Of a DNA stretch of 64,000 nt, positions 1 through 64,000 are shown piece after piece (the first letter of the stretch is position 1; each line of letters begins with the position of its first letter). The notes under the pieces were generated by a model, which made no database searches, was not told the DNA's origin, and worked only from the letters and a program-made list of their open reading frames with translations. Made by a program: the position numbers and the translations under genes. The DNA is from Bacillota bacterium (GTDB taxonomy: Bacteria > Bacillota > Clostridia > Caldicoprobacterales > Caldicoprobacteraceae): positions 1,887 through 65,886 of the forward strand of contig JAMNZI010000063.1 in the NCBI GenBank assembly GCA_023622385.1. The letters are read 5' to 3'.

Positions 1-753
1 CAGTCCGCCTCCAGGATTCTTTATGAGGGAACCTACAGCTATATCCGCACCTACATGGCACGGTTCCAACTCCTCGGTAAACTCTCCATAGCAGTTGTCA
101 ACCATAACGAGAACGTCGCTTCTCTTGCTCTTTATATCCTGTAAGGCCTTTTTGATTTGCTGCACCGACAGCGATGGTCTGAGGCTATAGCCCCTTGAGC
201 GCTGTATTAAGATCAGCTTGATCTTCTGATCTTCCAGCAATGACAGCACGGCCGGTATATCGATATTCCCATCAGGGGTCAGATCAACCTGCTTATAGCC
301 CACTCCCCACTCGGCAAGCGAACCGTCGGAAGGCTCTTCCACCAGGCCAATGACCTCCTCCAGAGTGTCATACGGCTTTCCGGTAATGGACAGAACGATA
401 TCGCCCGGCCTTGTGAGGGCAAACAGGCAGTCGCTTATGACGTGGGTCCCGGAAACCCATTGGGGGCGCACTAAAGCATCCTGCCCTCCAAATACCGCTG
501 CGTACAACCTATCCAGCGTGTCCCTTCCTTCATCTCCATACCCGTACCCGGTAGAGGGATAAAAATGCCTCTGGCTTACCTGGCACTCGCCCATAAATTT
601 TAAAATCCTCGCCTGATGGTACTCCCGCAGCGCGTCTATGCGTTCAAATATTGATTTTATCTCATCATGGGCGTCTTCTACAAATTCTGCCACTCTTTGT
701 GGTATGCCCATATCATCGTACAGTTGTTTCATGCACCTTAAGCTCAACGCCAC
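1..753 (-). CDS. ynbB: Methionine gamma-lyase / aluminium-resistance (YnbB) family PLP-dependent enzyme; 3' part runs off the window
   Basis: Not in the ORF track because it has no stop in the window. Manual translation is open from GTG at 753 (SD AAAGGGGGAG upstream; alternative ATG at 732) to base 1: MKQLYDDMGIP...STGYGYGDEGRDTLDRLYA...VRPQWVSGTH...ITGKPYDTLEEVIG...IQRSRGY...VDNCYGEF...GADIAVGSLIKNPGGGL. These are family hallmarks including the PLP lysine. Usual position downstream of hfq in clostridia. Confidence 0.9.
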   Translation of the reverse strand, partial: MALSLRCMKQLYDDMGIPQRVAEFVEDAHDEIKSIFERIDALREYHQARILKFMGECQVSQRHFYPSTGYGYGDEGRDTLDRLYAAVFGGQDALVRPQWVSGTHVISDCLFALTRPGDIVLSITGKPYDTLEEVIGLVEEPSDGSLAEWGVGYKQVDLTPDGNIDIPAVLSLLEDQKIKLILIQRSRGYSLRPSLSVQQIKKALQDIKSKRSDVLVMVDNCYGEFTEELEPCHVGADIAVGSLIKNPGGGL

Positions 754-877
754 AGCTTCTCCCCCTTTAAAATACGAAACCCTTTGGCCAAGCTGCAATA
801 CGCTGTTCTACAGCTTCTAAAGCCAAAGGATTTCAGACCAAACTCACATAAAAACGTTACAAATCCGATCTAAAACA

Positions 878-1174
878 TCAATTTTCCGTTTCAAGAGAAT
901 TGGTTTTTTCCTTGCTGGCATTGTTAGCGTTATTATTGCTGTTATTGCCACTTGCAAAAACAACCTGGCGGGCTGGGGTTACGGTAGAAACGGCATGCTT
1001 ATATATCATCATCTGTTTGCCTTCGTTCTCAAACAGGATGATGAAATTGTCAAAACCCTTGATCAGCCCTTTGAGCTGAAACCCGTTGATCAGGTGAATA
1101 GTAACGGGTATCCGTTCCTTCCGCAGCTGATTGAGATAAGCATCTTGCAAAAGAATCGTCACCTTGTTTGCCAT
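878..1174 (-). CDS. hfq: RNA chaperone Hfq
   Basis: [28 protein letters not shown] (Sm1) and [11 protein letters not shown] (Sm2); Asn-rich C-terminal tail; follows miaA. Confidence 0.97.
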
Positions 1175-1253
1175 TTCTATTAACCACCCTTCAAAAATAA
1201 TATGTAAAGTTTATACTTTATTTTGTTATTTTGCTAATATTATACACGATTTT

Positions 1254-2225
1254 TCAACTGATTAAAAGATTATTTTGGGAATTTATGTTCAACTTTTCTT
1301 TTATATAAGCCAAGCACCACTTGACTAGGGCTTCATACGATTCAAACTGGTCTACATTTACCCATACGATATCTTTTTGGGCCCTGAACCAAGTGAGCTG
1401 GCGTTTTGCATATCGGCGCGTTTCCCGCTTTAAGATGTATATGGCTTCTTCAAGCGATATCCTGCCCTCAAGGTATTCCATCAGCTCTTTATAACCTAGA
1501 CCCTGCATGGATATCATATCCCTGGTATAACCCATCTCTAACATCCGCTTTACCTCATCCAGGAGCCCGTTTTCCATCATTTCATCCACTCGCTGGTTAA
1601 TCCTCTGGTACAGCTTGGCTCTGTCCATGGTAAGCCCTATCATGGCCACGTTATATCTATAGTCCATCTTTTCAAGTTGCTGATTGTATTCCGACATGGG
1701 CTTGCCGGTCAGATGATATACCTCTAAAGCCCTGATCACCCTGCGTACATCGTTGGGATGAAGCCGTGCTGCCGTTTTGGGATCCACAGCCTGAAGCTTC
1801 CTATGCAGGTATTCTTTACCCATGGTCTCAGCCTGGCGCTGAAGCTCTTTCCTGAACTTCGGGTCATAGGAAGCATCGGTAAAATTCATGGGATATAACA
1901 AGGATTTTATGTACAGGCCTGTACCCCCTACCACTATGGGAAGCTTACCCCTGCTGTGTATATCATCGATTGCCTGTGTGGCCAACCTTTGATATTCGGC
2001 CACGCTGAACTCCTGGCCTGGATCTATGACATCCATCATGTGATGGGGTATCCCCTGCCGCTCCTCAGCTGTAGGCTTGGCAGTACCTATATCCATATAC
2101 CTATATATCTGCATGGAGTCGGCCGAGACAATCTCTCCGTTCAAAGCCTTGGCAAGCTCAATGGACAGCTTGGTCTTTCCTACAGCCGTTGGCCCTACGA
2201 TCACCACCAAAGGCTTTTTCTCCAT
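1254..2225 (-). CDS. miaA: tRNA dimethylallyltransferase
   Basis: GPTAVGKT P-loop, EIVSADSMQIYRYMDIGTAKP, VGGTGLY, TRRYAKRQLTWF. Confidence 0.98.
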   Translation of the reverse strand: MEKKPLVVIVGPTAVGKTKLSIELAKALNGEIVSADSMQIYRYMDIGTAKPTAEERQGIPHHMMDVIDPGQEFSVAEYQRLATQAIDDIHSRGKLPIVVGGTGLYIKSLLYPMNFTDASYDPKFRKELQRQAETMGKEYLHRKLQAVDPKTAARLHPNDVRRVIRALEVYHLTGKPMSEYNQQLEKMDYRYNVAMIGLTMDRAKLYQRINQRVDEMMENGLLDEVKRMLEMGYTRDMISMQGLGYKELMEYLEGRISLEEAIYILKRETRRYAKRQLTWFRAQKDIVWVNVDQFESYEALVKWCLAYIKEKLNINSQNNLLIS

Positions 2226-2238
2226 TTCTCCCCTCTCC

Positions 2239-4110
2239 CTATTGTATCCTTTTGAACTTCTTTTCCAGCTCGTATTTGGTGATGGCCACTACGATAGGCC
2301 TTCCATGGGGGCAGGTCAAAGGAATTCTTTGCTCCTGGATATCGTTAAGGAGGGACAGAATTTCTTTGTCCGATAGAGGATCCCGCGCTTTTACAGCATG
2401 CTTGCAGGCTATTCTCATTATGTCATGCGGTTTGAATGCAATGGAAAGATGTGCATCTTTTTCCCCCTTCCACTGGTCCAAGACATTGTAAAACAGCTCT
2501 TTGATGTTCGCGCCGCTCACTGCAGCCGGTATAGCTCTCACTGCCCATGCGTTTCCTCCAAAGGGCTCCAGCTCAAATCCCAGCGATTTAAAGGCCTCCA
2601 ATGCCTCCTGAAGCAGCATGTGCTCATCATGAGAAAGCTGGATTACTACTGGAGGCAAAAGCTGCTGGCTGGCCACGCTGTGCTTCTCCATGCTCCTTTT
2701 AATCTGCTCGTATATCAGCCGTTCATGGGCCGCGTGTTGGTCTATGAAAAACACGCCGTCTTCGCTTTCCACTATGACATAGGTTGAAAAGATCCTTCCA
2801 ATAATCTTAAAATTAACCAGCCTGTTTATATTATGCTCATAAATTCTCCCATCTAAACCTTCATTGGCATATTTTTTCTCCTGCCGCTTAAAACCGTCAT
2901 CATATACATAGACATGCCTAACCTGCTCCGGCCTTTTCAAAAACGATACCTGTTCCTGCTTAAGTTTTAGCTGCTGACAACTTCCATCAACCTGATCAAA
3001 CTCAGTATTTTCTCGATTTTGAATCCCCTCATTATCTTGCTGTTCATTATCCAAGTTTTCGGCATCTGAATGATTTATTCCCCGGATATCCCGATGGCTT
3101 ATGTCCGGAATATACGGGTGCGCATCCAACGCTTCTTTGACCCACTGAAAGATGAGGGAGTACACCTTCTCTTCCCGCCTGAACCTTATCTCGGTCTTGG
3201 CGGGGTGCACGTTTACGTCAACCTCGCTGGCTGGTATGCTTATATGCAGGACAGCCCACGGAAAGTGATGCAATGGCAGACAAGAGCTGTGAGCTTCCTC
3301 TAGGCTTCTCGACAACAGTGGACTTTTTACGTAACGTCCGTTGACAAAAAAGGACTGATGGTTACGGTTCATCCTAGCAAGGGATGGCCTGCCCAAGTAC
3401 CCATACACGGATAAACCGCTTTTGTCATCGCTTCTATCTATCTTGATGAGCTGCTCCCTTACTTCCCTTCCATATATCGATATTATAGCCGACAGCAAGT
3501 CGCCATTTCCTGGGGAATGGTATACGGCCTTGCTGTTGTTTATATAACGAAATGAAATCTCCGGATGAGCGAGTATGAGCTTGGCCACCAGATCGCTGAT
3601 ATATGCCGCCTCTGTTCTTGGGGCTTTAAGGAATTTGAGCCGCGCTGGCGCATTGTAAAATATATTTTTAACGATTACCGTGGTGCCCTCAGGGCATCCT
3701 ACCTCCTGTACCGATATGACGTTGCCGCCGTGATTCATGACGTGGGTACCCGAGAGGGAGTTGCGCGGCCGCGTGAATATCTCCACCTGTGAAACCGAGG
3801 CTATGCTGGCCAGCGCCTCACCCCTGAAGCCCAGGGAACGGATTTCATAGAGATCATCGCTAGACCTGATCTTGCTGGTGGCATGGCGCTCAAAGCACAT
3901 CCGGGCATCCTGCTGGTCCATCCCTTCTCCGTTATCGGTAACCCTGATGAAGGATATGCCGCCATCCTTTATCTCTATGGTGATAGCAGAGCTACCCGCA
4001 TCTATGGAGTTCTCTACCAGCTCCTTTACCACCGAGGCTGGCCTTTCCACCACCTCGCCCGCCGCTATTTGGTTTATGGTAAATTCATCCAGTATGTTAA
4101 TTTTGGGCAA
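2239..4110 (-). CDS. mutL: DNA mismatch repair endonuclease MutL
   Basis: NQIAAGEVVERPASVVKELVENSIDAG, GFRGEAL, endonuclease motif DQHAAHER, ACK and CPHGRP. Confidence 0.98.
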   Translation of the reverse strand: MPKINILDEFTINQIAAGEVVERPASVVKELVENSIDAGSSAITIEIKDGGISFIRVTDNGEGMDQQDARMCFERHATSKIRSSDDLYEIRSLGFRGEALASIASVSQVEIFTRPRNSLSGTHVMNHGGNVISVQEVGCPEGTTVIVKNIFYNAPARLKFLKAPRTEAAYISDLVAKLILAHPEISFRYINNSKAVYHSPGNGDLLSAIISIYGREVREQLIKIDRSDDKSGLSVYGYLGRPSLARMNRNHQSFFVNGRYVKSPLLSRSLEEAHSSCLPLHHFPWAVLHISIPASEVDVNVHPAKTEIRFRREEKVYSLIFQWVKEALDAHPYIPDISHRDIRGINHSDAENLDNEQQDNEGIQNRENTEFDQVDGSCQQLKLKQEQVSFLKRPEQVRHVYVYDDGFKRQEKKYANEGLDGRIYEHNINRLVNFKIIGRIFSTYVIVESEDGVFFIDQHAAHERLIYEQIKRSMEKHSVASQQLLPPVVIQLSHDEHMLLQEALEAFKSLGFELEPFGGNAWAVRAIPAAVSGANIKELFYNVLDQWKGEKDAHLSIAFKPHDIMRIACKHAVKARDPLSDKEILSLLNDIQEQRIPLTCPHGRPIVVAITKYELEKKFKRIQ

Positions 4111-4121
4111 AGCGTTCCCTC

Positions 4122-6746
4122 CTATTGATGTTTAGCCTTTTCTACCAGGCGGTACAGGATGTTCATGGCCTCAATGGGAGTGATGTTCAATACGTCTATG
4201 TTTTTAAGCTCTTCTTCGATCTCCGATGGCCTCGGGATGAAAAATGAAAGCTGCTCACCCATGGGCTTTTTCTCGGCTACATAGGAGGTGGCAGCTGAAG
4301 TTTTTTTGGCGATGTCAGATTCTTCAAGCTGAGACAATATGGCCTTGGCCCTTTCAATAACCGCTTCAGGCAGGCCGGCCAGCCTGGCCACCTGTATCCC
4401 AAAGCTCTTGTCGGAACCACCTCTCACGATCTTCCTTAAGAATATTATATCATCTCCCTGTTCCTTGACCGATATGCAGTAGTTTTTAACGCCTGGCAGC
4501 TTGTCCTCAAGCTCGGTGAGCTCGTGATAATGGGTGGCAAACAGAGTCTTGCAACCCAGCGACTTTTGCGTGCAGATATATTCTATTACAGCCCATGCGA
4601 TGCTCAGGCCATCGAAGGTACTGGTCCCTCTGCCGATCTCGTCCAGGATGAGCAGGCTGTCCGGAGTGGCGTTGTGCAGTATGTTGGCTACCTCGTTCAT
4701 CTCCACCATGAAGGTACTTTGACCAGCGGCCAGGTCATCCGATGCTCCTATGCGGGTAAATATTCTATCCACTATGCCGATTTTCGCCTCACGGGCAGGG
4801 ACAAAGCTGCCTATCTGGGCCATGAGGACTATAAGGGCTACCTGCCTCATGTAAGTGCTCTTGCCGGCCATGTTGGGGCCGGTGATTATCATCAAGCGGT
4901 GATCTGACTTATCAAGGTATGTATCATTGGGCACAAACATGCCGCCAGATAAGGTCTTTTCCACCACCGGGTGTCGTCCATCCTTTATGGAAATAACGCC
5001 ATCGGTGGTAATTTGAGGGCGCACATAATCGTTCTCTATAGCCACCCTAGCCAGCGAGCAGAGAACGTCCAATGTCGAGATTATCTGTGCTGCAGCCTGT
5101 ATCCTATCGACGTGCCTGGAAATCTCCTCCCTTATTTCCAGAAAAAGCTGGTATTCCAGCTTAACGCTCTTTTCTTCGGCCCCTAAAATGGCGTCTTCCA
5201 TCTCCTTAAGCTCTGGAGTGATATATCGCTCGGCATTGGCCAGGGTCTGCTTGCGTATATAGTCCTTGGGCACCATATCGTAATATGACTTGGTGACCTC
5301 GATATAGTAGCCAAATACCTTATTGAAGCCCACCCTCAAGTTCTTTATGCCGGTTTTCTCCCTTTCCTTCTGCTCGAGGGAGGCGATCCACTCCTTGCCC
5401 TCACGCATGGCCCTGCGATACTGGTCAAGCTGTGCATTATACCCATCCTTTATGATATTGCCCTCCTTGATGGTGGGCGGAGGATCCTCGGCAATGGCCT
5501 CCTCAATCAGCCTGTATACGTCATCTAAAGTATCCAGGTTGGCATATGCATCTTTGAGGATAGCCGATTTGCAATTCTGAAGCAGCTTCTTTATATCGGG
5601 CAGATTCTTGACCGACTGCTTTAAAGAGAGCAGGTCGCGCGCGTTGGCGGTCCCGTAAGATATGCGCGCCATCAGCCTTTCAAGGTCATAGACCCGCTTG
5701 AGCATAGCGCATAGGTCATCCAGCAAGATCCTGTCGCTTAAAAGCTCCTCCACGCCATCCAGCCGGTATTCTATCTCTTCCTTTTTTACAAGAGGTTGCT
5801 GTATCCACTTCCTCATGAGTCGGCCACCCATGGCAGTGCTGGTCTTATCAAGCAGCCACAGCAGCGAACCCTTTTTGTCCTTCCCGCGTATGGTCTCGGT
5901 AAGCTCAAGGTTTCTCCTGGTGGCGGCATCCAGCACCATGTAGGACTCAAGGTAATAGGGCTTAATTCGGGTTATATGGCTTAAGGCGCTTTTTTGCGTC
6001 TCGGTCAGGTACTCCATAAGCGCGCCAGCTGCGCAGATGCCATAGCTCATATGCTGACAGCCAAACCCCTCCAGAGAATGCACCGAAAAGTGCTGTATGA
6101 GCTTCTGGTACGCAGAATTATAGCTATAGGCCCACTCGTGGTAAAGGGTGATAAAGGACAAAAATCGCTCCTTCAGCGTGCTCAACAATTGTTGGTCAAG
6201 CTCGGCGCTCTGGTTTATCAATATCTCCCGGGGAGATACCCTGGACAGCTCGTCCAGCAATTTAGCTTGAGCGTTCTGCCCCGTGATCTGGCTGATGTAA
6301 AACTCGCCGGTTGACACGTCTACTATGGAAAATCCGAAATTTAGTCCGTCCTTGAATATGGATACAAGGTAGTTATTGCTCTTTTCCTCCAGCATGGAGT
6401 CTTCCAGCACCGTACCGGGAGTTATTACCCTTACCACCTGCCGCTCCACCAGGCCCTTGGCCTCTTCGGGGTCCTGCATCTGCTCGCATATGGCAATTTT
6501 ATAGCCTTTTTCGATTAGCCTAGCAATATAGCCCTCCACCGAGTGGTAAGGAACGCCGCACATGGGGGCGCGCTCCTTTAAGCCGCAATCCCTTCCGGTC
6601 AGGGCTATTTCCAGCTCCTTTGAGGCTATCACGGCATCATCGAAGAACAGCTCGTAAAAATCCCCCAGCCTAAAAAAAAGAAGAGCGTCTTTATACTGCT
6701 CTTTGATTTTCATGTACTGTTGCATCATGGGAGTAAAACCAGCCAT
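4122..6746 (-). CDS. mutS: DNA mismatch repair protein MutS
   Basis: TPMMQQY, FFRLGDFYELF, TGPNMAGKSTYMRQ, STFMVEM, DEIGRGTST, helix-turn-helix SFGIQVARLAG; C-terminal QLSFF clamp-binding motif. Confidence 0.98.
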   Translation of the reverse strand: MAGFTPMMQQYMKIKEQYKDALLFFRLGDFYELFFDDAVIASKELEIALTGRDCGLKERAPMCGVPYHSVEGYIARLIEKGYKIAICEQMQDPEEAKGLVERQVVRVITPGTVLEDSMLEEKSNNYLVSIFKDGLNFGFSIVDVSTGEFYISQITGQNAQAKLLDELSRVSPREILINQSAELDQQLLSTLKERFLSFITLYHEWAYSYNSAYQKLIQHFSVHSLEGFGCQHMSYGICAAGALMEYLTETQKSALSHITRIKPYYLESYMVLDAATRRNLELTETIRGKDKKGSLLWLLDKTSTAMGGRLMRKWIQQPLVKKEEIEYRLDGVEELLSDRILLDDLCAMLKRVYDLERLMARISYGTANARDLLSLKQSVKNLPDIKKLLQNCKSAILKDAYANLDTLDDVYRLIEEAIAEDPPPTIKEGNIIKDGYNAQLDQYRRAMREGKEWIASLEQKEREKTGIKNLRVGFNKVFGYYIEVTKSYYDMVPKDYIRKQTLANAERYITPELKEMEDAILGAEEKSVKLEYQLFLEIREEISRHVDRIQAAAQIISTLDVLCSLARVAIENDYVRPQITTDGVISIKDGRHPVVEKTLSGGMFVPNDTYLDKSDHRLMIITGPNMAGKSTYMRQVALIVLMAQIGSFVPAREAKIGIVDRIFTRIGASDDLAAGQSTFMVEMNEVANILHNATPDSLLILDEIGRGTSTFDGLSIAWAVIEYICTQKSLGCKTLFATHYHELTELEDKLPGVKNYCISVKEQGDDIIFLRKIVRGGSDKSFGIQVARLAGLPEAVIERAKAILSQLEESDIAKKTSAATSYVAEKKPMGEQLSFFIPRPSEIEEELKNIDVLNITPIEAMNILYRLVEKAKHQ

Positions 6747-6818
6747 ACTAAAAACCCCCCATCATCGATTGCATAAACCCTTTCAACCATCGTCGTTACA
6801 ACCACACATTAACGCATT

Positions 6819-6846
6819 ATTATACCAAAACTCCATCCAGCGTCCA
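6819..6846 (-). promoter_or_regulatory. Probable sigmaA promoter for mutS operon (extended -10)
   Basis: Minus strand TGGACG-16 nt-TATAAT with TG one base upstream of the -10. It overlaps the miaB stop codon, about 70 nt before the mutS ATG. Confidence 0.5.
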
Positions 6847-8199
6847 TGCTTTGGGGAGGGTAATCTTCACATTTACGAGCTGTCCCGTCAGCCCCTTATC
6901 CCCTTCGAAATGCACCAGCTTATTGGTGCGCGTTCTACCCGATAGCTTTTCCGGATTGTTCTTGCTTACGCCTTCCACCAACACCTCCACAACCCTATCC
7001 AAGTACTGCTGATTCTTTGCCTTGCTTATCTCGGTCTGCAGCTCTATGAGCCTATTGAGCCGATCCTTTTTGACCTCTTGGTCCACCTGATCGGGCATGG
7101 CAGCAGCTGGCGTGCCCCTCCGCGGAGAGTACATGAACATGTATGCCGAATCGTACTGCACCCTCTTAACCATATCAAGGGTGTCTTGGAAGTCCTCCTC
7201 GGTCTCTCCGGGGAAACCGACTATCAAGTCGGTGGTGATGGCTATATCGGGAATCCTCTCGCGAAGCCTGTCCACCAGCCTAAGGTAATCCTCTCTGGTG
7301 TAACGCCTGTTCATCTTGCGAAGTATGCGATCGCTCCCAGCCTGAAGGGGCAGGTGAATGTGCTCGCACACCTTCTCGCACTCCGCCATGGCGTCTATGA
7401 GGTCTTGGGACAGGTCCTTGGGATGGGAAGTGACAAACCTGATCCTCTCAATGCCCTCGACTTTATTCACATCCCTCAGCAGGTCGGGGAACAGATACTC
7501 ACTCCCCAGGTCCTTGCCGTAGGAATTCACGTTCTGCCCCAGCAGGGTGATTTCTTTATAACCTTGCTGCGCTAGTTCTCTGGCTTCATCCAATATATCC
7601 TGAGGCCTTCGGCTCCTCTCGCGACCGCGAACATAGGGAACGATGCAATAGGTGCAGAAGTTGTTGCAACCGTACATTATGGTGACATAAGCCGATATAC
7701 CAGCGGTCCTATGGGACCTCAGGCCCTCTACTATCCCACCTTCCTCGTCCAACACTTCCACGACCGAGTGCTCGGCCGATAGGGCTTCATACAGCAGCTT
7801 GGGGAAATGGTGCAGGTTATGGGTGCCAAACACCACATCCACAAACGGGAACTTCTCTATGAGCTCCTCAGCCGCCCCTTTCTGCTGCATCATGCATCCG
7901 CAAACGCCAATGATCATATTGGGCTTTTTACGCTTGTATGGTTGAAGCATGCCCACATTCCCATAAACCCTTTGTTCGGCATGCTCGCGCACGCAGCAGG
8001 TATTGAAAAGTATGAGGTCGGCTTCCTCGATACTGGGCGTCTCCTGGTATCCCATTTCAAGCAGCATGCCTGCCAGCTTTTCGGAATCATGGACGTTCAT
8101 CTGGCAGCCATATGTCACTATATGGTATTTAAGATTTTTATCGCCTATCAGCTGCCTTACGGCCTCAATGTAATCTAACCGTTGCTCCTTTATCGCCAT
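6820..8199 (-). CDS. miaB: tRNA 2-methylthiotransferase MiaB (radical SAM, TRAM)
   Basis: [42 protein letters not shown]-terminal TRAM. Start moved from 8268 to ATG 8199 because of SD GGGAGG and a promoter lying inside the longer ORF. Confidence 0.96.
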
Positions 8200-8239
8200 C
8201 TTAGCCTCCCTTGCATCTCCTATTTGCGTTTCATTGATT

Positions 8240-8268
8240 ATTATATCCAGGTGCACAGCTTTATGCAA
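8240..8268 (-). promoter_or_regulatory. sigmaA promoter for miaB
   Basis: Minus strand TTGCAT-17 nt-TATAAT, directly after the M16 peptidase stop. Confidence 0.75.
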
Positions 8269-8277
8269 GCTACAACC

Positions 8278-9543
8278 TCAAGAGCCGCTGTAGCTGGTGC
8301 CATCCAGCACGTTTTCACGGCCCACCAGCGCAATGGCCATGGTATCGGGAGATAGGACCTGATTTGCCACCCTCATCACGTCTTCCATCGTGATATCTTC
8401 AATCTTGGCAAGGACCTCTTCAGGCGTCCTCACTACTCCCAGCAGCAACTCGGCTCTCCCTATAGCGTTCATCCTGCTACTGCTGCTTTCCAGACCTAAA
8501 ATATAGTTGCCTTTCAGCTGCTGTTTGGCAGTGTCAAACTCATCGGCGAAAATGCCTTCAGCCTTGACCTTCTGTATTTCCTCCATTATCAAATCAGCTA
8601 CCTTCTTTGCCTGGGAAGGCTTCATGCTAGCATAGATGGTAAATAGGCCTCCGCAGGTATAAAAAGACGGATATGACACCACGGAATATACCAGACCCTT
8701 GTCCTCCCTTATGTTCTGGAAAAGCCGTGAACTCATGCCACCGCCCAGGAGGTTGTTGAATATCATGAGAGGATATACATCGTCCTGTCCCAGCGGAACT
8801 CCCGGATATCCGATGCACAAGTGTACCTGCTCTATATCCTTCCATCTAAAGAGGTTTGTCGATCGATAGAGGGGCGCAGGGACGCTGCCTTGTCCCACAG
8901 CATGGTCCGACTGTTTCCTCCAATTGCCAAAGAATGTCTCCAATAAATCCATGAGCTGCCCTTCATCAAAGTTGCCAGCTATGGATATCACAGCATTTTG
9001 GGGCAAATATTTTTTATCCAAAAATGAGACCAGCTTTTCACGGTTGAGGTCAAGTATGAACTCTTGGCTACCCAGTATGGAATTGGCCAGCGGATGCCTG
9101 CCCACCAGCGCTTCAACCAATAGGTCATGCGCTAGGTCCTCTGGTGAATCCTCATACATCAGTATCTCCTCCAGCACGACGCCCTTTTCCTTTTCCACCT
9201 CAGCCGGGTCCAGCAAAGAATTGATGATCATATCCGATAGGACATCTATGGCTCGCGGCAGGTGTTCGTCGATCACGTTGCTGTAATAGCAGGTGCATTC
9301 CTTTGCCGTAAAGGCATTGAGCTGCCCTCCCACAGCATCCATGGCCTGGGCAATCTGCTTGGCAGAGCGGTTTTTGGTACCTTTAAATAGCATGTGCTCT
9401 ATAAAATGCGGCATACCGCTGTTCTCAAAGTCCTCGTAAAGGGAGCCTGCTGCGAACCATACGCCTATCGACACCGAACGGAAATGTGGAATCTTTTCTG
9501 TTATGACCCGTATCCCATTGTCGAGTTGATATCTTTTATACAT
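8278..9543 (-). CDS. M16 (pitrilysin-family) zinc peptidase, YmxG/MlpA-like
   Basis: Inverted zinc motif HFIEH, GGQLNAFTAKECT, GGGMSSRLFQNIRE. ATG 9543 chosen; GTG 9552 possible. Confidence 0.92.
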   Translation of the reverse strand: MYKRYQLDNGIRVITEKIPHFRSVSIGVWFAAGSLYEDFENSGMPHFIEHMLFKGTKNRSAKQIAQAMDAVGGQLNAFTAKECTCYYSNVIDEHLPRAIDVLSDMIINSLLDPAEVEKEKGVVLEEILMYEDSPEDLAHDLLVEALVGRHPLANSILGSQEFILDLNREKLVSFLDKKYLPQNAVISIAGNFDEGQLMDLLETFFGNWRKQSDHAVGQGSVPAPLYRSTNLFRWKDIEQVHLCIGYPGVPLGQDDVYPLMIFNNLLGGGMSSRLFQNIREDKGLVYSVVSYPSFYTCGGLFTIYASMKPSQAKKVADLIMEEIQKVKAEGIFADEFDTAKQQLKGNYILGLESSSSRMNAIGRAELLLGVVRTPEEVLAKIEDITMEDVMRVANQVLSPDTMAIALVGRENVLDGTSYSGS

Positions 9544-9611
9544 CCATTTCACCTTTCCTGTTACAGTATTTTATCAAGCATCTTAGGTTCTTCTTATATA
9601 GTTACAGCTTT

Positions 9612-10322
9612 TCACTCGTTGAGCAAGTCTGATATACGTCCAATCTCATACCCCCTCTGGCGAAGGCCGTTTATGATAACCGGCAACGCCTTTATGGTGT
9701 CCTCGGTTGGGTGCATCAAGACGAAAGCACCGTTATGAGGATTTTTAAACACCCTTTTGATGATGCTGTCCACTCCGTCGCCTCTCCAGTCAATGGTATC
9801 AATGCTCCACATTATAGTCTTGTACCCCAGAGACTGAGCGGCTTGCAATGTAGTACTGTTGAAATCCCCATAAGGAGGCGCAAAAAGACGGGTCTTAACG
9901 CCCGTTATCCTTTCTATGATCTGTTCAGCCTTCATTATCTCCTCACGATTTTGTTCAAAGTTGAGCTTGCTATGGTACTTATGGCTGTACCCATGGTTGC
10001 CCAGCTCATGCCCTTCCTGCACCATCCTCTTTAGCAGCTCGGGATTTTGCTCGGCCCATTGCCCGCCTATAAAAAAGGTGATCTTTATGCCGTGTTGCTT
10101 GAATATATCGAGCATTGCGGGCACATATTCGGTCCCCCATACCACGTTGCATTCAAAGGCTATCCGCGGCCGAGAGGCATCCCCTTTGTATATTGGGTTT
10201 CCTGATGACAGGTAATTGAGCACGTGAAGGGTCTCACCGCGCCCTGAATATAGGATGAATGCTACCAGCACAACCACTGCAAAGCATAGTACAAGCGTCC
10301 TTTTCCTCAATACGATAATCAT
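9612..10322 (-). CDS. ylxY: Polysaccharide deacetylase-like membrane protein, YlxY/SwsB type
   Basis: N-terminal TM helix; NodB fold motifs TFFIGG, HELGNHGYSH, LFAPPYG, WSIDTIDW, VLMHP. Motif 1 reads ECNVVWG instead of TFDDG. Located between pnp and the M16 peptidase as ylxY is in Bacillus. Confidence 0.8.
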   Translation of the reverse strand: MIIVLRKRTLVLCFAVVVLVAFILYSGRGETLHVLNYLSSGNPIYKGDASRPRIAFECNVVWGTEYVPAMLDIFKQHGIKITFFIGGQWAEQNPELLKRMVQEGHELGNHGYSHKYHSKLNFEQNREEIMKAEQIIERITGVKTRLFAPPYGDFNSTTLQAAQSLGYKTIMWSIDTIDWRGDGVDSIIKRVFKNPHNGAFVLMHPTEDTIKALPVIINGLRQRGYEIGRISDLLNE

Positions 10323-10329
10323 AAAATCC

Positions 10330-10381
10330 TTTCACCCCTGAATAAAAATATTCCATTAAAATAGGTATTCAGTGGGTGAAA
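10330..10381 (-). promoter_or_regulatory. Inverted repeat covering the ylxY ribosome-binding site, overlapping a possible sigmaE-like promoter
   Basis: Plus strand TTTCACCC-CTGAATA (10330-10344) pairs with TATTCAG-t-GGGTGAAA (10366-10381), loop 21 nt. Minus strand CACATATC-13 nt-AATACCTA resembles sigmaE consensus. Confidence 0.45.
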
Positions 10382-10393
10382 AGATATGTGAAA

Positions 10394-10433
10394 AAATAAA
10401 ACATAAACTGTTTTAACAGTTTATGTTTTATTT
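10394..10433 (-). terminator. AT-rich hairpin terminator of pnp
   Basis: Perfect 19-bp inverted repeat AAATAAAACATAAACTGTT-tt-AACAGTTTATGTTTTATTT overlapping the pnp stop; followed by U residues on the minus strand. Confidence 0.65.
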
Positions 10434-12599
10434 CTGGTTTCTCCTTAAAGAGGAGCTACCCGCTTTGCGCTGATGAGGTTGAGGTGCTCGCTTAATTGCC
10501 TCGGTTTTGGGAGGAGGTGGCAAGACGTCCTTTCTTGATAGATTGATGCGTCCCAATTCATCGATGTCGGTTACCTTAACGGTGATTTCATCTCCCACCT
10601 TTACCACATCTTCAACCCGTCTGACCCTTTCGTGCGCCAGCTTGGAGATGTGGACTAAGCCTTCCTTCCCTGGCAGTATTTCAACAAACGCACCGAAATC
10701 GGTAATTCGCAGTACTTTTCCGGAATAGATCTGGCCCACTTCCACATCCCTGGTTATGTTCTCTATCATGGTTAGTGCCCGTTTTGCATCTTCTATGTTG
10801 GGAGAGTAAATATACACCCTTCCATCCTCTCGTATATCGATCTTTACGCCCGTTTCGCTTATTATCCTGTTAATGGTCTTACCGCCGGGGCCGATTACCT
10901 CCCGAATCTTATCAGTACTGATGGAGGTGGAGACAATCTTCGGCGCAAAAGGCGATACCTCTTTTCTGGGTTCGGATATGACCTGTATCATCTTATCCAG
11001 TATAAATAAGCGTCCTTCCCGCGCCTGTTCCAGAGCCTTTTCCAGTATATTGCGGTCGATGCCCATTATCTTAATGTCCATCTGTATTGCGGTAATGCCC
11101 TTTGCCGTGCCAGCCACCTTAAAGTCCATATCCCCTGTAGCATCCTCTAATCCCTGGATATCGGATAGTATTACCACTTGGCCGGTTTCTTCGTCCTTTA
11201 TCAATCCCATGGCTATTCCAGCCACCGGCGCTTTTATGGGTACCCCCGCATCCATGAGAGCTAGCGTACTTCCACACACGCTGGCCTGAGAGGTGGAACC
11301 GTTGGAGCTCATCACTTCTGAGACCAATCGTATGGTATACGGGAATTCCTCTTCGCTGGGAATCATGGGTTCCAGCGCCCTTTCTGCCAATGCGCCATGC
11401 CCTATCTCGCGCCTTCCCGGTCCCCTCATTGGCCGCGCCTCGCCTACGCTGTAAGGCGGAAAGTTGTAGTGGTGCATATAGCGCTTGAAGTCCTCTTCCC
11501 ACAGCCCGTCCAGCACCTGTACATCGCCCAGCGCCCCCAGAGTACAGGTGGTGAGCACCTGAGTCTGCCCTCGCTGGAACAATGCCGAGCCATGGGTGCG
11601 CGGGAGCAACCCCACTTCGCACTGTATGGGACGGATGTCCTTGGGCGCCCTTCCATCGGGCCTTATGCCCTCTTTGAGTATCATGTTGCGTACCACTTCT
11701 TTGGTTATTATGTTGATAACTTCCTTGATATCGGCCTCTTTTTCGGGGAAGGCTTCTGCAAAATGCTCCAGCACTTCTTTCTGTAGCTCACTCATCCTTT
11801 GCTCCCGCTCCCGTTTATCGGGGGTTTTGACAGCTTCCCTTACCTTTTCGGTGGCATATTCCCTTACTTGCGCTTCAACTTCAGGATCGGGAGCATACAG
11901 CTGACCTATGCGTTTTGGCTTTCCAACCTCCTGAATGATCTTTTCCTGAAACTCCACCAGCTCCTTGATGTACTGGTGAGCAAACATTATTGCATCCAGC
12001 ATTTCAGCCTCGGTCACTTCATTTGCTCCAGCCTCTACCATGAGTATGGCATCCTTTGTACCCGAAACGATCAAGTGCAGCTTGCTTTTCTCCCTCTGCT
12101 CGCTGGTGGGGTTGATGATAAACTGCCCATCGATCATTCCCACAGCCACAGAACCCGTAGGCCCAAGGAATGGAATATCCGAAATGCTCAATGCGATGGA
12201 GGAACCCAGCATAGCAAACACATCCGGCGGATAGTCAGGATCTACCGATAGAGCCATAGCCACTACGTGCACGTCATTGCGATACCCTTTAGGAAACAAG
12301 GGCCTCAAGGGTCTGTCGATCAGCCTTGCAGTCAATATGGCCTTATCGGTGGGTTTGCCTTCCCTTTTTATAAATCCTCCAGGTATACGGCCTACGGCAT
12401 ACAGCTTTTCCTCAAAATCCACGGTAAGCGGGAAGAAGTCTATCCCTTCCCTGGGTTCATCGGAAGCTGTAGCAGACACAAACACTACGGTATCGCCGCA
12501 CCGCACAGTACAAGCACCATTTGCTTGCTCGGCCAGCTTTCCTACCTCGACTGTAATTTTGGCGCCTGCAACCTCTGTAGTGTATATCTTGTGTTCCAT
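10428..12599 (-). CDS. pnp: Polyribonucleotide nucleotidyltransferase (PNPase)
   Basis: [56 protein letters not shown] and S1 domains. Start ATG 12599 or TTG 12605 (SD AAAGGAG). Confidence 0.98.
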
Positions 12600-12785
12600 T
12601 CCCAAGTATTCATCTCCTTTCATCTTTATGATTGTTATAAGCTGTCTCACACAAAATTAAACCACACTTAGTTTCCTTAGTTTATCCCATTTTGCTTTCT
12701 TAATTCTTAGAAGCGCCGCATTAAATGCCGCGCAAGGATACGCTTTGGCCCAGCTACTATCGTTAAACAGATGCATAATAAGCAA

Positions 12786-12807
12786 TGGAGCGGGCATCCC
12801 CGCTCCA
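12786..12807 (-). terminator. Hairpin downstream of rpsO (probable intrinsic terminator)
   Basis: TGGAGCGGG-4 nt-CCCGCTCCA, 9-bp GC-rich stem, followed by UUGCUUAUU (weak U-tract). Confidence 0.6.
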
Positions 12808-12817
12808 CCTTCTATAT

Positions 12818-13081
12818 CTATTTCCTCAAATTAAGTTTTGACACAATGGCCCGGTAACGCTCAACATCCTTCTTCATGAGGTAATTGAGCAAAGCGCGCC
12901 TTCTGCCTACCATCATGAGAAGCCCCCTACGGGAATGGTGATCTTTCTTGTGCACCTTAAGGTGCTCGGTTAAATGGTTAATCCTCTCGGTAAGCAGTGC
13001 AATCTGCACTTCGGGAGAACCGGTATCGTTCTCATGGAGCTTGTAGGCATCGATGATCTGCTTTTTAAGTTCCTTGTCCAT
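12818..13081 (-). CDS. rpsO: 30S ribosomal protein S15
   Basis: [44 protein letters not shown]; ATG 13081 with SD GGAGGTGA. Confidence 0.99.
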
Positions 13082-13089
13082 TCTTTCGT

Positions 13090-13165
13090 CACCTCCATTG
13101 CATTTTAAAATCGCCACAACCTTAGTATTACGCCGGAGGCACGTAAAACCAAGGAAGTGGTTGGT
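13090..13165 (-). promoter_or_regulatory. S15 autoregulatory leader RNA (Firmicutes type)
   Basis: AACCACUUCCUUGG...UUACG-UGCCUCCGG-CGUAA...CUAAGGUUGUGG between promoter and SD; layout matches Firmicute S15-binding leaders. Confidence 0.7.
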
Positions 13166-13178
13166 AAGCCCGAAGATT

Positions 13179-13207
13179 ATTTTATCACACCTTGCACCTT
13201 TTGTAAA
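13179..13207 (-). promoter_or_regulatory. sigmaA promoter for rpsO
   Basis: Minus strand TTTACA-17 nt-TAAAAT with TGn extension; overlaps the ribF 3' end. Confidence 0.7.
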
Positions 13208-14129
13208 TTAGATTTTTAGCTACAGCTACATCGCATTCTATCTGGTGTACCAACTCCTGCTTTGACGAAAATCGCCTCTCCTCCCTTATATATCTCAAAA
13301 AATATAACCTGGTGCGTTTGCCGTATAATTTCCCGCTGTGATAATTCAACAAAAAAGTCTCTATATGCAGCCCGGACTGTTCAAAGGTAGGATTTTGGCC
13401 TACGTTGGTGACACCCCATAACCACTGACCATCCAGGTTACATCGCGTGAGGTACACGCCAAATTTGGGGATTACTATGTTTTTTGAGCCAATATCCAGG
13501 TTGGCAGTAGGATAGCCTAGCGTTTTCCCGCGGCCGGCCCCACGAACTATTTGGCCGTTTATGGAATAAGGCCTCCCTAGATACTGCCACGCCTTGGCCA
13601 CATCCCCCTGCTGTATGGTCTCCCGAATTAAGCTGCTGCTGACCACCTTCCCTTCTACCTTAACAGGTGGCACCACCACGACTTCAAACCCCATTTCCTT
13701 GCCCATCTGAATTAAGAGCTGCGTATCGCCGCTTCCGTTATAGCCAAAGCGGTAGTTGTATCCTACCACGATGAAGCGCACGTCGTATTTTTCAAGCAGG
13801 TGCTTCCGTATGAACTCCTGGGGTGTGGTACGCGCAAATTCATCATCAAAATTGTTAAGGACAAGGATATCCACTCCCATGCGGTGAAACTCCAATATCT
13901 TTTTGTTGAGGTTCATTACCTGCGGCGGTGCCTTTCGCGGCGGCAAACAGCTTAAAGGATGTTGCTTGAATGTATATACCATTATGGTATAGCCATAACG
14001 GCGCTTTATCTCTTTTAAACGCCCAATCAAAGCCTGATGCCCCTTATGAATGCCGTCAAACGTGCCCAGCGCCATGGCTACGGGTTGCATCAAGGAATGG
14101 TCGCCTTTTTCGTTGAATATTACCTGCAT
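13185..14129 (-). CDS. ribF: Bifunctional riboflavin kinase / FAD synthetase
   Basis: [46 protein letters not shown]. Confidence 0.96.
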
Positions 14130-14139
14130 AACCTCCCCC

Positions 14140-15048
14140 TTACACCAACACTTTATCCATTTCTATATGAATATAGCCCTTCTCCAACTTGACCATACCT
14201 ATTCCTATGAACTGCTCCCTGCAGTATACCCTTATGGGAGCTTGGCAGTCCAACTTATCAAGTCCCAAGTCCAGGCTAGCCAACTTGACGGAATTTCCGT
14301 TAATCAAGCTTTTATAGTGGATGGGTGGAACATCCACCCTTTCAAACCCTTCGATTGCTTTATCCATGGGTATGAGAATTTTATTCAGTTCTCCATTTAA
14401 AAGATGTTCCTCGATCTCGTGTAGCGTATACGAATCCTCGATTGTATACTTTCCTGTGCGGCACCTCAGTAAAAAGCCCATATATGCACCGCAACCCAAC
14501 CTGCGCCCTATATCCCGGCACAGAGAGCGTATATAGGTACCCTTGGAACACTCCACTTCAAACAGGACTCTGTTGGGCGGCAGGTATTCCAGTATGGTAT
14601 TGCGGTAGATGGTCACTTCTCTCTCCAGCTCTGAGATATCCAGCTGCTGGCCCTGTCGAGCATACTCATACAGCTTTTTACCCCTGTATTTTATGGCCGA
14701 ATGCATGGGTGGGAGCTGCCTGAGGCGCCCCTGGAACTCTTCAAATGCCCTTTCTATATCCTCGAAACTTGGGTAGTCATTGGAAGTGGAAATGACCCGT
14801 CCATACGAATCCAGCGTATCGGTTTCGGCCCCTAAGACCATCTCGCAACGATAGGCCTTATCCTCCTCAACCATGAAGCTAACCAACTTGGTGGCTTTGC
14901 CGATGCAGACAGGCAAGACTCCGGCTGCTCCCGGATCCAAAGTGCCGGTATGGCCTACCTTCTTGACCTTAAGCAACCTCCGAAGGTATACCACAACATC
15001 GCTGGAGGTCATCCCTGGCGGTTTCAAGACGTTGATAACGCCGTCCAT
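14140..15048 (-). CDS. truB: tRNA pseudouridine(55) synthase
   Basis: KPPGMTSSDVV, GHTGTLDPGAAGVL, QLPPMHSAIK, CSKGTYIRSL. Confidence 0.98.
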   Translation of the reverse strand: MDGVINVLKPPGMTSSDVVVYLRRLLKVKKVGHTGTLDPGAAGVLPVCIGKATKLVSFMVEEDKAYRCEMVLGAETDTLDSYGRVISTSNDYPSFEDIERAFEEFQGRLRQLPPMHSAIKYRGKKLYEYARQGQQLDISELEREVTIYRNTILEYLPPNRVLFEVECSKGTYIRSLCRDIGRRLGCGAYMGFLLRCRTGKYTIEDSYTLHEIEEHLLNGELNKILIPMDKAIEGFERVDVPPIHYKSLINGNSVKLASLDLGLDKLDCQAPIRVYCREQFIGIGMVKLEKGYIHIEMDKVLV

Positions 15049-15071
15049 ACCGATGGCACATCAACCCCTTT

Positions 15072-16061
15072 TTATTCCAGCATGCATTTTAGTTCTGCCA
15101 GGATGTGCTCTTTTGCTTTTTCTATACTCGCGCTTATCGAACAACCGGCTGCCCGTGCATGGCCGCCCCCACCGAATTTTGCAGCCAAAGCGCTTGCATC
15201 AACAGCGGCCTTGGTGCGCAGGCTGACCTTAATTCTATCTTTCTCGACCTCCTTAAACAGCGCTGCGCACTCCACCCCCACGATGTCTATGCCATAATTG
15301 ACTATTCCATCGGCATTGTTTTCGTCAAGCCCTACCTCTTCCAGCATATTCTTGCTTACCGTCAAAAAGGCCACCTTGCCGTCACAATGCATTTCGAGCG
15401 AGCTGAGCGCCTTTGCCAACAACCTCACCCTGGCCAGGGTGGTATTTCTAAACAACGCCCTGGTCAACCTGTCCACATCGAGGCCGTATTCGATGGCTTG
15501 GGCCGCTATGCGATGGGCTGCAGGGGTGGTATTGCTAAACCCAAAGCCCCCCGTATCGGTGGCAATGCCGGTGTATATCGCCTCGTAGACTGGCAAGGAA
15601 TAATAATCGCCGTCCATTTCCCGTATCAGGTCAAAGACCAGCTCGGCGGTTGAGGAAGCCTTTGGCTCTACAAAATTGATGTCGGCATACATGGTATTGC
15701 TGGCATGGTGGTCGATGTTTATGGTGCAGGATGTCTGTTTGAGGAGATAGGCTGCATCTCCCAGCCTATCCTGGTCGCTACAATCTAGGCATACAACCGC
15801 GTCATAACAGGCGGAATGGGCTTGACTTCCATCATTTCCGCTTGGCCTTATGAAGTTTTTGATGCCCTGCAAAAAGGCCAGGTTCTCAGGCGGAGCATCA
15901 TGGCAATAAAGTTCGACCGCTTTGCCATGGTCCATCAAGAAATTGGCCAGTGCGAGGCAGGAACCAATGGTATCGCCATCAGGAGATATGTGGGCTATGA
16001 CGGCAAATCGCTTTCCTAGCTTTAAGGCTTCAACAACAGGAAACAGCTTAACGGCTTTCAT
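15072..16061 (-). CDS. nrnA: DHH/DHHA1 oligoribonuclease / pAp phosphatase
   Basis: HISPDGDTIGS, LDCS, IDHH, TDTG, GGGHARAAG; ATGA overlap with rbfA. Confidence 0.9.
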   Translation of the reverse strand: MKAVKLFPVVEALKLGKRFAVIAHISPDGDTIGSCLALANFLMDHGKAVELYCHDAPPENLAFLQGIKNFIRPSGNDGSQAHSACYDAVVCLDCSDQDRLGDAAYLLKQTSCTINIDHHASNTMYADINFVEPKASSTAELVFDLIREMDGDYYSLPVYEAIYTGIATDTGGFGFSNTTPAAHRIAAQAIEYGLDVDRLTRALFRNTTLARVRLLAKALSSLEMHCDGKVAFLTVSKNMLEEVGLDENNADGIVNYGIDIVGVECAALFKEVEKDRIKVSLRTKAAVDASALAAKFGGGGHARAAGCSISASIEKAKEHILAELKCMLE

Positions 16062-16423
16062 TGGTTCTCATCCTGTCCTTTTCTCTTTAGCTCCTCAATC
16101 TTTTGGGCTATGTGTATGCTGTACTCTATGGATTCATCCAATACAAAGCTTATTTCGGGGACATACCTCAATCCCAACCTTTGACCCAGTTCTTTCCGTA
16201 TAAATCCGGTCGCACGATCCAGACCTTCCATGGTTCTCTGCTTTTCTTCCTTGTTTCCCAGCACGCTCACGTATATTTTAGCATGGCGCAAATCTCTGGA
16301 TACATCAACCTTTACAACGGATGCCATGTCGGTAATACGAGGATCTCTTACATGGTTGCGCAGTATATCGCTAAGCTCCCTTTTGATCTCTTCGGCTATT
16401 CTTTCTGCTCTCTGATACGACAT
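16058..16423 (-). CDS. rbfA: 30S ribosome-binding factor A
   Basis: RAERIAEEIKRELS, VDVSRDLRHAKIYVS, GFIRKELG, RYVPEISFVLDESIE; ATG 16423 preferred over 16429/16432. Confidence 0.97.
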   Translation of the reverse strand: MSYQRAERIAEEIKRELSDILRNHVRDPRITDMASVVKVDVSRDLRHAKIYVSVLGNKEEKQRTMEGLDRATGFIRKELGQRLGLRYVPEISFVLDESIEYSIHIAQKIEELKRKGQDENQ

Positions 16424-16441
16424 ATCCATCACCCGCCTATT

Positions 16442-18889
16442 TCATTCATTTTGAACTTCTTCCTCAATAAAGGCTTCTATTATATCGCCATCCTTTATAT
16501 CGTTGAAATTGCTTATGCTTACACCGCATTCATAACCGGCTGCCACTTCCCTAACGTCATCCTTAAATCGCTTGAGGGAGGCTATTTGCCCTTCATGAAC
16601 TACTATGCCATCCCTGACGATGCGCACCCGAGCACTCCTTGATATTTTACCATCGGTTACATAGCAACCAGCGACCGTTCCAACCCCGGATATCCTGAAG
16701 GTGGTCCGCACCTCTGCATGCCCAAGCACAACTTCGCGGTAAGTCGGCTCAAGCATACCTTTTATGGCAGCCTTCACGTCCTCAATGGCATCGTATATCA
16801 CCCGGTACAGCCTTATATCTATCTTCTCCTTTTCGGCCAGCTCGGTTACGCTGCTTGGCGGACGGACGTTAAATCCGATGATTATGGCGTTAGACGCCGA
16901 TGCCAGCATTACATCTGACTCGGTAATGGCACCTACGCCGCTGTGTATGGTCCGTATGTGCACTTTATCAGTTGAAAGGCGTTCAAGCGCCTGTTTAACG
17001 GCTTCAGCCGTACCCTGAACATCGGCTTTGATGATAAGCTTCAGCTCTTTGAGCTCGCCCTGCTCAATCTGGTTAAAGAGGTCATCCAGAGATGCCTTGA
17101 GGGCAGAACGAGCACTGGCCTCCTTAATCTTCTCCTTGCGCTCCTCAGCTACCTGTCTTGCCAGCTTGTCGTCTTCCACTGCATACAGTATATCTCCGGC
17201 TTCTGGTACCTCAGAAAAGCCCAGCACTTCAACCGGAACGGAAGGACCTGCGCTTTCCAGCCTCCTGCCGTTGTGGTCCATCATGGCCCTCACGCGACCG
17301 TAAGCAGTCCCTGCCACCACTGCATCTCCCACATGAAGGGTGCCCTTTTGGACCAACACCGTAGCAACAGGGCCACGACCTTTATCCAGCTTCGCTTCAA
17401 TGATGGTACCCCTGGCAAACCTGTTGGGATTGGCTTTGAGTTCCTGCATCTCTGCCACCAGAAGGATCATCTCCAGAAGTTCATCAATCCCCTGCTTCTT
17501 GAGGGCCGATACTGGTACCGCAATGGTATCGCCGCCCCAATCCTCAACCAACAAGCCTTGTTCTGCCAACTCTCGCTTTACGCGTTCGGGATTGGCAGTT
17601 GGCAGATCGATTTTATTGATAGCCACTATAATGGGTACCTTGGCTTCTTTGGCATGGTTGATGGCTTCTATGGTCTGAGGCATAACTCCATCATCGGCCG
17701 CTACCACCAGCACGGCTATATCGGTAACCTTTGCCCCCCGTGCCCTCATGGAGGTAAATGCCTCGTGACCAGGTGTGTCTATAAATGTGATGTATTTTCC
17801 GTTTATCTCTACCATATAAGCGCCGATATGCTGTGTGATGCCACCGGCCTCCTGCTCAGTCACGTGGGAGTTGCGTATGGCATCAAGCAGCGACGTCTTG
17901 CCATGGTCGACATGGCCCATAACCGTTACCACCGGTGGCCGTGGCTGTAAGCTGGCAGGGTCGTCTTCCACGTCCTCTTGCACCAGCATTTCCTCAAAGG
18001 AAACCGCCGGCTTTTTCTCAAGCTCAATGCCAAACTCGCTGGCCACCAACGCAGCCGTATCATAGTCCAGCTCTTGATTTATTGTAGCCAATACGCCCAG
18101 CTTCATCAAGCGCTTTATGATCTCTGCTACCTGTATGCCGATGGTTTCGGAAAGCTCCTTTACCGTTATCCTATCTCCGATAGTAATGGCTTTCTTTCTC
18201 TCAACAGTAACAGGAGCCTTTTGTTGGGCAGCTTGCTGGGTGCTCTTACTCTTCTTCTCCTTCTCCTTTAAAAGTTTGTTATAGACAGAAGGATGTTCCT
18301 CTTCCCAGTAATCCTTTTTGGTCTTTTGAGCTTTGGCTTTTGCCGTTTCGGTAGAAGTCTTAGCAAAACCTTCCTCTTTCACCTTGGCAACGTCTGCTTT
18401 CTTATCTTTGCTTTGAGCAACTGCCTGTTGAGAGAAGAACTCATCTATTACGTTTTTAGCCGGCTTGTCTTTAGGTTTAGGACGCCGCTTCCTTGATGGC
18501 CTGCCTTCTTCCTGAAGAGCTTGATTATCCTCGTGTCTATCATGCTCTTCCTGCTTACGAGTATCATCCTGCCTGCGACTTCTTTCTCCCTGCTTGCGAT
18601 TTTCCTCCTGTCTACGGCTCTGTTCCTGTTTACGCCTTTCTTCCTGCTTGCGGCCCGCCTTTCTGGTGTCGCCCTCCTTTTGGTTGTGCACTGCCTTTTC
18701 AGCTTTCAATGTCTCAGCCTTCTTCCTTTCCTCCATCTCCTTTGCCTGTTGCTTAAAAGCATTCTCCATATCCCTTACCTTATTTAAATAATCATCTATA
18801 TCTTTGTTGAGCGCTTTTATCTTATCAAGGAGGGACTCAGCAGTCTTTCTCACCTTTTTAGTTGTAACATAGACGTTTATATCTGACAT
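16442..18889 (-). CDS. infB: Translation initiation factor IF-2
   Basis: [42 protein letters not shown]; atypical N-terminus (see findings). Confidence 0.98.
18524..18652 (-). repeat. Seven imperfect in-frame 15-21 nt tandem repeats in infB (R[KR]QEE-type)
   Basis: CGCAAGCAGGAAGAAAGG / CGTAAACAGGAACAGAGC / CGTAGACAGGAGGAAAAT / CGCAAGCAGGGAGAAAGAAGT / CGCAGGCAGGATGATACT / CGTAAGCAGGAAGAGCATGAT / AGACACGAGGATAAT. Confidence 0.8.
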
Positions 18890-18896
18890 TCATATA

Positions 18897-19229
18897 TCAC
18901 CCCCGCACTGGCATTTCTGAGTTTTGCAGCTGCTTAAGCAACGCCTCCTTCAGTCCCTCATCAGTGACCGCCAGAACCGTTCTGCTCCCCTTACCTACGG
19001 CCTTACCCAGCATCTCCTTATTTCCCACTACCACGTAGTCGGTTTTGTAATACTTACACATATTCACAAATTTCTTTAAAGTGTTGGGCGACGCTTCCTC
19101 GCTTATTATCACCAGCTTTGCCTTCCGCATCCTTATGGCTTTTTGGCACAACATCTCGCCCATCGCCAGCTTACCCGCCCTTGCCGACAGGCCAAGCAGC
19201 TGGTAAAAACCTTTAAAATCCTGATTCAT
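18897..19229 (-). CDS. ylxQ: L7Ae-family RNA-binding protein
   Basis: LLGLSARAGKLAMGE, AKLVIISEEASPNT, LGKAVGK; start moved to ATG 19229; standard position before infB. Confidence 0.9.
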   Translation of the reverse strand: MNQDFKGFYQLLGLSARAGKLAMGEMLCQKAIRMRKAKLVIISEEASPNTLKKFVNMCKYYKTDYVVVGNKEMLGKAVGKGSRTVLAVTDEGLKEALLKQLQNSEMPVRG

Positions 19230-19494
19230 GGGCTTTAGTAAGCTCACCTCGCAAAAATTGATACACTTCTTCGCTGATCTTTTCATCGAGAGCACGTTCC
19301 AGCGATTTATGCTTTATAGCCTTTTCGAGACACTCGATATTATAGCAGAGGTAAGCGCCTCTACCCGGAGCCTTCCCCTTTAGATCTATATGAATCTCCC
19401 CTTCAGGGCTTCTGACCACACGTATAAGCTCCCGCTTAGGCTTTGATTCCCTGCATCCAACGCACATCCTCATGGGTATCTTTTTTTTCTTCAC
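19213..19494 (-). CDS. ylxR: YlxR/RnpM family protein (RNase P modulator)
   Basis: PMRMCVGCRESKPKRELIRVV, GKAPGRGAYLC; GTG 19494 preferred. Confidence 0.92.
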   Translation of the reverse strand: MKKKKIPMRMCVGCRESKPKRELIRVVRSPEGEIHIDLKGKAPGRGAYLCYNIECLEKAIKHKSLERALDEKISEEVYQFLRGELTKAHESGF

Positions 19495-19531
19495 CAGCAA
19501 TCCCCCTTTCAAACTGGCAGGCCTTAAAGCT

Positions 19532-20563
19532 TCATACCTGTGATTCGCTCTTTATGTCGATCTTCCAACCGGTGAGTTTTGCGGCCAGCCTGGCGTTTTG
19601 GCCTTCCTTACCTATGGCCAAGGAAAGCTGATGATCAGGAACCACAACCCTGGCTGCCTTCTCCGTTTCATCTATGGTCACGCTCTGTACCTTGGCAGGA
19701 CTCAAGGCATTGGCAATAAACTCTGCGGGATCGCTGCTCCATTTCACGATATCTATCTTTTCGCCTCTAACCTCATCCAACACGTGCTGTACCCGCATAC
19801 CCTTTTGTCCAACGCAAGCACCTACTGGATCAAGCCCCGGCACAGTAGAATGCACCGCAATCTTTGTCCTGGAACCGGCCTCCCTTGCTATAGCCTTTAT
19901 GAGCACCTCTCCCCTCATGATCTCGGGCACCTCGCGCTCGAACAACCTCTTGATAAGGCCTGGATGGGTACGCGATACTATGATCTGTGGCCCCTTGGTA
20001 GTCTTCTTAACTTCAAGGATGTACACCCGTATTCTGTCATTAACGTGATACTCCTCGTTGGGCATCTGTTCATTTGGCGGAAGTATGCCTTCAGCGCGGT
20101 CAAGGTCTACGAACACCGTCTTTTTCTCTACCCTCTGGACGATCCCCACCATTATCTCATTTTCCTTTTCGATAAACTTTTGGTACAGCACCGCCCTCTC
20201 GGCTTCACGAATCCGCTGTATCACCACCTGCTTGGCGTTTTGTGCTGCAATCCTGCCAAAGTTTTTAGGGGTCACCTCTATCTCAACCACGTCATTGAGC
20301 TCATAGTTGGGGTTGATCTTCTTGGCTTCCTCTAGATCGATCTCCAGATTTTTGTTTGTGGCCTTTTCCACCACCTTTTTGAGGGCAAACACCTTTACCT
20401 GCCCGTTTGCCCTGTCTATATCGATGCGCACGTTCTGTGATGTCCCAAAGTTTTTCTTATAAGCTGATACCAAAGCGGCATTGATGGCCTCAAACAATAT
20501 ATCGGCATCAATACCCTTTTCCTTGCCTATCTGTTCAATGGCCTCCAAAAATTCGGCATTCAT
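19532..20563 (-). CDS. nusA: Transcription termination/antitermination factor NusA
   Basis: FGRIAAQNAKQVV, S1, SRTHPG, AREAGSRTKIAV, GACVG, AIGKEGQNARLAAKLTGWKIDIK. Confidence 0.99.
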   Translation of the reverse strand: MNAEFLEAIEQIGKEKGIDADILFEAINAALVSAYKKNFGTSQNVRIDIDRANGQVKVFALKKVVEKATNKNLEIDLEEAKKINPNYELNDVVEIEVTPKNFGRIAAQNAKQVVIQRIREAERAVLYQKFIEKENEIMVGIVQRVEKKTVFVDLDRAEGILPPNEQMPNEEYHVNDRIRVYILEVKKTTKGPQIIVSRTHPGLIKRLFEREVPEIMRGEVLIKAIAREAGSRTKIAVHSTVPGLDPVGACVGQKGMRVQHVLDEVRGEKIDIVKWSSDPAEFIANALSPAKVQSVTIDETEKAARVVVPDHQLSLAIGKEGQNARLAAKLTGWKIDIKSESQV

Positions 20564-20579
20564 AAATACTCCTCCCTCA

Positions 20580-21041
20580 TCAGATATTTATATCCAGCCG
20601 CACCATGGCAACATCTTCTTTCGGAAACGAGTATGTATATCCCCCATCCTGTATGACTACATTGCCGTCTTCCAGACCTACCAGTTCACCGTAATAGTTC
20701 TTCTTGCCATTGACAGACTTAAAAAGCTTTACATGAACCCTGCACCCCTTATAGCGTTTGAAATCCTCATCCTTCTTGAGCGGCCTGTCAAGTCCGGGCG
20801 AAGATACCTCCAGATAATAGCGGTGCGGAATGGGATCAACCTGGTCCAGCAGATCGCTGATCCGTTCGCTGAATATCTGGCAGTCATCCAGCGTGATCCC
20901 CCCGGGTTTATCGAGGTAAAACCTCAAGAACCAGCTTCCGCCCTCCTTTTTGTACTCTACGTCCACAAGCTCATATTTGAGCTCTTCGAGGATGGGGCGC
21001 GCAAGCTCCTCCACCACTTGCTCAACCCTGTTATTTGCCAT
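20580..21041 (-). CDS. rimP: Ribosome maturation factor RimP
   Basis: LRFYLDKPGGITLDDC, YYLEVSSPGLDRPL. Confidence 0.97.
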   Translation of the reverse strand: MANNRVEQVVEELARPILEELKYELVDVEYKKEGGSWFLRFYLDKPGGITLDDCQIFSERISDLLDQVDPIPHRYYLEVSSPGLDRPLKKDEDFKRYKGCRVHVKLFKSVNGKKNYYGELVGLEDGNVVIQDGGYTYSFPKEDVAMVRLDINI

Positions 21042-21114
21042 ACCATAACCTCCAAAATAGAATTTTCATATATTTAATCTTTCCCAATCGCACATTTTAA
21101 TCAATAACAACGAA

Positions 21115-21134
21115 AGAGTGGGTTTCCCCACTCT
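21115..21134 (-). promoter_or_regulatory. rimP-nusA leader hairpin (attenuator-like)
   Basis: AGAGUGGG-GAAA-CCCACUCU followed by UUCGUUGUUAUU, between promoter and rimP; typical of the Firmicute ylxS/rimP leader. Confidence 0.75.
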
Positions 21135-21166
21135 ACCACACAAACAAGCTATGGTAAATCAAGTTC

Positions 21167-21195
21167 ATTATATCACCACGCTTTAGCAAATGCAA
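21167..21195 (-). promoter_or_regulatory. sigmaA promoter for the rimP-nusA-infB operon
   Basis: Minus strand TTGCAT-17 nt-TATAAT with TGn extension, immediately after the polC stop. Confidence 0.8.
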
Positions 21196-21196
21196 G

Positions 21197-24100
21197 TTAA
21201 AAAAACGAAATTTGACTTGTCTCGGGCAGGTCATTAAGACAGCCGTAATTTTTTAATATCTCAACGACCGCCTTGGAAACCTTGGCCCTTTCTCGGAAAT
21301 CCTCTACCGATACGAATTTGCCCGCTTTTCTGGCCTCGGCAATGCTGGTTGCAGCGCTTGTCCCAACTCCCGGCAGGGCATTGAAGGGCATCCTTATGCC
21401 CTCTTGCGTCACCAAGAACTTTACGGCATCCGACTTATACAGGTCAACGGGCAGCAGCTTTATTCCCCTGGCATACATCTCCAGCGCCACCTCCAGCACC
21501 GATAAGGAGTTTTTCTCCTTTACGCTCAGGGCATTGCCTTTCGAGTCCATTTCCTTTATCTTGTACGCAATGGCCTCTTTCCCCTTTAAGATGGTATCGA
21601 CGTCGAAGTCATCGGCCCTGACGGTAAAATATGTGGCATAAAAGGCCTCAGGATAATACACCTTGAAATAAGCAATCCTGAATGCCATGATCACATAGGC
21701 CACCGCGTGCGCCTTAGGGAACATATATTTTATCTTCTTGCACGATTCGATATACCATTCGGGCACGTTGTTCTCCCTCATCTTTTGTTCCTGCTCTGGG
21801 GTCAAACCCTTTCCTTTGCGCACGTTCTCCATTATCTTAAACGACAATAGGGGATCAACGCCTTTATATATGAGATAGGTCATAATGTCATCCCTAGCTG
21901 AGATGACCTCCGAAAGCTGGGCAATTCCATTTCTTATCAAATCCTGCGCATTGTTGAGCCACACGTCGGTACCGTGGGAGAGCCCGCTTATTCTCACCAG
22001 CTCCGAAAAGGTCTTAGGCCTGGTTTCGGTAAGCATCTGCCTGACGAATCGCGTGCCGAATTCGGGTATACCGAAGGTGCCCACTTCGCAGTTTATATCT
22101 TCCGGCGACAGCCCCAGGGGCTCTGTACTGGAGAATATCCCCATGGTCCTCTCATCGCCAATGGGAATGGTTTTGGCGTTTATGCCGGTTATATCTTCGA
22201 GCATGCGTATGACGGTTGGGTCATCGTGTCCCAGTATATCCAGCTTGACCAGCCTACTGCTTATGGAATGGTAATCAAAATGGGTGGTGATTACTCCTGA
22301 TTCCCTGTCATCGGCCGGATACTGCAGCGGCGTGAACTGATGGACATCGTACTTATGGGGCACCACCATAACTCCTCCCGGATGCTGGCCGGTGGTGCGC
22401 TTGATTCCGGTACATCCCTTAACAAGGCGCTTGATCTCCGCGCTTCGCGCCACCTTATTGTGTTCCTCAAGGTATTTCTTGACGAACCCAAAGGCCGTCT
22501 TTTCAGCTACAGTTGCGATGGTGCCCGCCCTAAACACATTCCCACGTCCAAATAGCTCTTCAGTGTACTTGTGCGCCGTAGACTGGTACTCGCCTGAAAA
22601 GTTGAGGTCGATATCGGGCACCTTATCGCCGTTGAAGCCCAAAAACACCTCGAAGGGAATGTCAAAGCCGTCTTTTCTGTAGGGCGTACCGCATACCGGG
22701 CAATTTTTGTCAGGCAGGTCAACGCCGCACCCGTATTTGGATGTGTCCACGTCAAAATCGGAATGCTTGCAGGACGGACACACGTAATGTGGCGGCAGGG
22801 GATTTACCTCTGTAATGCCGGTCATGGTAGCGACAAATGAGGACCCCACCGAACCACGGGAACCCACCAGATAGCCATCCTCCAGCGATTTTTTAACTAG
22901 CTTGTGCGCAATCCAGTACAGCACCGCATAGCCATTGCTTATTATGGCGTTTAGCTCCTTGTTTAGGCGTTGCTCCACGATGGGAGGGAGGGGATCGCCG
23001 TATATGGCTTTGGCATTGCTTATAGCCATGTTCCGAACATTTTCTTCAGCCCCGGGAATCTCTGGCGTGTACAGCTCATCGGGTATGGGTTTTATACTTT
23101 CTATGCCATCGGCAATCGCCCTGGGCGCGTATATCACTACTTCCTTTGCCTTGTCCTCTCCAAGGTATTCGAATTCCTTAAGCATTTCATCGGTAGTCTT
23201 AAAGTACAGCGGTGCCTGCTGCTCAGCATCCTCATAGCCCTGACAGCTCATGAGTATACGCCTGTAGTATTCATCGTGTGGGTCGAGAAAGTGCACATCG
23301 CCTGTCGCCACTACGGGCTTGTTGAGCTTTTCCCCTAGCTGTACTATCTTTCTATTGATCTCCTTTAAGGCATCGGAATCCTTCACCCTTCCCTCGCGGA
23401 CTAAATGCTCGTTGTTACCCAGCGGCTGTATCTCAAGATAATCATAAAAAAGCGCTATATCCCTGAGCTCCTCATCAGATGCGCCCTTCAATATTGCCTG
23501 ATAGAGCTCGCCGGCTTCGCATCCCGAGCCCACTATCAGCCCCTCGCGATGGCTGGCCAGCAGGCTCTTTGGAATGCGCGGTTTGCGATAGAAATAATCC
23601 AGATGCGATTTGGTGATAAGCCTGTAGAGATTTATCAGCCCATCCTGCGTCTGGGCCAGTATGACGGCGTGGTAGTTTTCGAGGCTGTTTAAGTTGCGGG
23701 TATGGCTAAACAGGGTATTTATCTGGCACAGCTTGTCAGCACCTTTTTCCTCCAGCATGTTCAGCATATGCAGCAATATGTAGGCCGTCGTTTTGGCGTC
23801 GTCCAGCGCCCTGTGGTGTCGCTGTTGCGGCACACTGAGGTATTGCGCAACAACGTCGAGGCTGTGACGCTTGATGTCATTAAATAGCTCCCTCGATAGC
23901 GACAGCGTATCCAAGATGGGATTGCTTATCCTTGCGCCTATGCGCCTGCACTTCTCCTTTATAAACCCGAGGTCAAAGGGGGCGTTATGGGCTACCAGGA
24001 CTGCATCTCCGAAGAATTCAAGCAGCCTTGGCAAAACCTCCTCAATGGTAGGCGCATCCCTTACCATCTCGTCGGTAATACCGGTAAGCTTTACGATATC

Positions 24101-25498
24101 GGGGGGAATGGGCACTCCGGGGTTGACAAAACAGCTAAAAGTATCCACGATCTCCTTGCCTACTATCTTTACAGCCCCAATTTCGGTGATCCCATCCTTC
24201 TTGGGGTTAAGGCCGGTGGTCTCTATGTCCACCACTACAAATGGCTGGTTAAAATCCCCATCGTTGGCCTTTACCACGATGGGCTTACAATCGTTGATGA
24301 GATAAGCCTCCACGCCGTATATGACCTTTATGCCATACTTCTGGCTGGCTTCATAGGCTTCAGGAAATGCCTGTACTACGCCATGGTCAGTGATGGCTAT
24401 GGCAGCATGGCCCCACTGTGCAGCGCGCTGTATCAACGCCGTGGCAGAGGATACCGCGTCCATAGCGCTCATCTGGGTATGCAGATGAAGCTCCACCCTC
24501 TTTTCCGGATAGATATCCTGCCTCTGCCGAGGAGAAACCAGCATAATATCGCTGGCCTGCAATACTTCTTCCCGCTGAAAGGGGTCATAGCGACAATTGC
24601 CTTTCACCCGTATCCAACAGCCACTTTTTATGCTGCTTTCCACATCGGGGACCTTATCCTTAGGGCAGAAGGCCTTTACCGTAATCGAATCGGTATAATC
24701 GGTTACATCTAGGCAGAAGAGCACCTTCTCGCCTTTGAGCTCCCTTTTTTCTAGGTCAAACACCTCACCTTCAATGACTGTTGCCTCAATGCCATCCTGA
24801 ATCTGCGATATGGGCACCGGAAAATCCTTTATGGCCTTGCCCAGGACAACGGTTTGCTCATCTTCCGCTTTGTCCTCCTTACCCTGGTGCCCTGAGGATT
24901 TGGAACGCACCTCATTTATTTGTACCGCTTCCTTGACCAGAAGGGAGTCCTCTTTTTCCCTTTCGATAAAATATTCCTCATTCATCCATTCGGGCTCATC
25001 CCCTACGAGCTGCATGCTCACCTTTACATGCTGGTTAAACGTTTCAAGTATCCACCTACTTATGTACTGGTCTACCTTTTTTATTTTAAACAGTTCTAAG
25101 GCTATGGGATGGTTGATCAAAAGCCTGACGCCATCGGACGATAGTTGAGGGGTACAATGATTCGTCCATCCGTTTAAAGAAGGAAGCTCGCTTTTCATCG
25201 ACTCGACAATGGCTTCCCAAAAATTATAAAAATGGCGTTTCAGCATTTCCATGCCACTGTCGTGATACAATACCTTCAATTTTACCTGTTCCAGCTCTGG
25301 GAGCTTTTCTTGAATGTGCTGTTCCAACAGGCGTATCTTTTCAGGATCCATAAAGGAACGGGCATTTACATATATGTCCCATTTCCTTCGATTCTTGTGT
25401 ACTATAGTCTTTACCAGGCTGAGATTATCCAGCCATGTAGAATACCTATCATCGACTATCTTTGCTAGTGGGAACGCTTTTGCGCTGTCGTTGGCCAT
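21197..25498 (-). CDS. polC: PolC-type DNA polymerase III
   Basis: OB fold; PHP (ELHLHTQMS, ITDHG); embedded exonuclease (VDIETTG, HNAPFD, HRALDD); RGSVGSS; Zn finger; PDIDLNF; C-terminal QISFF clamp motif; normal length, no intein. Confidence 0.98.
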   Translation of the reverse strand: MANDSAKAFPLAKIVDDRYSTWLDNLSLVKTIVHKNRRKWDIYVNARSFMDPEKIRLLEQHIQEKLPELEQVKLKVLYHDSGMEMLKRHFYNFWEAIVESMKSELPSLNGWTNHCTPQLSSDGVRLLINHPIALELFKIKKVDQYISRWILETFNQHVKVSMQLVGDEPEWMNEEYFIEREKEDSLLVKEAVQINEVRSKSSGHQGKEDKAEDEQTVVLGKAIKDFPVPISQIQDGIEATVIEGEVFDLEKRELKGEKVLFCLDVTDYTDSITVKAFCPKDKVPDVESSIKSGCWIRVKGNCRYDPFQREEVLQASDIMLVSPRQRQDIYPEKRVELHLHTQMSAMDAVSSATALIQRAAQWGHAAIAITDHGVVQAFPEAYEASQKYGIKVIYGVEAYLINDCKPIVVKANDGDFNQPFVVVDIETTGLNPKKDGITEIGAVKIVGKEIVDTFSCFVNPGVPIPPDIVKLTGITDEMVRDAPTIEEVLPRLLEFFGDAVLVAHNAPFDLGFIKEKCRRIGARISNPILDTLSLSRELFNDIKRHSLDVVAQYLSVPQQRHHRALDDAKTTAYILLHMLNMLEEKGADKLCQINTLFSHTRNLNSLENYHAVILAQTQDGLINLYRLITKSHLDYFYRKPRIPKSLLASHREGLIVGSGCEAGELYQAILKGASDEELRDIALFYDYLEIQPLGNNEHLVREGRVKDSDALKEINRKIVQLGEKLNKPVVATGDVHFLDPHDEYYRRILMSCQGYEDAEQQAPLYFKTTDEMLKEFEYLGEDKAKEVVIYAPRAIADGIESIKPIPDELYTPEIPGAEENVRNMAISNAKAIYGDPLPPIVEQRLNKELNAIISNGYAVLYWIAHKLVKKSLEDGYLVGSRGSVGSSFVATMTGITEVNPLPPHYVCPSCKHSDFDVDTSKYGCGVDLPDKNCPVCGTPYRKDGFDIPFEVFLGFNGDKVPDIDLNFSGEYQSTAHKYTEELFGRGNVFRAGTIATVAEKTAFGFVKKYLEEHNKVARSAEIKRLVKGCTGIKRTTGQHPGGVMVVPHKYDVHQFTPLQYPADDRESGVITTHFDYHSISSRLVKLDILGHDDPTVIRMLEDITGINAKTIPIGDERTMGIFSSTEPLGLSPEDINCEVGTFGIPEFGTRFVRQMLTETRPKTFSELVRISGLSHGTDVWLNNAQDLIRNGIAQLSEVISARDDIMTYLIYKGVDPLLSFKIMENVRKGKGLTPEQEQKMRENNVPEWYIESCKKIKYMFPKAHAVAYVIMAFRIAYFKVYYPEAFYATYFTVRADDFDVDTILKGKEAIAYKIKEMDSKGNALSVKEKNSLSVLEVALEMYARGIKLLPVDLYKSDAVKFLVTQEGIRMPFNALPGVGTSAATSIAEARKAGKFVSVEDFRERAKVSKAVVEILKNYGCLNDLPETSQISFF

Positions 25499-25543
25499 AT
25501 GATTCCCCCCTTAAAGCGCCCCTTATTTTCTATTTAGGAGCAG

Positions 25544-26176
25544 CTACACCCTAAGCTGCTTTGCAATTTCCCAGTACATTTTAAGCCTCTCTGCCATACC
25601 GCGCACCACACCCATCTTTTCCTCCTTCATGGCATGAGTTACGCCGTACAGCGGAACCTCTATGACTTTCAAATCCCACTTTCGTACACAGCGCGTCAGT
25701 GCCATCTCTATACCGTAACCTGTGTTCCACACATCATCGCTTAACATGTCCAGCACCCATCTCTTAACAGCCCGCTGTCCTGTCAAAAAGGGCGTCAACC
25801 TCTGGGCAAGGTCGGTCATGCTCCTTCCTGAACAGAACACTCCGAGAACCATATCTGCAGCCCCATGATATACCGGTAAAAGAAGCGCCCGTACATGATG
25901 GGGCTCCAACCCTACCAGATCAGCATCCAAAAACAGCACTATGGAAGCCCAGGCGTTATCCAGCCCTACTTTCATGGCATATCCCTTACCCATATTTTGG
26001 GGCAGCTGAATCACCCTCACGCCATCAAAGCCATATGCTATCTCTGCCGTCCTATCGGTAGAACCATCGCTTACCACCACTATGTCGTCAATCTCTTCTA
26101 CCCTTTTGACAGCGGCCAATACCTGGCCTATATGCTTTTCCTCGTTATATGCCGGTATAATAGCCGATACGCTCAT
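25544..26176 (-). CDS. Family 2 glycosyltransferase
   Basis: IIPAYNE, VVSDGSTD, GKGYAM, FLDADL (DxD), LTGQRA; no TM segment; ATGA overlap with ispG. Confidence 0.88.
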   Translation of the reverse strand: MSVSAIIPAYNEEKHIGQVLAAVKRVEEIDDIVVVSDGSTDRTAEIAYGFDGVRVIQLPQNMGKGYAMKVGLDNAWASIVLFLDADLVGLEPHHVRALLLPVYHGAADMVLGVFCSGRSMTDLAQRLTPFLTGQRAVKRWVLDMLSDDVWNTGYGIEMALTRCVRKWDLKVIEVPLYGVTHAMKEEKMGVVRGMAERLKMYWEIAKQLRV

Positions 26177-27246
26177 GGAGCGCTGTTCCCCTTCTTATCT
26201 ATAATGTTGCGGATTTCAGATATCAGCACCTCCAGAGCCTTGTCCTCTGGTATGGTGCTTACCACCTCGCCTTTTTTGAATAAGACCACCTTTCCCTTGC
26301 CTCCAGCAATCCCTATATCGGCTTCCCGCGCTTCTCCCGGGCCGTTAACCACGCAGCCCATCACAGCTACTTTAAGCGGATAATCGATTCCTTTGAGCTC
26401 TTCCTGCAGCTTCTGAGTCAGGCCCATCAAATCGATATTGCACCGCCCGCAGGTAGGGCACGATATTATCTCGATGCCGTATGGCCTAAGCCCAAGGGCT
26501 TTGAGCATCTCTCTTCCTACCCTTACCTCTTCAACCGGCGAAGCCGTTAGCGAGACCCTCAAGGTATCCCCGATGCCTTCGGCCAGCAAGGTGCCAATGC
26601 CGATAGCCGACTTTATGGTTCCAGAAAAAGCGGTCCCCGCCTCTGTAACTCCGAGGTGTAGAGGATAATCCACTCGCTCGCTCATCAGGCGATAAGCCTC
26701 TATGGTCTTCATGACGCTGGAGGCCTTGAGGGAAATGACGATATTCCCGTATCCTAGCTTTTCCAGTATGGCCACATGTTCCAGAGCGCTTTCCACCATG
26801 GCTTGCGGCGTATTGCCGTATTTATATAATATTTCCTTCTTCAAGGAACCGGAGTTTACGCCAATCCGTATGGGTATGCCCCTCTCCTTGGCGGCCGAAA
26901 CCACTTTCTGCACCTCGCTATAACCGCCTATGTTGCCCGGGTTGATCCTTAGTTTATCAACGCCTTTTTCTATGGCAGCAAGGGCCAAGCGGTAATCAAA
27001 GTGTATGTCGGCAACCAGAGGAATGTCGGTGACCTTTTTGATCTCCTGGATGGTATTGGCACACGCTTCATCAAACACGGCCAGCCTCACTATGTCGCAC
27101 CCGGCCGCTTCCAGCTCAAGCACCTGCTTTATGGTGGCCTCCACATTCCTGGTATCGGTGTTGGTCATGGACTGCACCGAAATGGGGGCATCCCCTCCTA
27201 CCTCAATCCTTCCCACCTTCACTTTTCTGCTCTTGCGCCTTTCCAT
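26173..27246 (-). CDS. ispG: HMBPP synthase (MEP pathway)
   Basis: PISVQSMTNT, LVADIHF, RINPGN, RIGVNSGSL, PLHLGVTEAG, SCPTCGRC, AVMGCVVNGPGE. Confidence 0.98.
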   Translation of the reverse strand: MERRKSRKVKVGRIEVGGDAPISVQSMTNTDTRNVEATIKQVLELEAAGCDIVRLAVFDEACANTIQEIKKVTDIPLVADIHFDYRLALAAIEKGVDKLRINPGNIGGYSEVQKVVSAAKERGIPIRIGVNSGSLKKEILYKYGNTPQAMVESALEHVAILEKLGYGNIVISLKASSVMKTIEAYRLMSERVDYPLHLGVTEAGTAFSGTIKSAIGIGTLLAEGIGDTLRVSLTASPVEEVRVGREMLKALGLRPYGIEIISCPTCGRCNIDLMGLTQKLQEELKGIDYPLKVAVMGCVVNGPGEAREADIGIAGGKGKVVLFKKGEVVSTIPEDKALEVLISEIRNIIDKKGNSAP

Positions 27247-27282
27247 ACTCTTTCACCGCCAAAACGATAGTTGTATACTTCC

Positions 27283-28308
27283 CTACCTCATGATGTCCTG
27301 GTATGTCACCAATACCATGAGGAGTATGAGCACTACAAATCCTATGAAGTGAATAAACCCTTCTTTCTCGGGCTCAAGGGGTTTGCCCCTTACCCCTTCA
27401 ACCAAAAGCAGGGCAAGTCGTCCTCCGTCCAGCGCAGGAAAGGGAATCAGGTTTATAATCCCCAGGTTCAAGGATATGATTACCGCCAGGCTCAAAAGCT
27501 GCTGCATCCCCGCTTGAACAGCCTTGCCTATCTCGCCTACAATGCCTACAGGCCCCATGACCTCATTTAGCCCCTGACCTTTAAATATTAAGCCTCTCAG
27601 CATATCTACCATCATAATCATTATTCTCCCTGCTTGATTAAAAGCCAATCCTATGGCCGGCATCAGGCCATAGCGCCTAATTCGCCCAAAAACTATTCCT
27701 ATCACATAGGAATTGCTCTCTTGGTTGTACTCTGGTACCAGCTTTACGTTTATATTTTTCCCATCTCTGCGCACGACTATTTCTAGCTCATTGCCACCTT
27801 TTTGCTTTATGGCGTTGCGGATGGCTTCAACGGCTTTCTGGGCCTCCATGTTCTCCACCGATACGCCATCCACCTGTATGATGCTGTCGCCCGGTACGAG
27901 TCCAGCCCTGTCGGCCGGGCTGTTTTCTACCACTTCCAAGATCTCGGGCACAACCTCGTATATCCCATAGCTCATATAAAACACTGCAAGAAGCACCACT
28001 GCCAGCAGTATATTCATGGCGGGCCCTGAGACTAGGACCACCATACGCCTCCACAGGCTGGCATTGCTTAAGGCCCGCGGATCATCCGACTTCTCATCTT
28101 CGCCCAAGAATTTCACGTATCCACCCATTGGCAGGGCCCGTACCGAAAATTGCGTGCCTTTTCTGGAAAAACCAAACAGTTTAGGGCCCATTCCAATGGA
28201 AAATTCCTCGGCGTGTATACCCACTAGCCGTCCGGCCAAAAAATGGCCCAGCTCGTGGACCATAATAAGAACACCAAAGAAAATCAGGGCAATCAGTAAC
28301 GTTAACAT
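27283..28308 (-). CDS. rseP: RIP metalloprotease RseP (M50, PDZ)
   Basis: HELGH, FSIGMGP, GPAMN, PDZ domain, NLIPFPALDGG. Confidence 0.96.
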   Translation of the reverse strand: MLTLLIALIFFGVLIMVHELGHFLAGRLVGIHAEEFSIGMGPKLFGFSRKGTQFSVRALPMGGYVKFLGEDEKSDDPRALSNASLWRRMVVLVSGPAMNILLAVVLLAVFYMSYGIYEVVPEILEVVENSPADRAGLVPGDSIIQVDGVSVENMEAQKAVEAIRNAIKQKGGNELEIVVRRDGKNINVKLVPEYNQESNSYVIGIVFGRIRRYGLMPAIGLAFNQAGRIMIMMVDMLRGLIFKGQGLNEVMGPVGIVGEIGKAVQAGMQQLLSLAVIISLNLGIINLIPFPALDGGRLALLLVEGVRGKPLEPEKEGFIHFIGFVVLILLMVLVTYQDIMR

Positions 28309-28326
28309 ACTCCACCTACCTCTTTT

Positions 28327-29466
28327 TCACATCAATTGTCTGCGCACGCTGTGATCCACCCTCAGGATGGTATTGAGGTCAGGGTTTTGGATGGCCTTAT
28401 GGGACTTCATAGCCTGCTCTATCATTACAGGAATTTCTATGAAGGAAATTTCCCCTTTCAAGAATTTTTCTACCGCCACCTCGTCAGCAGCGTTTAGCAC
28501 TGCAGGCATAGTACCCCCTATCTCCAATGCCTTATAGGCCAATGCGAGGCACGGAAACTTGTCAAAATCAGGCCTTTCAAAGGTAATGGACTCCATAGCA
28601 GTAAGATCAAGGCTTTCAATGCCAGATTTGATGCGCTCAGGCCAGGATAAGGCATACAGTATGGGTATCCGCATATCAGCTTTGGCCATATGGGCTATTA
28701 TGCTGCCATCAATATATTCCACCATCGAATGTACAATGCTCTGAGGATGGATGAGCACCTGAATCTGCCCTATGGACAGGCCAAACAGCCAATGAGCCTC
28801 TATTACCTCAAGCCCCTTGTTCATCAAAGTGGCACTGTCTATGGTCACCTTTTTACCCATCCTCCAATTAGGATGATTTAATGCCTCCTCGACTGTAACA
28901 TGCCGCATCTCATCCTTTGTATAATTTCTAAACGGCCCTCCCGAGGCCGTAAGGTATATCCTGTTTATCTTAGACGGGTCATCACAACCGGCCAAACATT
29001 GAAATATTGCTGAATGCTCGCTATCCACCGGTATGACTTTACCTCCCGATCTTCGAGCAGCTTCCATCACCAGATGGCCCCCGGCCACCAGCGATTCCTT
29101 GTTGGCCAGCGCAACGTTTTTACCGGCTTCCAGAGCTGCTATAGTGGGCTCAAGCCCTGCAATTCCCACCACCGCCACCAGCACCAAATCAATCTCCGGC
29201 AGCGTGGCCAGTTTAACCAGACAATCCTTGCCCGATATGAGCTCAACGTCGGTCAAACCGTAATTTTTAAACTCCTCAGCGCTTTGGGCATCCACCACCC
29301 CAACATAAGCGGGGCGAAAGGCTTCGACCTGTTGCGCCAGCAGCCCGATATTTCGGTTGGTGGTCAAAGCAACGACTTGGAACTTATCGGCATGCTGATG
29401 TATTACATCTAGAGTTTGCCGACCTATAGAGCCGGTTGACCCCAGTATTGCTATCCTCTTTTTCAT
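28327..29466 (-). CDS. dxr: 1-deoxy-D-xylulose-5-phosphate reductoisomerase
   Basis: ILGSTGSIG, LANKESL, PVDSEHSA, TASGGPF, HPNWRMGKKVTIDSAT, NKGLEVIEA; ATG 29466 with SD GGAGG. Confidence 0.98.
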   Translation of the reverse strand: MKKRIAILGSTGSIGRQTLDVIHQHADKFQVVALTTNRNIGLLAQQVEAFRPAYVGVVDAQSAEEFKNYGLTDVELISGKDCLVKLATLPEIDLVLVAVVGIAGLEPTIAALEAGKNVALANKESLVAGGHLVMEAARRSGGKVIPVDSEHSAIFQCLAGCDDPSKINRIYLTASGGPFRNYTKDEMRHVTVEEALNHPNWRMGKKVTIDSATLMNKGLEVIEAHWLFGLSIGQIQVLIHPQSIVHSMVEYIDGSIIAHMAKADMRIPILYALSWPERIKSGIESLDLTAMESITFERPDFDKFPCLALAYKALEIGGTMPAVLNAADEVAVEKFLKGEISFIEIPVMIEQAMKSHKAIQNPDLNTILRVDHSVRRQLM

Positions 29467-29541
29467 TATTGACCTCCGCATATCCTCCTCTGTACTTTTA
29501 AGATTTGTCACGAGGGTAGGTATTATGTAAATATGAGCAAT

Positions 29542-30351
29542 TTAGATTAAAAATAGAAGATAATAGGAGTATACAATGGGCACGGCAAATAAAATGCTAT
29601 CAAAGCGGTCCAATATTCCTCCATGCCCCGGCAGAATATGCCCAAAATCCTTTATATTGCAAAATCTCTTGATGCTAGAAGCCGATAGATCTCCCATTTG
29701 CGACGTTATGCCACACAGCAGGCTGATGGCGGCATAATGAACGTACCCTATATCAATCCTATAAAAATGAGTAAAAACCATACCAACCAGGATGCCCGTT
29801 ATCAGGCTCCCCAAGACGCCGCCTACGCTTCCTTCAACGGTCTTTTTGGGGCTGATCCTGGGACACAGCTTGTTTTTACCCAGTCCCAGTCCTGTGAAAT
29901 AAGCAAACGTATCTGTAGCCCATGTAGCAAACAACGTAAATATCAGCAGGTATTTGCCGTATATTTCAACGTTATATAATAAAATCAACGACATAAAAGC
30001 CATGCCTGGGTATATAAATCCGAAAACTGTTAAACAAGCGTCCAACAAACTCCAGCGCTGGGATACCACAGTAAGGAATAAACAAAAAAAAGCAGCCAGC
30101 AAGGCAGACAGCAGAATGGCATGAGAGCAACTCGAATGCAGGGTAATATAGCAAAATAGCCAAAAAATAAACAGATAGCCTACCCATGAAATGGGATTGT
30201 ATCCTCGATGGCGTACAGCGGTGTACAACTCATACATCCCAATCAGCGATATGCCTAAGACCGACAGGTTAAAAAACCAACCTCCTATGTAAAAAGCCAG
30301 TATCAAATATACGATGCCTATTGCTGCGCTCACTATCCTTGATATCAACAT
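29542..30351 (-). CDS. cdsA: Phosphatidate cytidylyltransferase
   Basis: Multi-TM; DTFAYFTG, ISPKKTVEG, GDLSAS, PGHGGILDRFDS. Confidence 0.96.
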   Translation of the reverse strand: MLISRIVSAAIGIVYLILAFYIGGWFFNLSVLGISLIGMYELYTAVRHRGYNPISWVGYLFIFWLFCYITLHSSCSHAILLSALLAAFFCLFLTVVSQRWSLLDACLTVFGFIYPGMAFMSLILLYNVEIYGKYLLIFTLFATWATDTFAYFTGLGLGKNKLCPRISPKKTVEGSVGGVLGSLITGILVGMVFTHFYRIDIGYVHYAAISLLCGITSQMGDLSASSIKRFCNIKDFGHILPGHGGILDRFDSILFAVPIVYSYYLLFLI

Positions 30352-30366
30352 TTTTAATCCGTCCTC

Positions 30367-31143
30367 TCATCCGTTGAGGCCGCCATACCGCCGTTGACGC
30401 CTCTGATACTCCACAATTGCTTCCAGGTAGGCCTTTTTATCAAAGTCTGGCCACAGAACATCGGAATCTGTGAACACCAATTCAGTATATGCGACCTGAT
30501 ACAGCAAAAAATTGCTGAGCCTGAATTCTCCACTGGTTCGAATCAAAAGATCAGGATCAGGAATATTGGCTGTGTACAGATAGTCGCTAAAAAGCCGTTC
30601 GTCAATGTCATCTATTGAAACCTTTTTGTCCAGCACATCCCGGGCTATGGCTTTGACCGCTCGCACGATCTCGGCCCTTCCGCCATAGTTTAAGGCTATA
30701 TTCACGCGCAACCCCGTATTGTTCTTTGTAATCTCTACGGCATTGGCAATTTCCCTCTGAGCAACATCGGGAAATGCCTCTACTTGCCCCAGTACCGATA
30801 TCTTGACGTTGTTTGAATTGAGTTCCCTGATCTCCTTTCTCAAATACTCTACGAGCAATGCCATCAAAGCATCGACTTCGGCTGCAGGCCTCTTCCAGTT
30901 TTCGGTTGAAAAAGCATACAGCGTCAGATACTTTATCCCCAGCTCATTGCTAGTCTTTATTACCTCTCTGAGAGCCTCTACTCCCTGCCTATGGCCAGCT
31001 ACTCGCGGAAGCCCCCTTCTGGTGGCCCATCTGCCATTGCCATCCATGATTATGGCCACATGCTGCGGCAGCGGCTTGCTTTTTACCTGCTCCATCAAAG
31101 CAAACAGATCCACTTCATTGGCATTCCTTTTTCCGGCAAACAT
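30367..31143 (-). CDS. uppS: Undecaprenyl diphosphate synthase
   Basis: [52 protein letters not shown]. Confidence 0.98.
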
Positions 31144-31151
31144 CTAGCTTT

Positions 31152-31412
31152 CTATCCTTCCTCCTCGTATGTAGACTTACATGATTCACAATCAAGGGGG
31201 CGGTTTCTAAAAGGGGAAACAACCAACTCAATCTGTCCATCTCCCACGATTCTTTGACGTATGACCCTTTCTTCAAGGTTGCAATCCTGTTTAAGGCCTT
31301 TCGATGCTGGTGGGAGATATCTCACTATCATGGGGGTAGCATAAAGGCCGCTCTTCTCCAGAATATGAAGTGCATCGGCAAGCCTTAAACCCACCAAATC
31401 AGGTACGCCCAT
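31152..31412 (-). CDS. Small stand-alone PASTA-domain-like protein
   Basis: VPDLVGLRLADALHILEKSGL...VIRQ...IELVVS fits the PASTA pattern; SD GGAGGT; ATG directly abuts the frr stop; no signal peptide. Confidence 0.7.
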   Translation of the reverse strand: MGVPDLVGLRLADALHILEKSGLYATPMIVRYLPPASKGLKQDCNLEERVIRQRIVGDGQIELVVSPFRNRPLDCESCKSTYEEEG

Positions 31413-31979
31413 CTATACCTCCATGATCTCCTGTTCCTTCTCTTTGACTACATCGTCGATCTTCTTTACGTATTGATCGGTCAACTTCTGAATCATTTCC
31501 TCTCCGCTCTTTAAATCGTCCTCGCTTATCTCGGCATTTTTCTTCATCTTCTTCAGCTGTTCATTAGCTTCGCGCCTTACCGAACGCACGGCCACTTTGG
31601 CCTCTTCTCCGTACTTTCTAACCAACTTTACTAATTCCTTCCTGCGTTCCTCGGTGAGTTCAGGGAAGACAAGGCGTATAACCTTACCGTCGTTGCTAGG
31701 CGTAACCCCCAAATCCGACTTCAATATCTCCTTTTCCACTGCAGGGATCATCTTGGTATCCCATAGAGATATGACCAGCATTCGGGGCTCAGGTACCGAA
31801 ATGTTTCCGAGCTGATTGAGGGGAGTAGGCACGCCATAATAATCCACCACTATGCGCTCCAGGAGCTTTGGATTGGCTCGCCCTGCCCGTATCCCTATGA
31901 GTTCATTTTTTAATACCTCCACTGATTTGGCCATCTTGGAACCTGCCTGGTCATGAACCTCTTTTACAACGGGATTCAT
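31413..31979 (-). CDS. frr: Ribosome recycling factor
   Basis: [34 protein letters not shown]. Confidence 0.98.
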
Positions 31980-31984
31980 ACCAT

Positions 31985-32737
<753 letters not shown>

Positions 32738-32796
32738 CTACACTCACTCGGCATATCCTCTTTTTTAGCACAACAAAGTTAAAATTAATTTTCCCA

Positions 32797-32828
32797 AAAA
32801 AAGAGAACACATATGTGTTCTCTTTTTT
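32797..32828. terminator. Palindromic terminator after tsf
   Basis: AAAAAAGAGAACAC-atat-GTGTTCTCTTTTTT, a perfect 32-bp palindrome with U-tracts on both strands. Confidence 0.85.
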
Positions 32829-33480
32829 AATTTCCTTTCATCTGCTTTGCGACCTCTTGTACGAAGTCGTCTTCACGTTTTTGAAGCCCCTCGCCTAATT
32901 CAAACCTTACAAACCGCCGAATCCTGATATTTTCACCTAACTTGGATATCATCTCCATCACCAAGTCCTGAACGGTTTTATCGGGATCTTTTACAAAGGG
33001 TTGCTCCAAAAGGCATACCTCTTTGTAGAACTTGCTGATCCTGCCTTCCACTATTTTATCTACTACTTTTTCCGGCTTGCCTTCATTCAAAGCCTGAACC
33101 TTCAGTATCTCCTTCTCCTTGTCTATGACTTCCTGGGGCACTTCCTCCCTCGACAAGTATTGCGGATTGGACGCCGCTATATGCATTGCGATATCGCGCA
33201 CAAAAGCCTTAAAATCATCGGTCTTTGCAACAAAATCAGTTTCGCAGTTTACCTCAACTAGCACGCCGATCCTTCCGCCAAAATGGATATACGCATCCAC
33301 CAAGCCTTCAGCAGCGATTCGCCCCGCCTTTTTAGCAGCAGCTGCCAGCCCTCTTTCTCTGAGCAACTCAATGGCCTTCTCCATATCGCCGTTGGCATCC
33401 TGCAAGGCCTTTTTGCAGTCCATCATTCCGCACCCTGTTCGCTCTCTCAGCTCTTTCACCATCGAAGCAGTTATTTCCAT
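32827..33480 (-). CDS. tsf: Elongation factor Ts (short form)
   Basis: [53 protein letters not shown]; 217 aa. Confidence 0.98.
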
Positions 33481-33576
33481 ACTAACTCCTCCGTTTCTTA
33501 TGTAATGTAGCTTTGGACTATCTTCCCCTAGAAGGAACTTTCCCCAAACCGCCAGAAAACTTTATATAGGTCATCG

Positions 33577-33619
33577 AAAAGAAAGGGAAAGATGACGGTA
33601 AACCCTTCTCTTCCCCTTT
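33577..33619 (-). terminator. Hairpin after rpsB (possible partial terminator)
   Basis: Minus strand AAAGGGGAAGA-16 nt-UCUUUCCCUUU then CUUUU. Confidence 0.45.
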
Positions 33620-33621
33620 TT

Positions 33622-34329
33622 TTATTCCTCTTGTGGAGTAAATTGTTCACCCTGGCGCCCTTCCAGGACCGCATCGGCTATCCTGGACGTTATCAACTTT
33701 ATAGCCCTTATGGCATCGTCATTGCCAGGAATCACGTAGTCTACCTCGTCAGGGTCACAGTTGGTATCCACAATAGCCACAATGGGGATACCCAAAATCC
33801 TGGCCTCTCTCACAGCAATGTGTTCCTTTTTGGGATCAACCACGAATACGGCACCCGGTAGCTCCCTCATGTCCTTTATGCCGCCCAGATTCTTCTCCAA
33901 CTTTTCCTTTTCCGCACGAAGCTTTATGACCTCTTTCTTGGGCAGCACATCAAACATGCCGTTGGTTTCCATTTCCTCAAGCTCCTTAAGCCGCCTTATC
34001 CTCTGGCTGATGGTAGTGAAATTGGTCAACATGCCGCCCAGCCACCTGTGGTTTACATAGAACATGCCACAACGCTTGGCTTCGGCCTCAATTGACTCCT
34101 GAGCTTGCTTTTTGGTGCCTATAAACAGCACAGCCTTCCCTTCAGCAGCCACATCGCGAACAAAATTATAGGCTTGCTCAAGCAACTTGACGGTCTTTTG
34201 CAGGTCCAGAATATATATGCCGTTTCTCTCTGTGAAGATATAGGGAGCCATCTTGGGATTCCAACGCCGGGTCTGATGCCCAAAGTGAACACCTGCTTCT
34301 AGAAGTTGCTTCATGCTTACAACTGCCAT
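33622..34329 (-). CDS. rpsB: 30S ribosomal protein S2
   Basis: [46 protein letters not shown]; ATG 34329 with SD GAGGAGGTG. Confidence 0.99.
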
Positions 34330-34344
34330 GACTTTCACCTCCTC

Positions 34345-34430
34345 AAAGTTATGCCTCCCCCACCCTCATCTCAATTGACAACCAGCTTTACTGGCACCAG
34401 CCAATTGATCAGGAAGGGTGTGTATTACAC
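34345..34430 (-). promoter_or_regulatory. rpsB (S2) leader RNA
   Basis: GUGUAAUACACAC...AUCAAUUG-GCUGGUGCCAGUAAAGC...CAAUUGAGAUGAG...GGAGG; layout (ACACAC, GGUGC, GAUGA, GGAGG) typical of Firmicute S2 leaders. Confidence 0.7.
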
Positions 34431-34440
34431 CACCTTTAGT

Positions 34441-34469
34441 AGTATAGCATAAGCCGTTTTTCAATTCAA
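34441..34469 (-). promoter_or_regulatory. sigmaA promoter for rpsB-tsf
   Basis: Minus strand TTGAAT-17 nt-TATACT with TGn extension. Confidence 0.75.
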
Positions 34470-34488
34470 CAACAAATTTTGCTAAGCC

Positions 34489-34887
34489 TCAATTATTCTT
34501 AAGTCCTAGGATCAGCTTTACTTCACCCTTGCCAATGCCCAGCTTTCTGGCTATTTCTTCCTCAGTGCTCCCGCTCTTGTACATGAGTATGACAGCCTTA
34601 CGCTTTTCATTATAGCCTTCATCAATATTTTGTCTCAAATTCCTATACGTATCCTGCTGTTGGACTTCGTTATTTGTGATACTTTCATCAGGCAGCACGT
34701 TTATTGCCTCGGGAATTGCATTGCGAAGTATATCCTCCACCGCATCATACAGTTCGTATAGCCTCTTTTCCTTCTCTTCCAAGCGCTTTTCCAGCTCAAA
34801 GAGGTATAGCCTGTCCTTCCTTGTTTGCCAGAATATTATAAACAAAAACATTAAGCCCGGAAGAAGGAACATCAACCCCTCGCTCAT
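34489..34887 (-). CDS. SwrB/DUF6115-like membrane protein (N-terminal TM, coiled coil, C-terminal HTH-like)
   Basis: TM segment, then coiled coil, then EEEIARKLGIGKGEVKLIL; last gene of the fla/che operon before rpsB, where Bacillus has swrB. Confidence 0.65.
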   Translation of the reverse strand: MSEGLMFLLPGLMFLFIIFWQTRKDRLYLFELEKRLEEKEKRLYELYDAVEDILRNAIPEAINVLPDESITNNEVQQQDTYRNLRQNIDEGYNEKRKAVILMYKSGSTEEEIARKLGIGKGEVKLILGLKNN

Positions 34888-34917
34888 ATTTATCCCCCTT
34901 GAGATATCGCCAAATTA

Positions 34918-35268
34918 TTAAATTCTGATGTCTATGTTAAATCCCTTACTTCCTTCTTTTATTTCAGCCTCATCGCTTAAACCAGCCTGATGGCATTCCT
35001 TATCTTCAACTTGACGGGATTTGGCATATCGGAAAGGGCGATGCCGTCTGTCATGCTCCTTGTCAATCCTTTTATGATATATATGCCCCGTTGGCATCAC
35101 CTGGCGCTGAGCATTATCGATCACCTGTTGAAACTCACGGGAGTCAACAAACTGATTTATGTTGGCTTTCTGGTTTTGAAGGCTAGCCTCTTTTGTATAT
35201 TCGTTCGCCCTTTGTATGCTAATTTGGATATCTATGGGTCGTATGGACACGGGACTCGCCCCTCTCAT
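34918..35268 (-). CDS. Hypothetical flagellar-operon protein
   Basis: 116-aa ORF overlapping the FapA stop (ATGA); SIRPIDIQ N-terminus and KGFNIDIRI C-terminus; alternative GTG start at 35250. Confidence 0.65.
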   Translation of the reverse strand: MRGASPVSIRPIDIQISIQRANEYTKEASLQNQKANINQFVDSREFQQVIDNAQRQVMPTGHIYHKRIDKEHDRRHRPFRYAKSRQVEDKECHQAGLSDEAEIKEGSKGFNIDIRI

Positions 35269-37064
35269 CCTTCATATGTTACAAAGCGTATTTCGCCTTC
35301 ATCCCGCAAAAAGGTCGCGTAGTTGATGGGATCCTTTATATTAAGGGTTGATTGGCCAATAGTTATGGATACGCCGGGATAAACCACCCTTTTCACATGG
35401 ACTTTGCCATGTGCCCCCTTTAAAAAGGCTTCCTCCAACTCAAAAACACGCGCTTTGATGGTAGGAATCTTCAAGCTGTACTCTTCTCTCGCTCTTAGCG
35501 CCTTTTGCTTGGTGACCAGCTTATCCAGAGGCAATCCGCCGCTTGACTCCATTCTGTTTAATACCGCCAACACCTGCTCGATCTTGTGTAGTTCTTTTTC
35601 CAACCTCTGCAGTTCCTCCTTGAGTTGCTCATATTCCTGCCTGATTTCAGGGCTGATTCCCACCTCAAGAACGGTGGCAGTTGCCATAGGCGAACCTATG
35701 GTGGAAGCCGATATGCCCAAAGCTGCGTGCACCCTGCCACCTACTATCAACGCTCGTTTGCCTATTAATCTAACGTGTTGGCCGCTAACGACATTGCTAT
35801 GCATTATGGCCTCTGCTGTAACATCTCCTTTTGCGTATACGCTGCCGTTTTCTATAAACCGCGCAGTTACATTGCCTCCTGCCTGAATCACTCCCTTCTT
35901 TGCGCCCTGTAAACCCTTCCTCAAGATGACATCTCCTTCAGCAATCAGCGTTGCCCCTTCCACCACGCCTCTCACTTCTATGCTCCCACCGGCTTTGACC
36001 TCAAACCCTGATAGAACGTTCCCATATATGATGACGCTGCCCACAAAATTAATGTTTCCTGTAGAGTTGTCTACATTGTTTTTTACCTCGTGTACGCTGT
36101 ATACGTGCACTCTACCGCCTATCATCTCTACTTTCCCATCTATGGCTGCTATAAGCTTTAACCCATCGTCGGAGACTACCACGTTCTTGCCAGCGGGTAA
36201 AACCAAAGGCTTACCTGGCTTGGCACGTACCACCGTTCCACGCACCGTCTTCCCATCAACGCCCAGCGTATGGGGAGTTAATGTCACCAACACCTGGCCC
36301 TTGGCGACATTCTCTATATTGTCCAGTGAATGATAATTTACCGTTCCATCTTCTCTGATTTCGGGCCTTGATTTCCTGTCAGGCTTAAAATGGTAAGTGA
36401 GTTTGGCATCCTCCCCATCCTGGGGGGCCTGCCCTCGGGCGACGATTACCTCTTGGCCGTACTTACGGCTGTCCAGCGCTTGACGTATTGCATCCTCATC
36501 GATGCCGTATACCACTCCCTTATCCTTCAAAGCCTGTATTACATCCTGATACTCCAGCAGTTTTCCTCCTTCTGGTGGCAACAGCGTCATGGCAGCCAAC
36601 ATCCCATCCTGCGAAATATATACCAACACCCCTTCATCCACTGGCAGCTCGGACTGTGGCTCTGCAACCTTAACAGGGCGCCCTGGATTTGTATACATGG
36701 CCTGGGCAACGGCATCTATCATTAACCCCTGGATCTTTTTTCTCCTCAAATGATGCATAATGGTCTCTTCGTCCGATTTTGTAAACCTGGAAGGGGGAAT
36801 AAACACCGTAAGGTATACCCCATCTTCTTTGTATTCCAGAGCAAAGCTTTGAGGAAGCTGTTTGTCCTGGCTCTCCCCTGCCTGCCTGATTTCCTCATCT
36901 ACATAAAGCAGTAGCCTGTATGGTTTGATCACTATGCCCATCATGGTCTTGCCTTCCTGAATGACTTCCACCTTTGCCTTCCCTGGCTCTACGCCAAGGG
37001 CATTGAGGCCTTTCTCCAAGGCAGCATTATAGGTGTTTCCCTCTACTATAACCTCTCGCCTCAT
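35265..37064 (-). CDS. fapA: FapA (DUF342) family protein with N-terminal Jag_N-like domain
   Basis: Two FapA_N-like segments (GVYLTVFIP; AMTLLPP...GVVYGID...VARGQAP), DYH-type motif NYHSLDNIENV, beta-helix (VDNSTGNINFVGSVIIYGNV), coiled-coil tail. Confidence 0.85.
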   Translation of the reverse strand: MRREVIVEGNTYNAALEKGLNALGVEPGKAKVEVIQEGKTMMGIVIKPYRLLLYVDEEIRQAGESQDKQLPQSFALEYKEDGVYLTVFIPPSRFTKSDEETIMHHLRRKKIQGLMIDAVAQAMYTNPGRPVKVAEPQSELPVDEGVLVYISQDGMLAAMTLLPPEGGKLLEYQDVIQALKDKGVVYGIDEDAIRQALDSRKYGQEVIVARGQAPQDGEDAKLTYHFKPDRKSRPEIREDGTVNYHSLDNIENVAKGQVLVTLTPHTLGVDGKTVRGTVVRAKPGKPLVLPAGKNVVVSDDGLKLIAAIDGKVEMIGGRVHVYSVHEVKNNVDNSTGNINFVGSVIIYGNVLSGFEVKAGGSIEVRGVVEGATLIAEGDVILRKGLQGAKKGVIQAGGNVTARFIENGSVYAKGDVTAEAIMHSNVVSGQHVRLIGKRALIVGGRVHAALGISASTIGSPMATATVLEVGISPEIRQEYEQLKEELQRLEKELHKIEQVLAVLNRMESSGGLPLDKLVTKQKALRAREEYSLKIPTIKARVFELEEAFLKGAHGKVHVKRVVYPGVSITIGQSTLNIKDPINYATFLRDEGEIRFVTYEG

Positions 37065-37849
37065 GACAATCCCCCTTCCAATAAATCGCTTTTAATCCTG
37101 GCCAGCTTATTTTTAAGCTTAAGCAGCGCTCTGGTATGAAGCTGTGAAACTCTAGACTCCGAAATGCCAAGAACCATACCGATCTCTTTCAAAGTCAGCT
37201 CCTCAAAATAGTACAGGCTTATGATCATTTTTTCCCTTTCAGGCAATTCATCTATAGCCTTTGCTAAATAGCGCTTAAGCTCATTTACCTGGACCACATG
37301 CTCAGGATCATCATATCGGCTGGAAGCTGCCAAGGAGCTGGCAATCTCATGGAGCTGTTCTTCCAGCGAAACTACAGCAAAAGAGTGCATCTCTAGCATC
37401 GTCTTTCTAAGCTCTTCAACCGAAACTCCTAAAGTCTTGGCTATCTCTTGATCGCTTGCTGATCTACCCATCTCCTTTTCGACCGCATCGATAACCTCGC
37501 TGAGCTGTTTAGCTTTTGTGCGCAGCGAACGAGGGATCCAATCCTGCTTGCGCAGCTGGTCTATAATAGCGCCTTTTATCCTGAACGCTGCATATGTTTC
37601 AAACTTAACGCTCCTCGACGGATCATACTTTTCAATGGCATCCATCAATCCAAGTATTCCGTAGCTTACCAAATCTTCAATATCCATGGAAGGATTGGAG
37701 GGGTTGTTTACAAAGGTCAGCCTTGAAATCACACGCTTTACCAAATAGCTATACTTGAGTATGAGTTCATTCCTCGATTCTATTGTACTGCGTTTTTTAT
37801 ACTCACTCCATAGATTTTGTAGTTCGGTCGCAGCCACTTTTTTCGACAT
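37061..37849 (-). CDS. fliA: FliA/SigD/WhiG-family sigma factor (sigma28)
   Basis: EDLVSYGILGL, KFETYA, RIKGAIIDQLRKQDWIPRS, YFEELTLKEIG, SESRVSQLH. Confidence 0.96.
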   Translation of the reverse strand: MSKKVAATELQNLWSEYKKRSTIESRNELILKYSYLVKRVISRLTFVNNPSNPSMDIEDLVSYGILGLMDAIEKYDPSRSVKFETYAAFRIKGAIIDQLRKQDWIPRSLRTKAKQLSEVIDAVEKEMGRSASDQEIAKTLGVSVEELRKTMLEMHSFAVVSLEEQLHEIASSLAASSRYDDPEHVVQVNELKRYLAKAIDELPEREKMIISLYYFEELTLKEIGMVLGISESRVSQLHTRALLKLKNKLARIKSDLLEGGLS

Positions 37850-37865
37850 GTCCCTCTCCTCATGT

Positions 37866-38354
37866 TCATAATATCTTTACGCCGTGGCCGATAGTCTTGA
37901 CCACCAAAATGCCATTGGCTGCATGAAGTTCAATGGTCCTCCCATAATTGCCTCCGGTATCCTGGGCAACAATGGGTATATCGTGCTGCCGTAACACCTC
38001 AATGGTGGCCTGTACGTTCCTCTCGCCGATTTTCAAAACCTCGCTGGTACTGCCTTTGAACGAAAACATCTGTGCCCCTCCTGCTATTTTGGCGATTATC
38101 CATTCCCTTTGAGCGTTCATCTTCATCATCAGTTCAAGAAGGTACTCAACGGCTGTATCGGCAAACTTTGCCTTGTTTTGATTGTGTTTTATCAGCTTAC
38201 TCGATGGCAGCATTATATGCGCCAGCCCAGCTGTCTTAGTGGTCCTGTCATACAGCGCAATCCCCACGCATGAGCCCAAACCAAGAGTGACGAGAACGCC
38301 ATTCCCTGCAATAACCTTTAAATCAGCCATACCAACCTTGATTACCCGGTCCAT
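37866..38354 (-). CDS. cheD: Chemoreceptor glutamine deamidase CheD
   Basis: VKVGMAD, TLGLGSCVG, AHIMLP, AKIAGGAQMF, DTGGNYGRT. Confidence 0.96.
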   Translation of the reverse strand: MDRVIKVGMADLKVIAGNGVLVTLGLGSCVGIALYDRTTKTAGLAHIMLPSSKLIKHNQNKAKFADTAVEYLLELMMKMNAQREWIIAKIAGGAQMFSFKGSTSEVLKIGERNVQATIEVLRQHDIPIVAQDTGGNYGRTIELHAANGILVVKTIGHGVKIL

Positions 38355-38978
38355 TTACACAACCCCTAAAGCCTTTAAAATAACAGTAAAAGACTCTATA
38401 TCAGGTATGACTATAAAGTGGCTTCTGAACCGTTCTGTTCCGTTTATCAGGTCGGTTTCGATAAACATTGCCCTATCGCTGGTCTGACCGAATTGAATCA
38501 TAGGAACGCTTAAAATGGCCCCTAACATGTCGCATGCAAAATAGGGAACAGATGGCTTGACGGCAAGCCCTGTAAACGACGATATGGCTCCCAGATAGGC
38601 AGCCGTAAGTATGTTTCCAAGCTCTTCCAGTGCGGATACCTCAATTTCAGAAAAGGCCTCGTTCAAAGCGTCGCGGTGAGCATTCCCCAGCAACAAAGCG
38701 GTAATGCGCTTGGCTGAAATTACATCCAGCACCAACAAAACGATACCGCTTATATCGCCTTGAAATTCCAGATATATGCCCACCACAAGAGTTTCAGCCC
38801 CATCCATTATGTCTTCCACATCTTTAAACTCAGCTATCTTTACCTCGGGAACCTTCATGTCAATTCGCCTGTTGAGCATCTTTGAAAGGGAGGTAGCGGC
38901 ATTGCCTGCTCCAATTGTGCCTATCTCCTTCAATATATCCAAATGCAAGGGGTTCAGATTATCAAAGGAAAACGACAT
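38355..38978 (-). CDS. cheC: CheY-P phosphatase CheC
   Basis: DILKEIGTIGAGNAATSLS and SALEELGNIL. Confidence 0.94.
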   Translation of the reverse strand: MSFSFDNLNPLHLDILKEIGTIGAGNAATSLSKMLNRRIDMKVPEVKIAEFKDVEDIMDGAETLVVGIYLEFQGDISGIVLLVLDVISAKRITALLLGNAHRDALNEAFSEIEVSALEELGNILTAAYLGAISSFTGLAVKPSVPYFACDMLGAILSVPMIQFGQTSDRAMFIETDLINGTERFRSHFIVIPDIESFTVILKALGVV

Positions 38979-39002
38979 AGATATTGCACCCCTAACTCAT
39001 TT

Positions 39003-39446
39003 TCAGTTTAACAGCAATTCTAAAGTACGGGGTATATCCATGATCATGACCGGCTTATCTCCTAGGTTTATGAGCCCGGAGAAGGCCACTTTTCTTTTTT
39101 CGTCTAAAGCCTCCACACCCCATTGCACCCTATCTTGAGGTACGTTTAATATTTCGGTTACTCGGTCAACTATCATCCCCACCCTGTACTCATCTTGCCG
39201 AACTATTGCCACCCGCGTTGCATCACTAGGGGGCTTTTCCTCATAGCCCAACATGCGCCTTGCGCTCATCACAGGTATTACATCCCCTCTCAGGTTGATG
39301 ACCCCCAACACCTCATAGGGGCTGTGTGGAACTCTGGTTATCCGCGCCATCCTCTCTATCGATTCCACAAACAGCACATCCACGGCATATATTTCATCAT
39401 CTATTCCAAAGGCTATATACTGCTTGAGCTGGTTGCTTCCGGCCAA
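39003..39446 (-). CDS. cheW: Chemotaxis coupling protein CheW
   Basis: ITRVPHSP, GVINLRGDVIPV, GMIVDRV; TTG start. Confidence 0.95.
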   Translation of the reverse strand: MAGSNQLKQYIAFGIDDEIYAVDVLFVESIERMARITRVPHSPYEVLGVINLRGDVIPVMSARRMLGYEEKPPSDATRVAIVRQDEYRVGMIVDRVTEILNVPQDRVQWGVEALDEKRKVAFSGLINLGDKPVMIMDIPRTLELLLN

Positions 39447-39461
39447 ACCAATAACCCCCTT

Positions 39462-41453
39462 TCAAATCATATGATTTATATCGAGAATGAGTACTACGCT
39501 TCCATCACCCAGGATAGTGGCCCCCGATATGATATTAATTTTGGACAGCGCTTTGCCCAGCGGCTTGATCACTATCTCCTGTTGACCTATCAAATCATCA
39601 ACCGACAGTGCCGCCAGCCTCTCCCCCTTCCTCACTATAACCGCAATGACCGTATCACCCGACTTAACTTCACCAGGGCATTCAAGTACATCGGCCAATC
39701 GAACGAAAGGTATTAACAGACCGCGATAATCGATAAATTCCTTTTGACGTATCAGCTTTATAGCTGTGGCTGGCATTTCCAGTATTTCCTTTATGGAACC
39801 TATGGGTATGGCGTAAACTTCCTGCCCCACGGAGACAAGCAAAGCCTGGATGATGGAAAGGGTGAGCGGCAACCTGATTATAAAGCGCGTTCCATGATTT
39901 GGACTGGTGTCTACATCAACCGTACCGCCCATGGACTCGATTTTGGTTTTAACCACATCCATCCCCACGCCGCGTCCTGAGATGTCAGTCACTTTTTCGG
40001 CAGTGCTAAAACCCGCTTCAAATATAAACTGCAATATCTCCTGCTGGTTTAAGGTTTCAGCTTCCTCGCGTGATACTAAATTCTGCTTTATTGCCCGCTG
40101 TAAAACCTTGTCGATATCTATACCCCTCCCGTCGTCGCTGACCTCTATCACCACGCTGTCGCCATCATGGTAGGCTTTAAGGTCGATAACCCCAACGGGG
40201 GGTTTGCCAAGAGCTGTACGCTCTTGAGGAGGTTCTATACCGTGGTCAACAGCATTTCTGATGAGGTGTATAAGTGGCTCCCCGATTTCATCGATGATGG
40301 TCCGATCAACCTCGGTCTCGGCTCCGAATATGTTGAGCTTGACTTCCTTGCCTGTATTCCTCGATAGGTCTCGAACAGTTCTGGGAAACCGCTCAAACAC
40401 CACCTGTAGGGGGATCATCCTTACTTTCATAACGGCATCATGGAGCTCTCCGGTCACTCTGCCCAGATATTCCACTGATTCGGCCATTGCTGCCGTGTCT
40501 TCATACCGCTGCAAGTCCTGTATGCGGTTCTTAATGATGATCAATTCGCTGACCAGGTTCATAAGCCTATCCAGCCTTTCGATATCAACCCTTATGCTCC
40601 TGCCAGCCGTTTTAGAGAGCCTGTCCTTTATTTCGGTTGCAGCCGCCCTGTCCGCTCCGGAAGGCTGAGCTTTTTGGGTGTCGCTTTGGCCATGGCTTTG
40701 TATGTCATCCGGCTGGATTTCCCTTATATCAATGCTTTCTATCTCCGAAATGGTGTCCAGCTCCTTCTTTATGGTATCAAGCTCGGCTTTGCACACTGCC
40801 ACAATCGAAAAAGATAGACCAAACTTCTCCTCTTCTATGTCCTGGGCCGGTGGATCGGAATAGATTATATGGCCAAAACTTTCTATAGCTTTAAAGACTA
40901 TATATGCTCTGGCTGCTTTCATGAGGCAGGACTCTTTGAGCCTTACCCCTATGTAATAAGGCGTAAACCCGTTTTTTACAGCTTCGTCTATCACATGAAG
41001 ATAATGGTCATCGAGGGACAAGCCTTCTTTATGGGATTTACGTGGACTTTGTCCCAAATCCGTACTATCTGTACCATCTAAAAAGCCCTGAAGTTTTGCC
41101 TTTATATCGCTCATATCCAGCGGGTTTTCCTTGCCACTCTGTACAATGCCCTGAAGCAGCTCGTCAAGGATGTCCACAGCCTCAAACAGCCCATCCATGA
41201 TGTCGGCGCTTACGACCATATTTCCCTTTCTAATTGCATCCAGCACGTTTTCCATAGTGTGGGCCAGGTTTGCCATGGAGTTAAAGCCCATGCTGCCAGC
41301 CATGCCCTTCAAGGTATGGGCTGACCGAAATATCTCGTTTATCACTTCCGCATTGTCTGGTTGCTGCTCCAGCACAAGAAGGTTGTTATTCAGGTTTCGA
41401 AGATGCTCTTTGCTTTCCTCTATGAACAATTCCATATACTGTGCGTTATCCAT
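39462..41453 (-). CDS. cheA: Chemotaxis histidine kinase CheA
   Basis: IFRSAHTLKG (Hpt), P2 domain, HLIRNAVDHG, DDGRG, SGRGVGMDVV, C-terminal CheW domain. Confidence 0.98.
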   Translation of the reverse strand: MDNAQYMELFIEESKEHLRNLNNNLLVLEQQPDNAEVINEIFRSAHTLKGMAGSMGFNSMANLAHTMENVLDAIRKGNMVVSADIMDGLFEAVDILDELLQGIVQSGKENPLDMSDIKAKLQGFLDGTDSTDLGQSPRKSHKEGLSLDDHYLHVIDEAVKNGFTPYYIGVRLKESCLMKAARAYIVFKAIESFGHIIYSDPPAQDIEEEKFGLSFSIVAVCKAELDTIKKELDTISEIESIDIREIQPDDIQSHGQSDTQKAQPSGADRAAATEIKDRLSKTAGRSIRVDIERLDRLMNLVSELIIIKNRIQDLQRYEDTAAMAESVEYLGRVTGELHDAVMKVRMIPLQVVFERFPRTVRDLSRNTGKEVKLNIFGAETEVDRTIIDEIGEPLIHLIRNAVDHGIEPPQERTALGKPPVGVIDLKAYHDGDSVVIEVSDDGRGIDIDKVLQRAIKQNLVSREEAETLNQQEILQFIFEAGFSTAEKVTDISGRGVGMDVVKTKIESMGGTVDVDTSPNHGTRFIIRLPLTLSIIQALLVSVGQEVYAIPIGSIKEILEMPATAIKLIRQKEFIDYRGLLIPFVRLADVLECPGEVKSGDTVIAVIVRKGERLAALSVDDLIGQQEIVIKPLGKALSKINIISGATILGDGSVVLILDINHMI

Positions 41454-41526
41454 TGAATCGACACCCCCAATCCTTTCGCTTTGTATAAGGCCTTACCGCC
41501 GAACGCCCTTTTCACAACATGTCCCC

Positions 41527-42204
41527 TCAATCTACAATGAGGCCCTTAGCCTTTAATCTGCGCTGCTGCTGAAATATAAACCGAATCAACCTATCCTGCT
41601 CGGCTTCTAAAATATCGATAAATTTAACACCCACTTCAAATTTGTAGTTTCCTTCCACACAGGTAGCAACCCTTACCACCAGGCCTTTTAATTCAAGGAA
41701 ATTGCTATCCTCGATTGAAATCCGGCACTCCACTTGCTGACCTGGCTTTAAGTCTTCATTGGTCAAAAGCCGCAATCCACCACCGCTTATGTCTGCGGTA
41801 TAAGCTTTGATATAGCCTTGTCTGTCTGGCTCGGAGTCCTGCTCAATCAACCTGAAAAGGACAGGCAGATTTATCTTCAACCTATAAAAGTTACGCCTCT
41901 GAAGCCTGTGCATTGGTGAGATTTGTTTGAGGCGTATAAGGCGCACCGCCTCGGTCGACTGGCGCTCAATGACCTTAGCTTCAAAGGAGAACCGCCCCCG
42001 ATCCCGGAAGAAATTTATCCTCACCGTTTGTCCGATGCCCAACGGTACAGGCTGTCCTTTTAACATAGGCAGGGTGATCAACAATTCCTCATCTTGGGGA
42101 ACATCCTGGACCATGCTAAAGCAGGTTTTTGAGTCGGCATCCAAACGTTCCTGTATCACCACTTCTATCTTCTCACCAATGTTTATGACCTCCTTTACAA
42201 GCAT
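41527..42204 (-). CDS. ycgR: PilZ-domain c-di-GMP flagellar brake (YcgR/MotI-like)
   Basis: QRRNFYR (RxxxR) and DISGGG (DxSxxG). Confidence 0.9.
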   Translation of the reverse strand: MLVKEVINIGEKIEVVIQERLDADSKTCFSMVQDVPQDEELLITLPMLKGQPVPLGIGQTVRINFFRDRGRFSFEAKVIERQSTEAVRLIRLKQISPMHRLQRRNFYRLKINLPVLFRLIEQDSEPDRQGYIKAYTADISGGGLRLLTNEDLKPGQQVECRISIEDSNFLELKGLVVRVATCVEGNYKFEVGVKFIDILEAEQDRLIRFIFQQQRRLKAKGLIVD

Positions 42205-42222
42205 GACTCCCCTATCAACCCC

Positions 42223-43116
42223 CTAAAGCGCTTTTCGTTTAGAATTGAACAGTTTAAGAAGCTGGTTTACATACCCTTTAAGCCCCTGGGCTTTACCATC
42301 GTCATTTTGCCCTCCTGCAGCTATGGACTGGGCCATGCTGTATACCTGCCTAGCTGCATGGCTTTTGGGATATTCCAGCACAAACGGCTTCTGCTTTTTG
42401 GTAGACCTCACCACTACATCGTCATACAGTATATACCCCAGCGGTTCCAATTTGACATCTAGGAACCTTTGGGCCACCCTTATAAAATTGTCCATCACGT
42501 CCCTTGCCTCATGGGCGCTCTCGGCTCTGTTGACCACTAACCTCAAGTTAATATCCTTTTTTATGGTTACCACAGACTTGACCAGGGCATATGCATCGGT
42601 TACCGATGTGGGTTCAGGTGTGGTGATTACAACAGCCTCGTTGGCTGCCAGGATCATCCGAATGACCTTTTCAGAAACCCCAGCTCCTGTATCTATCATT
42701 ATTATGTCTGCCAGCTCATCCAAATGCTCAAGCTGCGCCATCAAGACTTCCATATCCTGGGTGGAAAGGTTAAGAAGCTCCCATATGCCCGATCCGCCTG
42801 CTATAAATTTGATACCGCAAGGGCCTTGGACTATAACCTCTTCAATCCTCTTTTTATGGGTAATTACATGAAACAAGTTGTATTTGGGTATCATCCCCAG
42901 CATCACGTCTATGTTTGACAGCCCAAAGTCGGCATCTATGATGAGCGTCCTATATCCCATGTTGTTTAAAGCAATGGCACAGTTGAGCGTGAAATTGGTC
43001 TTGCCCACACCCCCCTTGCCACTGGTTACGGTTATGATACGCGCATTTTGAGGAGAAACGCGCTGTTTTTCTTTTAAGTCCTTTACAATTTGCCTTAACC
43101 TTTCGGCCTGATCCAT
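42223..43116 (-). CDS. flhG: MinD-like ATPase FlhG
   Basis: SGKGGVGKT, DADFGLSN, IDTGAG, TPEPTS. Confidence 0.93.
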   Translation of the reverse strand: MDQAERLRQIVKDLKEKQRVSPQNARIITVTSGKGGVGKTNFTLNCAIALNNMGYRTLIIDADFGLSNIDVMLGMIPKYNLFHVITHKKRIEEVIVQGPCGIKFIAGGSGIWELLNLSTQDMEVLMAQLEHLDELADIIMIDTGAGVSEKVIRMILAANEAVVITTPEPTSVTDAYALVKSVVTIKKDINLRLVVNRAESAHEARDVMDNFIRVAQRFLDVKLEPLGYILYDDVVVRSTKKQKPFVLEYPKSHAARQVYSMAQSIAAGGQNDDGKAQGLKGYVNQLLKLFNSKRKAL

Positions 43117-43117
43117 A

Positions 43118-44257
43118 TCAAACTTCCACCCTTTTCATAATGCAGGATAACAGCTTATTGGGATCTGCCACCTCTATATCATCAGGCACGCTCTGACCGG
43201 TAGCTATATACGACAGCGGCTTGCCACTGATATACCTGCAGTTTAATATGATCCCATAGCTCGAAGCCTCATCCATTTTTGTAAAGAGCAGCTTGTAACC
43301 GGGCAGAAAGCTGTAACTATTGATTATATTTAAACACCCCGAATAGCTAGTGTTGCAGCTCAGTACCAGATAGACCTCATCGGCCTTGCTTAAGGAAATG
43401 AGCTCCAATATCTCCTTTTCTTGCGCCCTGTCTTTGATGCTCTTACCAGCCGTATCGACAAACACAACATCCTTATCCCGGTGCTCTTCTAGGGCTTCCA
43501 CTATCTCCCTGGGCGAATACAGGATGCTCAAGGGAATCTCCATGATTTCTGCATATATCTTGAGCTGATCCACCGCTGCAATCCTGTATGTATCGGCGGT
43601 TATAAGTCCCACCTTCATCTGCTTTTGTATGGAAAATATGGCAGCCAGCTTTGCTAGGGAGGTGGTCTTGCCAACGCCAGTAGGGCCAACGAACACTACC
43701 ACCTTGCGTCTGCCGGGTGAAATCTCAAGAGGCTGTGGATGACCGATATGCTCCATGAGCACCTGCCTTAAGCATCGTTCAAAATCAGCGGAGCTTCTCT
43801 CGTGAAGCAAAGCGGCTTTTTGGATGATGTCCTTCGCGATGGTCTCGCTTACCTCGTTTTTGACCAGCACTTCATAATATGGTACGTATTCCCGTTTTAT
43901 GCCCTGCTCGGCACGGTCTTCCATTGCCTTAAAACCACTCGTCAATTTATTTAAAATTTCTCCCATATTGGCGATCTGGGATTCCAGCTTCTCCAACACC
44001 CTGCTGGTATCATCCTGCCTTGCCGGCAGAGCATAGTTTGTTGCACCAAAGGGCACTATTCTGCGGGGAGTGAAGTTCCCTTCACTAGACTCATCTGCAG
44101 CTGCCACCACTTCAATCAGCGGCCTTTTAAACCACCCGATTATCCCCTTTTGCCGTATCTTACGGGTGTTTAGTATGAGGGCATCTTTGCCCATTTCGTC
44201 CTTAACCTTTTGCATAGTTTCCTGAACGGTATGGCCGATATACCTCTTCACTTTCAT
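43118..44257 (-). CDS. flhF: SRP-family GTPase FlhF
   Basis: GPTGVGKTT, DTYRIAA, DTAG, TKMDE, GQSVPDDI. Confidence 0.96.
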   Translation of the reverse strand: MKVKRYIGHTVQETMQKVKDEMGKDALILNTRKIRQKGIIGWFKRPLIEVVAAADESSEGNFTPRRIVPFGATNYALPARQDDTSRVLEKLESQIANMGEILNKLTSGFKAMEDRAEQGIKREYVPYYEVLVKNEVSETIAKDIIQKAALLHERSSADFERCLRQVLMEHIGHPQPLEISPGRRKVVVFVGPTGVGKTTSLAKLAAIFSIQKQMKVGLITADTYRIAAVDQLKIYAEIMEIPLSILYSPREIVEALEEHRDKDVVFVDTAGKSIKDRAQEKEILELISLSKADEVYLVLSCNTSYSGCLNIINSYSFLPGYKLLFTKMDEASSYGIILNCRYISGKPLSYIATGQSVPDDIEVADPNKLLSCIMKRVEV

Positions 44258-44261
44258 AGAC

Positions 44262-46316
44262 TTAAGCTCTCACCACCCCCACTGACCGTATCTCCACCGA
44301 GTTGTCCAGCTCGTTATACGATAAAACCACCAAGTCGGGCGCTACCTGCTCGGTCAGCTTTTTGAAATACATCCTCACCACAGGCGCAGTCAGCACTATG
44401 GGCTGTAGCCCCAGAGAAGTAAACTTCTCCAGTTCTTTGGTGAGGTTTTTAAATATGGATTGCATCTTATTAGGTTCCAATGCCAAATAAGAGCCGTGCT
44501 CAGTTTGTTGAACGCTATCCATTATGGCCTTTTCCAGATCGGGAGCAAGCGTTAGAACTTTTGCCTTTTTCTCCGGCACAAACCTCAATGTAATAGTGCG
44601 CGATAGGGCCTGACGGACGTATTCGGTCAGCATATCGGGATCTTTGGTTATATTACCGTAATCTGCCAGCGTCTCGAGTATGGTGACCATATCCCGTATG
44701 GGCACATTCTCCTTTATCAAGTTGGACAGCACTTTTTGGACCTCGCCAAGGGTCAATGTCTTGGGCACCACTTCCTCTACCAGTGCCGGATACTTCTCTT
44801 TTAAATTGTCCAGCATGGCCTGCACATCCTGCCGATTGATCAGTTCATGCCCATGTTTTCTTATGACCTCAGTGAGATGCGTTGATATAACCGAAGGGGC
44901 ATCCACCACCGTATAACCCAACATCTCAGCCTTTTCCCTCTGATGTTCTTTTATCCATTTGGCGGGCAAGCCAAAGGCGGGTTCCACGGTATCGATACCT
45001 TCTATGGGCTGTTCCACCGTGCCAGGATCCATGGCGAGCAAGTGATCAAGCAACACCTGACCTCTGGCCACCTCCACTCCCTTCACCTTTATGACGTATT
45101 CGTTGGGCTCAAGCTGTATGTTGTCCCTCAGCCTTATTACCGGAACGATGAGCCCCAGGTCAAGGGCCATTTGCCTTCGTATCATGACGATTCTGTCCAA
45201 CAGATCTCCGCCCTGGTTCACGTCGGCCAGGGGTATAAGGCCGTATCCAAACTCCACTTCCAAGGGATCGACTTCCAAAAACTGCATCACGTTTTCGGGC
45301 TTACGCATCTCTTCCAGCATGCTTTCGGAAGCAGCCTCCTGCCCAACAGCCGCTAACGACACCTTGGAAGCCTGGATCATGGTATAGCCCATATATGCCA
45401 TGCCAGCCCCCATTATAAACAATATCCAGCGCGGAAAGCCCGGAAAAAAGCCCATTACAAACAGAAGAACAGATGCCAGTATAAGCACAAGGGGCTGATC
45501 GGTTATCTGTTTAATCAGGTCCTGTCCTAGGTTGGATTCGGAAGCTGCCCTGGTGACTATGATGCCGGTGGCAGTGGATATTAGCAAAGCGGGAATTTGG
45601 CTTACCAGCCCATCGCCTATGGTCAATATGGTATAGCGCTCAAGCACCTCCTCAATCGCCATCCCCATCTTAGTCGAGCCAATTATAATGCCACCCACTA
45701 TATTGACGATGGTGATCAGAATTCCCACTATGGCATCGCCTTTGACGAACTTGCTGGCACCGTCCATGGCACCGTAAAAGTCGGCCTCCTGCTGTATCCT
45801 CTGCCTGCGCCTTTTAGCCTCGTTCTCGTCAATAAGGCCTGAGTTCAGGTCAGCGTCTATAGCCATCTGCTTTCCAGGCATGGCATCCAGGGTGAAGCGC
45901 GCTGCAACCTCTGCCACCCTCTCGGCCCCTTTTGTTATGACGATGAACTGCACGATTATTATGATCAAAAACACGATGGCCCCTACCACCAAGTTGCCCT
46001 GTACCACGAAATTGCCAAAGGTCTCGATCACCCTTCCGGCCGAACCTTTGCCCAATATGAGCTTGGTGGACGATATGTTGAGCGCCAGACGAAAAAGGGT
46101 GGTAATGAGGAGCACCGAAGGAAACACCGCAAAATCCAGCGGCTCTTTTATGTAAAGGGTGACAAACAGTATGACCAGCGATAATGAAAGATTGATGGTG
46201 AGAAGTATGTCCATCATGGTTTCATTCAGCGGTAGGATGATAAGAAGAACTACGGCCACCATTATAAAAGCGATGAAGACGTCTGCAAACTTCAACCCCC
46301 AAAACCTCCCCCTCAA
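44262..46316 (-). CDS. flhA: Flagellar export gate protein FlhA
   Basis: [49 protein letters not shown]. Confidence 0.98.
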
Positions 46317-47398
46317 ATACGTTTCCCCTTTACGCTGTACACAAAGGCCAGGACTTCTGCTACCGCACGGAACAGCTCAGGCGGTATGGTTTGACCAATT
46401 TCGGTGGATTTATATAACATCTGAGCCAGAGGCTTGTTTTCCACTATATACACCCCGTGCTTTTTGGCTACCTCCTTGATCTTCAATGCGAGATAATCCT
46501 GCCCTTTGGCTACCACCACCGGTGCATCGTGCTCCTTTGGGTCATAGCGCAAAGCCACAGCAAAATGTACGGGGTTGGTTATGACCACATCCGCCTTGGG
46601 TATTTCCTGCATCATCCTGCGCAGCCCAATCTGCCTTTGACGCTCCCGAATACGAGAGCGAATAAGGGGATGACCTTCCACTTCCTTGTATTCATCCTTC
46701 AACTCCTGTTTCGTCATCCTTAGGCTCTTTTCATACTCCCACCATTGATAAAAATAGTCGAACACCGCAAGTATAATGAATACCACTGCCATCTTTATTC
46801 CGATGTTAAAGGCCATGTCGGCCACCGCCATAAAGCTCCTCTTTACGCCCCATTTGGACAACTGAGCAAGGGACTCTATATCTGCCATAAATTCTTTATA
46901 GGATATGAAAACCACTATGGCCAACTTTAGCAGCGACTTCAAAAGCTCAACAAGTGTCCTCTTTGAAAATATCCTCTTTAAGCCTTCCAGCGGGTTTATA
47001 CGGTTCAAACTGGGCATTAGTGGCCTGGTAGTAAATATGAACCCCACCTGCCAGTAGTTGATGGCCAGCCCGGCCAACATGACCAGCCCGCACAGCGGCA
47101 ACACCACCAATGCCACCGTATACATTATCTCTTTAGTTATGTTCACAATACCGGTATATGTATAAAGCTGATCAAGGAGAGCATCAGCTTGAAGATATCG
47201 ACCATATGCCCGACACAGCTTATCCATCATAAAGGAGGACGTAAATTTTAGGACCAATAGCCCTATCATAAGGGTCACGGCTGAATTTAATTCCACGCTT
47301 TTGAAGACCTGTCCTCTTTCCCTAGCCTCTCTCCTCTTTTTGGGGGTGGCCTTCTCGGTCCTTTCCTCGGCAAAAAGCTGAAGATTCATACGCATCAT
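46313..47398 (-). CDS. flhB: Flagellar export switch protein FlhB
   Basis: [30 protein letters not shown], autocleavage site NPVH. Confidence 0.97.
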
Positions 47399-48186
47399 TG
47401 TAGGTTCAACCCTTGTATTACGCTCCTTATTCCCTTGAACATAGAACTAAACGCGCCGTCCATTACGCTTATCAATACAGGTACAGTCAAAAACAGCACC
47501 ACTAACCCTATAAGTATTTTAAAGGGCAACCCGATCACGAATATGTTCATCTGAGGTATCATCCTCACCAATATACCGAATATCAACTCAGCTAGCAAGG
47601 CGGAAGCTATGGCTGGTACGGCCATCTTAAGCCCCAGCACGAAAAATTCTACAAACATATTGAACAGCGGAAGCGCTATATCCCCCGCCAACGATGCCTT
47701 TCCAAGGGGTAATGCTTCGAAGCTATACATCAGCAGCCTGATGAGGGTATGGTGCCCATCCATGGCAAAGAACAATACCATGGCAAGCACGTTGTTGAAA
47801 TTGCCCACCAGGGGGATCTGTATATTGGTCTGGGGATCCAGTATATGCACAACGCCAAAGCCAATCTGGTTGTCTATCAGCTGCCCTGCTAGCAAGAAGG
47901 CTGAAAAAGTCAACAGCACCACATAGCCCATGATGATGCCTATAAAGATCTCTTTAATGATATAAAAAGCCAGCTCTATATATGAGCCTATATCAATTGC
48001 CTCTCCATCAACAGGATAGTAGGCCGCCGTAACAAAAGTCAAGGCCAATATAAGGCCTATGGTAAATATGGCAGGTACGCTCCTTCTCCCAAACACCGGC
48101 GACATAAAGAACATTCCCGATATCCTGGCCAGCACCAAAAGCGCTACATCGATGTTCAACAAAATCCTCGCAAGCGCGTACAGCAT
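47395..48186 (-). CDS. fliR: Flagellar export protein FliR
   Basis: [29 protein letters not shown]. Confidence 0.95.
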
Positions 48187-48193
48187 CTTCAGT

Positions 48194-48484
48194 TCACAAT
48201 CCCAATATGGTATTTATGCTGTTATACAGCCTGAGAGTGAAATTGACCATGGTCTCTAAAATCCATGGCCCAAATATGATAAGGGCAACAGCCACCGCCA
48301 AGATTTTTGGGATGAAGACGAGGGTATGTTCGTTTATCTGCGTGATGGCCTGGAATATGGCCACTACAAGCCCTACCACCAGGCCCAGCCCCAACACGGG
48401 AGCCGATAGAAGCATCCCCGTGTATATGGCCTGTTGCGCCAAAGTTATTATCTCCCTCTGGCTCACTGTACCACTTCCCTTCAT
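48194..48484 (-). CDS. fliQ: Flagellar export protein FliQ
   Basis: [18 protein letters not shown]. Confidence 0.95.
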
Positions 48485-49263
48485 CTGAATCCTGCCACTA
48501 AATTTTTAATCACCAGGTCCCATCCGTCCACCATTACAAACAACAATATCTTAAGGGGCAAGGAGATCATAACCGGAGGCAACATCATCATACCCATGGA
48601 CATGAGAGTGCTGGCAACCACCATATCCACGATGATGAAGGGGATATATATCAAAAAACCGATCTGAAAGGCCGTCTTAAGCTCGCTGGTTATAAACGCT
48701 GGTATGAGTACGTGTGTAGGTATATCATCATAGGTATCGGGTTGCTGTTGGCCCGAAAGATCCAAAAACAATATAAGGTCCTTTTCCCTCGTTTGCTTTA
48801 ACATAAACTCCCGGATGGGCTTTATGGCTTGCTGGGCAGCGGTCTGCTGGTCTATATCACCCTTAAGATAGGGTTGAATGGCGTTATCATTTATCTGGGT
48901 CACAGTGGGCGCCATCACAAAAAAGGTGAGGAACAGGGCAAGGCCTATCAAAACTTGGTTAGGTGGCGTCTGCTGTGTCCCCAGGGCATTTCTCATAAAC
49001 GCCAACACAATTATGATACGGGTAAAGGCGGTCATCATAATGAGGATTGTAGGTGCCAGCGCCAGTACCGTCAGAATCCCCAGTATCTCCAAGCTGTCAA
49101 CTACATCTTGGGGTGACTGCGCGGTCTCCACTTCCAAGTGGGGAATGGGAATAGATGGCTGTGCAAAAGCTCTACAAGTGCATATGAAAGAAGATAAAGA
49201 TATAAGTACGACAAACGTTATAACCATGAAAAACCGCTTCTTAAGCATCTCTATTCGCCTCAT
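48481..49263 (-). CDS. fliP: Flagellar export protein FliP
   Basis: [43 protein letters not shown]. Confidence 0.97.
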
Positions 49264-49603
49264 CCTTTAGCTTTTTCAGATAGTTTCCCAATAACTTGGC
49301 AAACGAACCGTTTGCCTCTTCAGAATAAAGGGGTATCAGCTCTTGCTGAGATATCTGACCTAAAAACTCCATGTTCTGGCCGGTAATCCCCACTATGTAG
49401 TATTGATTGCCAACCTGTATGACGCACACCCACTTATCCCTTCCCAAAAAGATTCGATCAATTACCTTCATATACTTTCCACTGGTATAGCCAGCAAACT
49501 TCGTGCCCACAAGCCGCGCCATTAAATAGGCCAGGGCCAAAACGATTATAAACGCTATTAAAATGCCTATAGCTCGCAGTATCTCTTCCATCTCTTCATT
49601 CAT
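49241..49603 (-). CDS. fliO: Flagellar protein FliO
   Basis: N-terminal TM plus [13 protein letters not shown]...YYIVG; position upstream of fliP. Confidence 0.85.
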
Positions 49604-49962
49604 CCAATAATCTTTTTAACTGATTCAATAACCCTATCTGCCTGGAATGGCTTGACCACAAAGTCCCGTGCTCCCGCCTGTATAGATTCGATCACCATGG
49701 CCTGCTGCCCCATAGCAGAACACATCATTATCTTTGCATCCGGGTTTATCTTTTTAATCTCCCGAACAGCCTGTATTCCATCCATTTCGGGCATGGTGAT
49801 ATCCATAATGACCAGGTCGGGCTGAAGCTCCTTATACTTTTCCACTGCCTTCAACCCATTTTCGGCCTCTCCGACTATTTCATACCCATTCTTAGTCAAT
49901 ATATCCTTGAGCATCATGCGCATAAATGCGGCATCATCGACTACCAAAATCCTTTTTCCCAT
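49600..49962 (-). CDS. cheY: Chemotaxis response regulator CheY
   Basis: VVDDAAFMRMM, MDITMPEMDG, SAMGQ, FVVKPF; start at 49962 (or 49968). Confidence 0.96.
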   Translation of the reverse strand: MGKRILVVDDAAFMRMMLKDILTKNGYEIVGEAENGLKAVEKYKELQPDLVIMDITMPEMDGIQAVREIKKINPDAKIMMCSAMGQQAMVIESIQAGARDFVVKPFQADRVIESVKKIIG

Positions 49963-50016
49963 AACCATCCCCCTTTTTTTATGAATACTATTGTATATAT
50001 TATTGTAGGCCAAAGT

Positions 50017-51153
50017 TTATTTAAGGCTCGATATCCGTTTGGCAGGACTTATTATATCAGTTATCCTGACGCCAAAGCTGTCGTCAATTACCACTACTTC
50101 ACCTTTGGCTATTACCTTTCCATTCACCAGTACGTCTATGGGCTCACCGGCCATCTTGTCTAGTTCTATCACGGAGCCGACGCTAAGCTCAAGGATTTCT
50201 TTTATCAGCTTATGCGTTCTCCCCAGCTCCACTGAAACCTGCAGCGGCACATCCAGTATCAAATCGAGGTTATTCTTGTTTCCGCTTTCCGTCTTTTCCT
50301 CCAGGGGCTGAAACGAAACGGGCTGTACATTGATGGGCTTAGCTTTTGGAGCATCAGAAAAAGTCTTATGCTCATATTCATTCCCCGAACTTTGTACCGT
50401 TTGCAATAGATCCTGTGCGGTCTGCGATAGATTCTGCTGCAAAGAAGTATCGCTGGCTTGCTGTGAAGCTACTTGCTGATCGTACTGCCCCAGCAAATTG
50501 CTCAATAACTTCTTTGCAAAATCAATGGGCAATAGCTGCATTATACAGCTATCAATGAGCCCCTCGACCACCATCTTAAAGTTGATTCGGACTATGGGTT
50601 CGTCGGACTTAAAAAGGGTGTATGAGAAATCGCTGCTCAAATCCATGACGAAAGTGTTGGGCGGCGATATCAAAATGCTCTTGTTGAACATGGTGGACAG
50701 CGAAGTACAAGCAGAGCCCATCATCTGATTCATAACTTCGCCTATAGCGCTTAAATGCATGTCTGTGATTTCGCCCTCAACGTTGGTACCGTCTCCGCCC
50801 ATCATCAGATCAGTGATGACCTTGACATCCTTCTCCTGTATTATCAGTATGTTTGTCCCCTCCAGCCCTTGGGTATACTGAACCTCTGCAGCTACAAAAG
50901 GAATTGGATACTGCTTTGCAAGCTCCTTAATAGTGGTTATGGTCACTTCGGGAGTAGTGATTATTACCTTTTTGCCAACCAGAGTTGAAAGGGTGGTTGC
51001 CGCCGTACCCATGCTGATATTGCCTATTTCCCCTAGAGCATCAATCTCTTCCGGAGTAAGCTGCTGGGATGATGGCTGCATTGCAATGATTTGACCTCTT
51101 AGAAGAGCGTCTATTTCTTCCTGAGATAGCATATCGTTCATGTCCATGTCCAT
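50017..51153 (-). CDS. fliY: Flagellar switch phosphatase FliY
   Basis: LSQEEIDALL, two CheC-like sites (EIGNISMG, EVMNQMMG), C-terminal FliN/SPOA domain. Confidence 0.95.
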   Translation of the reverse strand: MDMDMNDMLSQEEIDALLRGQIIAMQPSSQQLTPEEIDALGEIGNISMGTAATTLSTLVGKKVIITTPEVTITTIKELAKQYPIPFVAAEVQYTQGLEGTNILIIQEKDVKVITDLMMGGDGTNVEGEITDMHLSAIGEVMNQMMGSACTSLSTMFNKSILISPPNTFVMDLSSDFSYTLFKSDEPIVRINFKMVVEGLIDSCIMQLLPIDFAKKLLSNLLGQYDQQVASQQASDTSLQQNLSQTAQDLLQTVQSSGNEYEHKTFSDAPKAKPINVQPVSFQPLEEKTESGNKNNLDLILDVPLQVSVELGRTHKLIKEILELSVGSVIELDKMAGEPIDVLVNGKVIAKGEVVVIDDSFGVRITDIISPAKRISSLK

Positions 51154-51156
51154 GTT

Positions 51157-52152
51157 TCAAACCTTTCCCCCTTCTTCGCATATACTGGTAATTTGAACAG
51201 CCAGACTGTTCTTCTTCAAGCCCACAATTCCTAAAAACTTTTTAACATCGCCGACATAGAGGGCGATATCCTCATCCACTTTCTTATCTAGCTTGATCAC
51301 ATCCCCTTTCTGAAGCTCTAACAGGTCTCTGATGGTAACGGTGGTCTGACCCAATACCGCCTTTACCTCAACCCGGGTGGTCTCTATCTGAGAAGCCAAC
51401 AACTCATAATGTTTTAGCTCGTTTTCTTCGGCAAGCTTTGTAGAAAACCAGTGCTTGGAGCTCAGCTGCGGTATGATGGGTTCAATCACCAAATAAGGAA
51501 TGCATATATTCATCATTCCCTGAACCTCTCCAATGTGGGTATCAAGGGTTATTATGGCAATGGACTCGTTCGGCGAAATCAGCTGCGCAAACTGGGCATT
51601 TGTCTCTATGCCCTCCAACATGAACTCAGCATTTATTACGTTAGCCCATGAGCTGCTCATTATAGGTAAAAGCTGTCTTATTATCCTCTCGATCAGCACG
51701 ATCTCAATTTCGGTAAAATCCCTGACTCTCTCAGGAGCCAGCCCCAGCCCGCCTAACATGCGGTCGATGATGGCATATACCACATTGGGAGAAAACTCCA
51801 ATATTATGGATCCTTTAAGGGGCTTGAATTCGATGATCCCGAGGACGACAGGAGCAGGGAGTGAGTTGATGAACTCGCCATACGTCTGCGGTTCCACCGA
51901 AACCAGTTCTATCTGGCAATACGTGCGCAGGATTCCGGAAAAATACGATCCCATAAGCCGCGCCAAGTTTTCGTGTATGATCTGTAAGGTACGAAGCTGA
52001 TCTTTGGCAAACTTCTTTGGCCTTCTGAAATCGTATACGGATATCTTTTTCTCGCGCGTCTCTTCCTTGATATCGTTTATGTTTACCTCCCCTGTCATAA
52101 AAGCTTCCAGGAGTTCGTCAATCTCTCGTTGCGACAGTACTTCTGCCACCAA
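51157..52152 (-). CDS. fliM: Flagellar motor switch protein FliM
   Basis: EVLSQREIDELL, YDFRRPKKF, DRMLGGLG, C-terminal SPOA. Confidence 0.97.
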   Translation of the reverse strand: MVAEVLSQREIDELLEAFMTGEVNINDIKEETREKKISVYDFRRPKKFAKDQLRTLQIIHENLARLMGSYFSGILRTYCQIELVSVEPQTYGEFINSLPAPVVLGIIEFKPLKGSIILEFSPNVVYAIIDRMLGGLGLAPERVRDFTEIEIVLIERIIRQLLPIMSSSWANVINAEFMLEGIETNAQFAQLISPNESIAIITLDTHIGEVQGMMNICIPYLVIEPIIPQLSSKHWFSTKLAEENELKHYELLASQIETTRVEVKAVLGQTTVTIRDLLELQKGDVIKLDKKVDEDIALYVGDVKKFLGIVGLKKNSLAVQITSICEEGGKV

Positions 52153-52171
52153 GCTGTACCTCCCTTACCCC

Positions 52172-52615
52172 TTATTGCATTACAAACTCGTTAAAATATA
52201 TGCCAGTGATGGTATTAATGTTCAAAATCCCTTCTAACTCCTGCTTTATTCTATTCCTCAAGATTTCTTGTATGTCGCCGCGCTTCATGTCATCTTCTGA
52301 AACATCCCGCAGTATCAAGATGATCCTGTCCCTTACCTTGTGCAAGTTATTGTTCAAAACATCCACATCTTTCTGGCTTTCAACCTCTATTGATATATCC
52401 ACTTTTAAATAGGAATTGCTATCCTTTAAGTTTGTGATAAAAGGCTCGTCATCGTGAAAGACGAAGACCTCCTTCTTCCCAGCGTCTTCATAACCATTTT
52501 GGACGCCATTAACTGGATTTGACGGATTCAGTATCACATACAATATAACCCCTATAGCAATGAATAAAACCACAAAAAGCGGTATAATTATCGCTAGCAA
52601 TTTCTTCATATCCAT
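52172..52615 (-). CDS. fliL: Flagellar protein FliL
   Basis: N-terminal TM, FITNLKD, C-terminal IYFNEFVMQ. Confidence 0.92.
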   Translation of the reverse strand: MDMKKLLAIIIPLFVVLFIAIGVILYVILNPSNPVNGVQNGYEDAGKKEVFVFHDDEPFITNLKDSNSYLKVDISIEVESQKDVDVLNNNLHKVRDRIILILRDVSEDDMKRGDIQEILRNRIKQELEGILNINTITGIYFNEFVMQ

Positions 52616-52632
52616 ATCTCTACTTAACCCCT

Positions 52633-53442
52633 TTACTCTATAGTTTGTACGTTATCTACATTAATGGCTTTTACTATCTGTACATCCACTCGCCTGTTCT
52701 TAGCCCTTCCTTCTTCTGTTTCATTTGAGGCTATGGGATAATACTCCCCATAACCCTCACCCGATAGCTTATTGCCGGGGAAGCCATGCTTTTCCTGAAA
52801 GTACCTCACCACTTTTATCGCCCTGTCCGCCGAAAGTTCCCAGTTTGTAGGATAAAATATGGTGTTTATGGGCTGAGTATCGGTATGCCCCTCGACGCGA
52901 ACCCTGTCAATCTGGTCAATGTAATTGAGCAGCATCTTAGCGATTCGGTCGAGTATTTCCTTGGCTTCAGGTTTGAGCTCGGCCTTCCCTACATCAAACA
53001 GCACATAGTCCTTAAAACGGATGAGAATTTCTGTCTGCGTCGGCGAAAGTTCAAGCTGCGCTGGAATTTCATTTTGGGCTATGTATTGGCTCATTTGCTC
53101 ATAAAGCTTTAAGAATGGATCGACCTGGCCAGTACTTTTTTGAGTTTCCGTGCTCTTTTTTATGTTGTTCCCTATTAGTTCTCCCATATCAACAGGTGAA
53201 AGCCCTCCTTCGTCGATTCCTGGTACATCATCGATGCTGGCTCCACCTTCTAAAATTCCAATACTCGACCTCAACGATTGAACCAAAGCTTCCCACTTTT
53301 GCATGTCTATTATGGAAAAAGAATACAGCATCACGAAAAACGTCAAAAGAAGAGTCACCATATCCGAATATGTAACAAACCATTCAGCCACTCCACCCGA
53401 TGACTTTTTTGTCCTTCGTCTCATTTTCATCTCATTCCTCAC
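52633..53442 (-). CDS. motB: Flagellar stator subunit B (MotB/MotS)
   Basis: WFVTYSDMVTLLLTFFVML TM with conserved Asp; OmpA-like domain VEGHTD, NWELSADRA, NRRV. Confidence 0.96.
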   Translation of the reverse strand: MRNEMKMRRRTKKSSGGVAEWFVTYSDMVTLLLTFFVMLYSFSIIDMQKWEALVQSLRSSIGILEGGASIDDVPGIDEGGLSPVDMGELIGNNIKKSTETQKSTGQVDPFLKLYEQMSQYIAQNEIPAQLELSPTQTEILIRFKDYVLFDVGKAELKPEAKEILDRIAKMLLNYIDQIDRVRVEGHTDTQPINTIFYPTNWELSADRAIKVVRYFQEKHGFPGNKLSGEGYGEYYPIASNETEEGRAKNRRVDVQIVKAINVDNVQTIE

Positions 53443-54226
53443 CTGCGGTTGAATTGTTGCTTAAAGCCTTTCTCTGCCCGGGCGATAAAAACGCTTTAAG
53501 CTTTTCTTCGATAATCCTTGGGTTTTCACCCGCTTGTATGGAAAGTATACCTTCCAGCATTATCTCCTTATAGAGCATCTCCTGTGCGCTTCTTTGCTTA
53601 AGCTTATTGGCGGTCGGAGTAAAGAATAGGTTTGCCAGTATGGAACCATAAAATGTTGTAACCAGCGCTACCGCCATATTGGGTCCCACCGAAGATGGAT
53701 CATCCAGCATCTTCAGCATGTTTATAAGGCCTATCAGGGTTCCTATCATCCCGTATGCTGGTGCCAGAGAGGCCATGGTTTCAAAAATAGCCTGACCCTG
53801 ATTGTGGCGCTCTTCCATAAAGGTAAGTTCGGTCTCCATTATATTCCTGACCAACTCAGGATCGGTGCCATCGACGATGAGCAGGATCCCCTTTTGCATG
53901 AACGGATCATCCAGATTATAGGCTGCTTCCTCAAGAGCCAACAACCCTTCTTTTCTGGCAATGTTGGCTAGCTCTATAATCTGGCTTATGATTTCATTCG
54001 GATCCTTGGCTTTGGTAAAAAATAAATTTTTGGTAACCTTAAAAATCCCTATGAGGTTCTTTAATGGATAAGATATAAGCGTTGCAGCAAACGTCCCGCC
54101 CAACGTGATCATTATAGAGGGTGCATCATAAAAATTGCCCAGGTCTCCCGACATCAAGATGCCCGCAACGATAAAGGATATACCGGCTATAATTCCTGCC
54201 AGAGTAGCTATATCCATATTCATCAT
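53432..54226 (-). CDS. motA: Flagellar stator subunit A (MotA/MotP)
   Basis: ARKEGLLALE, APAYGMIGTLIGLI, ALVTTFYG, GENPR. Confidence 0.96.
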   Translation of the reverse strand: MMNMDIATLAGIIAGISFIVAGILMSGDLGNFYDAPSIMITLGGTFAATLISYPLKNLIGIFKVTKNLFFTKAKDPNEIISQIIELANIARKEGLLALEEAAYNLDDPFMQKGILLIVDGTDPELVRNIMETELTFMEERHNQGQAIFETMASLAPAYGMIGTLIGLINMLKMLDDPSSVGPNMAVALVTTFYGSILANLFFTPTANKLKQRSAQEMLYKEIMLEGILSIQAGENPRIIEEKLKAFLSPGQRKALSNNSTAGEE

Positions 54227-54438
54227 TCACCTACCAATTCTTCGTTCTTTTGAACACAACAGAAAATTTGCCGTTTATAGGCTACGATGCGCTGGATTAC
54301 CTCTTCTACTCCTTCCTTGACCACCACTTTTCTGTCGTTTGTCAAGGTTATTACCGTATCGGGCGTTTTTTCAATATATTGAATTAAATCGGGGTTTATA
54401 TAGAATTCCTCCCCGTTCAAACGCGTCACCTTTATCAA
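54223..54438 (-). CDS. flbD: FlbD/SwrD family flagellar protein
   Basis: MIKVTRLNG...INPDLIQYIEKTPDTVITL; TTG start with SD GGAGG. Confidence 0.93.
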   Translation of the reverse strand: MIKVTRLNGEEFYINPDLIQYIEKTPDTVITLTNDRKVVVKEGVEEVIQRIVAYKRQIFCCVQKNEELVGE

Positions 54439-54465
54439 AAGGACATACCTCCATTCAAAGTTTCA

Positions 54466-54501
54466 GGTTCACAGCCGGAAGCTTAAAGCCGGCTGTGAAC
54501 C
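54466..54501 (-). terminator. Strong hairpin between flgE and flbD (terminator or 3' stabiliser)
   Basis: GGTTCACAGCCGG-10 nt-CCGGCTGTGAACC, perfect 13-bp stem 8 nt after the flgE stop; no clean U-tract (followed by UGAAACUUU). Confidence 0.6.
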
Positions 54502-54509
54502 CACTCTCG

Positions 54510-55760
54510 TTATCGCTTCAGATTGACCAGCTCCTGTAGCATCTCATCCGCTACAGTGATGATCCTCGAGTTGGCCTGAAATCCCCTCTGGGCAACGATC
54601 ATGTCGGTAAATTCCTTGGCAAGGTCCACGTTGGACATCTCCAGCGCCCCCGCAATGATGGTACCCCTGCCACCTACGCCTGCTCTTCCATATAGTGGAT
54701 ACCCGGAATTGGTGGAGTGCTGGTACAGGTTATTGCCAACCTTATTCAATCCGCCTGGGTTTGTGAAGGTAGCAATGGCCAATACCGCGTCCTCCCTGGA
54801 CTGGCCATTGGTATAGTACCCTATCACGCGGCCTTCGGAATCGATGCTTATGGAATTCAATATTCCGGATATGTATCCGTTAACAGTAGCGTTAACGGTG
54901 GTGGAATTGGCGTATTGGGTAAATTTCGCTGGGTCGAACTTAATACTCAAAGTGATATCATCCGCACCTGTAACACTAGAAACTTGGATGGTAACATTTC
55001 CCTCCGAAGGATTGCTTAGCTTACCTTCTGGGCTAAATACCAGTGAGCCTGAAGCACCAGTTACTCCTACACCAGATGGTGGCTCTATTCTCCACGACCA
55101 CTCATTGTTATCATCTTTTGTAAATATAATGTTTAGCTTGTGCTCGTTACCGAGGGAATCAAACACGGTAAAGCTATACTGTTCTTCCTCATCCACGGCT
55201 AAGCTAGCATCCAGGTTACCTTCAAATTTTATCATATCTGTGGCTTTTGCCGGCATCGATAGATTCAACAGGTTGATAGGTCCAGGCATGCCAGTAGTAT
55301 CCACGTACTGCTCTCCCGTCGTAGGATCAGTGACTAAGGTATTCCACCCCAGTACCTTTAACCCTCCCGGATAAACCAAATCGCCGTTGACGTCTATATC
55401 AAAGTTTCCAGCCCTGGTGTAATACACGTTTTCTCCATCTGAAACCATAAAGAAGCCTTCACCATCTATAGCCAGATCAGTGGCCCTGTCGGTTCTCTGT
55501 ACGCCGGTACTGGTATGGAGCACATCGATGGTACCCACCGATACTCCCAATCCGATTTGCTGCGGGTTTGTGCCTCCCCGGCCTCCCACCTGCGACGGTC
55601 CGGAGGCATTTTTAATGGTCTGGTTCAAGATTTCCTGGAAGGTTACTCGGCTTGATTTAAAGGCAACGGTGTTTACGTTGGCGATATTGTTACCTATGAC
55701 GTCCATCTGGGTCTGATGGACCCTCAAACCCGAAATACCGGAATACAACGACCTCATCAT
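54510..55760 (-). CDS. flgE: Flagellar hook protein FlgE
   Basis: MMRSLYSGISGL, GNNIANVNT, TRAGNF, LEMSNVDLAKEFTDMIVAQRGFQANSR; 416 aa with hook D2 domain. Confidence 0.95.
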   Translation of the reverse strand: MMRSLYSGISGLRVHQTQMDVIGNNIANVNTVAFKSSRVTFQEILNQTIKNASGPSQVGGRGGTNPQQIGLGVSVGTIDVLHTSTGVQRTDRATDLAIDGEGFFMVSDGENVYYTRAGNFDIDVNGDLVYPGGLKVLGWNTLVTDPTTGEQYVDTTGMPGPINLLNLSMPAKATDMIKFEGNLDASLAVDEEEQYSFTVFDSLGNEHKLNIIFTKDDNNEWSWRIEPPSGVGVTGASGSLVFSPEGKLSNPSEGNVTIQVSSVTGADDITLSIKFDPAKFTQYANSTTVNATVNGYISGILNSISIDSEGRVIGYYTNGQSREDAVLAIATFTNPGGLNKVGNNLYQHSTNSGYPLYGRAGVGGRGTIIAGALEMSNVDLAKEFTDMIVAQRGFQANSRIITVADEMLQELVNLKR

Positions 55761-55768
55761 AAAGCAAC

Positions 55769-55845
55769 AACCTCCTTTGGTTTATCGGCGCAGCCCATTC
55801 CCTCTGTCGTTCAGGAATGATGCAGCCTCCCCAAAGGGGTCCGGC
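55769..55845 (-). ncRNA. Candidate cis-regulatory structured RNA in the flgE leader
   Basis: GCC-GGA-CCCC-UUU-GGGG-A-GGC hairpin, CAUUCC/GGAAUG stem, and a segment (GACCCCUUUGG) complementary to the flgE SD region (CCAAAGGAGGUU). Confidence 0.5.
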
Positions 55846-56258
55846 TACAGCACTACTGCGCCATCGATATTTGTAAAGATGTTCTCCTTTATGCTCTCAC
55901 CATCGACAGCTGTAACGATGGTTTTGGTAGGAACGTTGACTATAAACGCAAGATCGCCCATGAGCACCAACGAATCCCGCACGCCCTTTTCCCTGGCCTT
56001 TTCAATTGCCTGTCCAATCCTGTCCATCTGATCTTGTGACAACCAGATATTCCTCTGCCTCATCCTGGTTTGGGCATGCTTGCTGAACTTGATGGCCTGC
56101 TCCTTCTGTATTGCTTCCTTCAGTATTTCATCAAAACCTATATTGCTTACCCCGTTACTGCCTCTTCTGAGAGAATCAGCTTGTTGGGGGATCCCCGATA
56201 TCCTGCCGGTATAGACGACGCGGTTGTATTCAACTTTGCCGCTGTCCATACTATTCAT
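55845..56258 (-). CDS. Flagellar operon protein, TIGR02530 type
   Basis: IKFSKHAQTRMRQRNI, KGVRDSLVLM, AFIVNVPTKTIVTA, ENIFTNIDGAVVL; between flgD and flgE. Confidence 0.88.
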   Translation of the reverse strand: MNSMDSGKVEYNRVVYTGRISGIPQQADSLRRGSNGVSNIGFDEILKEAIQKEQAIKFSKHAQTRMRQRNIWLSQDQMDRIGQAIEKAREKGVRDSLVLMGDLAFIVNVPTKTIVTAVDGESIKENIFTNIDGAVVL

Positions 56259-56673
56259 CCCCTTGTGTATCTATTGTTCCAGAATAGATCTCCTTTACCT
56301 CATCCAGAGCGATATCATATCCGTTGACATGAAGGGTTACTTTTCCATTGACCACTGAAACCCCCTCAACTTTCCCATACACTGGGATAACCCCTGCCGA
56401 ATTCTCTGCCCTCTTCTCGGCATAGACCATCTTGTCTATCAGTCCCATGGCCTTCATCGATGTAAAGTCATTGCTCAAATTTTGCATGAGCTCCAACGTG
56501 CTGAACTGTGCAAGCTGGGCTATAAATTCCCTATCCTCCATCGGGTTTAATGGGTCCTGATACTTCAGCTGCGTTATGAGAAGCTTTAAAAACGCATCCT
56601 TGCCCAGCTCATTGCCAGGCTGTTTCGAATTTTCTGCAGTATACGCCTGATTGTTTACGCCGCTCACATACAT
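56251..56673 (-). CDS. flgD: Flagellar hook capping protein FlgD
   Basis: LGKDAFLKLLITQLKYQDPLNPMEDREFIAQLAQFS. Confidence 0.96.
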   Translation of the reverse strand: MYVSGVNNQAYTAENSKQPGNELGKDAFLKLLITQLKYQDPLNPMEDREFIAQLAQFSTLELMQNLSNDFTSMKAMGLIDKMVYAEKRAENSAGVIPVYGKVEGVSVVNGKVTLHVNGYDIALDEVKEIYSGTIDTQGDE

Positions 56674-56694
56674 TCCTACACCTCTACCTCCCTT

Positions 56695-58095
56695 TTACGC
56701 AAGGCAATCAAGCCTATGATGGCCATCATAATACGCAGCCGGTCTGACGATGCTGTGCCGCGCCTCTGCTATGCCAGGCCTTATCCTCCTGGGCATTGGG
56801 TTTTCCCATTGCCAGCCGCTTCCCACGCCATCGCGCTGCAGCTGTTGATAGCCCTGCCCAATGTTTACGTCAATATTTGTAAAGCTATATCCCTTCTGGG
56901 CAAGCAGCGCTTTAAGCTCATGGGTGTGCGACTGCAGGAAATCCTTGACGGCGTTGGACTCCACCGTGATTCTGACTGCCAGCGTTCCGCCTTCCATGGC
57001 CACTTTCAGGACCATCCTACCCAGTTCTGGTGGCTTTAAAAGCACTTCCATTTCCGACCGCTTATCCGACAACAAAACCCTCACCCTGTCAGCAACGTCC
57101 GCCAGCATGGCATGAAAGTCCACCGGCCTTTCCCCATACACAGAGCTCATCTCAGCATTAAATGTCCGCCGTAGCTGTCCATTAGCGTATAACCGTTCTA
57201 CCGCAAGGCCTTCTTGGCCGTGGTTAAAATCCGGCTGTAAATCCTCCCGAGCCTCATCTAAAATAGCCCCATCTTCGTGCATGCCTTGCTGCATGGTTCG
57301 TATACGTGAAGCCATAAGCTTAGCGTTTGAACTCTCATCAGCGGCTTTTAGGTTTATAGGAGAACCCCTGTACTGTGAAGACATCCCATCAAAGGAATCC
57401 ATACGGCTGCTTTTTACAGTTCCATCCTTTTTTAAGGTCATCTTTCCTCTGATGTCTAGCATCTTTTCAACAACGTGCATTTGATCGTCGTACGCCTGTG
57501 TATCTAAAACCAGGGGTTCATTCATAACCGGTTGAAGATCGCCATCAGGGGTATCATACACAACTTCAAAGCCATGTTCTTGTATGCCAGTCTCGCGATC
57601 TTGTAAGCCACTTGCTGAATCCGCTGAATGCAAAAACGCGGCTACATTCCCATCAAACTGTCCTACAGCACCATCGCACTCTTCCACCATAGGATATAGC
57701 TGCCGTGACGACATTTGCTCCGATAATACATGCTGAGATACAGGATGCAACTGCTCCCCAAAAGGTACGGCCTGGCCATCCCGAAAAATGCTTTCTTGAG
57801 GTGTTCCATCAAATTCGTGTAAACCTGTATCCCCCGGCGTTTGTATAGGAATTTTTAATGCTGCCTCTGTGGCTTTTAACAACGCCTGGCTTGCAGACGA
57901 CAGGTCCTCAGATGGAGGCATCCCATTCCCATCAGCGCCGCCCGCTTCCTCAGCATACGCAACTTGAAGCGGCATAAGGCTTTGCAACATCAGGCCAAAC
58001 TCTTGCGAACATCCTTCATCTTGCACATCACGCCGGCGTTTCTCGTGAGAGTTAACATTGCCTGGCATGATACCACGAATTAAATCCACCCCCAC
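56695..58095 (-). CDS. fliK: Flagellar hook-length control protein FliK
   Basis: Low-complexity N-terminus; C-terminal LLKPPELGRMVLKV...L...L..QG domain; GTG start with SD AAGGAGGTG. Confidence 0.88.
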   Translation of the reverse strand: MGVDLIRGIMPGNVNSHEKRRRDVQDEGCSQEFGLMLQSLMPLQVAYAEEAGGADGNGMPPSEDLSSASQALLKATEAALKIPIQTPGDTGLHEFDGTPQESIFRDGQAVPFGEQLHPVSQHVLSEQMSSRQLYPMVEECDGAVGQFDGNVAAFLHSADSASGLQDRETGIQEHGFEVVYDTPDGDLQPVMNEPLVLDTQAYDDQMHVVEKMLDIRGKMTLKKDGTVKSSRMDSFDGMSSQYRGSPINLKAADESSNAKLMASRIRTMQQGMHEDGAILDEAREDLQPDFNHGQEGLAVERLYANGQLRRTFNAEMSSVYGERPVDFHAMLADVADRVRVLLSDKRSEMEVLLKPPELGRMVLKVAMEGGTLAVRITVESNAVKDFLQSHTHELKALLAQKGYSFTNIDVNIGQGYQQLQRDGVGSGWQWENPMPRRIRPGIAEARHSIVRPAAYYDGHHRLDCLA

Positions 58096-58143
58096 AGCTT
58101 TTTCACCTCCTTTCCAGATAGGTTTTATGCAAAAGCCGGAAAC

Positions 58144-58746
58144 TTATTGCCCAGCCATTTGCCTGGTCAACTCGGCCGCCTTTTTGGATTCCATCGCTCC
58201 CAATATCTCGGCGCTCCTCTCTGCTGGCATGTGTTTGAGTATCTGAATGACCAGAGAACGGTCTTCCATCTCGGACAAAATGGAGGCGGCTTGCTCTGCT
58301 TCCATATTCTCATAAACCTTAGCAATATCCTTTATACCCTCAAACAGGGCCGAAAGCTTCTGCTGCAATTCATCCACTTCCCTTTCCTTTTGCTCAAGCT
58401 CTTCCTCCCTTTGTTCCAATTGCTGCTGCTTGTCCTCCAGCTGGCCCTTTAAAGCGTTGAGCTGATCCTCATAAACCTTCAGCCTCTTTTTTTCGTCCTC
58501 AATGGCCTTTAGCTGCTGCTGTAACTCGCTACCTTCATCCGATGGCGAATTATCAACCACCTTAGAAGGAAACAGCAACGCCACGGCAGTATCCCTTATA
58601 CCGCCCACATTGAAAAAAAGCGACAACCCTATACCGGTTACGATAAACAGCAATACCACGACGATTATCAGCCGTGCGGCACCCCTGGTGTTGGCCACCA
58701 AGTCACCGCCCGCTTTTCCCCTATCGATCCTGTCATACCTTGCCAT
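58144..58746 (-). CDS. MotE/YlxF-family flagellar protein (TM, coiled coil, MgtE_N-like)
   Basis: TM, coiled coil, IAKVYENMEAEQAASIL...ILKHMPAERSAEILGAM; between fliJ and fliK. Confidence 0.8.
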   Translation of the reverse strand: MARYDRIDRGKAGGDLVANTRGAARLIIVVVLLFIVTGIGLSLFFNVGGIRDTAVALLFPSKVVDNSPSDEGSELQQQLKAIEDEKKRLKVYEDQLNALKGQLEDKQQQLEQREEELEQKEREVDELQQKLSALFEGIKDIAKVYENMEAEQAASILSEMEDRSLVIQILKHMPAERSAEILGAMESKKAAELTRQMAGQ

Positions 58747-59197
58747 TTATTGGTCCACCCTGCCTATATATTTTATAGCCGGCGTATTCGTCCACTACCT
58801 TTTGATACCTCTTTTCCATTTCCAAGCGGTATTGGTAATATTGCCTTTCCTTCATCTCGCTCAACACGTTAACCTCCCTAACTAAGCCAATGAGCCTTAT
58901 CTTTATGGAATCCAAATTATTCCTTGCCCGAACAACCACCTGTTCCTGAGACTTTATGCGCCTTTGGAGCAAAGCAGAATAAGAAGCGTACAGCTTCATG
59001 TTGCGCGCCGTCGTACCCTCTGCAGCCAGCTGTCCCATATCCGAAGTAAGGCTGCGGTGTTCGTCAACCAACTCGGACAATACCGCCAGTTGCATATCCA
59101 GCTCTCTTAGCGCTTTGGCATATTCCCCTTCAGCCTGCTTTTTTTTCAGTTGGTTTACTCTAAGCAATGCGTCGAGCGAAAACTTAAATTTAGCCAT
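58733..59197 (-). CDS. fliJ: Flagellar export protein FliJ
   Basis: MAKFKFSLDALLRV, coiled coil, position after fliI. Confidence 0.88.
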   Translation of the reverse strand: MAKFKFSLDALLRVNQLKKKQAEGEYAKALRELDMQLAVLSELVDEHRSLTSDMGQLAAEGTTARNMKLYASYSALLQRRIKSQEQVVVRARNNLDSIKIRLIGLVREVNVLSEMKERQYYQYRLEMEKRYQKVVDEYAGYKIYRQGGPINGKV

Positions 59198-59254
59198 AGG
59201 CGGCGTCTCCCCACATTAGCATCTTCTCCATCTCATTTTAGGATATCCTCAACC

Positions 59255-60568
59255 TTACTGGCCGGCTATTCTTTCCATCCACTGGCGGGTATCCTCAAAA
59301 TCGGCCTTTTCGTCTACCGCCTGCTGTAAAAATTCGGTTATCCGGGGCATCTTCTCGATAGCTTCATCCACTTCGGGATTGCTGCCACGGCGATAGGCGC
59401 CTATATTGATTAGGTCCCTGGCTTCCTCGTAAGCCGCCATCAGCGCCTTTATCTTGCCCGCCAGCTGCATATGGCTTTTATCCACTACATCGGGCATTAC
59501 CCTGCTCACGCTGCCCAACACATCGATGGCGGGGTAGTGGTTCCGATTAGCCAACTTTCGCGACAGGAGTATATGCCCGTCCAATATTCCTCGTACTGCA
59601 TCGCTGATGGGCTCATTGAAGTCATCGCCATCCACCAACACGGTGTACAGGCCGGTTATAGAGCCCATCTCCCCGTTGCCCACCCTTTCCAGCAATTTGG
59701 GCAATATTGAAAACACCGATGGGGTGTATCCCCTGGAAACCGGTGGCTCACCTATGGCCAGCCCTACTTCCCGCTGGGCCATGGCAAAGCGCGTTATGGA
59801 ATCCATCATAAGCAGCACATTTTTCCCTTTGTCCCTAAAAAATTCAGCTATGGCGGTGGCCACAAAAGCCGCTTTAAGCCGCACCAGCGGAGGTTGATCA
59901 GATGTAGCAACCACTATGACGGAACGCTTCAGGCCATCCCTTAGGTCCTTTTCTATGAACTCCCTGACCTCCCTACCCCGTTCGCCTATAAGGGCGATGA
60001 CGTTGATTTGGGCTAGGGTATTGCGCGCAATCATCCCTAGCAGGGTGCTCTTTCCCACGCCGCTCCCTGCAAATATTCCCAATCGTTGACCCTGTCCACA
60101 GGTCAGCAATCCATCTATGGCCCTTACTCCCAGCACCAGCGGCTTTGAGATCCTCTGCCGATTTAGGGGATGGGGAGGGGCGTTGTGGATATTGGCCCAC
60201 TTTTCAGGTACTACCGCAGCGCCCCCGTCCATGGGATTGCCCAGCCCGTCCAGTATTCGCCCGACCAGTTGGTTGCCCACGGCAACCTTAAATGGCCTGC
60301 CTGTCAATGCTACCTTGCTACCCGGCCCTATGCCGCTCAGTTCCCCATACGGCATGAGCAGTATCCTGTCCTTACGGAAACCAACTATCTCTGCAGGGAT
60401 GTATGCAGTTTCCTTTGTGTTGTATATATGGCATATTTCCCCTACTTCTCCTGCAGGCGCTTCAGCTTCTACAGTAAGCCCGATAACCTGTACCACCTGA
60501 CCGGTACACCTTATAACCTCAATTTCATTTACCATATCCCTGTATTTTTTAAGCGAGATGCATGCCAT
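59255..60568 (-). CDS. fliI: Flagellar export ATPase FliI
   Basis: GIFAGSGVGKS, LIGERGREV, MDSITRFAMAQRE, GEPP, DGHILL; ATG 60568 just after the fliH stop. Confidence 0.97.
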   Translation of the reverse strand: MACISLKKYRDMVNEIEVIRCTGQVVQVIGLTVEAEAPAGEVGEICHIYNTKETAYIPAEIVGFRKDRILLMPYGELSGIGPGSKVALTGRPFKVAVGNQLVGRILDGLGNPMDGGAAVVPEKWANIHNAPPHPLNRQRISKPLVLGVRAIDGLLTCGQGQRLGIFAGSGVGKSTLLGMIARNTLAQINVIALIGERGREVREFIEKDLRDGLKRSVIVVATSDQPPLVRLKAAFVATAIAEFFRDKGKNVLLMMDSITRFAMAQREVGLAIGEPPVSRGYTPSVFSILPKLLERVGNGEMGSITGLYTVLVDGDDFNEPISDAVRGILDGHILLSRKLANRNHYPAIDVLGSVSRVMPDVVDKSHMQLAGKIKALMAAYEEARDLINIGAYRRGSNPEVDEAIEKMPRITEFLQQAVDEKADFEDTRQWMERIAGQ

Positions 60569-60569
60569 G

Positions 60570-61319
60570 TCAACGTCCCACCACAACTGCTTCAATCTCC
60601 CTTAAGCGGGCATCAACGCTACCATTCACCATACCGCTGCCGGTATCCACCACACAGCTGCCAATGCCCAAAAAATCATCCTCTATGACGTCCATATCCT
60701 CAATATGATGCAGCTTGGACAACAATCGCTCTTTAAGCCTGGATATCCTCCCGTAATCGTGCTTGCTCACCTTAAGCTGTACCCTTACTTTGCCCTGGAT
60801 TTTCCTAAGCGTTGATTCGACTACATGGGCTAAAACCTCATCATCCGTCTCCAGGCGGTCATATATGACCCGTTTAGCGATATCCACTGCTAAAGCCACT
60901 AAGTCCTGCTCGAACTGCTGGTAGAGCTCCTCTCTCTCTTTTATAATCTCTTCTTTTATGCGCTGAGCTTCATTGATTTCGGATAAAAACTGGCTTTTGG
61001 CCTCCTCCAGCCCTTTTTGAAAACCAGCCTGGAATCCTTCTTGGAAGCCAGCTTCTTTTGCCCGCTCCTTTATTCTTTGGGCTTCATTGGTCGCTTGCGC
61101 TATTATTGCCCTGGCTTCCTCGTAGGCATTGTTTCTAATGGCTTCGGCATCCCGCCTTGCCATCTCCAACAGGCATTCAATGGATTTTGTTGCTTGTACA
61201 TCAACATCCGAAGCATCGCTGTCGACCTCAAACTGAGTCCTCTTTTGTAATGTAAACCGGCTTTCGGGATTCAGGCAGATGCTGTGGGATTTGAGCACGT
61301 TAGACAATGATCTCATCAC
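60570..61319 (-). CDS. fliH: Flagellar assembly protein FliH
   Basis: AxxxG(xxxG) repeats (EAGFQEGFQAGFQKG), GSCVVDTGSGMVNG. Confidence 0.9.
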   Translation of the reverse strand: MMRSLSNVLKSHSICLNPESRFTLQKRTQFEVDSDASDVDVQATKSIECLLEMARRDAEAIRNNAYEEARAIIAQATNEAQRIKERAKEAGFQEGFQAGFQKGLEEAKSQFLSEINEAQRIKEEIIKEREELYQQFEQDLVALAVDIAKRVIYDRLETDDEVLAHVVESTLRKIQGKVRVQLKVSKHDYGRISRLKERLLSKLHHIEDMDVIEDDFLGIGSCVVDTGSGMVNGSVDARLREIEAVVVGR

Positions 61320-62313
61320 CGCCTCCCCGTGATATTATGATCTCGCCGGCCTCTTCTAGCTGCCTGATGATGTTAACAATCTTCTGCTGAGCATTCTCCA
61401 CATCCCTGAGCCTTACTGGTCCCATGTATTCCATGTCTTCCTTTATCATCTCCTGCAGGCGCTTAGACATATTGGCAAATATAACCTTTTTCACTTCTTC
61501 GCTGGCTCCTTTTAGCGCCAAAGCCAAGTCGCTGTTGTCGACCTCGCGCAGGAACCTCTGTATCGAACGATTATCCAGCGTGACGATATCTTCAAATACG
61601 AACATCCTTTTCCTTATCTCTTCAGCCAACTCCTTATCCCTAAGCTCCAGATTTTCCATTATATACTTTTCTGTACCTCGATCAACCGACAGCAGTATAT
61701 CCACCAGAGCTTGGATTCCGCCGGCATTTGTAAAGTCAGCTGTCAGCATGGAAGAAAGCTTTCTCTCAAGCACCCTCTCAACCTCTTTTATGACATCTGG
61801 TGAGGTGCGGTCCATGAGCGCTATTCTAGTAGCCACATCCACCTGTTTTTCCTGAGGCAACGAAGAGATTATGGCGGCTGCTTGCTGCGGGCGCAGGTAT
61901 GCCAAGACCAGGGCTATGGTCTGTGGATGCTCGTTCTGTATAAAGTTCAGGATTTGTGATGGCTCAGCCTTTCTTATGAAATCAAAAGGCCTTACCTGTA
62001 AAGACGAGGTCAGCTTGTTTATTATCTCCAAAGCCTTCTGGCTGCCCATAGCGCGCTCCAAAATCTCCCTGGCATATTCGATGCCGCCTTCAGATATGTA
62101 ATTTTGAGCTAGGCATAGCTGATAAAATTCCTCTATTACCTGATTCTTAGCTTCTGCGTCCACCTTGGATAGGTTAGCTATTTCCAGGGTCAACTGTTCG
62201 ATTTCGTCCTCATTCAAATGCTTGTATATTTCGGATGCTTTTTCTTTGCCAAGGGCTATGAGCAATATTGCAGCCTTTCTACGGCCTGTTAATGTTCCTC
62301 TCTCGGCAGGCAT
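61300..62313 (-). CDS. fliG: Flagellar motor switch protein FliG
   Basis: KAAILLIALG, EHPQTIALVL, MFVFEDI, MGPVRLRDVE; ATG 62313 preferred. Confidence 0.98.
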   Translation of the reverse strand: MPAERGTLTGRRKAAILLIALGKEKASEIYKHLNEDEIEQLTLEIANLSKVDAEAKNQVIEEFYQLCLAQNYISEGGIEYAREILERAMGSQKALEIINKLTSSLQVRPFDFIRKAEPSQILNFIQNEHPQTIALVLAYLRPQQAAAIISSLPQEKQVDVATRIALMDRTSPDVIKEVERVLERKLSSMLTADFTNAGGIQALVDILLSVDRGTEKYIMENLELRDKELAEEIRKRMFVFEDIVTLDNRSIQRFLREVDNSDLALALKGASEEVKKVIFANMSKRLQEMIKEDMEYMGPVRLRDVENAQQKIVNIIRQLEEAGEIIISRGGGDEIIV

Positions 62314-62324
62314 ACGAATTCCCC

Positions 62325-63851
62325 CTACTCCTCGCTCAGCCAATTGCGCAACAGCTGTGCCACAGCTTCAGGCCGCTCAGTCGCCAGCCGTTCTAGCTGT
62401 TTTTTGATCTCGTCGTGTTCACTGGTAGACTCCAGTTCAAGTGTAGCCGGTTGCTGGGTTTCCTGAGTCAATATCTCCTGGGCAGTGGTAGTTTCTAACT
62501 GGATACGACGCGAGCGCATCCGCATTGCTATTATAACGACCACAACAAGGGCTAACCCCACTGCCAGAGGCACCGCCCAATATAGCCACTCTATCCCTTT
62601 GTCTTGGCGCCCTTCAAAGCCTTCAAGCAGCTGATCTCGTAACGATGTGTCAAATTTCATATTTTGTACTACTACCCTTGAAACGTCCGTTCCAACAGCA
62701 GCTGCCACCAGTTCTTTAACCTGCCCAAGGATTTGTGGGCCTAGGGATTCATTGTCTATGATAACTGAGATGGATAGGTCCTCCACCTTTCCCTGCTGCT
62801 GTTCCAGGGTTTCCTTTATTTCATTCACCTCATAATTGATTATCTCATGCGACTTGTCGTATGAACCGTTTTCAGCGCTTTCAAGTTCGGGATACTGAGT
62901 GGTATTTGAGGTCTCCCCCACCACTCCTTCAGGTATTGCATTTCTCACCTTTTCCCTTAAAACCTCGCGGCTGGCGATTATCCCATCCTCGTCAACCACC
63001 GGTTCAAACCTCACCGATTCGGTGGTCTTCTTGTCGAAATTCAGCTTGACGTTTACTGTAGCGACCACCTTCTTATATCCAAACACCGGCTCCAACAAGC
63101 TGATAACCTGATCCCGTATGCGGTCTTCCAGCCGGTGCTCCAGGTCAAACTGGGAACCGACCATTTCTTCATCTTTGGCCTGATTGCCCGTCAAAACATT
63201 CATATTTGTGTCTATAACGGTGATGTTCTCCTCTTTTAAACCAGGTACACTCTTGGCCACCAAGCGCACTATGTTGTTAGCCTGAGAAGAAGCGATGTTA
63301 TATCCGGGCTTGGTCTTAATGATTACCGAAGCCGTTACGGGCATCTGCTGGCTCTTGAGCACAAAAGCATCATCCTCTGGCATTGCAATGGTCACAACAG
63401 CATCCTCTACTCCATCCAAAAACTTGATGGCTTGGCTTAAACGCTCCTGCAGCTGCATGATGAGCAATGCCCTTTTTTCCGCATCTGTCTGACCAAAATT
63501 GCTGTTTTGAAAAAATATGTCATAATTGAATCCTGTTCTGGGATATCCCTCGCTAGTGAGCTGCATCCTAACTTCTACTTCTTTGTCCTTAGGAACCAAT
63601 ATGGTGGATGTCCCCTCGACCTTTGGCTCAACGTTGAGCTCTTTTAATTTGGAGTATATTTCGGCCGTCTCCTGGCTGTCCAAACCGCTGTAAAGTACCA
63701 CGTACTCCTGCTGGGATAAAAGTAAAGCAGCAAGCACCATGATCACCAGGAAGGCAATTGCTCCAATGATAAATACCCTTTTTTGTGTGCTGCTCAACTT
63801 CTCCCAATACTGGTTTAATTGTTGCTTTATGGTGTCCAGTGCCAACGCCAT
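62325..63851 (-). CDS. fliF: Flagellar MS-ring protein FliF
   Basis: Two TMs, YVVLYSGL, FGQTDAE, DAVVTIAMP, ASVII, LSISVII, PEAVAQLLRNWL. Confidence 0.97.
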   Translation of the reverse strand: MALALDTIKQQLNQYWEKLSSTQKRVFIIGAIAFLVIMVLAALLLSQQEYVVLYSGLDSQETAEIYSKLKELNVEPKVEGTSTILVPKDKEVEVRMQLTSEGYPRTGFNYDIFFQNSNFGQTDAEKRALLIMQLQERLSQAIKFLDGVEDAVVTIAMPEDDAFVLKSQQMPVTASVIIKTKPGYNIASSQANNIVRLVAKSVPGLKEENITVIDTNMNVLTGNQAKDEEMVGSQFDLEHRLEDRIRDQVISLLEPVFGYKKVVATVNVKLNFDKKTTESVRFEPVVDEDGIIASREVLREKVRNAIPEGVVGETSNTTQYPELESAENGSYDKSHEIINYEVNEIKETLEQQQGKVEDLSISVIIDNESLGPQILGQVKELVAAAVGTDVSRVVVQNMKFDTSLRDQLLEGFEGRQDKGIEWLYWAVPLAVGLALVVVVIIAMRMRSRRIQLETTTAQEILTQETQQPATLELESTSEHDEIKKQLERLATERPEAVAQLLRNWLSEE

Positions 63852-63942
63852 TTGATCCCCGCTTTCCTACCGCCTATTATAATTTCAGCAGGCAACATAT
63901 GCCTGTTCCCTGCTGATCAGCCCCTTTTGAGAGTCATCATCG

Positions 63943-63949
63943 TTCGACA
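63943..63949 (-). promoter_or_regulatory. Possible Spo0A box upstream of fliF
   Basis: Exact TGTCGAA on the minus strand about 90 nt upstream of the fliF start. Confidence 0.35.
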
Positions 63950-64000
63950 ACATTTATCTTCATCTTACATAAAATTGGTAGACAAATAAATCGGTCTTTC

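What the first reader, a model, noticed from the sequence alone, without database searches (positions are those of the whole stretch)
55845..56258. Uncharacterised flagellar-operon protein looks like a RelE/DUF4258 (BECR)-fold RNA-binding protein sitting on the flgE leader RNA
Seen: residues ~55-125 read IKFSKHAQTRMRQRNIWLS...AIEKA...SLVLM..LAFIVNVPTKTIVTAV. This matches the pattern I associate with DUF4258/RelE-like BECR domains (F[ST]xHAxxRMxxRxI near the N-terminus; a hydrophobic hairpin ending IVTA). The first ~50 aa are low-complexity and end in GFDEILKEAI, reminiscent of the N-termini of flagellar export substrates. Established: BECR folds bind or cut RNA; TIGR02530-type genes sit between flgD and flgE with no assigned function. 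Inference: the protein may bind or process the adjacent structured leader and may itself be exported, giving an FlgM-like assembly checkpoint that acts on hook mRNA. With the leader and the 3' hairpin, this is the best candidate for an undescribed system here.
Basis: inference. Interest (0 to 1): 0.68.

Follow-up and report, generated by a model that had tools for sequence, protein, structure and literature searches.

The report
Flagellar hook-operon protein fused to RNA switch
A small, uncharacterised protein always encoded between the flagellar hook-cap and hook genes carries a toxin-like (DUF4258/RelE-type) signature and an export-signal-like N-terminus, and its last codons form part of a conserved, previously undescribed three-helix RNA just upstream of the hook gene's ribosome-binding site, which makes control of hook-protein synthesis in Clostridia directly testable.

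Summary
The ORF is real (55845-56258, minus strand; the likely start is Met4 at 56249). It is a clear TIGR02530/PF12611 (formerly DUF3766) member lying between flgD and flgE.

IKFSKHAxxRMxxRNI matches the DUF4258 signature (profile-profile probability 94-95%, P about 1e-7), but over only 19-21 columns. The fold claim is not established:
- Foldseek finds nothing significant in the PDB.
- Only borderline viral matches appear (RegB-like, DUF4258).
- The domain is acidic, unlike RelE-type RNases.
- There is no antitoxin gene.

The N-terminus is predicted disordered and ends in an invariant F-x-x-[IV]-L. This resembles the gate-recognition motif of hook-stage export substrates in sequence and position.

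The strongest new result concerns RNA. The X-flgE spacer carries a covarying two-hairpin element, present in 80/80 genomes. A third helix is formed by the X codons for D-G-A-V, and the X stop codon lies inside hairpin 1. It matches no Rfam family. Gene and RNA co-occur almost perfectly, but they physically overlap, so co-occurrence does not show that the protein binds the RNA.

Best reading: a translational coupling and feedback module for hook protein. Protein-RNA binding, cleavage and export are all untested.

The parts
55845..56258 (-). Gene X: TIGR02530/PF12611 family ORF, 137 aa as the longest ORF. The probable start is Met4 at 56249, giving 134 aa.
   Evidence: The GGGG Shine-Dalgarno 9 nt before the second ATG was read.
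56148..56258 (-). Residues 1-37: a variable, predicted-disordered N-terminal region with small non-polar residues near the N-terminus.
   Evidence: pLDDT is below 50. The alignment is poorly conserved here. In 83% of 173 unique homologues there are at least 2 A/V/I/L/M residues in positions 2-10.
56121..56135 (-). F42-D-E-I-L46: an invariant Phe in an F-x-x-[IV]-L motif that resembles the gate-recognition motif (GRM) of early flagellar export substrates.
   Evidence: F42 is invariant. The motif occurs in 140/143 homologues, with Phe at median residue 36. For comparison, window FlgE has F41QEIL45 and FlgD has F28LKLL32. The Salmonella FlgD GRM is 36-FLTLL-40 (PMC8983047) and the FlgE GRM is residues 39-43 (PMC10936197).
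56046..56096 (-). Residues 55-71, IKFSKHAQTRMRQRNIW: the DUF4258-type strand-helix signature (H61, R65, R69 invariant).
55848..56096 (-). Residues 55-137: an alpha/beta core domain. Elements are strand 57-58, helices 60-68 and 75-90, strands 95-100, 103-108 and 113-119, and strand 133-136.
   Evidence: AlphaFold2 model of residues 40-137, mean pLDDT 86 and pTM 0.72. Weak match to phrog_5083 over residues 54-123.
55851..55922 (-). Residues 113-136: the PF12611 region, ending in the near-invariant N-[VI]-F-T-N-I-D-G-A-V-I-x-stop.
   Evidence: All synonymous codons are used at these positions across 173 unique homologues, so selection acts on the peptide.
55855..55862 (-). P0, 5' strand (GGCGCAGU): this is within the codons for G133-A134-V135 of X.
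   Evidence: Minimum-free-energy fold. Native duplex energy is -11.3 against -8.7 +/- 0.19 kcal/mol for permuted partners. Synonymous third positions covary with their partner. The contiguous-helix test gave 0/200 permutations as good as native.
55821..55849 (-). P1 hairpin, (U)GUAGCC-GGA-CCCC-UUU-GGGG-A-GGCUGCA. Its 5' arm contains the X stop codon UAG (55845-55847). It has a conserved GGA / A internal loop, and its 3' arm is a Shine-Dalgarno-like GGAGGC.
55795..55820 (-). P2 hairpin: a stem of variable sequence that closes a conserved loop, Y-GAMYGAYNGA-N (here U-GAACGACAGA-G).
   Evidence: All 6 stem pairs show compensatory changes.
55787..55794 (-). P0, 3' strand (GCUGCGCC): it closes the three-way junction 11 nt upstream of the flgE Shine-Dalgarno sequence.
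55771..55775 (-). The flgE Shine-Dalgarno GGAGG. The flgE start codon is at 55758-55760.
54510..55760 (-). flgE, the hook protein. It is the downstream gene whose leader is the RNA element.
56251..56673 (-). flgE's upstream neighbour flgD, the hook cap. It overlaps or abuts the start of X.

Best explanation
Gene X and the RNA that overlaps its 3' end form one post-transcriptional module that sets hook-protein (FlgE) synthesis.

Shown:
- X is a TIGR02530 protein, always encoded in the order flgD-X-flgE.
- It has three parts. First, a disordered N-terminus ending in an FxxΦL motif like the FlhB gate-recognition motif of rod/hook subunits. Second, an alpha/beta domain of about 80 aa whose first strand-helix carries the DUF4258 signature H-A-x-x-R-M-x-x-R-x-I. 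Third, an invariant C-terminal FTNIDGAV.
- The codons for D-G-A-V, the stop codon and the following ~60 nt fold into a conserved three-way junction (P0/P1/P2). This junction ends about 10 nt before the flgE Shine-Dalgarno sequence.

Inferred:
1. A ribosome finishing X must unzip P0 and the base of P1. Translation of X therefore remodels the junction and governs access to the flgE ribosome-binding site, which is translational coupling.
2. The invariant unpaired nucleotides (the GGA bulge of P1 and the GAnnGAnnGA loop of P2) are a binding site for a trans-acting factor. X is the best candidate, acting through the basic strand-helix-helix half of a divergent, non-toxic BECR-like domain.
3. X docks at or is exported through the flagellar type III gate during rod and hook assembly. 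Its cytoplasmic level would then report the assembly stage and feed back on FlgE translation.

Step 1 is the best supported of the three. Steps 2 and 3 are hypotheses.
For: Family and synteny:
- Family membership is shown.
- The order flgD-X-flgE holds in the window, in L001/L002 and in the 80 genome loci. In two of those 80, flgD went undetected (one is cut by a contig end).
- There are 2378 representatives at the 50% identity level.

DUF4258 signature:
- hhalign gives 94.5% (P 7.8e-8) and 93.9%.
- 70/87 members give the sub-threshold Pfam hit.
- DUF4258 is listed as a BECR family (PMC11980606).
- Some DUF4258 proteins score 22-24.9 bits on Pfam Colicin_E5.
- Viral-library neighbours include a RegB-type site-specific RNA endonuclease (probability 0.87, TMq 0.47) and DUF4258 proteins (probability 0.91, TMq 0.44).

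RNA:
- 15 pairs of P1 and P2 are 94.4% paired, and 13 pairs carry compensatory changes. There are 285 compensatory cells against 88 in shuffles, with 0/500 shuffles as good.
- The covariance model finds exactly one hit per locus in 80/80 loci, always in the X-flgE spacer. It finds one hit in the 64-kb window (60.4 bits).
- P0 is supported.
- The stop codon lies inside P1.
- 112 of the 115 genuine motif instances found in metagenomes (the 112 with X, plus three without X scoring 51-63 bits on the model) have X directly upstream.
- In L142 the full X is replaced by a 21-aa ORF with its own Shine-Dalgarno sequence. This ORF still reads through P0 to a stop inside P1.

Export-like N-terminus: compared with PMC8983047 and PMC10936197.
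Against: - No significant structural match to any solved BECR protein and no PDB sequence match.
- The homology signal is limited to about 20 residues. A forced global alignment reaches only 65% probability.
- The core domain is acidic (median pI 5.7). Its beta-sheet half is net -4, whereas DUF4258 proteins are basic.
- There is no detectable covariation between the X signature and the conserved RNA loop nucleotides beyond overall divergence (partial r 0.09, p 0.41).
- Gene-RNA co-occurrence is confounded by their physical overlap.
- In about 10-15% of loci the motif lies 19-73 nt beyond the stop codon. A terminating ribosome cannot always touch it.
- X lacks the C-terminal export signal defined in FlgE and has no axial-protein domains.
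- The alternative anti-Shine-Dalgarno pairing shows only a small co-evolution signal (-8.39 against -8.14 kcal/mol).
- No transcript data could be found.
Confidence: 0.33

Rival explanations
1. X is simply another hook-stage secreted protein, such as a hook-assembly helper or a minor hook or cap-associated factor. Its alpha/beta domain would have nothing to do with RNA. The three-way-junction RNA would be an independent cis device, either a translational coupler or enhancer or an mRNA-processing and stabilising structure. Its job would be to raise FlgE output (about 120 copies per hook) relative to the upstream genes.
For: - The GRM-like motif lies at the canonical position after a disordered N-terminus.
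- The gene sits in a run of early substrates, fliK-flgD-X-flgE.
- The domain is acidic.
- There is no protein-RNA covariation.
- L142 keeps the RNA and a translated mini-ORF without the X domain.
Against: - The invariant unpaired RNA nucleotides across orders of Clostridia call for a conserved trans-acting partner, which this model leaves unnamed.
- The conserved H-A-x-x-R-x-x-x-R-N-I signature shared with a ribonuclease superfamily would be unexplained.
- X lacks the FlgE-type C-terminal export signal.
Confidence: 0.3
2. The RNA is recognised by something other than X, for example CsrA (GGA motifs), an RNase, ribosomal protein S1 or the 30S subunit, or a small ligand as in a riboswitch. X would be a cytoplasmic factor that acts on proteins, such as an escort for FlgE or FlgD or a modulator of the FlhB gate.
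For: - The RNA has a conserved GGA in a bulge plus a GGAGG Shine-Dalgarno sequence and a Shine-Dalgarno mimic.
- There is a single copy of the RNA per flagellar cluster.
- The acidic domain and the GRM-like motif would fit docking at FlhB without export.
Against: - No Rfam riboswitch or known leader matches.
- The junction nucleotides are not conserved, which is unlike most ligand pockets.
- Nothing ties CsrA or any other factor to this site.
- X shows no similarity to the known flagellar chaperones beyond noise (FlgN E 0.069).
Confidence: 0.17
3. X is a nascent-chain 'monitoring substrate' like SecM, MifM or VemP. The invariant C-terminal FTNIDGAV-x-x-stop would stall the ribosome on P0 and P1. 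The stall would hold the junction open and control flgE initiation. [quoted passage not shown]
For: - The peptide-level invariant motif sits at a fixed two residues from the stop.
- The stop codon lies inside P1, and the P0 5' strand lies in the last codons.
- The N-terminus resembles an export signal.
- The mini-ORF in L142 retains ...VTNINGAVII-stop together with P0, P1 and P2.
Against: - AlphaFold2 places the C-terminal strand confidently in the folded sheet (pLDDT about 93), which suggests a structural role.
- The whole 80-aa domain is conserved, which an arrest peptide would not need.
- In 10-15% of loci the RNA is too far from the stop.
- The downstream gene is a substrate, not export machinery.
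- The motif has no known arrest-motif features.
- The peptide in L142 may be a relic kept by the RNA constraint on P0.
Confidence: 0.07
4. X is an active RelE/DUF4258-type toxin of a toxin-antitoxin or polymorphic-toxin system that happens to sit in the flagellar operon.
For: The DUF4258 signature is present, and DUF4258 is classed with type II toxins.
Against: - No antitoxin gene is present. The neighbours are flgD and flgE in the window, in L001/L002 and in the 80 genome loci; in two of those 80, flgD went undetected (one is cut by a contig end).
- There is no PADLOC hit.
- The pI is acidic.
- The gene shows strict vertical-looking association with flagellar genes across 2378 cluster representatives.
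Confidence: 0.02

Closest known systems
TIGR02530 / Pfam PF12611 'Flagellar_put' (formerly DUF3766) flagellar operon proteins
   Same: Full membership. Scores are above both curated cut-offs, the invariant C-terminal FTNIDGAV is the same, and so is the position between flgD and flgE. Geobacter Gmet_3104 is annotated in the same way next to flgD (PMC4033198).
   Different: Nothing differs. However, the family has no assigned function, and Pfam models only the last 24 residues. The DUF4258-like signature, the GRM-like motif and the overlapping RNA are not part of the family descriptions that I could find.
DUF4258 (PF14076), a BECR-fold family of the RelE/ParE superfamily, with its colicin E5 and RegB relatives
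   Same: - It shares the strand-helix signature [IV]-x-F-[ST]-K-H-A-x-x-R-M-x-x-R-x-I (94-95% hhalign probability).
- The secondary-structure order is co-linear, and there is a VITxY-like last strand (TVITAV) in forced alignments.
- There are weak structural neighbours among viral DUF4258 and RegB-like models.
   Different: - It is below the Pfam threshold, at 15.4 against 25 bits.
- Only about 20 columns align with confidence.
- It has a longer second helix, an extra N-terminal helix and an extra C-terminal strand.
- The pI is acidic rather than basic.
- There is no antitoxin partner.
- No significant match to solved RelE, ParE, YafQ or colicin E5 structures was found.
Early (rod/hook-type) flagellar type III export substrates (FlgD, FlgE, FliK) and their export signals
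   Same: - The N-terminus is disordered with small non-polar residues near the start.
- The F-x-x-[IV]-L motif has its Phe at median residue 36. This compares with FLTLL 36-40 in Salmonella FlgD and residues 39-43 in FlgE.
- The motif is nearly identical to the window's own FlgE F41QEIL45.
- The gene lies among early-substrate genes.
   Different: - It has no Flg_bb_rod or D0 domains.
- It has no FlgE-type C-terminal targeting signal.
- It has a compact globular domain instead of axial coiled-coil ends.
- Export has not been tested.
Export-coupled translational control in flagella (FlgM/sigma-28, FliW-CsrA-flagellin, FlgN-flgM) and SecM/MifM/VemP leader systems
   Same: The logic would be the same: an exported or export-sensing protein sets translation of a neighbouring gene through a structured leader next to the Shine-Dalgarno sequence. 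As in secM-secA, the upstream ORF's 3' end and stop codon overlap the regulatory RNA (own knowledge of those systems).
   Different: - The target here is the hook gene, not flagellin, an anti-sigma factor or export machinery.
- The RNA is a three-way junction with conserved loops.
- None of those proteins has a DUF4258-like domain.
- There is no experimental evidence here for stalling, binding or export.

Membership tests
TIGR02530 / PF12611 (DUF3766) | Score above the curated NCBIfam and Pfam cut-offs | tested here: met
   TIGR02530 scores 118.3 bits against 83.2. PF12611 scores 46 bits against 21.1.
TIGR02530 / PF12611 (DUF3766) | Gene located between flgD and flgE in a flagellar operon | tested here: met
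   This holds in the window, in L001/L002 and in the 80 genome loci. In two of those 80, flgD went undetected (one is cut by a contig end).
DUF4258 (PF14076) | Pfam gathering score (25 bits) over the 71-position domain | tested here: not met
   15.4 bits, E 0.024, covering only profile positions 1-14. The best E among 87 relatives is 0.0012.
DUF4258 (PF14076) | N-terminal strand-helix signature F-[ST]-x-H-A-x-x-R-M-x-x-R-x-I | tested here: met
   hhalign gives 94.5% (P 7.8e-8, 19 columns) and 93.9% (21 columns). H61, R65 and R69 are invariant.
DUF4258 (PF14076) | The rest of the domain is alignable, including the C-terminal V-I-T-x-Y strand | tested here: inconclusive
   It is co-linear only in forced or global alignment, at 65% probability.
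RelE/ParE (BECR-fold) toxins | Three-dimensional similarity to solved members | tested here: not met
   Foldseek against the PDB gives a best E of 0.34-0.59. TM values are 0.43 for YafQ, 0.39 for colicin E5 and 0.33 for ParE. BFVD gives only borderline matches, RegB-like at probability 0.87 and DUF4258 at 0.91, both with E above 0.01.
RelE/ParE (BECR-fold) toxins | Adjacent cognate antitoxin gene | tested here: not met
   Wherever the neighbours could be identified they are flgD and flgE. There is no PADLOC hit.
RelE/ParE (BECR-fold) toxins | Basic protein with an RNA-binding sheet face; ribonuclease activity | tested here: inconclusive
   The core has a median pI of 5.7. The first 40 residues are net +3.4 and the rest net -4.1. 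Activity is not testable here.
Early flagellar type III export substrates | Gate-recognition motif Fxxxφ about 30-45 residues from the N-terminus | tested here: met
   F-[EQD]-[ED]-[IV]-L occurs in 140/143 homologues, with Phe at median residue 36. The definition comes from PMC8983047 and PMC10936197.
Early flagellar type III export substrates | Small non-polar residues near the N-terminus, at least ~24 residues before the GRM | tested here: met
   83% of homologues have at least 2 A/V/I/L/M residues in positions 2-10. In the window protein V9 precedes F42 by 33 residues.
Early flagellar type III export substrates | C-terminal targeting signal of the FlgE type, or axial D0 domains | tested here: not met
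   There is no Flg_bbr_C or Flg_bb_rod hit. X ends before any ELVNMIVAQRNY-like segment.
Early flagellar type III export substrates | FlhA/FlhB-dependent secretion | not testable with these tools
   This needs a secretion assay.
SecM/MifM/VemP-type arrest leader ORFs | Conserved C-terminal peptide next to an RNA structure that controls the downstream Shine-Dalgarno sequence | tested here: inconclusive
   The peptide and the overlap are present. The Shine-Dalgarno sequence itself is not inside P0, P1 or P2, and its mean unpaired probability is 0.56. Stalling is not testable.
Rfam families (any) | Covariance-model match to the leader on the coding strand | tested here: not met
   There are no credible hits. 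The only E below 1 is a plastid intron model on the opposite strand, far below its gathering score.

The most novel reading that the evidence does not exclude
X is a flagellar 'monitoring substrate'. Its invariant C-terminal peptide would pause the ribosome on the P0/P1 part of the three-way junction, and this would switch hook-protein translation. Capture of its N-terminal FlhB-docking signal by an export-competent type III gate would release the pause. This would be a SecM-like sensor for flagellar type III secretion. A milder version is that X is exported while the hook grows, and when retained it binds the junction to shut off flgE.
Probability: 0.07. Interest if true: 0.9.

Novelty: new variant of a known kind. 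Interest (0 to 1): 0.62.

Why it matters
How cells match hook-protein synthesis to the stage of flagellar assembly is understood only in part, and mostly in Salmonella. This locus offers a compact, very widespread module: about 2400 protein clusters at 50% identity, and every one of 80 sampled Clostridia species.

In it, an uncharacterised protein with a ribonuclease-superfamily signature and an export-signal-like N-terminus is physically fused, at the RNA level, to a covarying three-way junction in front of flgE. That gives concrete mutations to test, namely P0 synonymous changes, stop-codon position, F42/L46, and H61/R65/R69.

If the module links export to translation, it would be a new type of flagellar checkpoint. 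Even on the most conservative reading, the RNA element is an undescribed, strongly supported cis-regulatory structure that overlaps a coding sequence. It also explains part of the extreme conservation of the family's C-terminus.

Tried and rejected
- PDB sequence searches with the protein and with the family profile gave only noise: TraM at E 0.5 and CHMP3 at E 0.23.
- Foldseek against the PDB, with both the full and the truncated model, found nothing significant.
- The resemblance of FTNID to the (L)E-x-SNVD motif of rod and hook C-termini was rejected. There is no Flg_bbr_C hit, and the experimentally defined FlgE C-terminal signal lies downstream of that motif and is absent from X.
- The toxin-antitoxin reading was rejected on gene context and the lack of a PADLOC hit.
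- Covariation between the X signature and the conserved RNA loop positions gave no signal beyond overall divergence.
- Co-evolution of an alternative anti-Shine-Dalgarno pairing (P1 5' arm with the flgE Shine-Dalgarno) is feasible at about -8.4 kcal/mol, but it is only 0.26 kcal/mol better than permuted partners. I do not rely on it.
- A search for RNA-seq runs that might show processing sites found only DNA metagenomes, plus one metatranscriptome holding none of the sequence.
- The IMG/VR scan for relatives found none.
- The one hit in the 'phage' collection is a bacterial flagellar operon in an unverified record.
- Five pattern hits without X or flgE score 10-25 bits on the RNA model and look like chance matches.
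- A deeper DUF4258 profile did not lengthen the confident alignment.
- Literature searches for TIGR02530, PF12611 and 'flagellar operon protein' found no functional study.
- One bioRxiv preprint on BECR classification that mentions DUF4258 could not be opened.
Full report
**1. What is there**

The minus strand of 52-60 kb is a flagellar operon segment. The gene order is fliI, fliJ, an MgtE_N-like gene, fliK, flgD, X, flgE, flbD, motA, motB, fliL, fliM.

It scores 118.3 bits on TIGR02530 (cut-off 83.2) over residues 42-137. It scores 46 bits on PF12611 over residues 113-136.

The first ATG directly abuts a GGGG. The second ATG (Met4, at 56249) has that GGGG 9 nt upstream (read). Gene callers give 134 aa (P0001). 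Met4 is therefore the likelier start.

The closest named relatives are Caldicoprobacter proteins at 70-81% identity. The family is large:
- 2583 clusters at 90% identity have E <= 1e-3.
- 2378 representatives at 50% identity have E <= 1e-3.

I found no functional study. Papers list the family only as a 'flagellar operon protein' or DUF3766, for example Gmet_3104 next to flgD in Geobacter.

**2. The protein**

Invariant or near-invariant positions, from an alignment of 87 homologues:
- F42
- K57-F-S-K-H-A62, R65 and R69-N-I71
- K91-G92 and D95-S-L-V-L99
- A104, V107-N108, T113 and T116-A117
- K124, N126 and F128-T-N-I-D-G-A-V135

AlphaFold2 structure:
- Residues 1-37 are predicted disordered, with pLDDT below 50.
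- A model of residues 40-137 has mean pLDDT 86 and pTM 0.72.
- Its elements are helix 42-54, strand 57-58, helices 60-68 and 75-90, strands 95-100, 103-108 and 113-119, a short helix, and strand 133-136.

The DUF4258 resemblance is real but short:
- Pfam gives E 0.024 on residues 58-71, which is below threshold.
- 70 of 87 relatives give the same sub-threshold hit.
- I retrieved genuine PF14076 proteins with a consensus-like query and aligned them.
- hhalign of the two profiles gives 94.5% (P 7.8e-8, 19 columns) and 93.9% (21 columns).
- The matched segments are IKFSKHAxxRxxxRNI and IvFTKHALERMKERGIS.
- Forcing the alignment further gives a co-linear match: lAfvVNV with iirVvy, and TViTAv with VITVY. 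The global probability is only 65%.

DUF4258 is listed among BECR-fold RelE/ParE families with unknown activity (PMC11980606). Some DUF4258 proteins nearly reach the Pfam Colicin_E5 threshold, at 24.9 against 25 bits.

Structure comparison does not confirm the fold:
- The best PDB matches have E 0.34-0.59.
- TM values are at most 0.43 (YafQ 0.43, colicin E5 0.39, ParE 0.33, CdiA-CT NC101 about 0.2).
- In the viral predicted-structure library the neighbours are borderline, with best E 0.011. They include a RegB-type 'site-specific RNA endonuclease' (probability 0.87, TMq 0.47) and two DUF4258 proteins (probabilities 0.91 and 0.30).
- phrog_5083, of unknown function, matches residues 54-123 at E 0.011.

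The core domain is acidic, with median pI 5.7 in 149 homologues. Its strand-helix-helix half is basic (+3.4) and its sheet half is acidic (-4.1). DUF4258 proteins have median pI 9.2.

There is no antitoxin neighbour and no PADLOC hit.

My reading is that X is probably a divergent, non-toxic relative of DUF4258. That is inference, not demonstration.

**3. The N-terminus**

The only conserved feature before residue 55 is F-[EQD]-[ED]-[IV]-L. It is present in 140 of 143 homologues, with Phe at median residue 36 and a range of 27-49. It follows a variable region predicted to be disordered. That region has at least 2 small non-polar residues in positions 2-10 in 83% of sequences.

This is the layout described for early flagellar subunits:
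- an N-terminal hydrophobic signal;
- then the FlhB gate-recognition motif at least ~24 residues later;
- FLTLL 36-40 in Salmonella FlgD (PMC8983047) and residues 39-43 in FlgE (PMC10936197).

The window's own FlgE has F41QEIL45 and its FlgD has F28LKLL32. X has F42DEIL46, or F39-L43 counting from Met4.

X lacks the C-terminal targeting signal mapped in FlgE. Export is therefore plausible but untested. The motif could equally be the hydrophobic face of a helix that packs on a partner.

**4. The RNA**

This is the strongest finding. The 84-nt X-flgE spacer folds better than shuffles, with z -3.06.

In 80 genome loci from different Clostridia species, X is always followed by flgE after a spacer of median ~82 nt. 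In two of those 80 loci flgD upstream of X was not detected, one of them being cut by a contig end.

Every spacer carries the same element:
- **P1** is (U)AGCY-GGA-CC...GG-A-RGCU(A).
- **P2** is a stem of free sequence closing the loop Y-GAMYGAYNGA-N.

Covariation on the alignment:
- 94.4% of cells are paired.
- 13 of 15 pairs show compensatory changes.
- There are 285 compensatory cells against 88 +/- 8 in shuffles, with 0/500 shuffles as good.
- With partners slid by 1-3 columns, pairing falls to 36-53%.

Covariance model R1:
- It finds exactly one hit per locus in 80/80 loci, always in the spacer (32-70 bits).
- It finds a single hit in the 64-kb window (60.4 bits, 55794-55849).
- Rfam has no match.

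A third helix, P0, joins the X codons GAY-GGN-GCN-GUN (D-G-A-V) to the segment just 3' of P2:
- Native duplexes average -11.3 kcal/mol, against -8.7 +/- 0.19 for permuted partners.
- The synonymous third positions covary with their partners. For GGN the counts are A-U 28, U-A 23, C-G 16 and G-C 3. For GCN they are C-G 24, U-A 23, A-U 16 and G-C 12.
- A strict 7/7 contiguous helix occurs in 14.6% of native pairs against 3.9% of permuted pairs, with 0/200 permutations as good.
- P0 is thus real in most loci but not all.

In the window:
- P0 is 55855-55862 paired with 55787-55794.
- The X stop codon (55845-55847) lies in the 5' arm of P1.
- The flgE Shine-Dalgarno sequence (55771-55775) lies 11 nt after P0.

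The C-terminal peptide N-[VI]-F-T-N-I-D-G-A-V-I-x is conserved while all synonymous codons are used. Selection therefore acts on the peptide as well as on the RNA.

**5. Does the RNA occur without the gene?**

A pattern scan of metagenome contigs returned 120 loci:
- 112 have X directly upstream, with a median of 5 nt from the last matched X residue to the motif.
- 2 are cut by contig ends but have flgE downstream.
- 5 have neither X nor flgE. They score 10-25 bits on R1 and look like chance matches.
- One, L142 (51 bits), has flgE downstream but no X.

In L142, X is replaced by a 21-codon ORF, MNDFFTAVVDAVTNINGAVII-stop. This ORF has its own strong Shine-Dalgarno sequence, reads through an intact P0 (GGAGCG/CGCUCC) and stops inside P1.

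So translation through P0 into P1 appears to be kept even when the X domain is lost in cis. A full X may still exist elsewhere in that genome.

In about 10-15% of loci the motif lies 19-73 nt past the stop. Direct contact with the terminating ribosome is therefore not universal.

**6. Mechanism**

*Shown:* the three-way junction exists, it overlaps the last codons and stop codon of X, and it lies next to the flgE ribosome-binding site.

*Inferred, with good support:* ribosomes completing X must melt P0 and the base of P1. Translation of X and of flgE are therefore coupled through RNA structure.

*Inferred, with weaker support:*
- The invariant unpaired nucleotides (the GGA bulge and the GAnnGAnnGA loop) are recognised by a conserved trans factor.
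- X is the obvious candidate, given its linkage and its ribonuclease-superfamily signature.
- Against this stand the acidic domain, the lack of protein-RNA covariation and the physical-overlap confound.

*Inferred, plausible:* X docks at or passes through the type III gate at the hook stage. If so, its level could report the assembly state.

I put about one third on the combined module reading and a similar weight on 'exported helper plus independent RNA coupler'. Lesser weights go to another RNA partner, a SecM-like arrest, and a toxin.

**7. Novelty and verdict**

The protein family is known but uncharacterised. I found none of the following described:
- the link to DUF4258;
- the GRM-like motif;
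- above all, the three-way-junction RNA overlapping the gene.

Its interpretation is partly supported in the signature, the export-like N-terminus and the real, linked leader RNA. It is unproven on the decisive points: fold, RNA binding or cleavage, and export.

Noticed in passing
window 55787-55865 (-): There is a conserved three-way-junction RNA (P0/P1/P2) between X and flgE, with strong covariation and no Rfam match. Its 5' strand is coding sequence of X, and the X stop codon lies in P1.
   Followed up: yes
L142:10080-10240: This metagenome locus has the RNA element and flgE. In place of X it has only a 21-aa ORF (MNDFFTAVVDAVTNINGAVII) with its own Shine-Dalgarno sequence. flgE here is not preceded by flgD and appears to have its own upstream non-coding region.
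   Followed up: partly
window 56249-56258 (-): The longest ORF starts at an ATG that directly abuts GGGG and overlaps the flgD stop. The second ATG (Met4) has normal Shine-Dalgarno spacing, and gene callers use it (134 aa).
   Followed up: partly
L020, L021, L024, L027, L033, L034 (X-flgE spacers of 121-203 nt): In Acetivibrio and some other lineages the spacer is expanded. The RNA motif then lies 48-65 nt or more past the X stop, or is followed by an extra hairpin (L012, L019). The stop-codon overlap is therefore not universal.
   Followed up: no
L203 (MT835480.1 33633-41920): A GenBank record labelled 'UNVERIFIED: Bacteriophage sp.' from human faeces carries a bacterial fliK-flgD-X-RNA-flgE segment (R1 hit of 40.8 bits). 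It is probably a bacterial contig, or a prophage-flanking contig, rather than a phage.
   Followed up: partly
proteins P0330, P0336 (DUF4258 family): Some archaeal DUF4258 proteins score 22-24.9 bits on Pfam Colicin_E5 (cut-off 25) over most of the domain. This is a sequence-level bridge between DUF4258 and the colicin E5 ribonuclease domain.
   Followed up: no
L092:704-746 and L126 (reverse strand of the stored locus): Two soil-metagenome contigs share a nearly identical GC-rich element that matches the search pattern (21-25 bits on R1) but have no flagellar genes nearby. It is probably an unrelated structured RNA or a chance match.
   Followed up: partly
window 58144-58746 (-): A 200-aa coiled-coil protein with an MgtE_N domain sits between fliJ and fliK, in the position of ylxF in Bacillus. 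It is conserved in the Caldicoprobacter relatives L001/L002.
   Followed up: no
PMC12484599 (phage G): The paper reports a TIGR02530-related ORF (gp136) in the cultivated megaphage G. I could not retrieve it, because tblastn of X against the phage collection found no phage G hit at E <= 10.
   Followed up: partly
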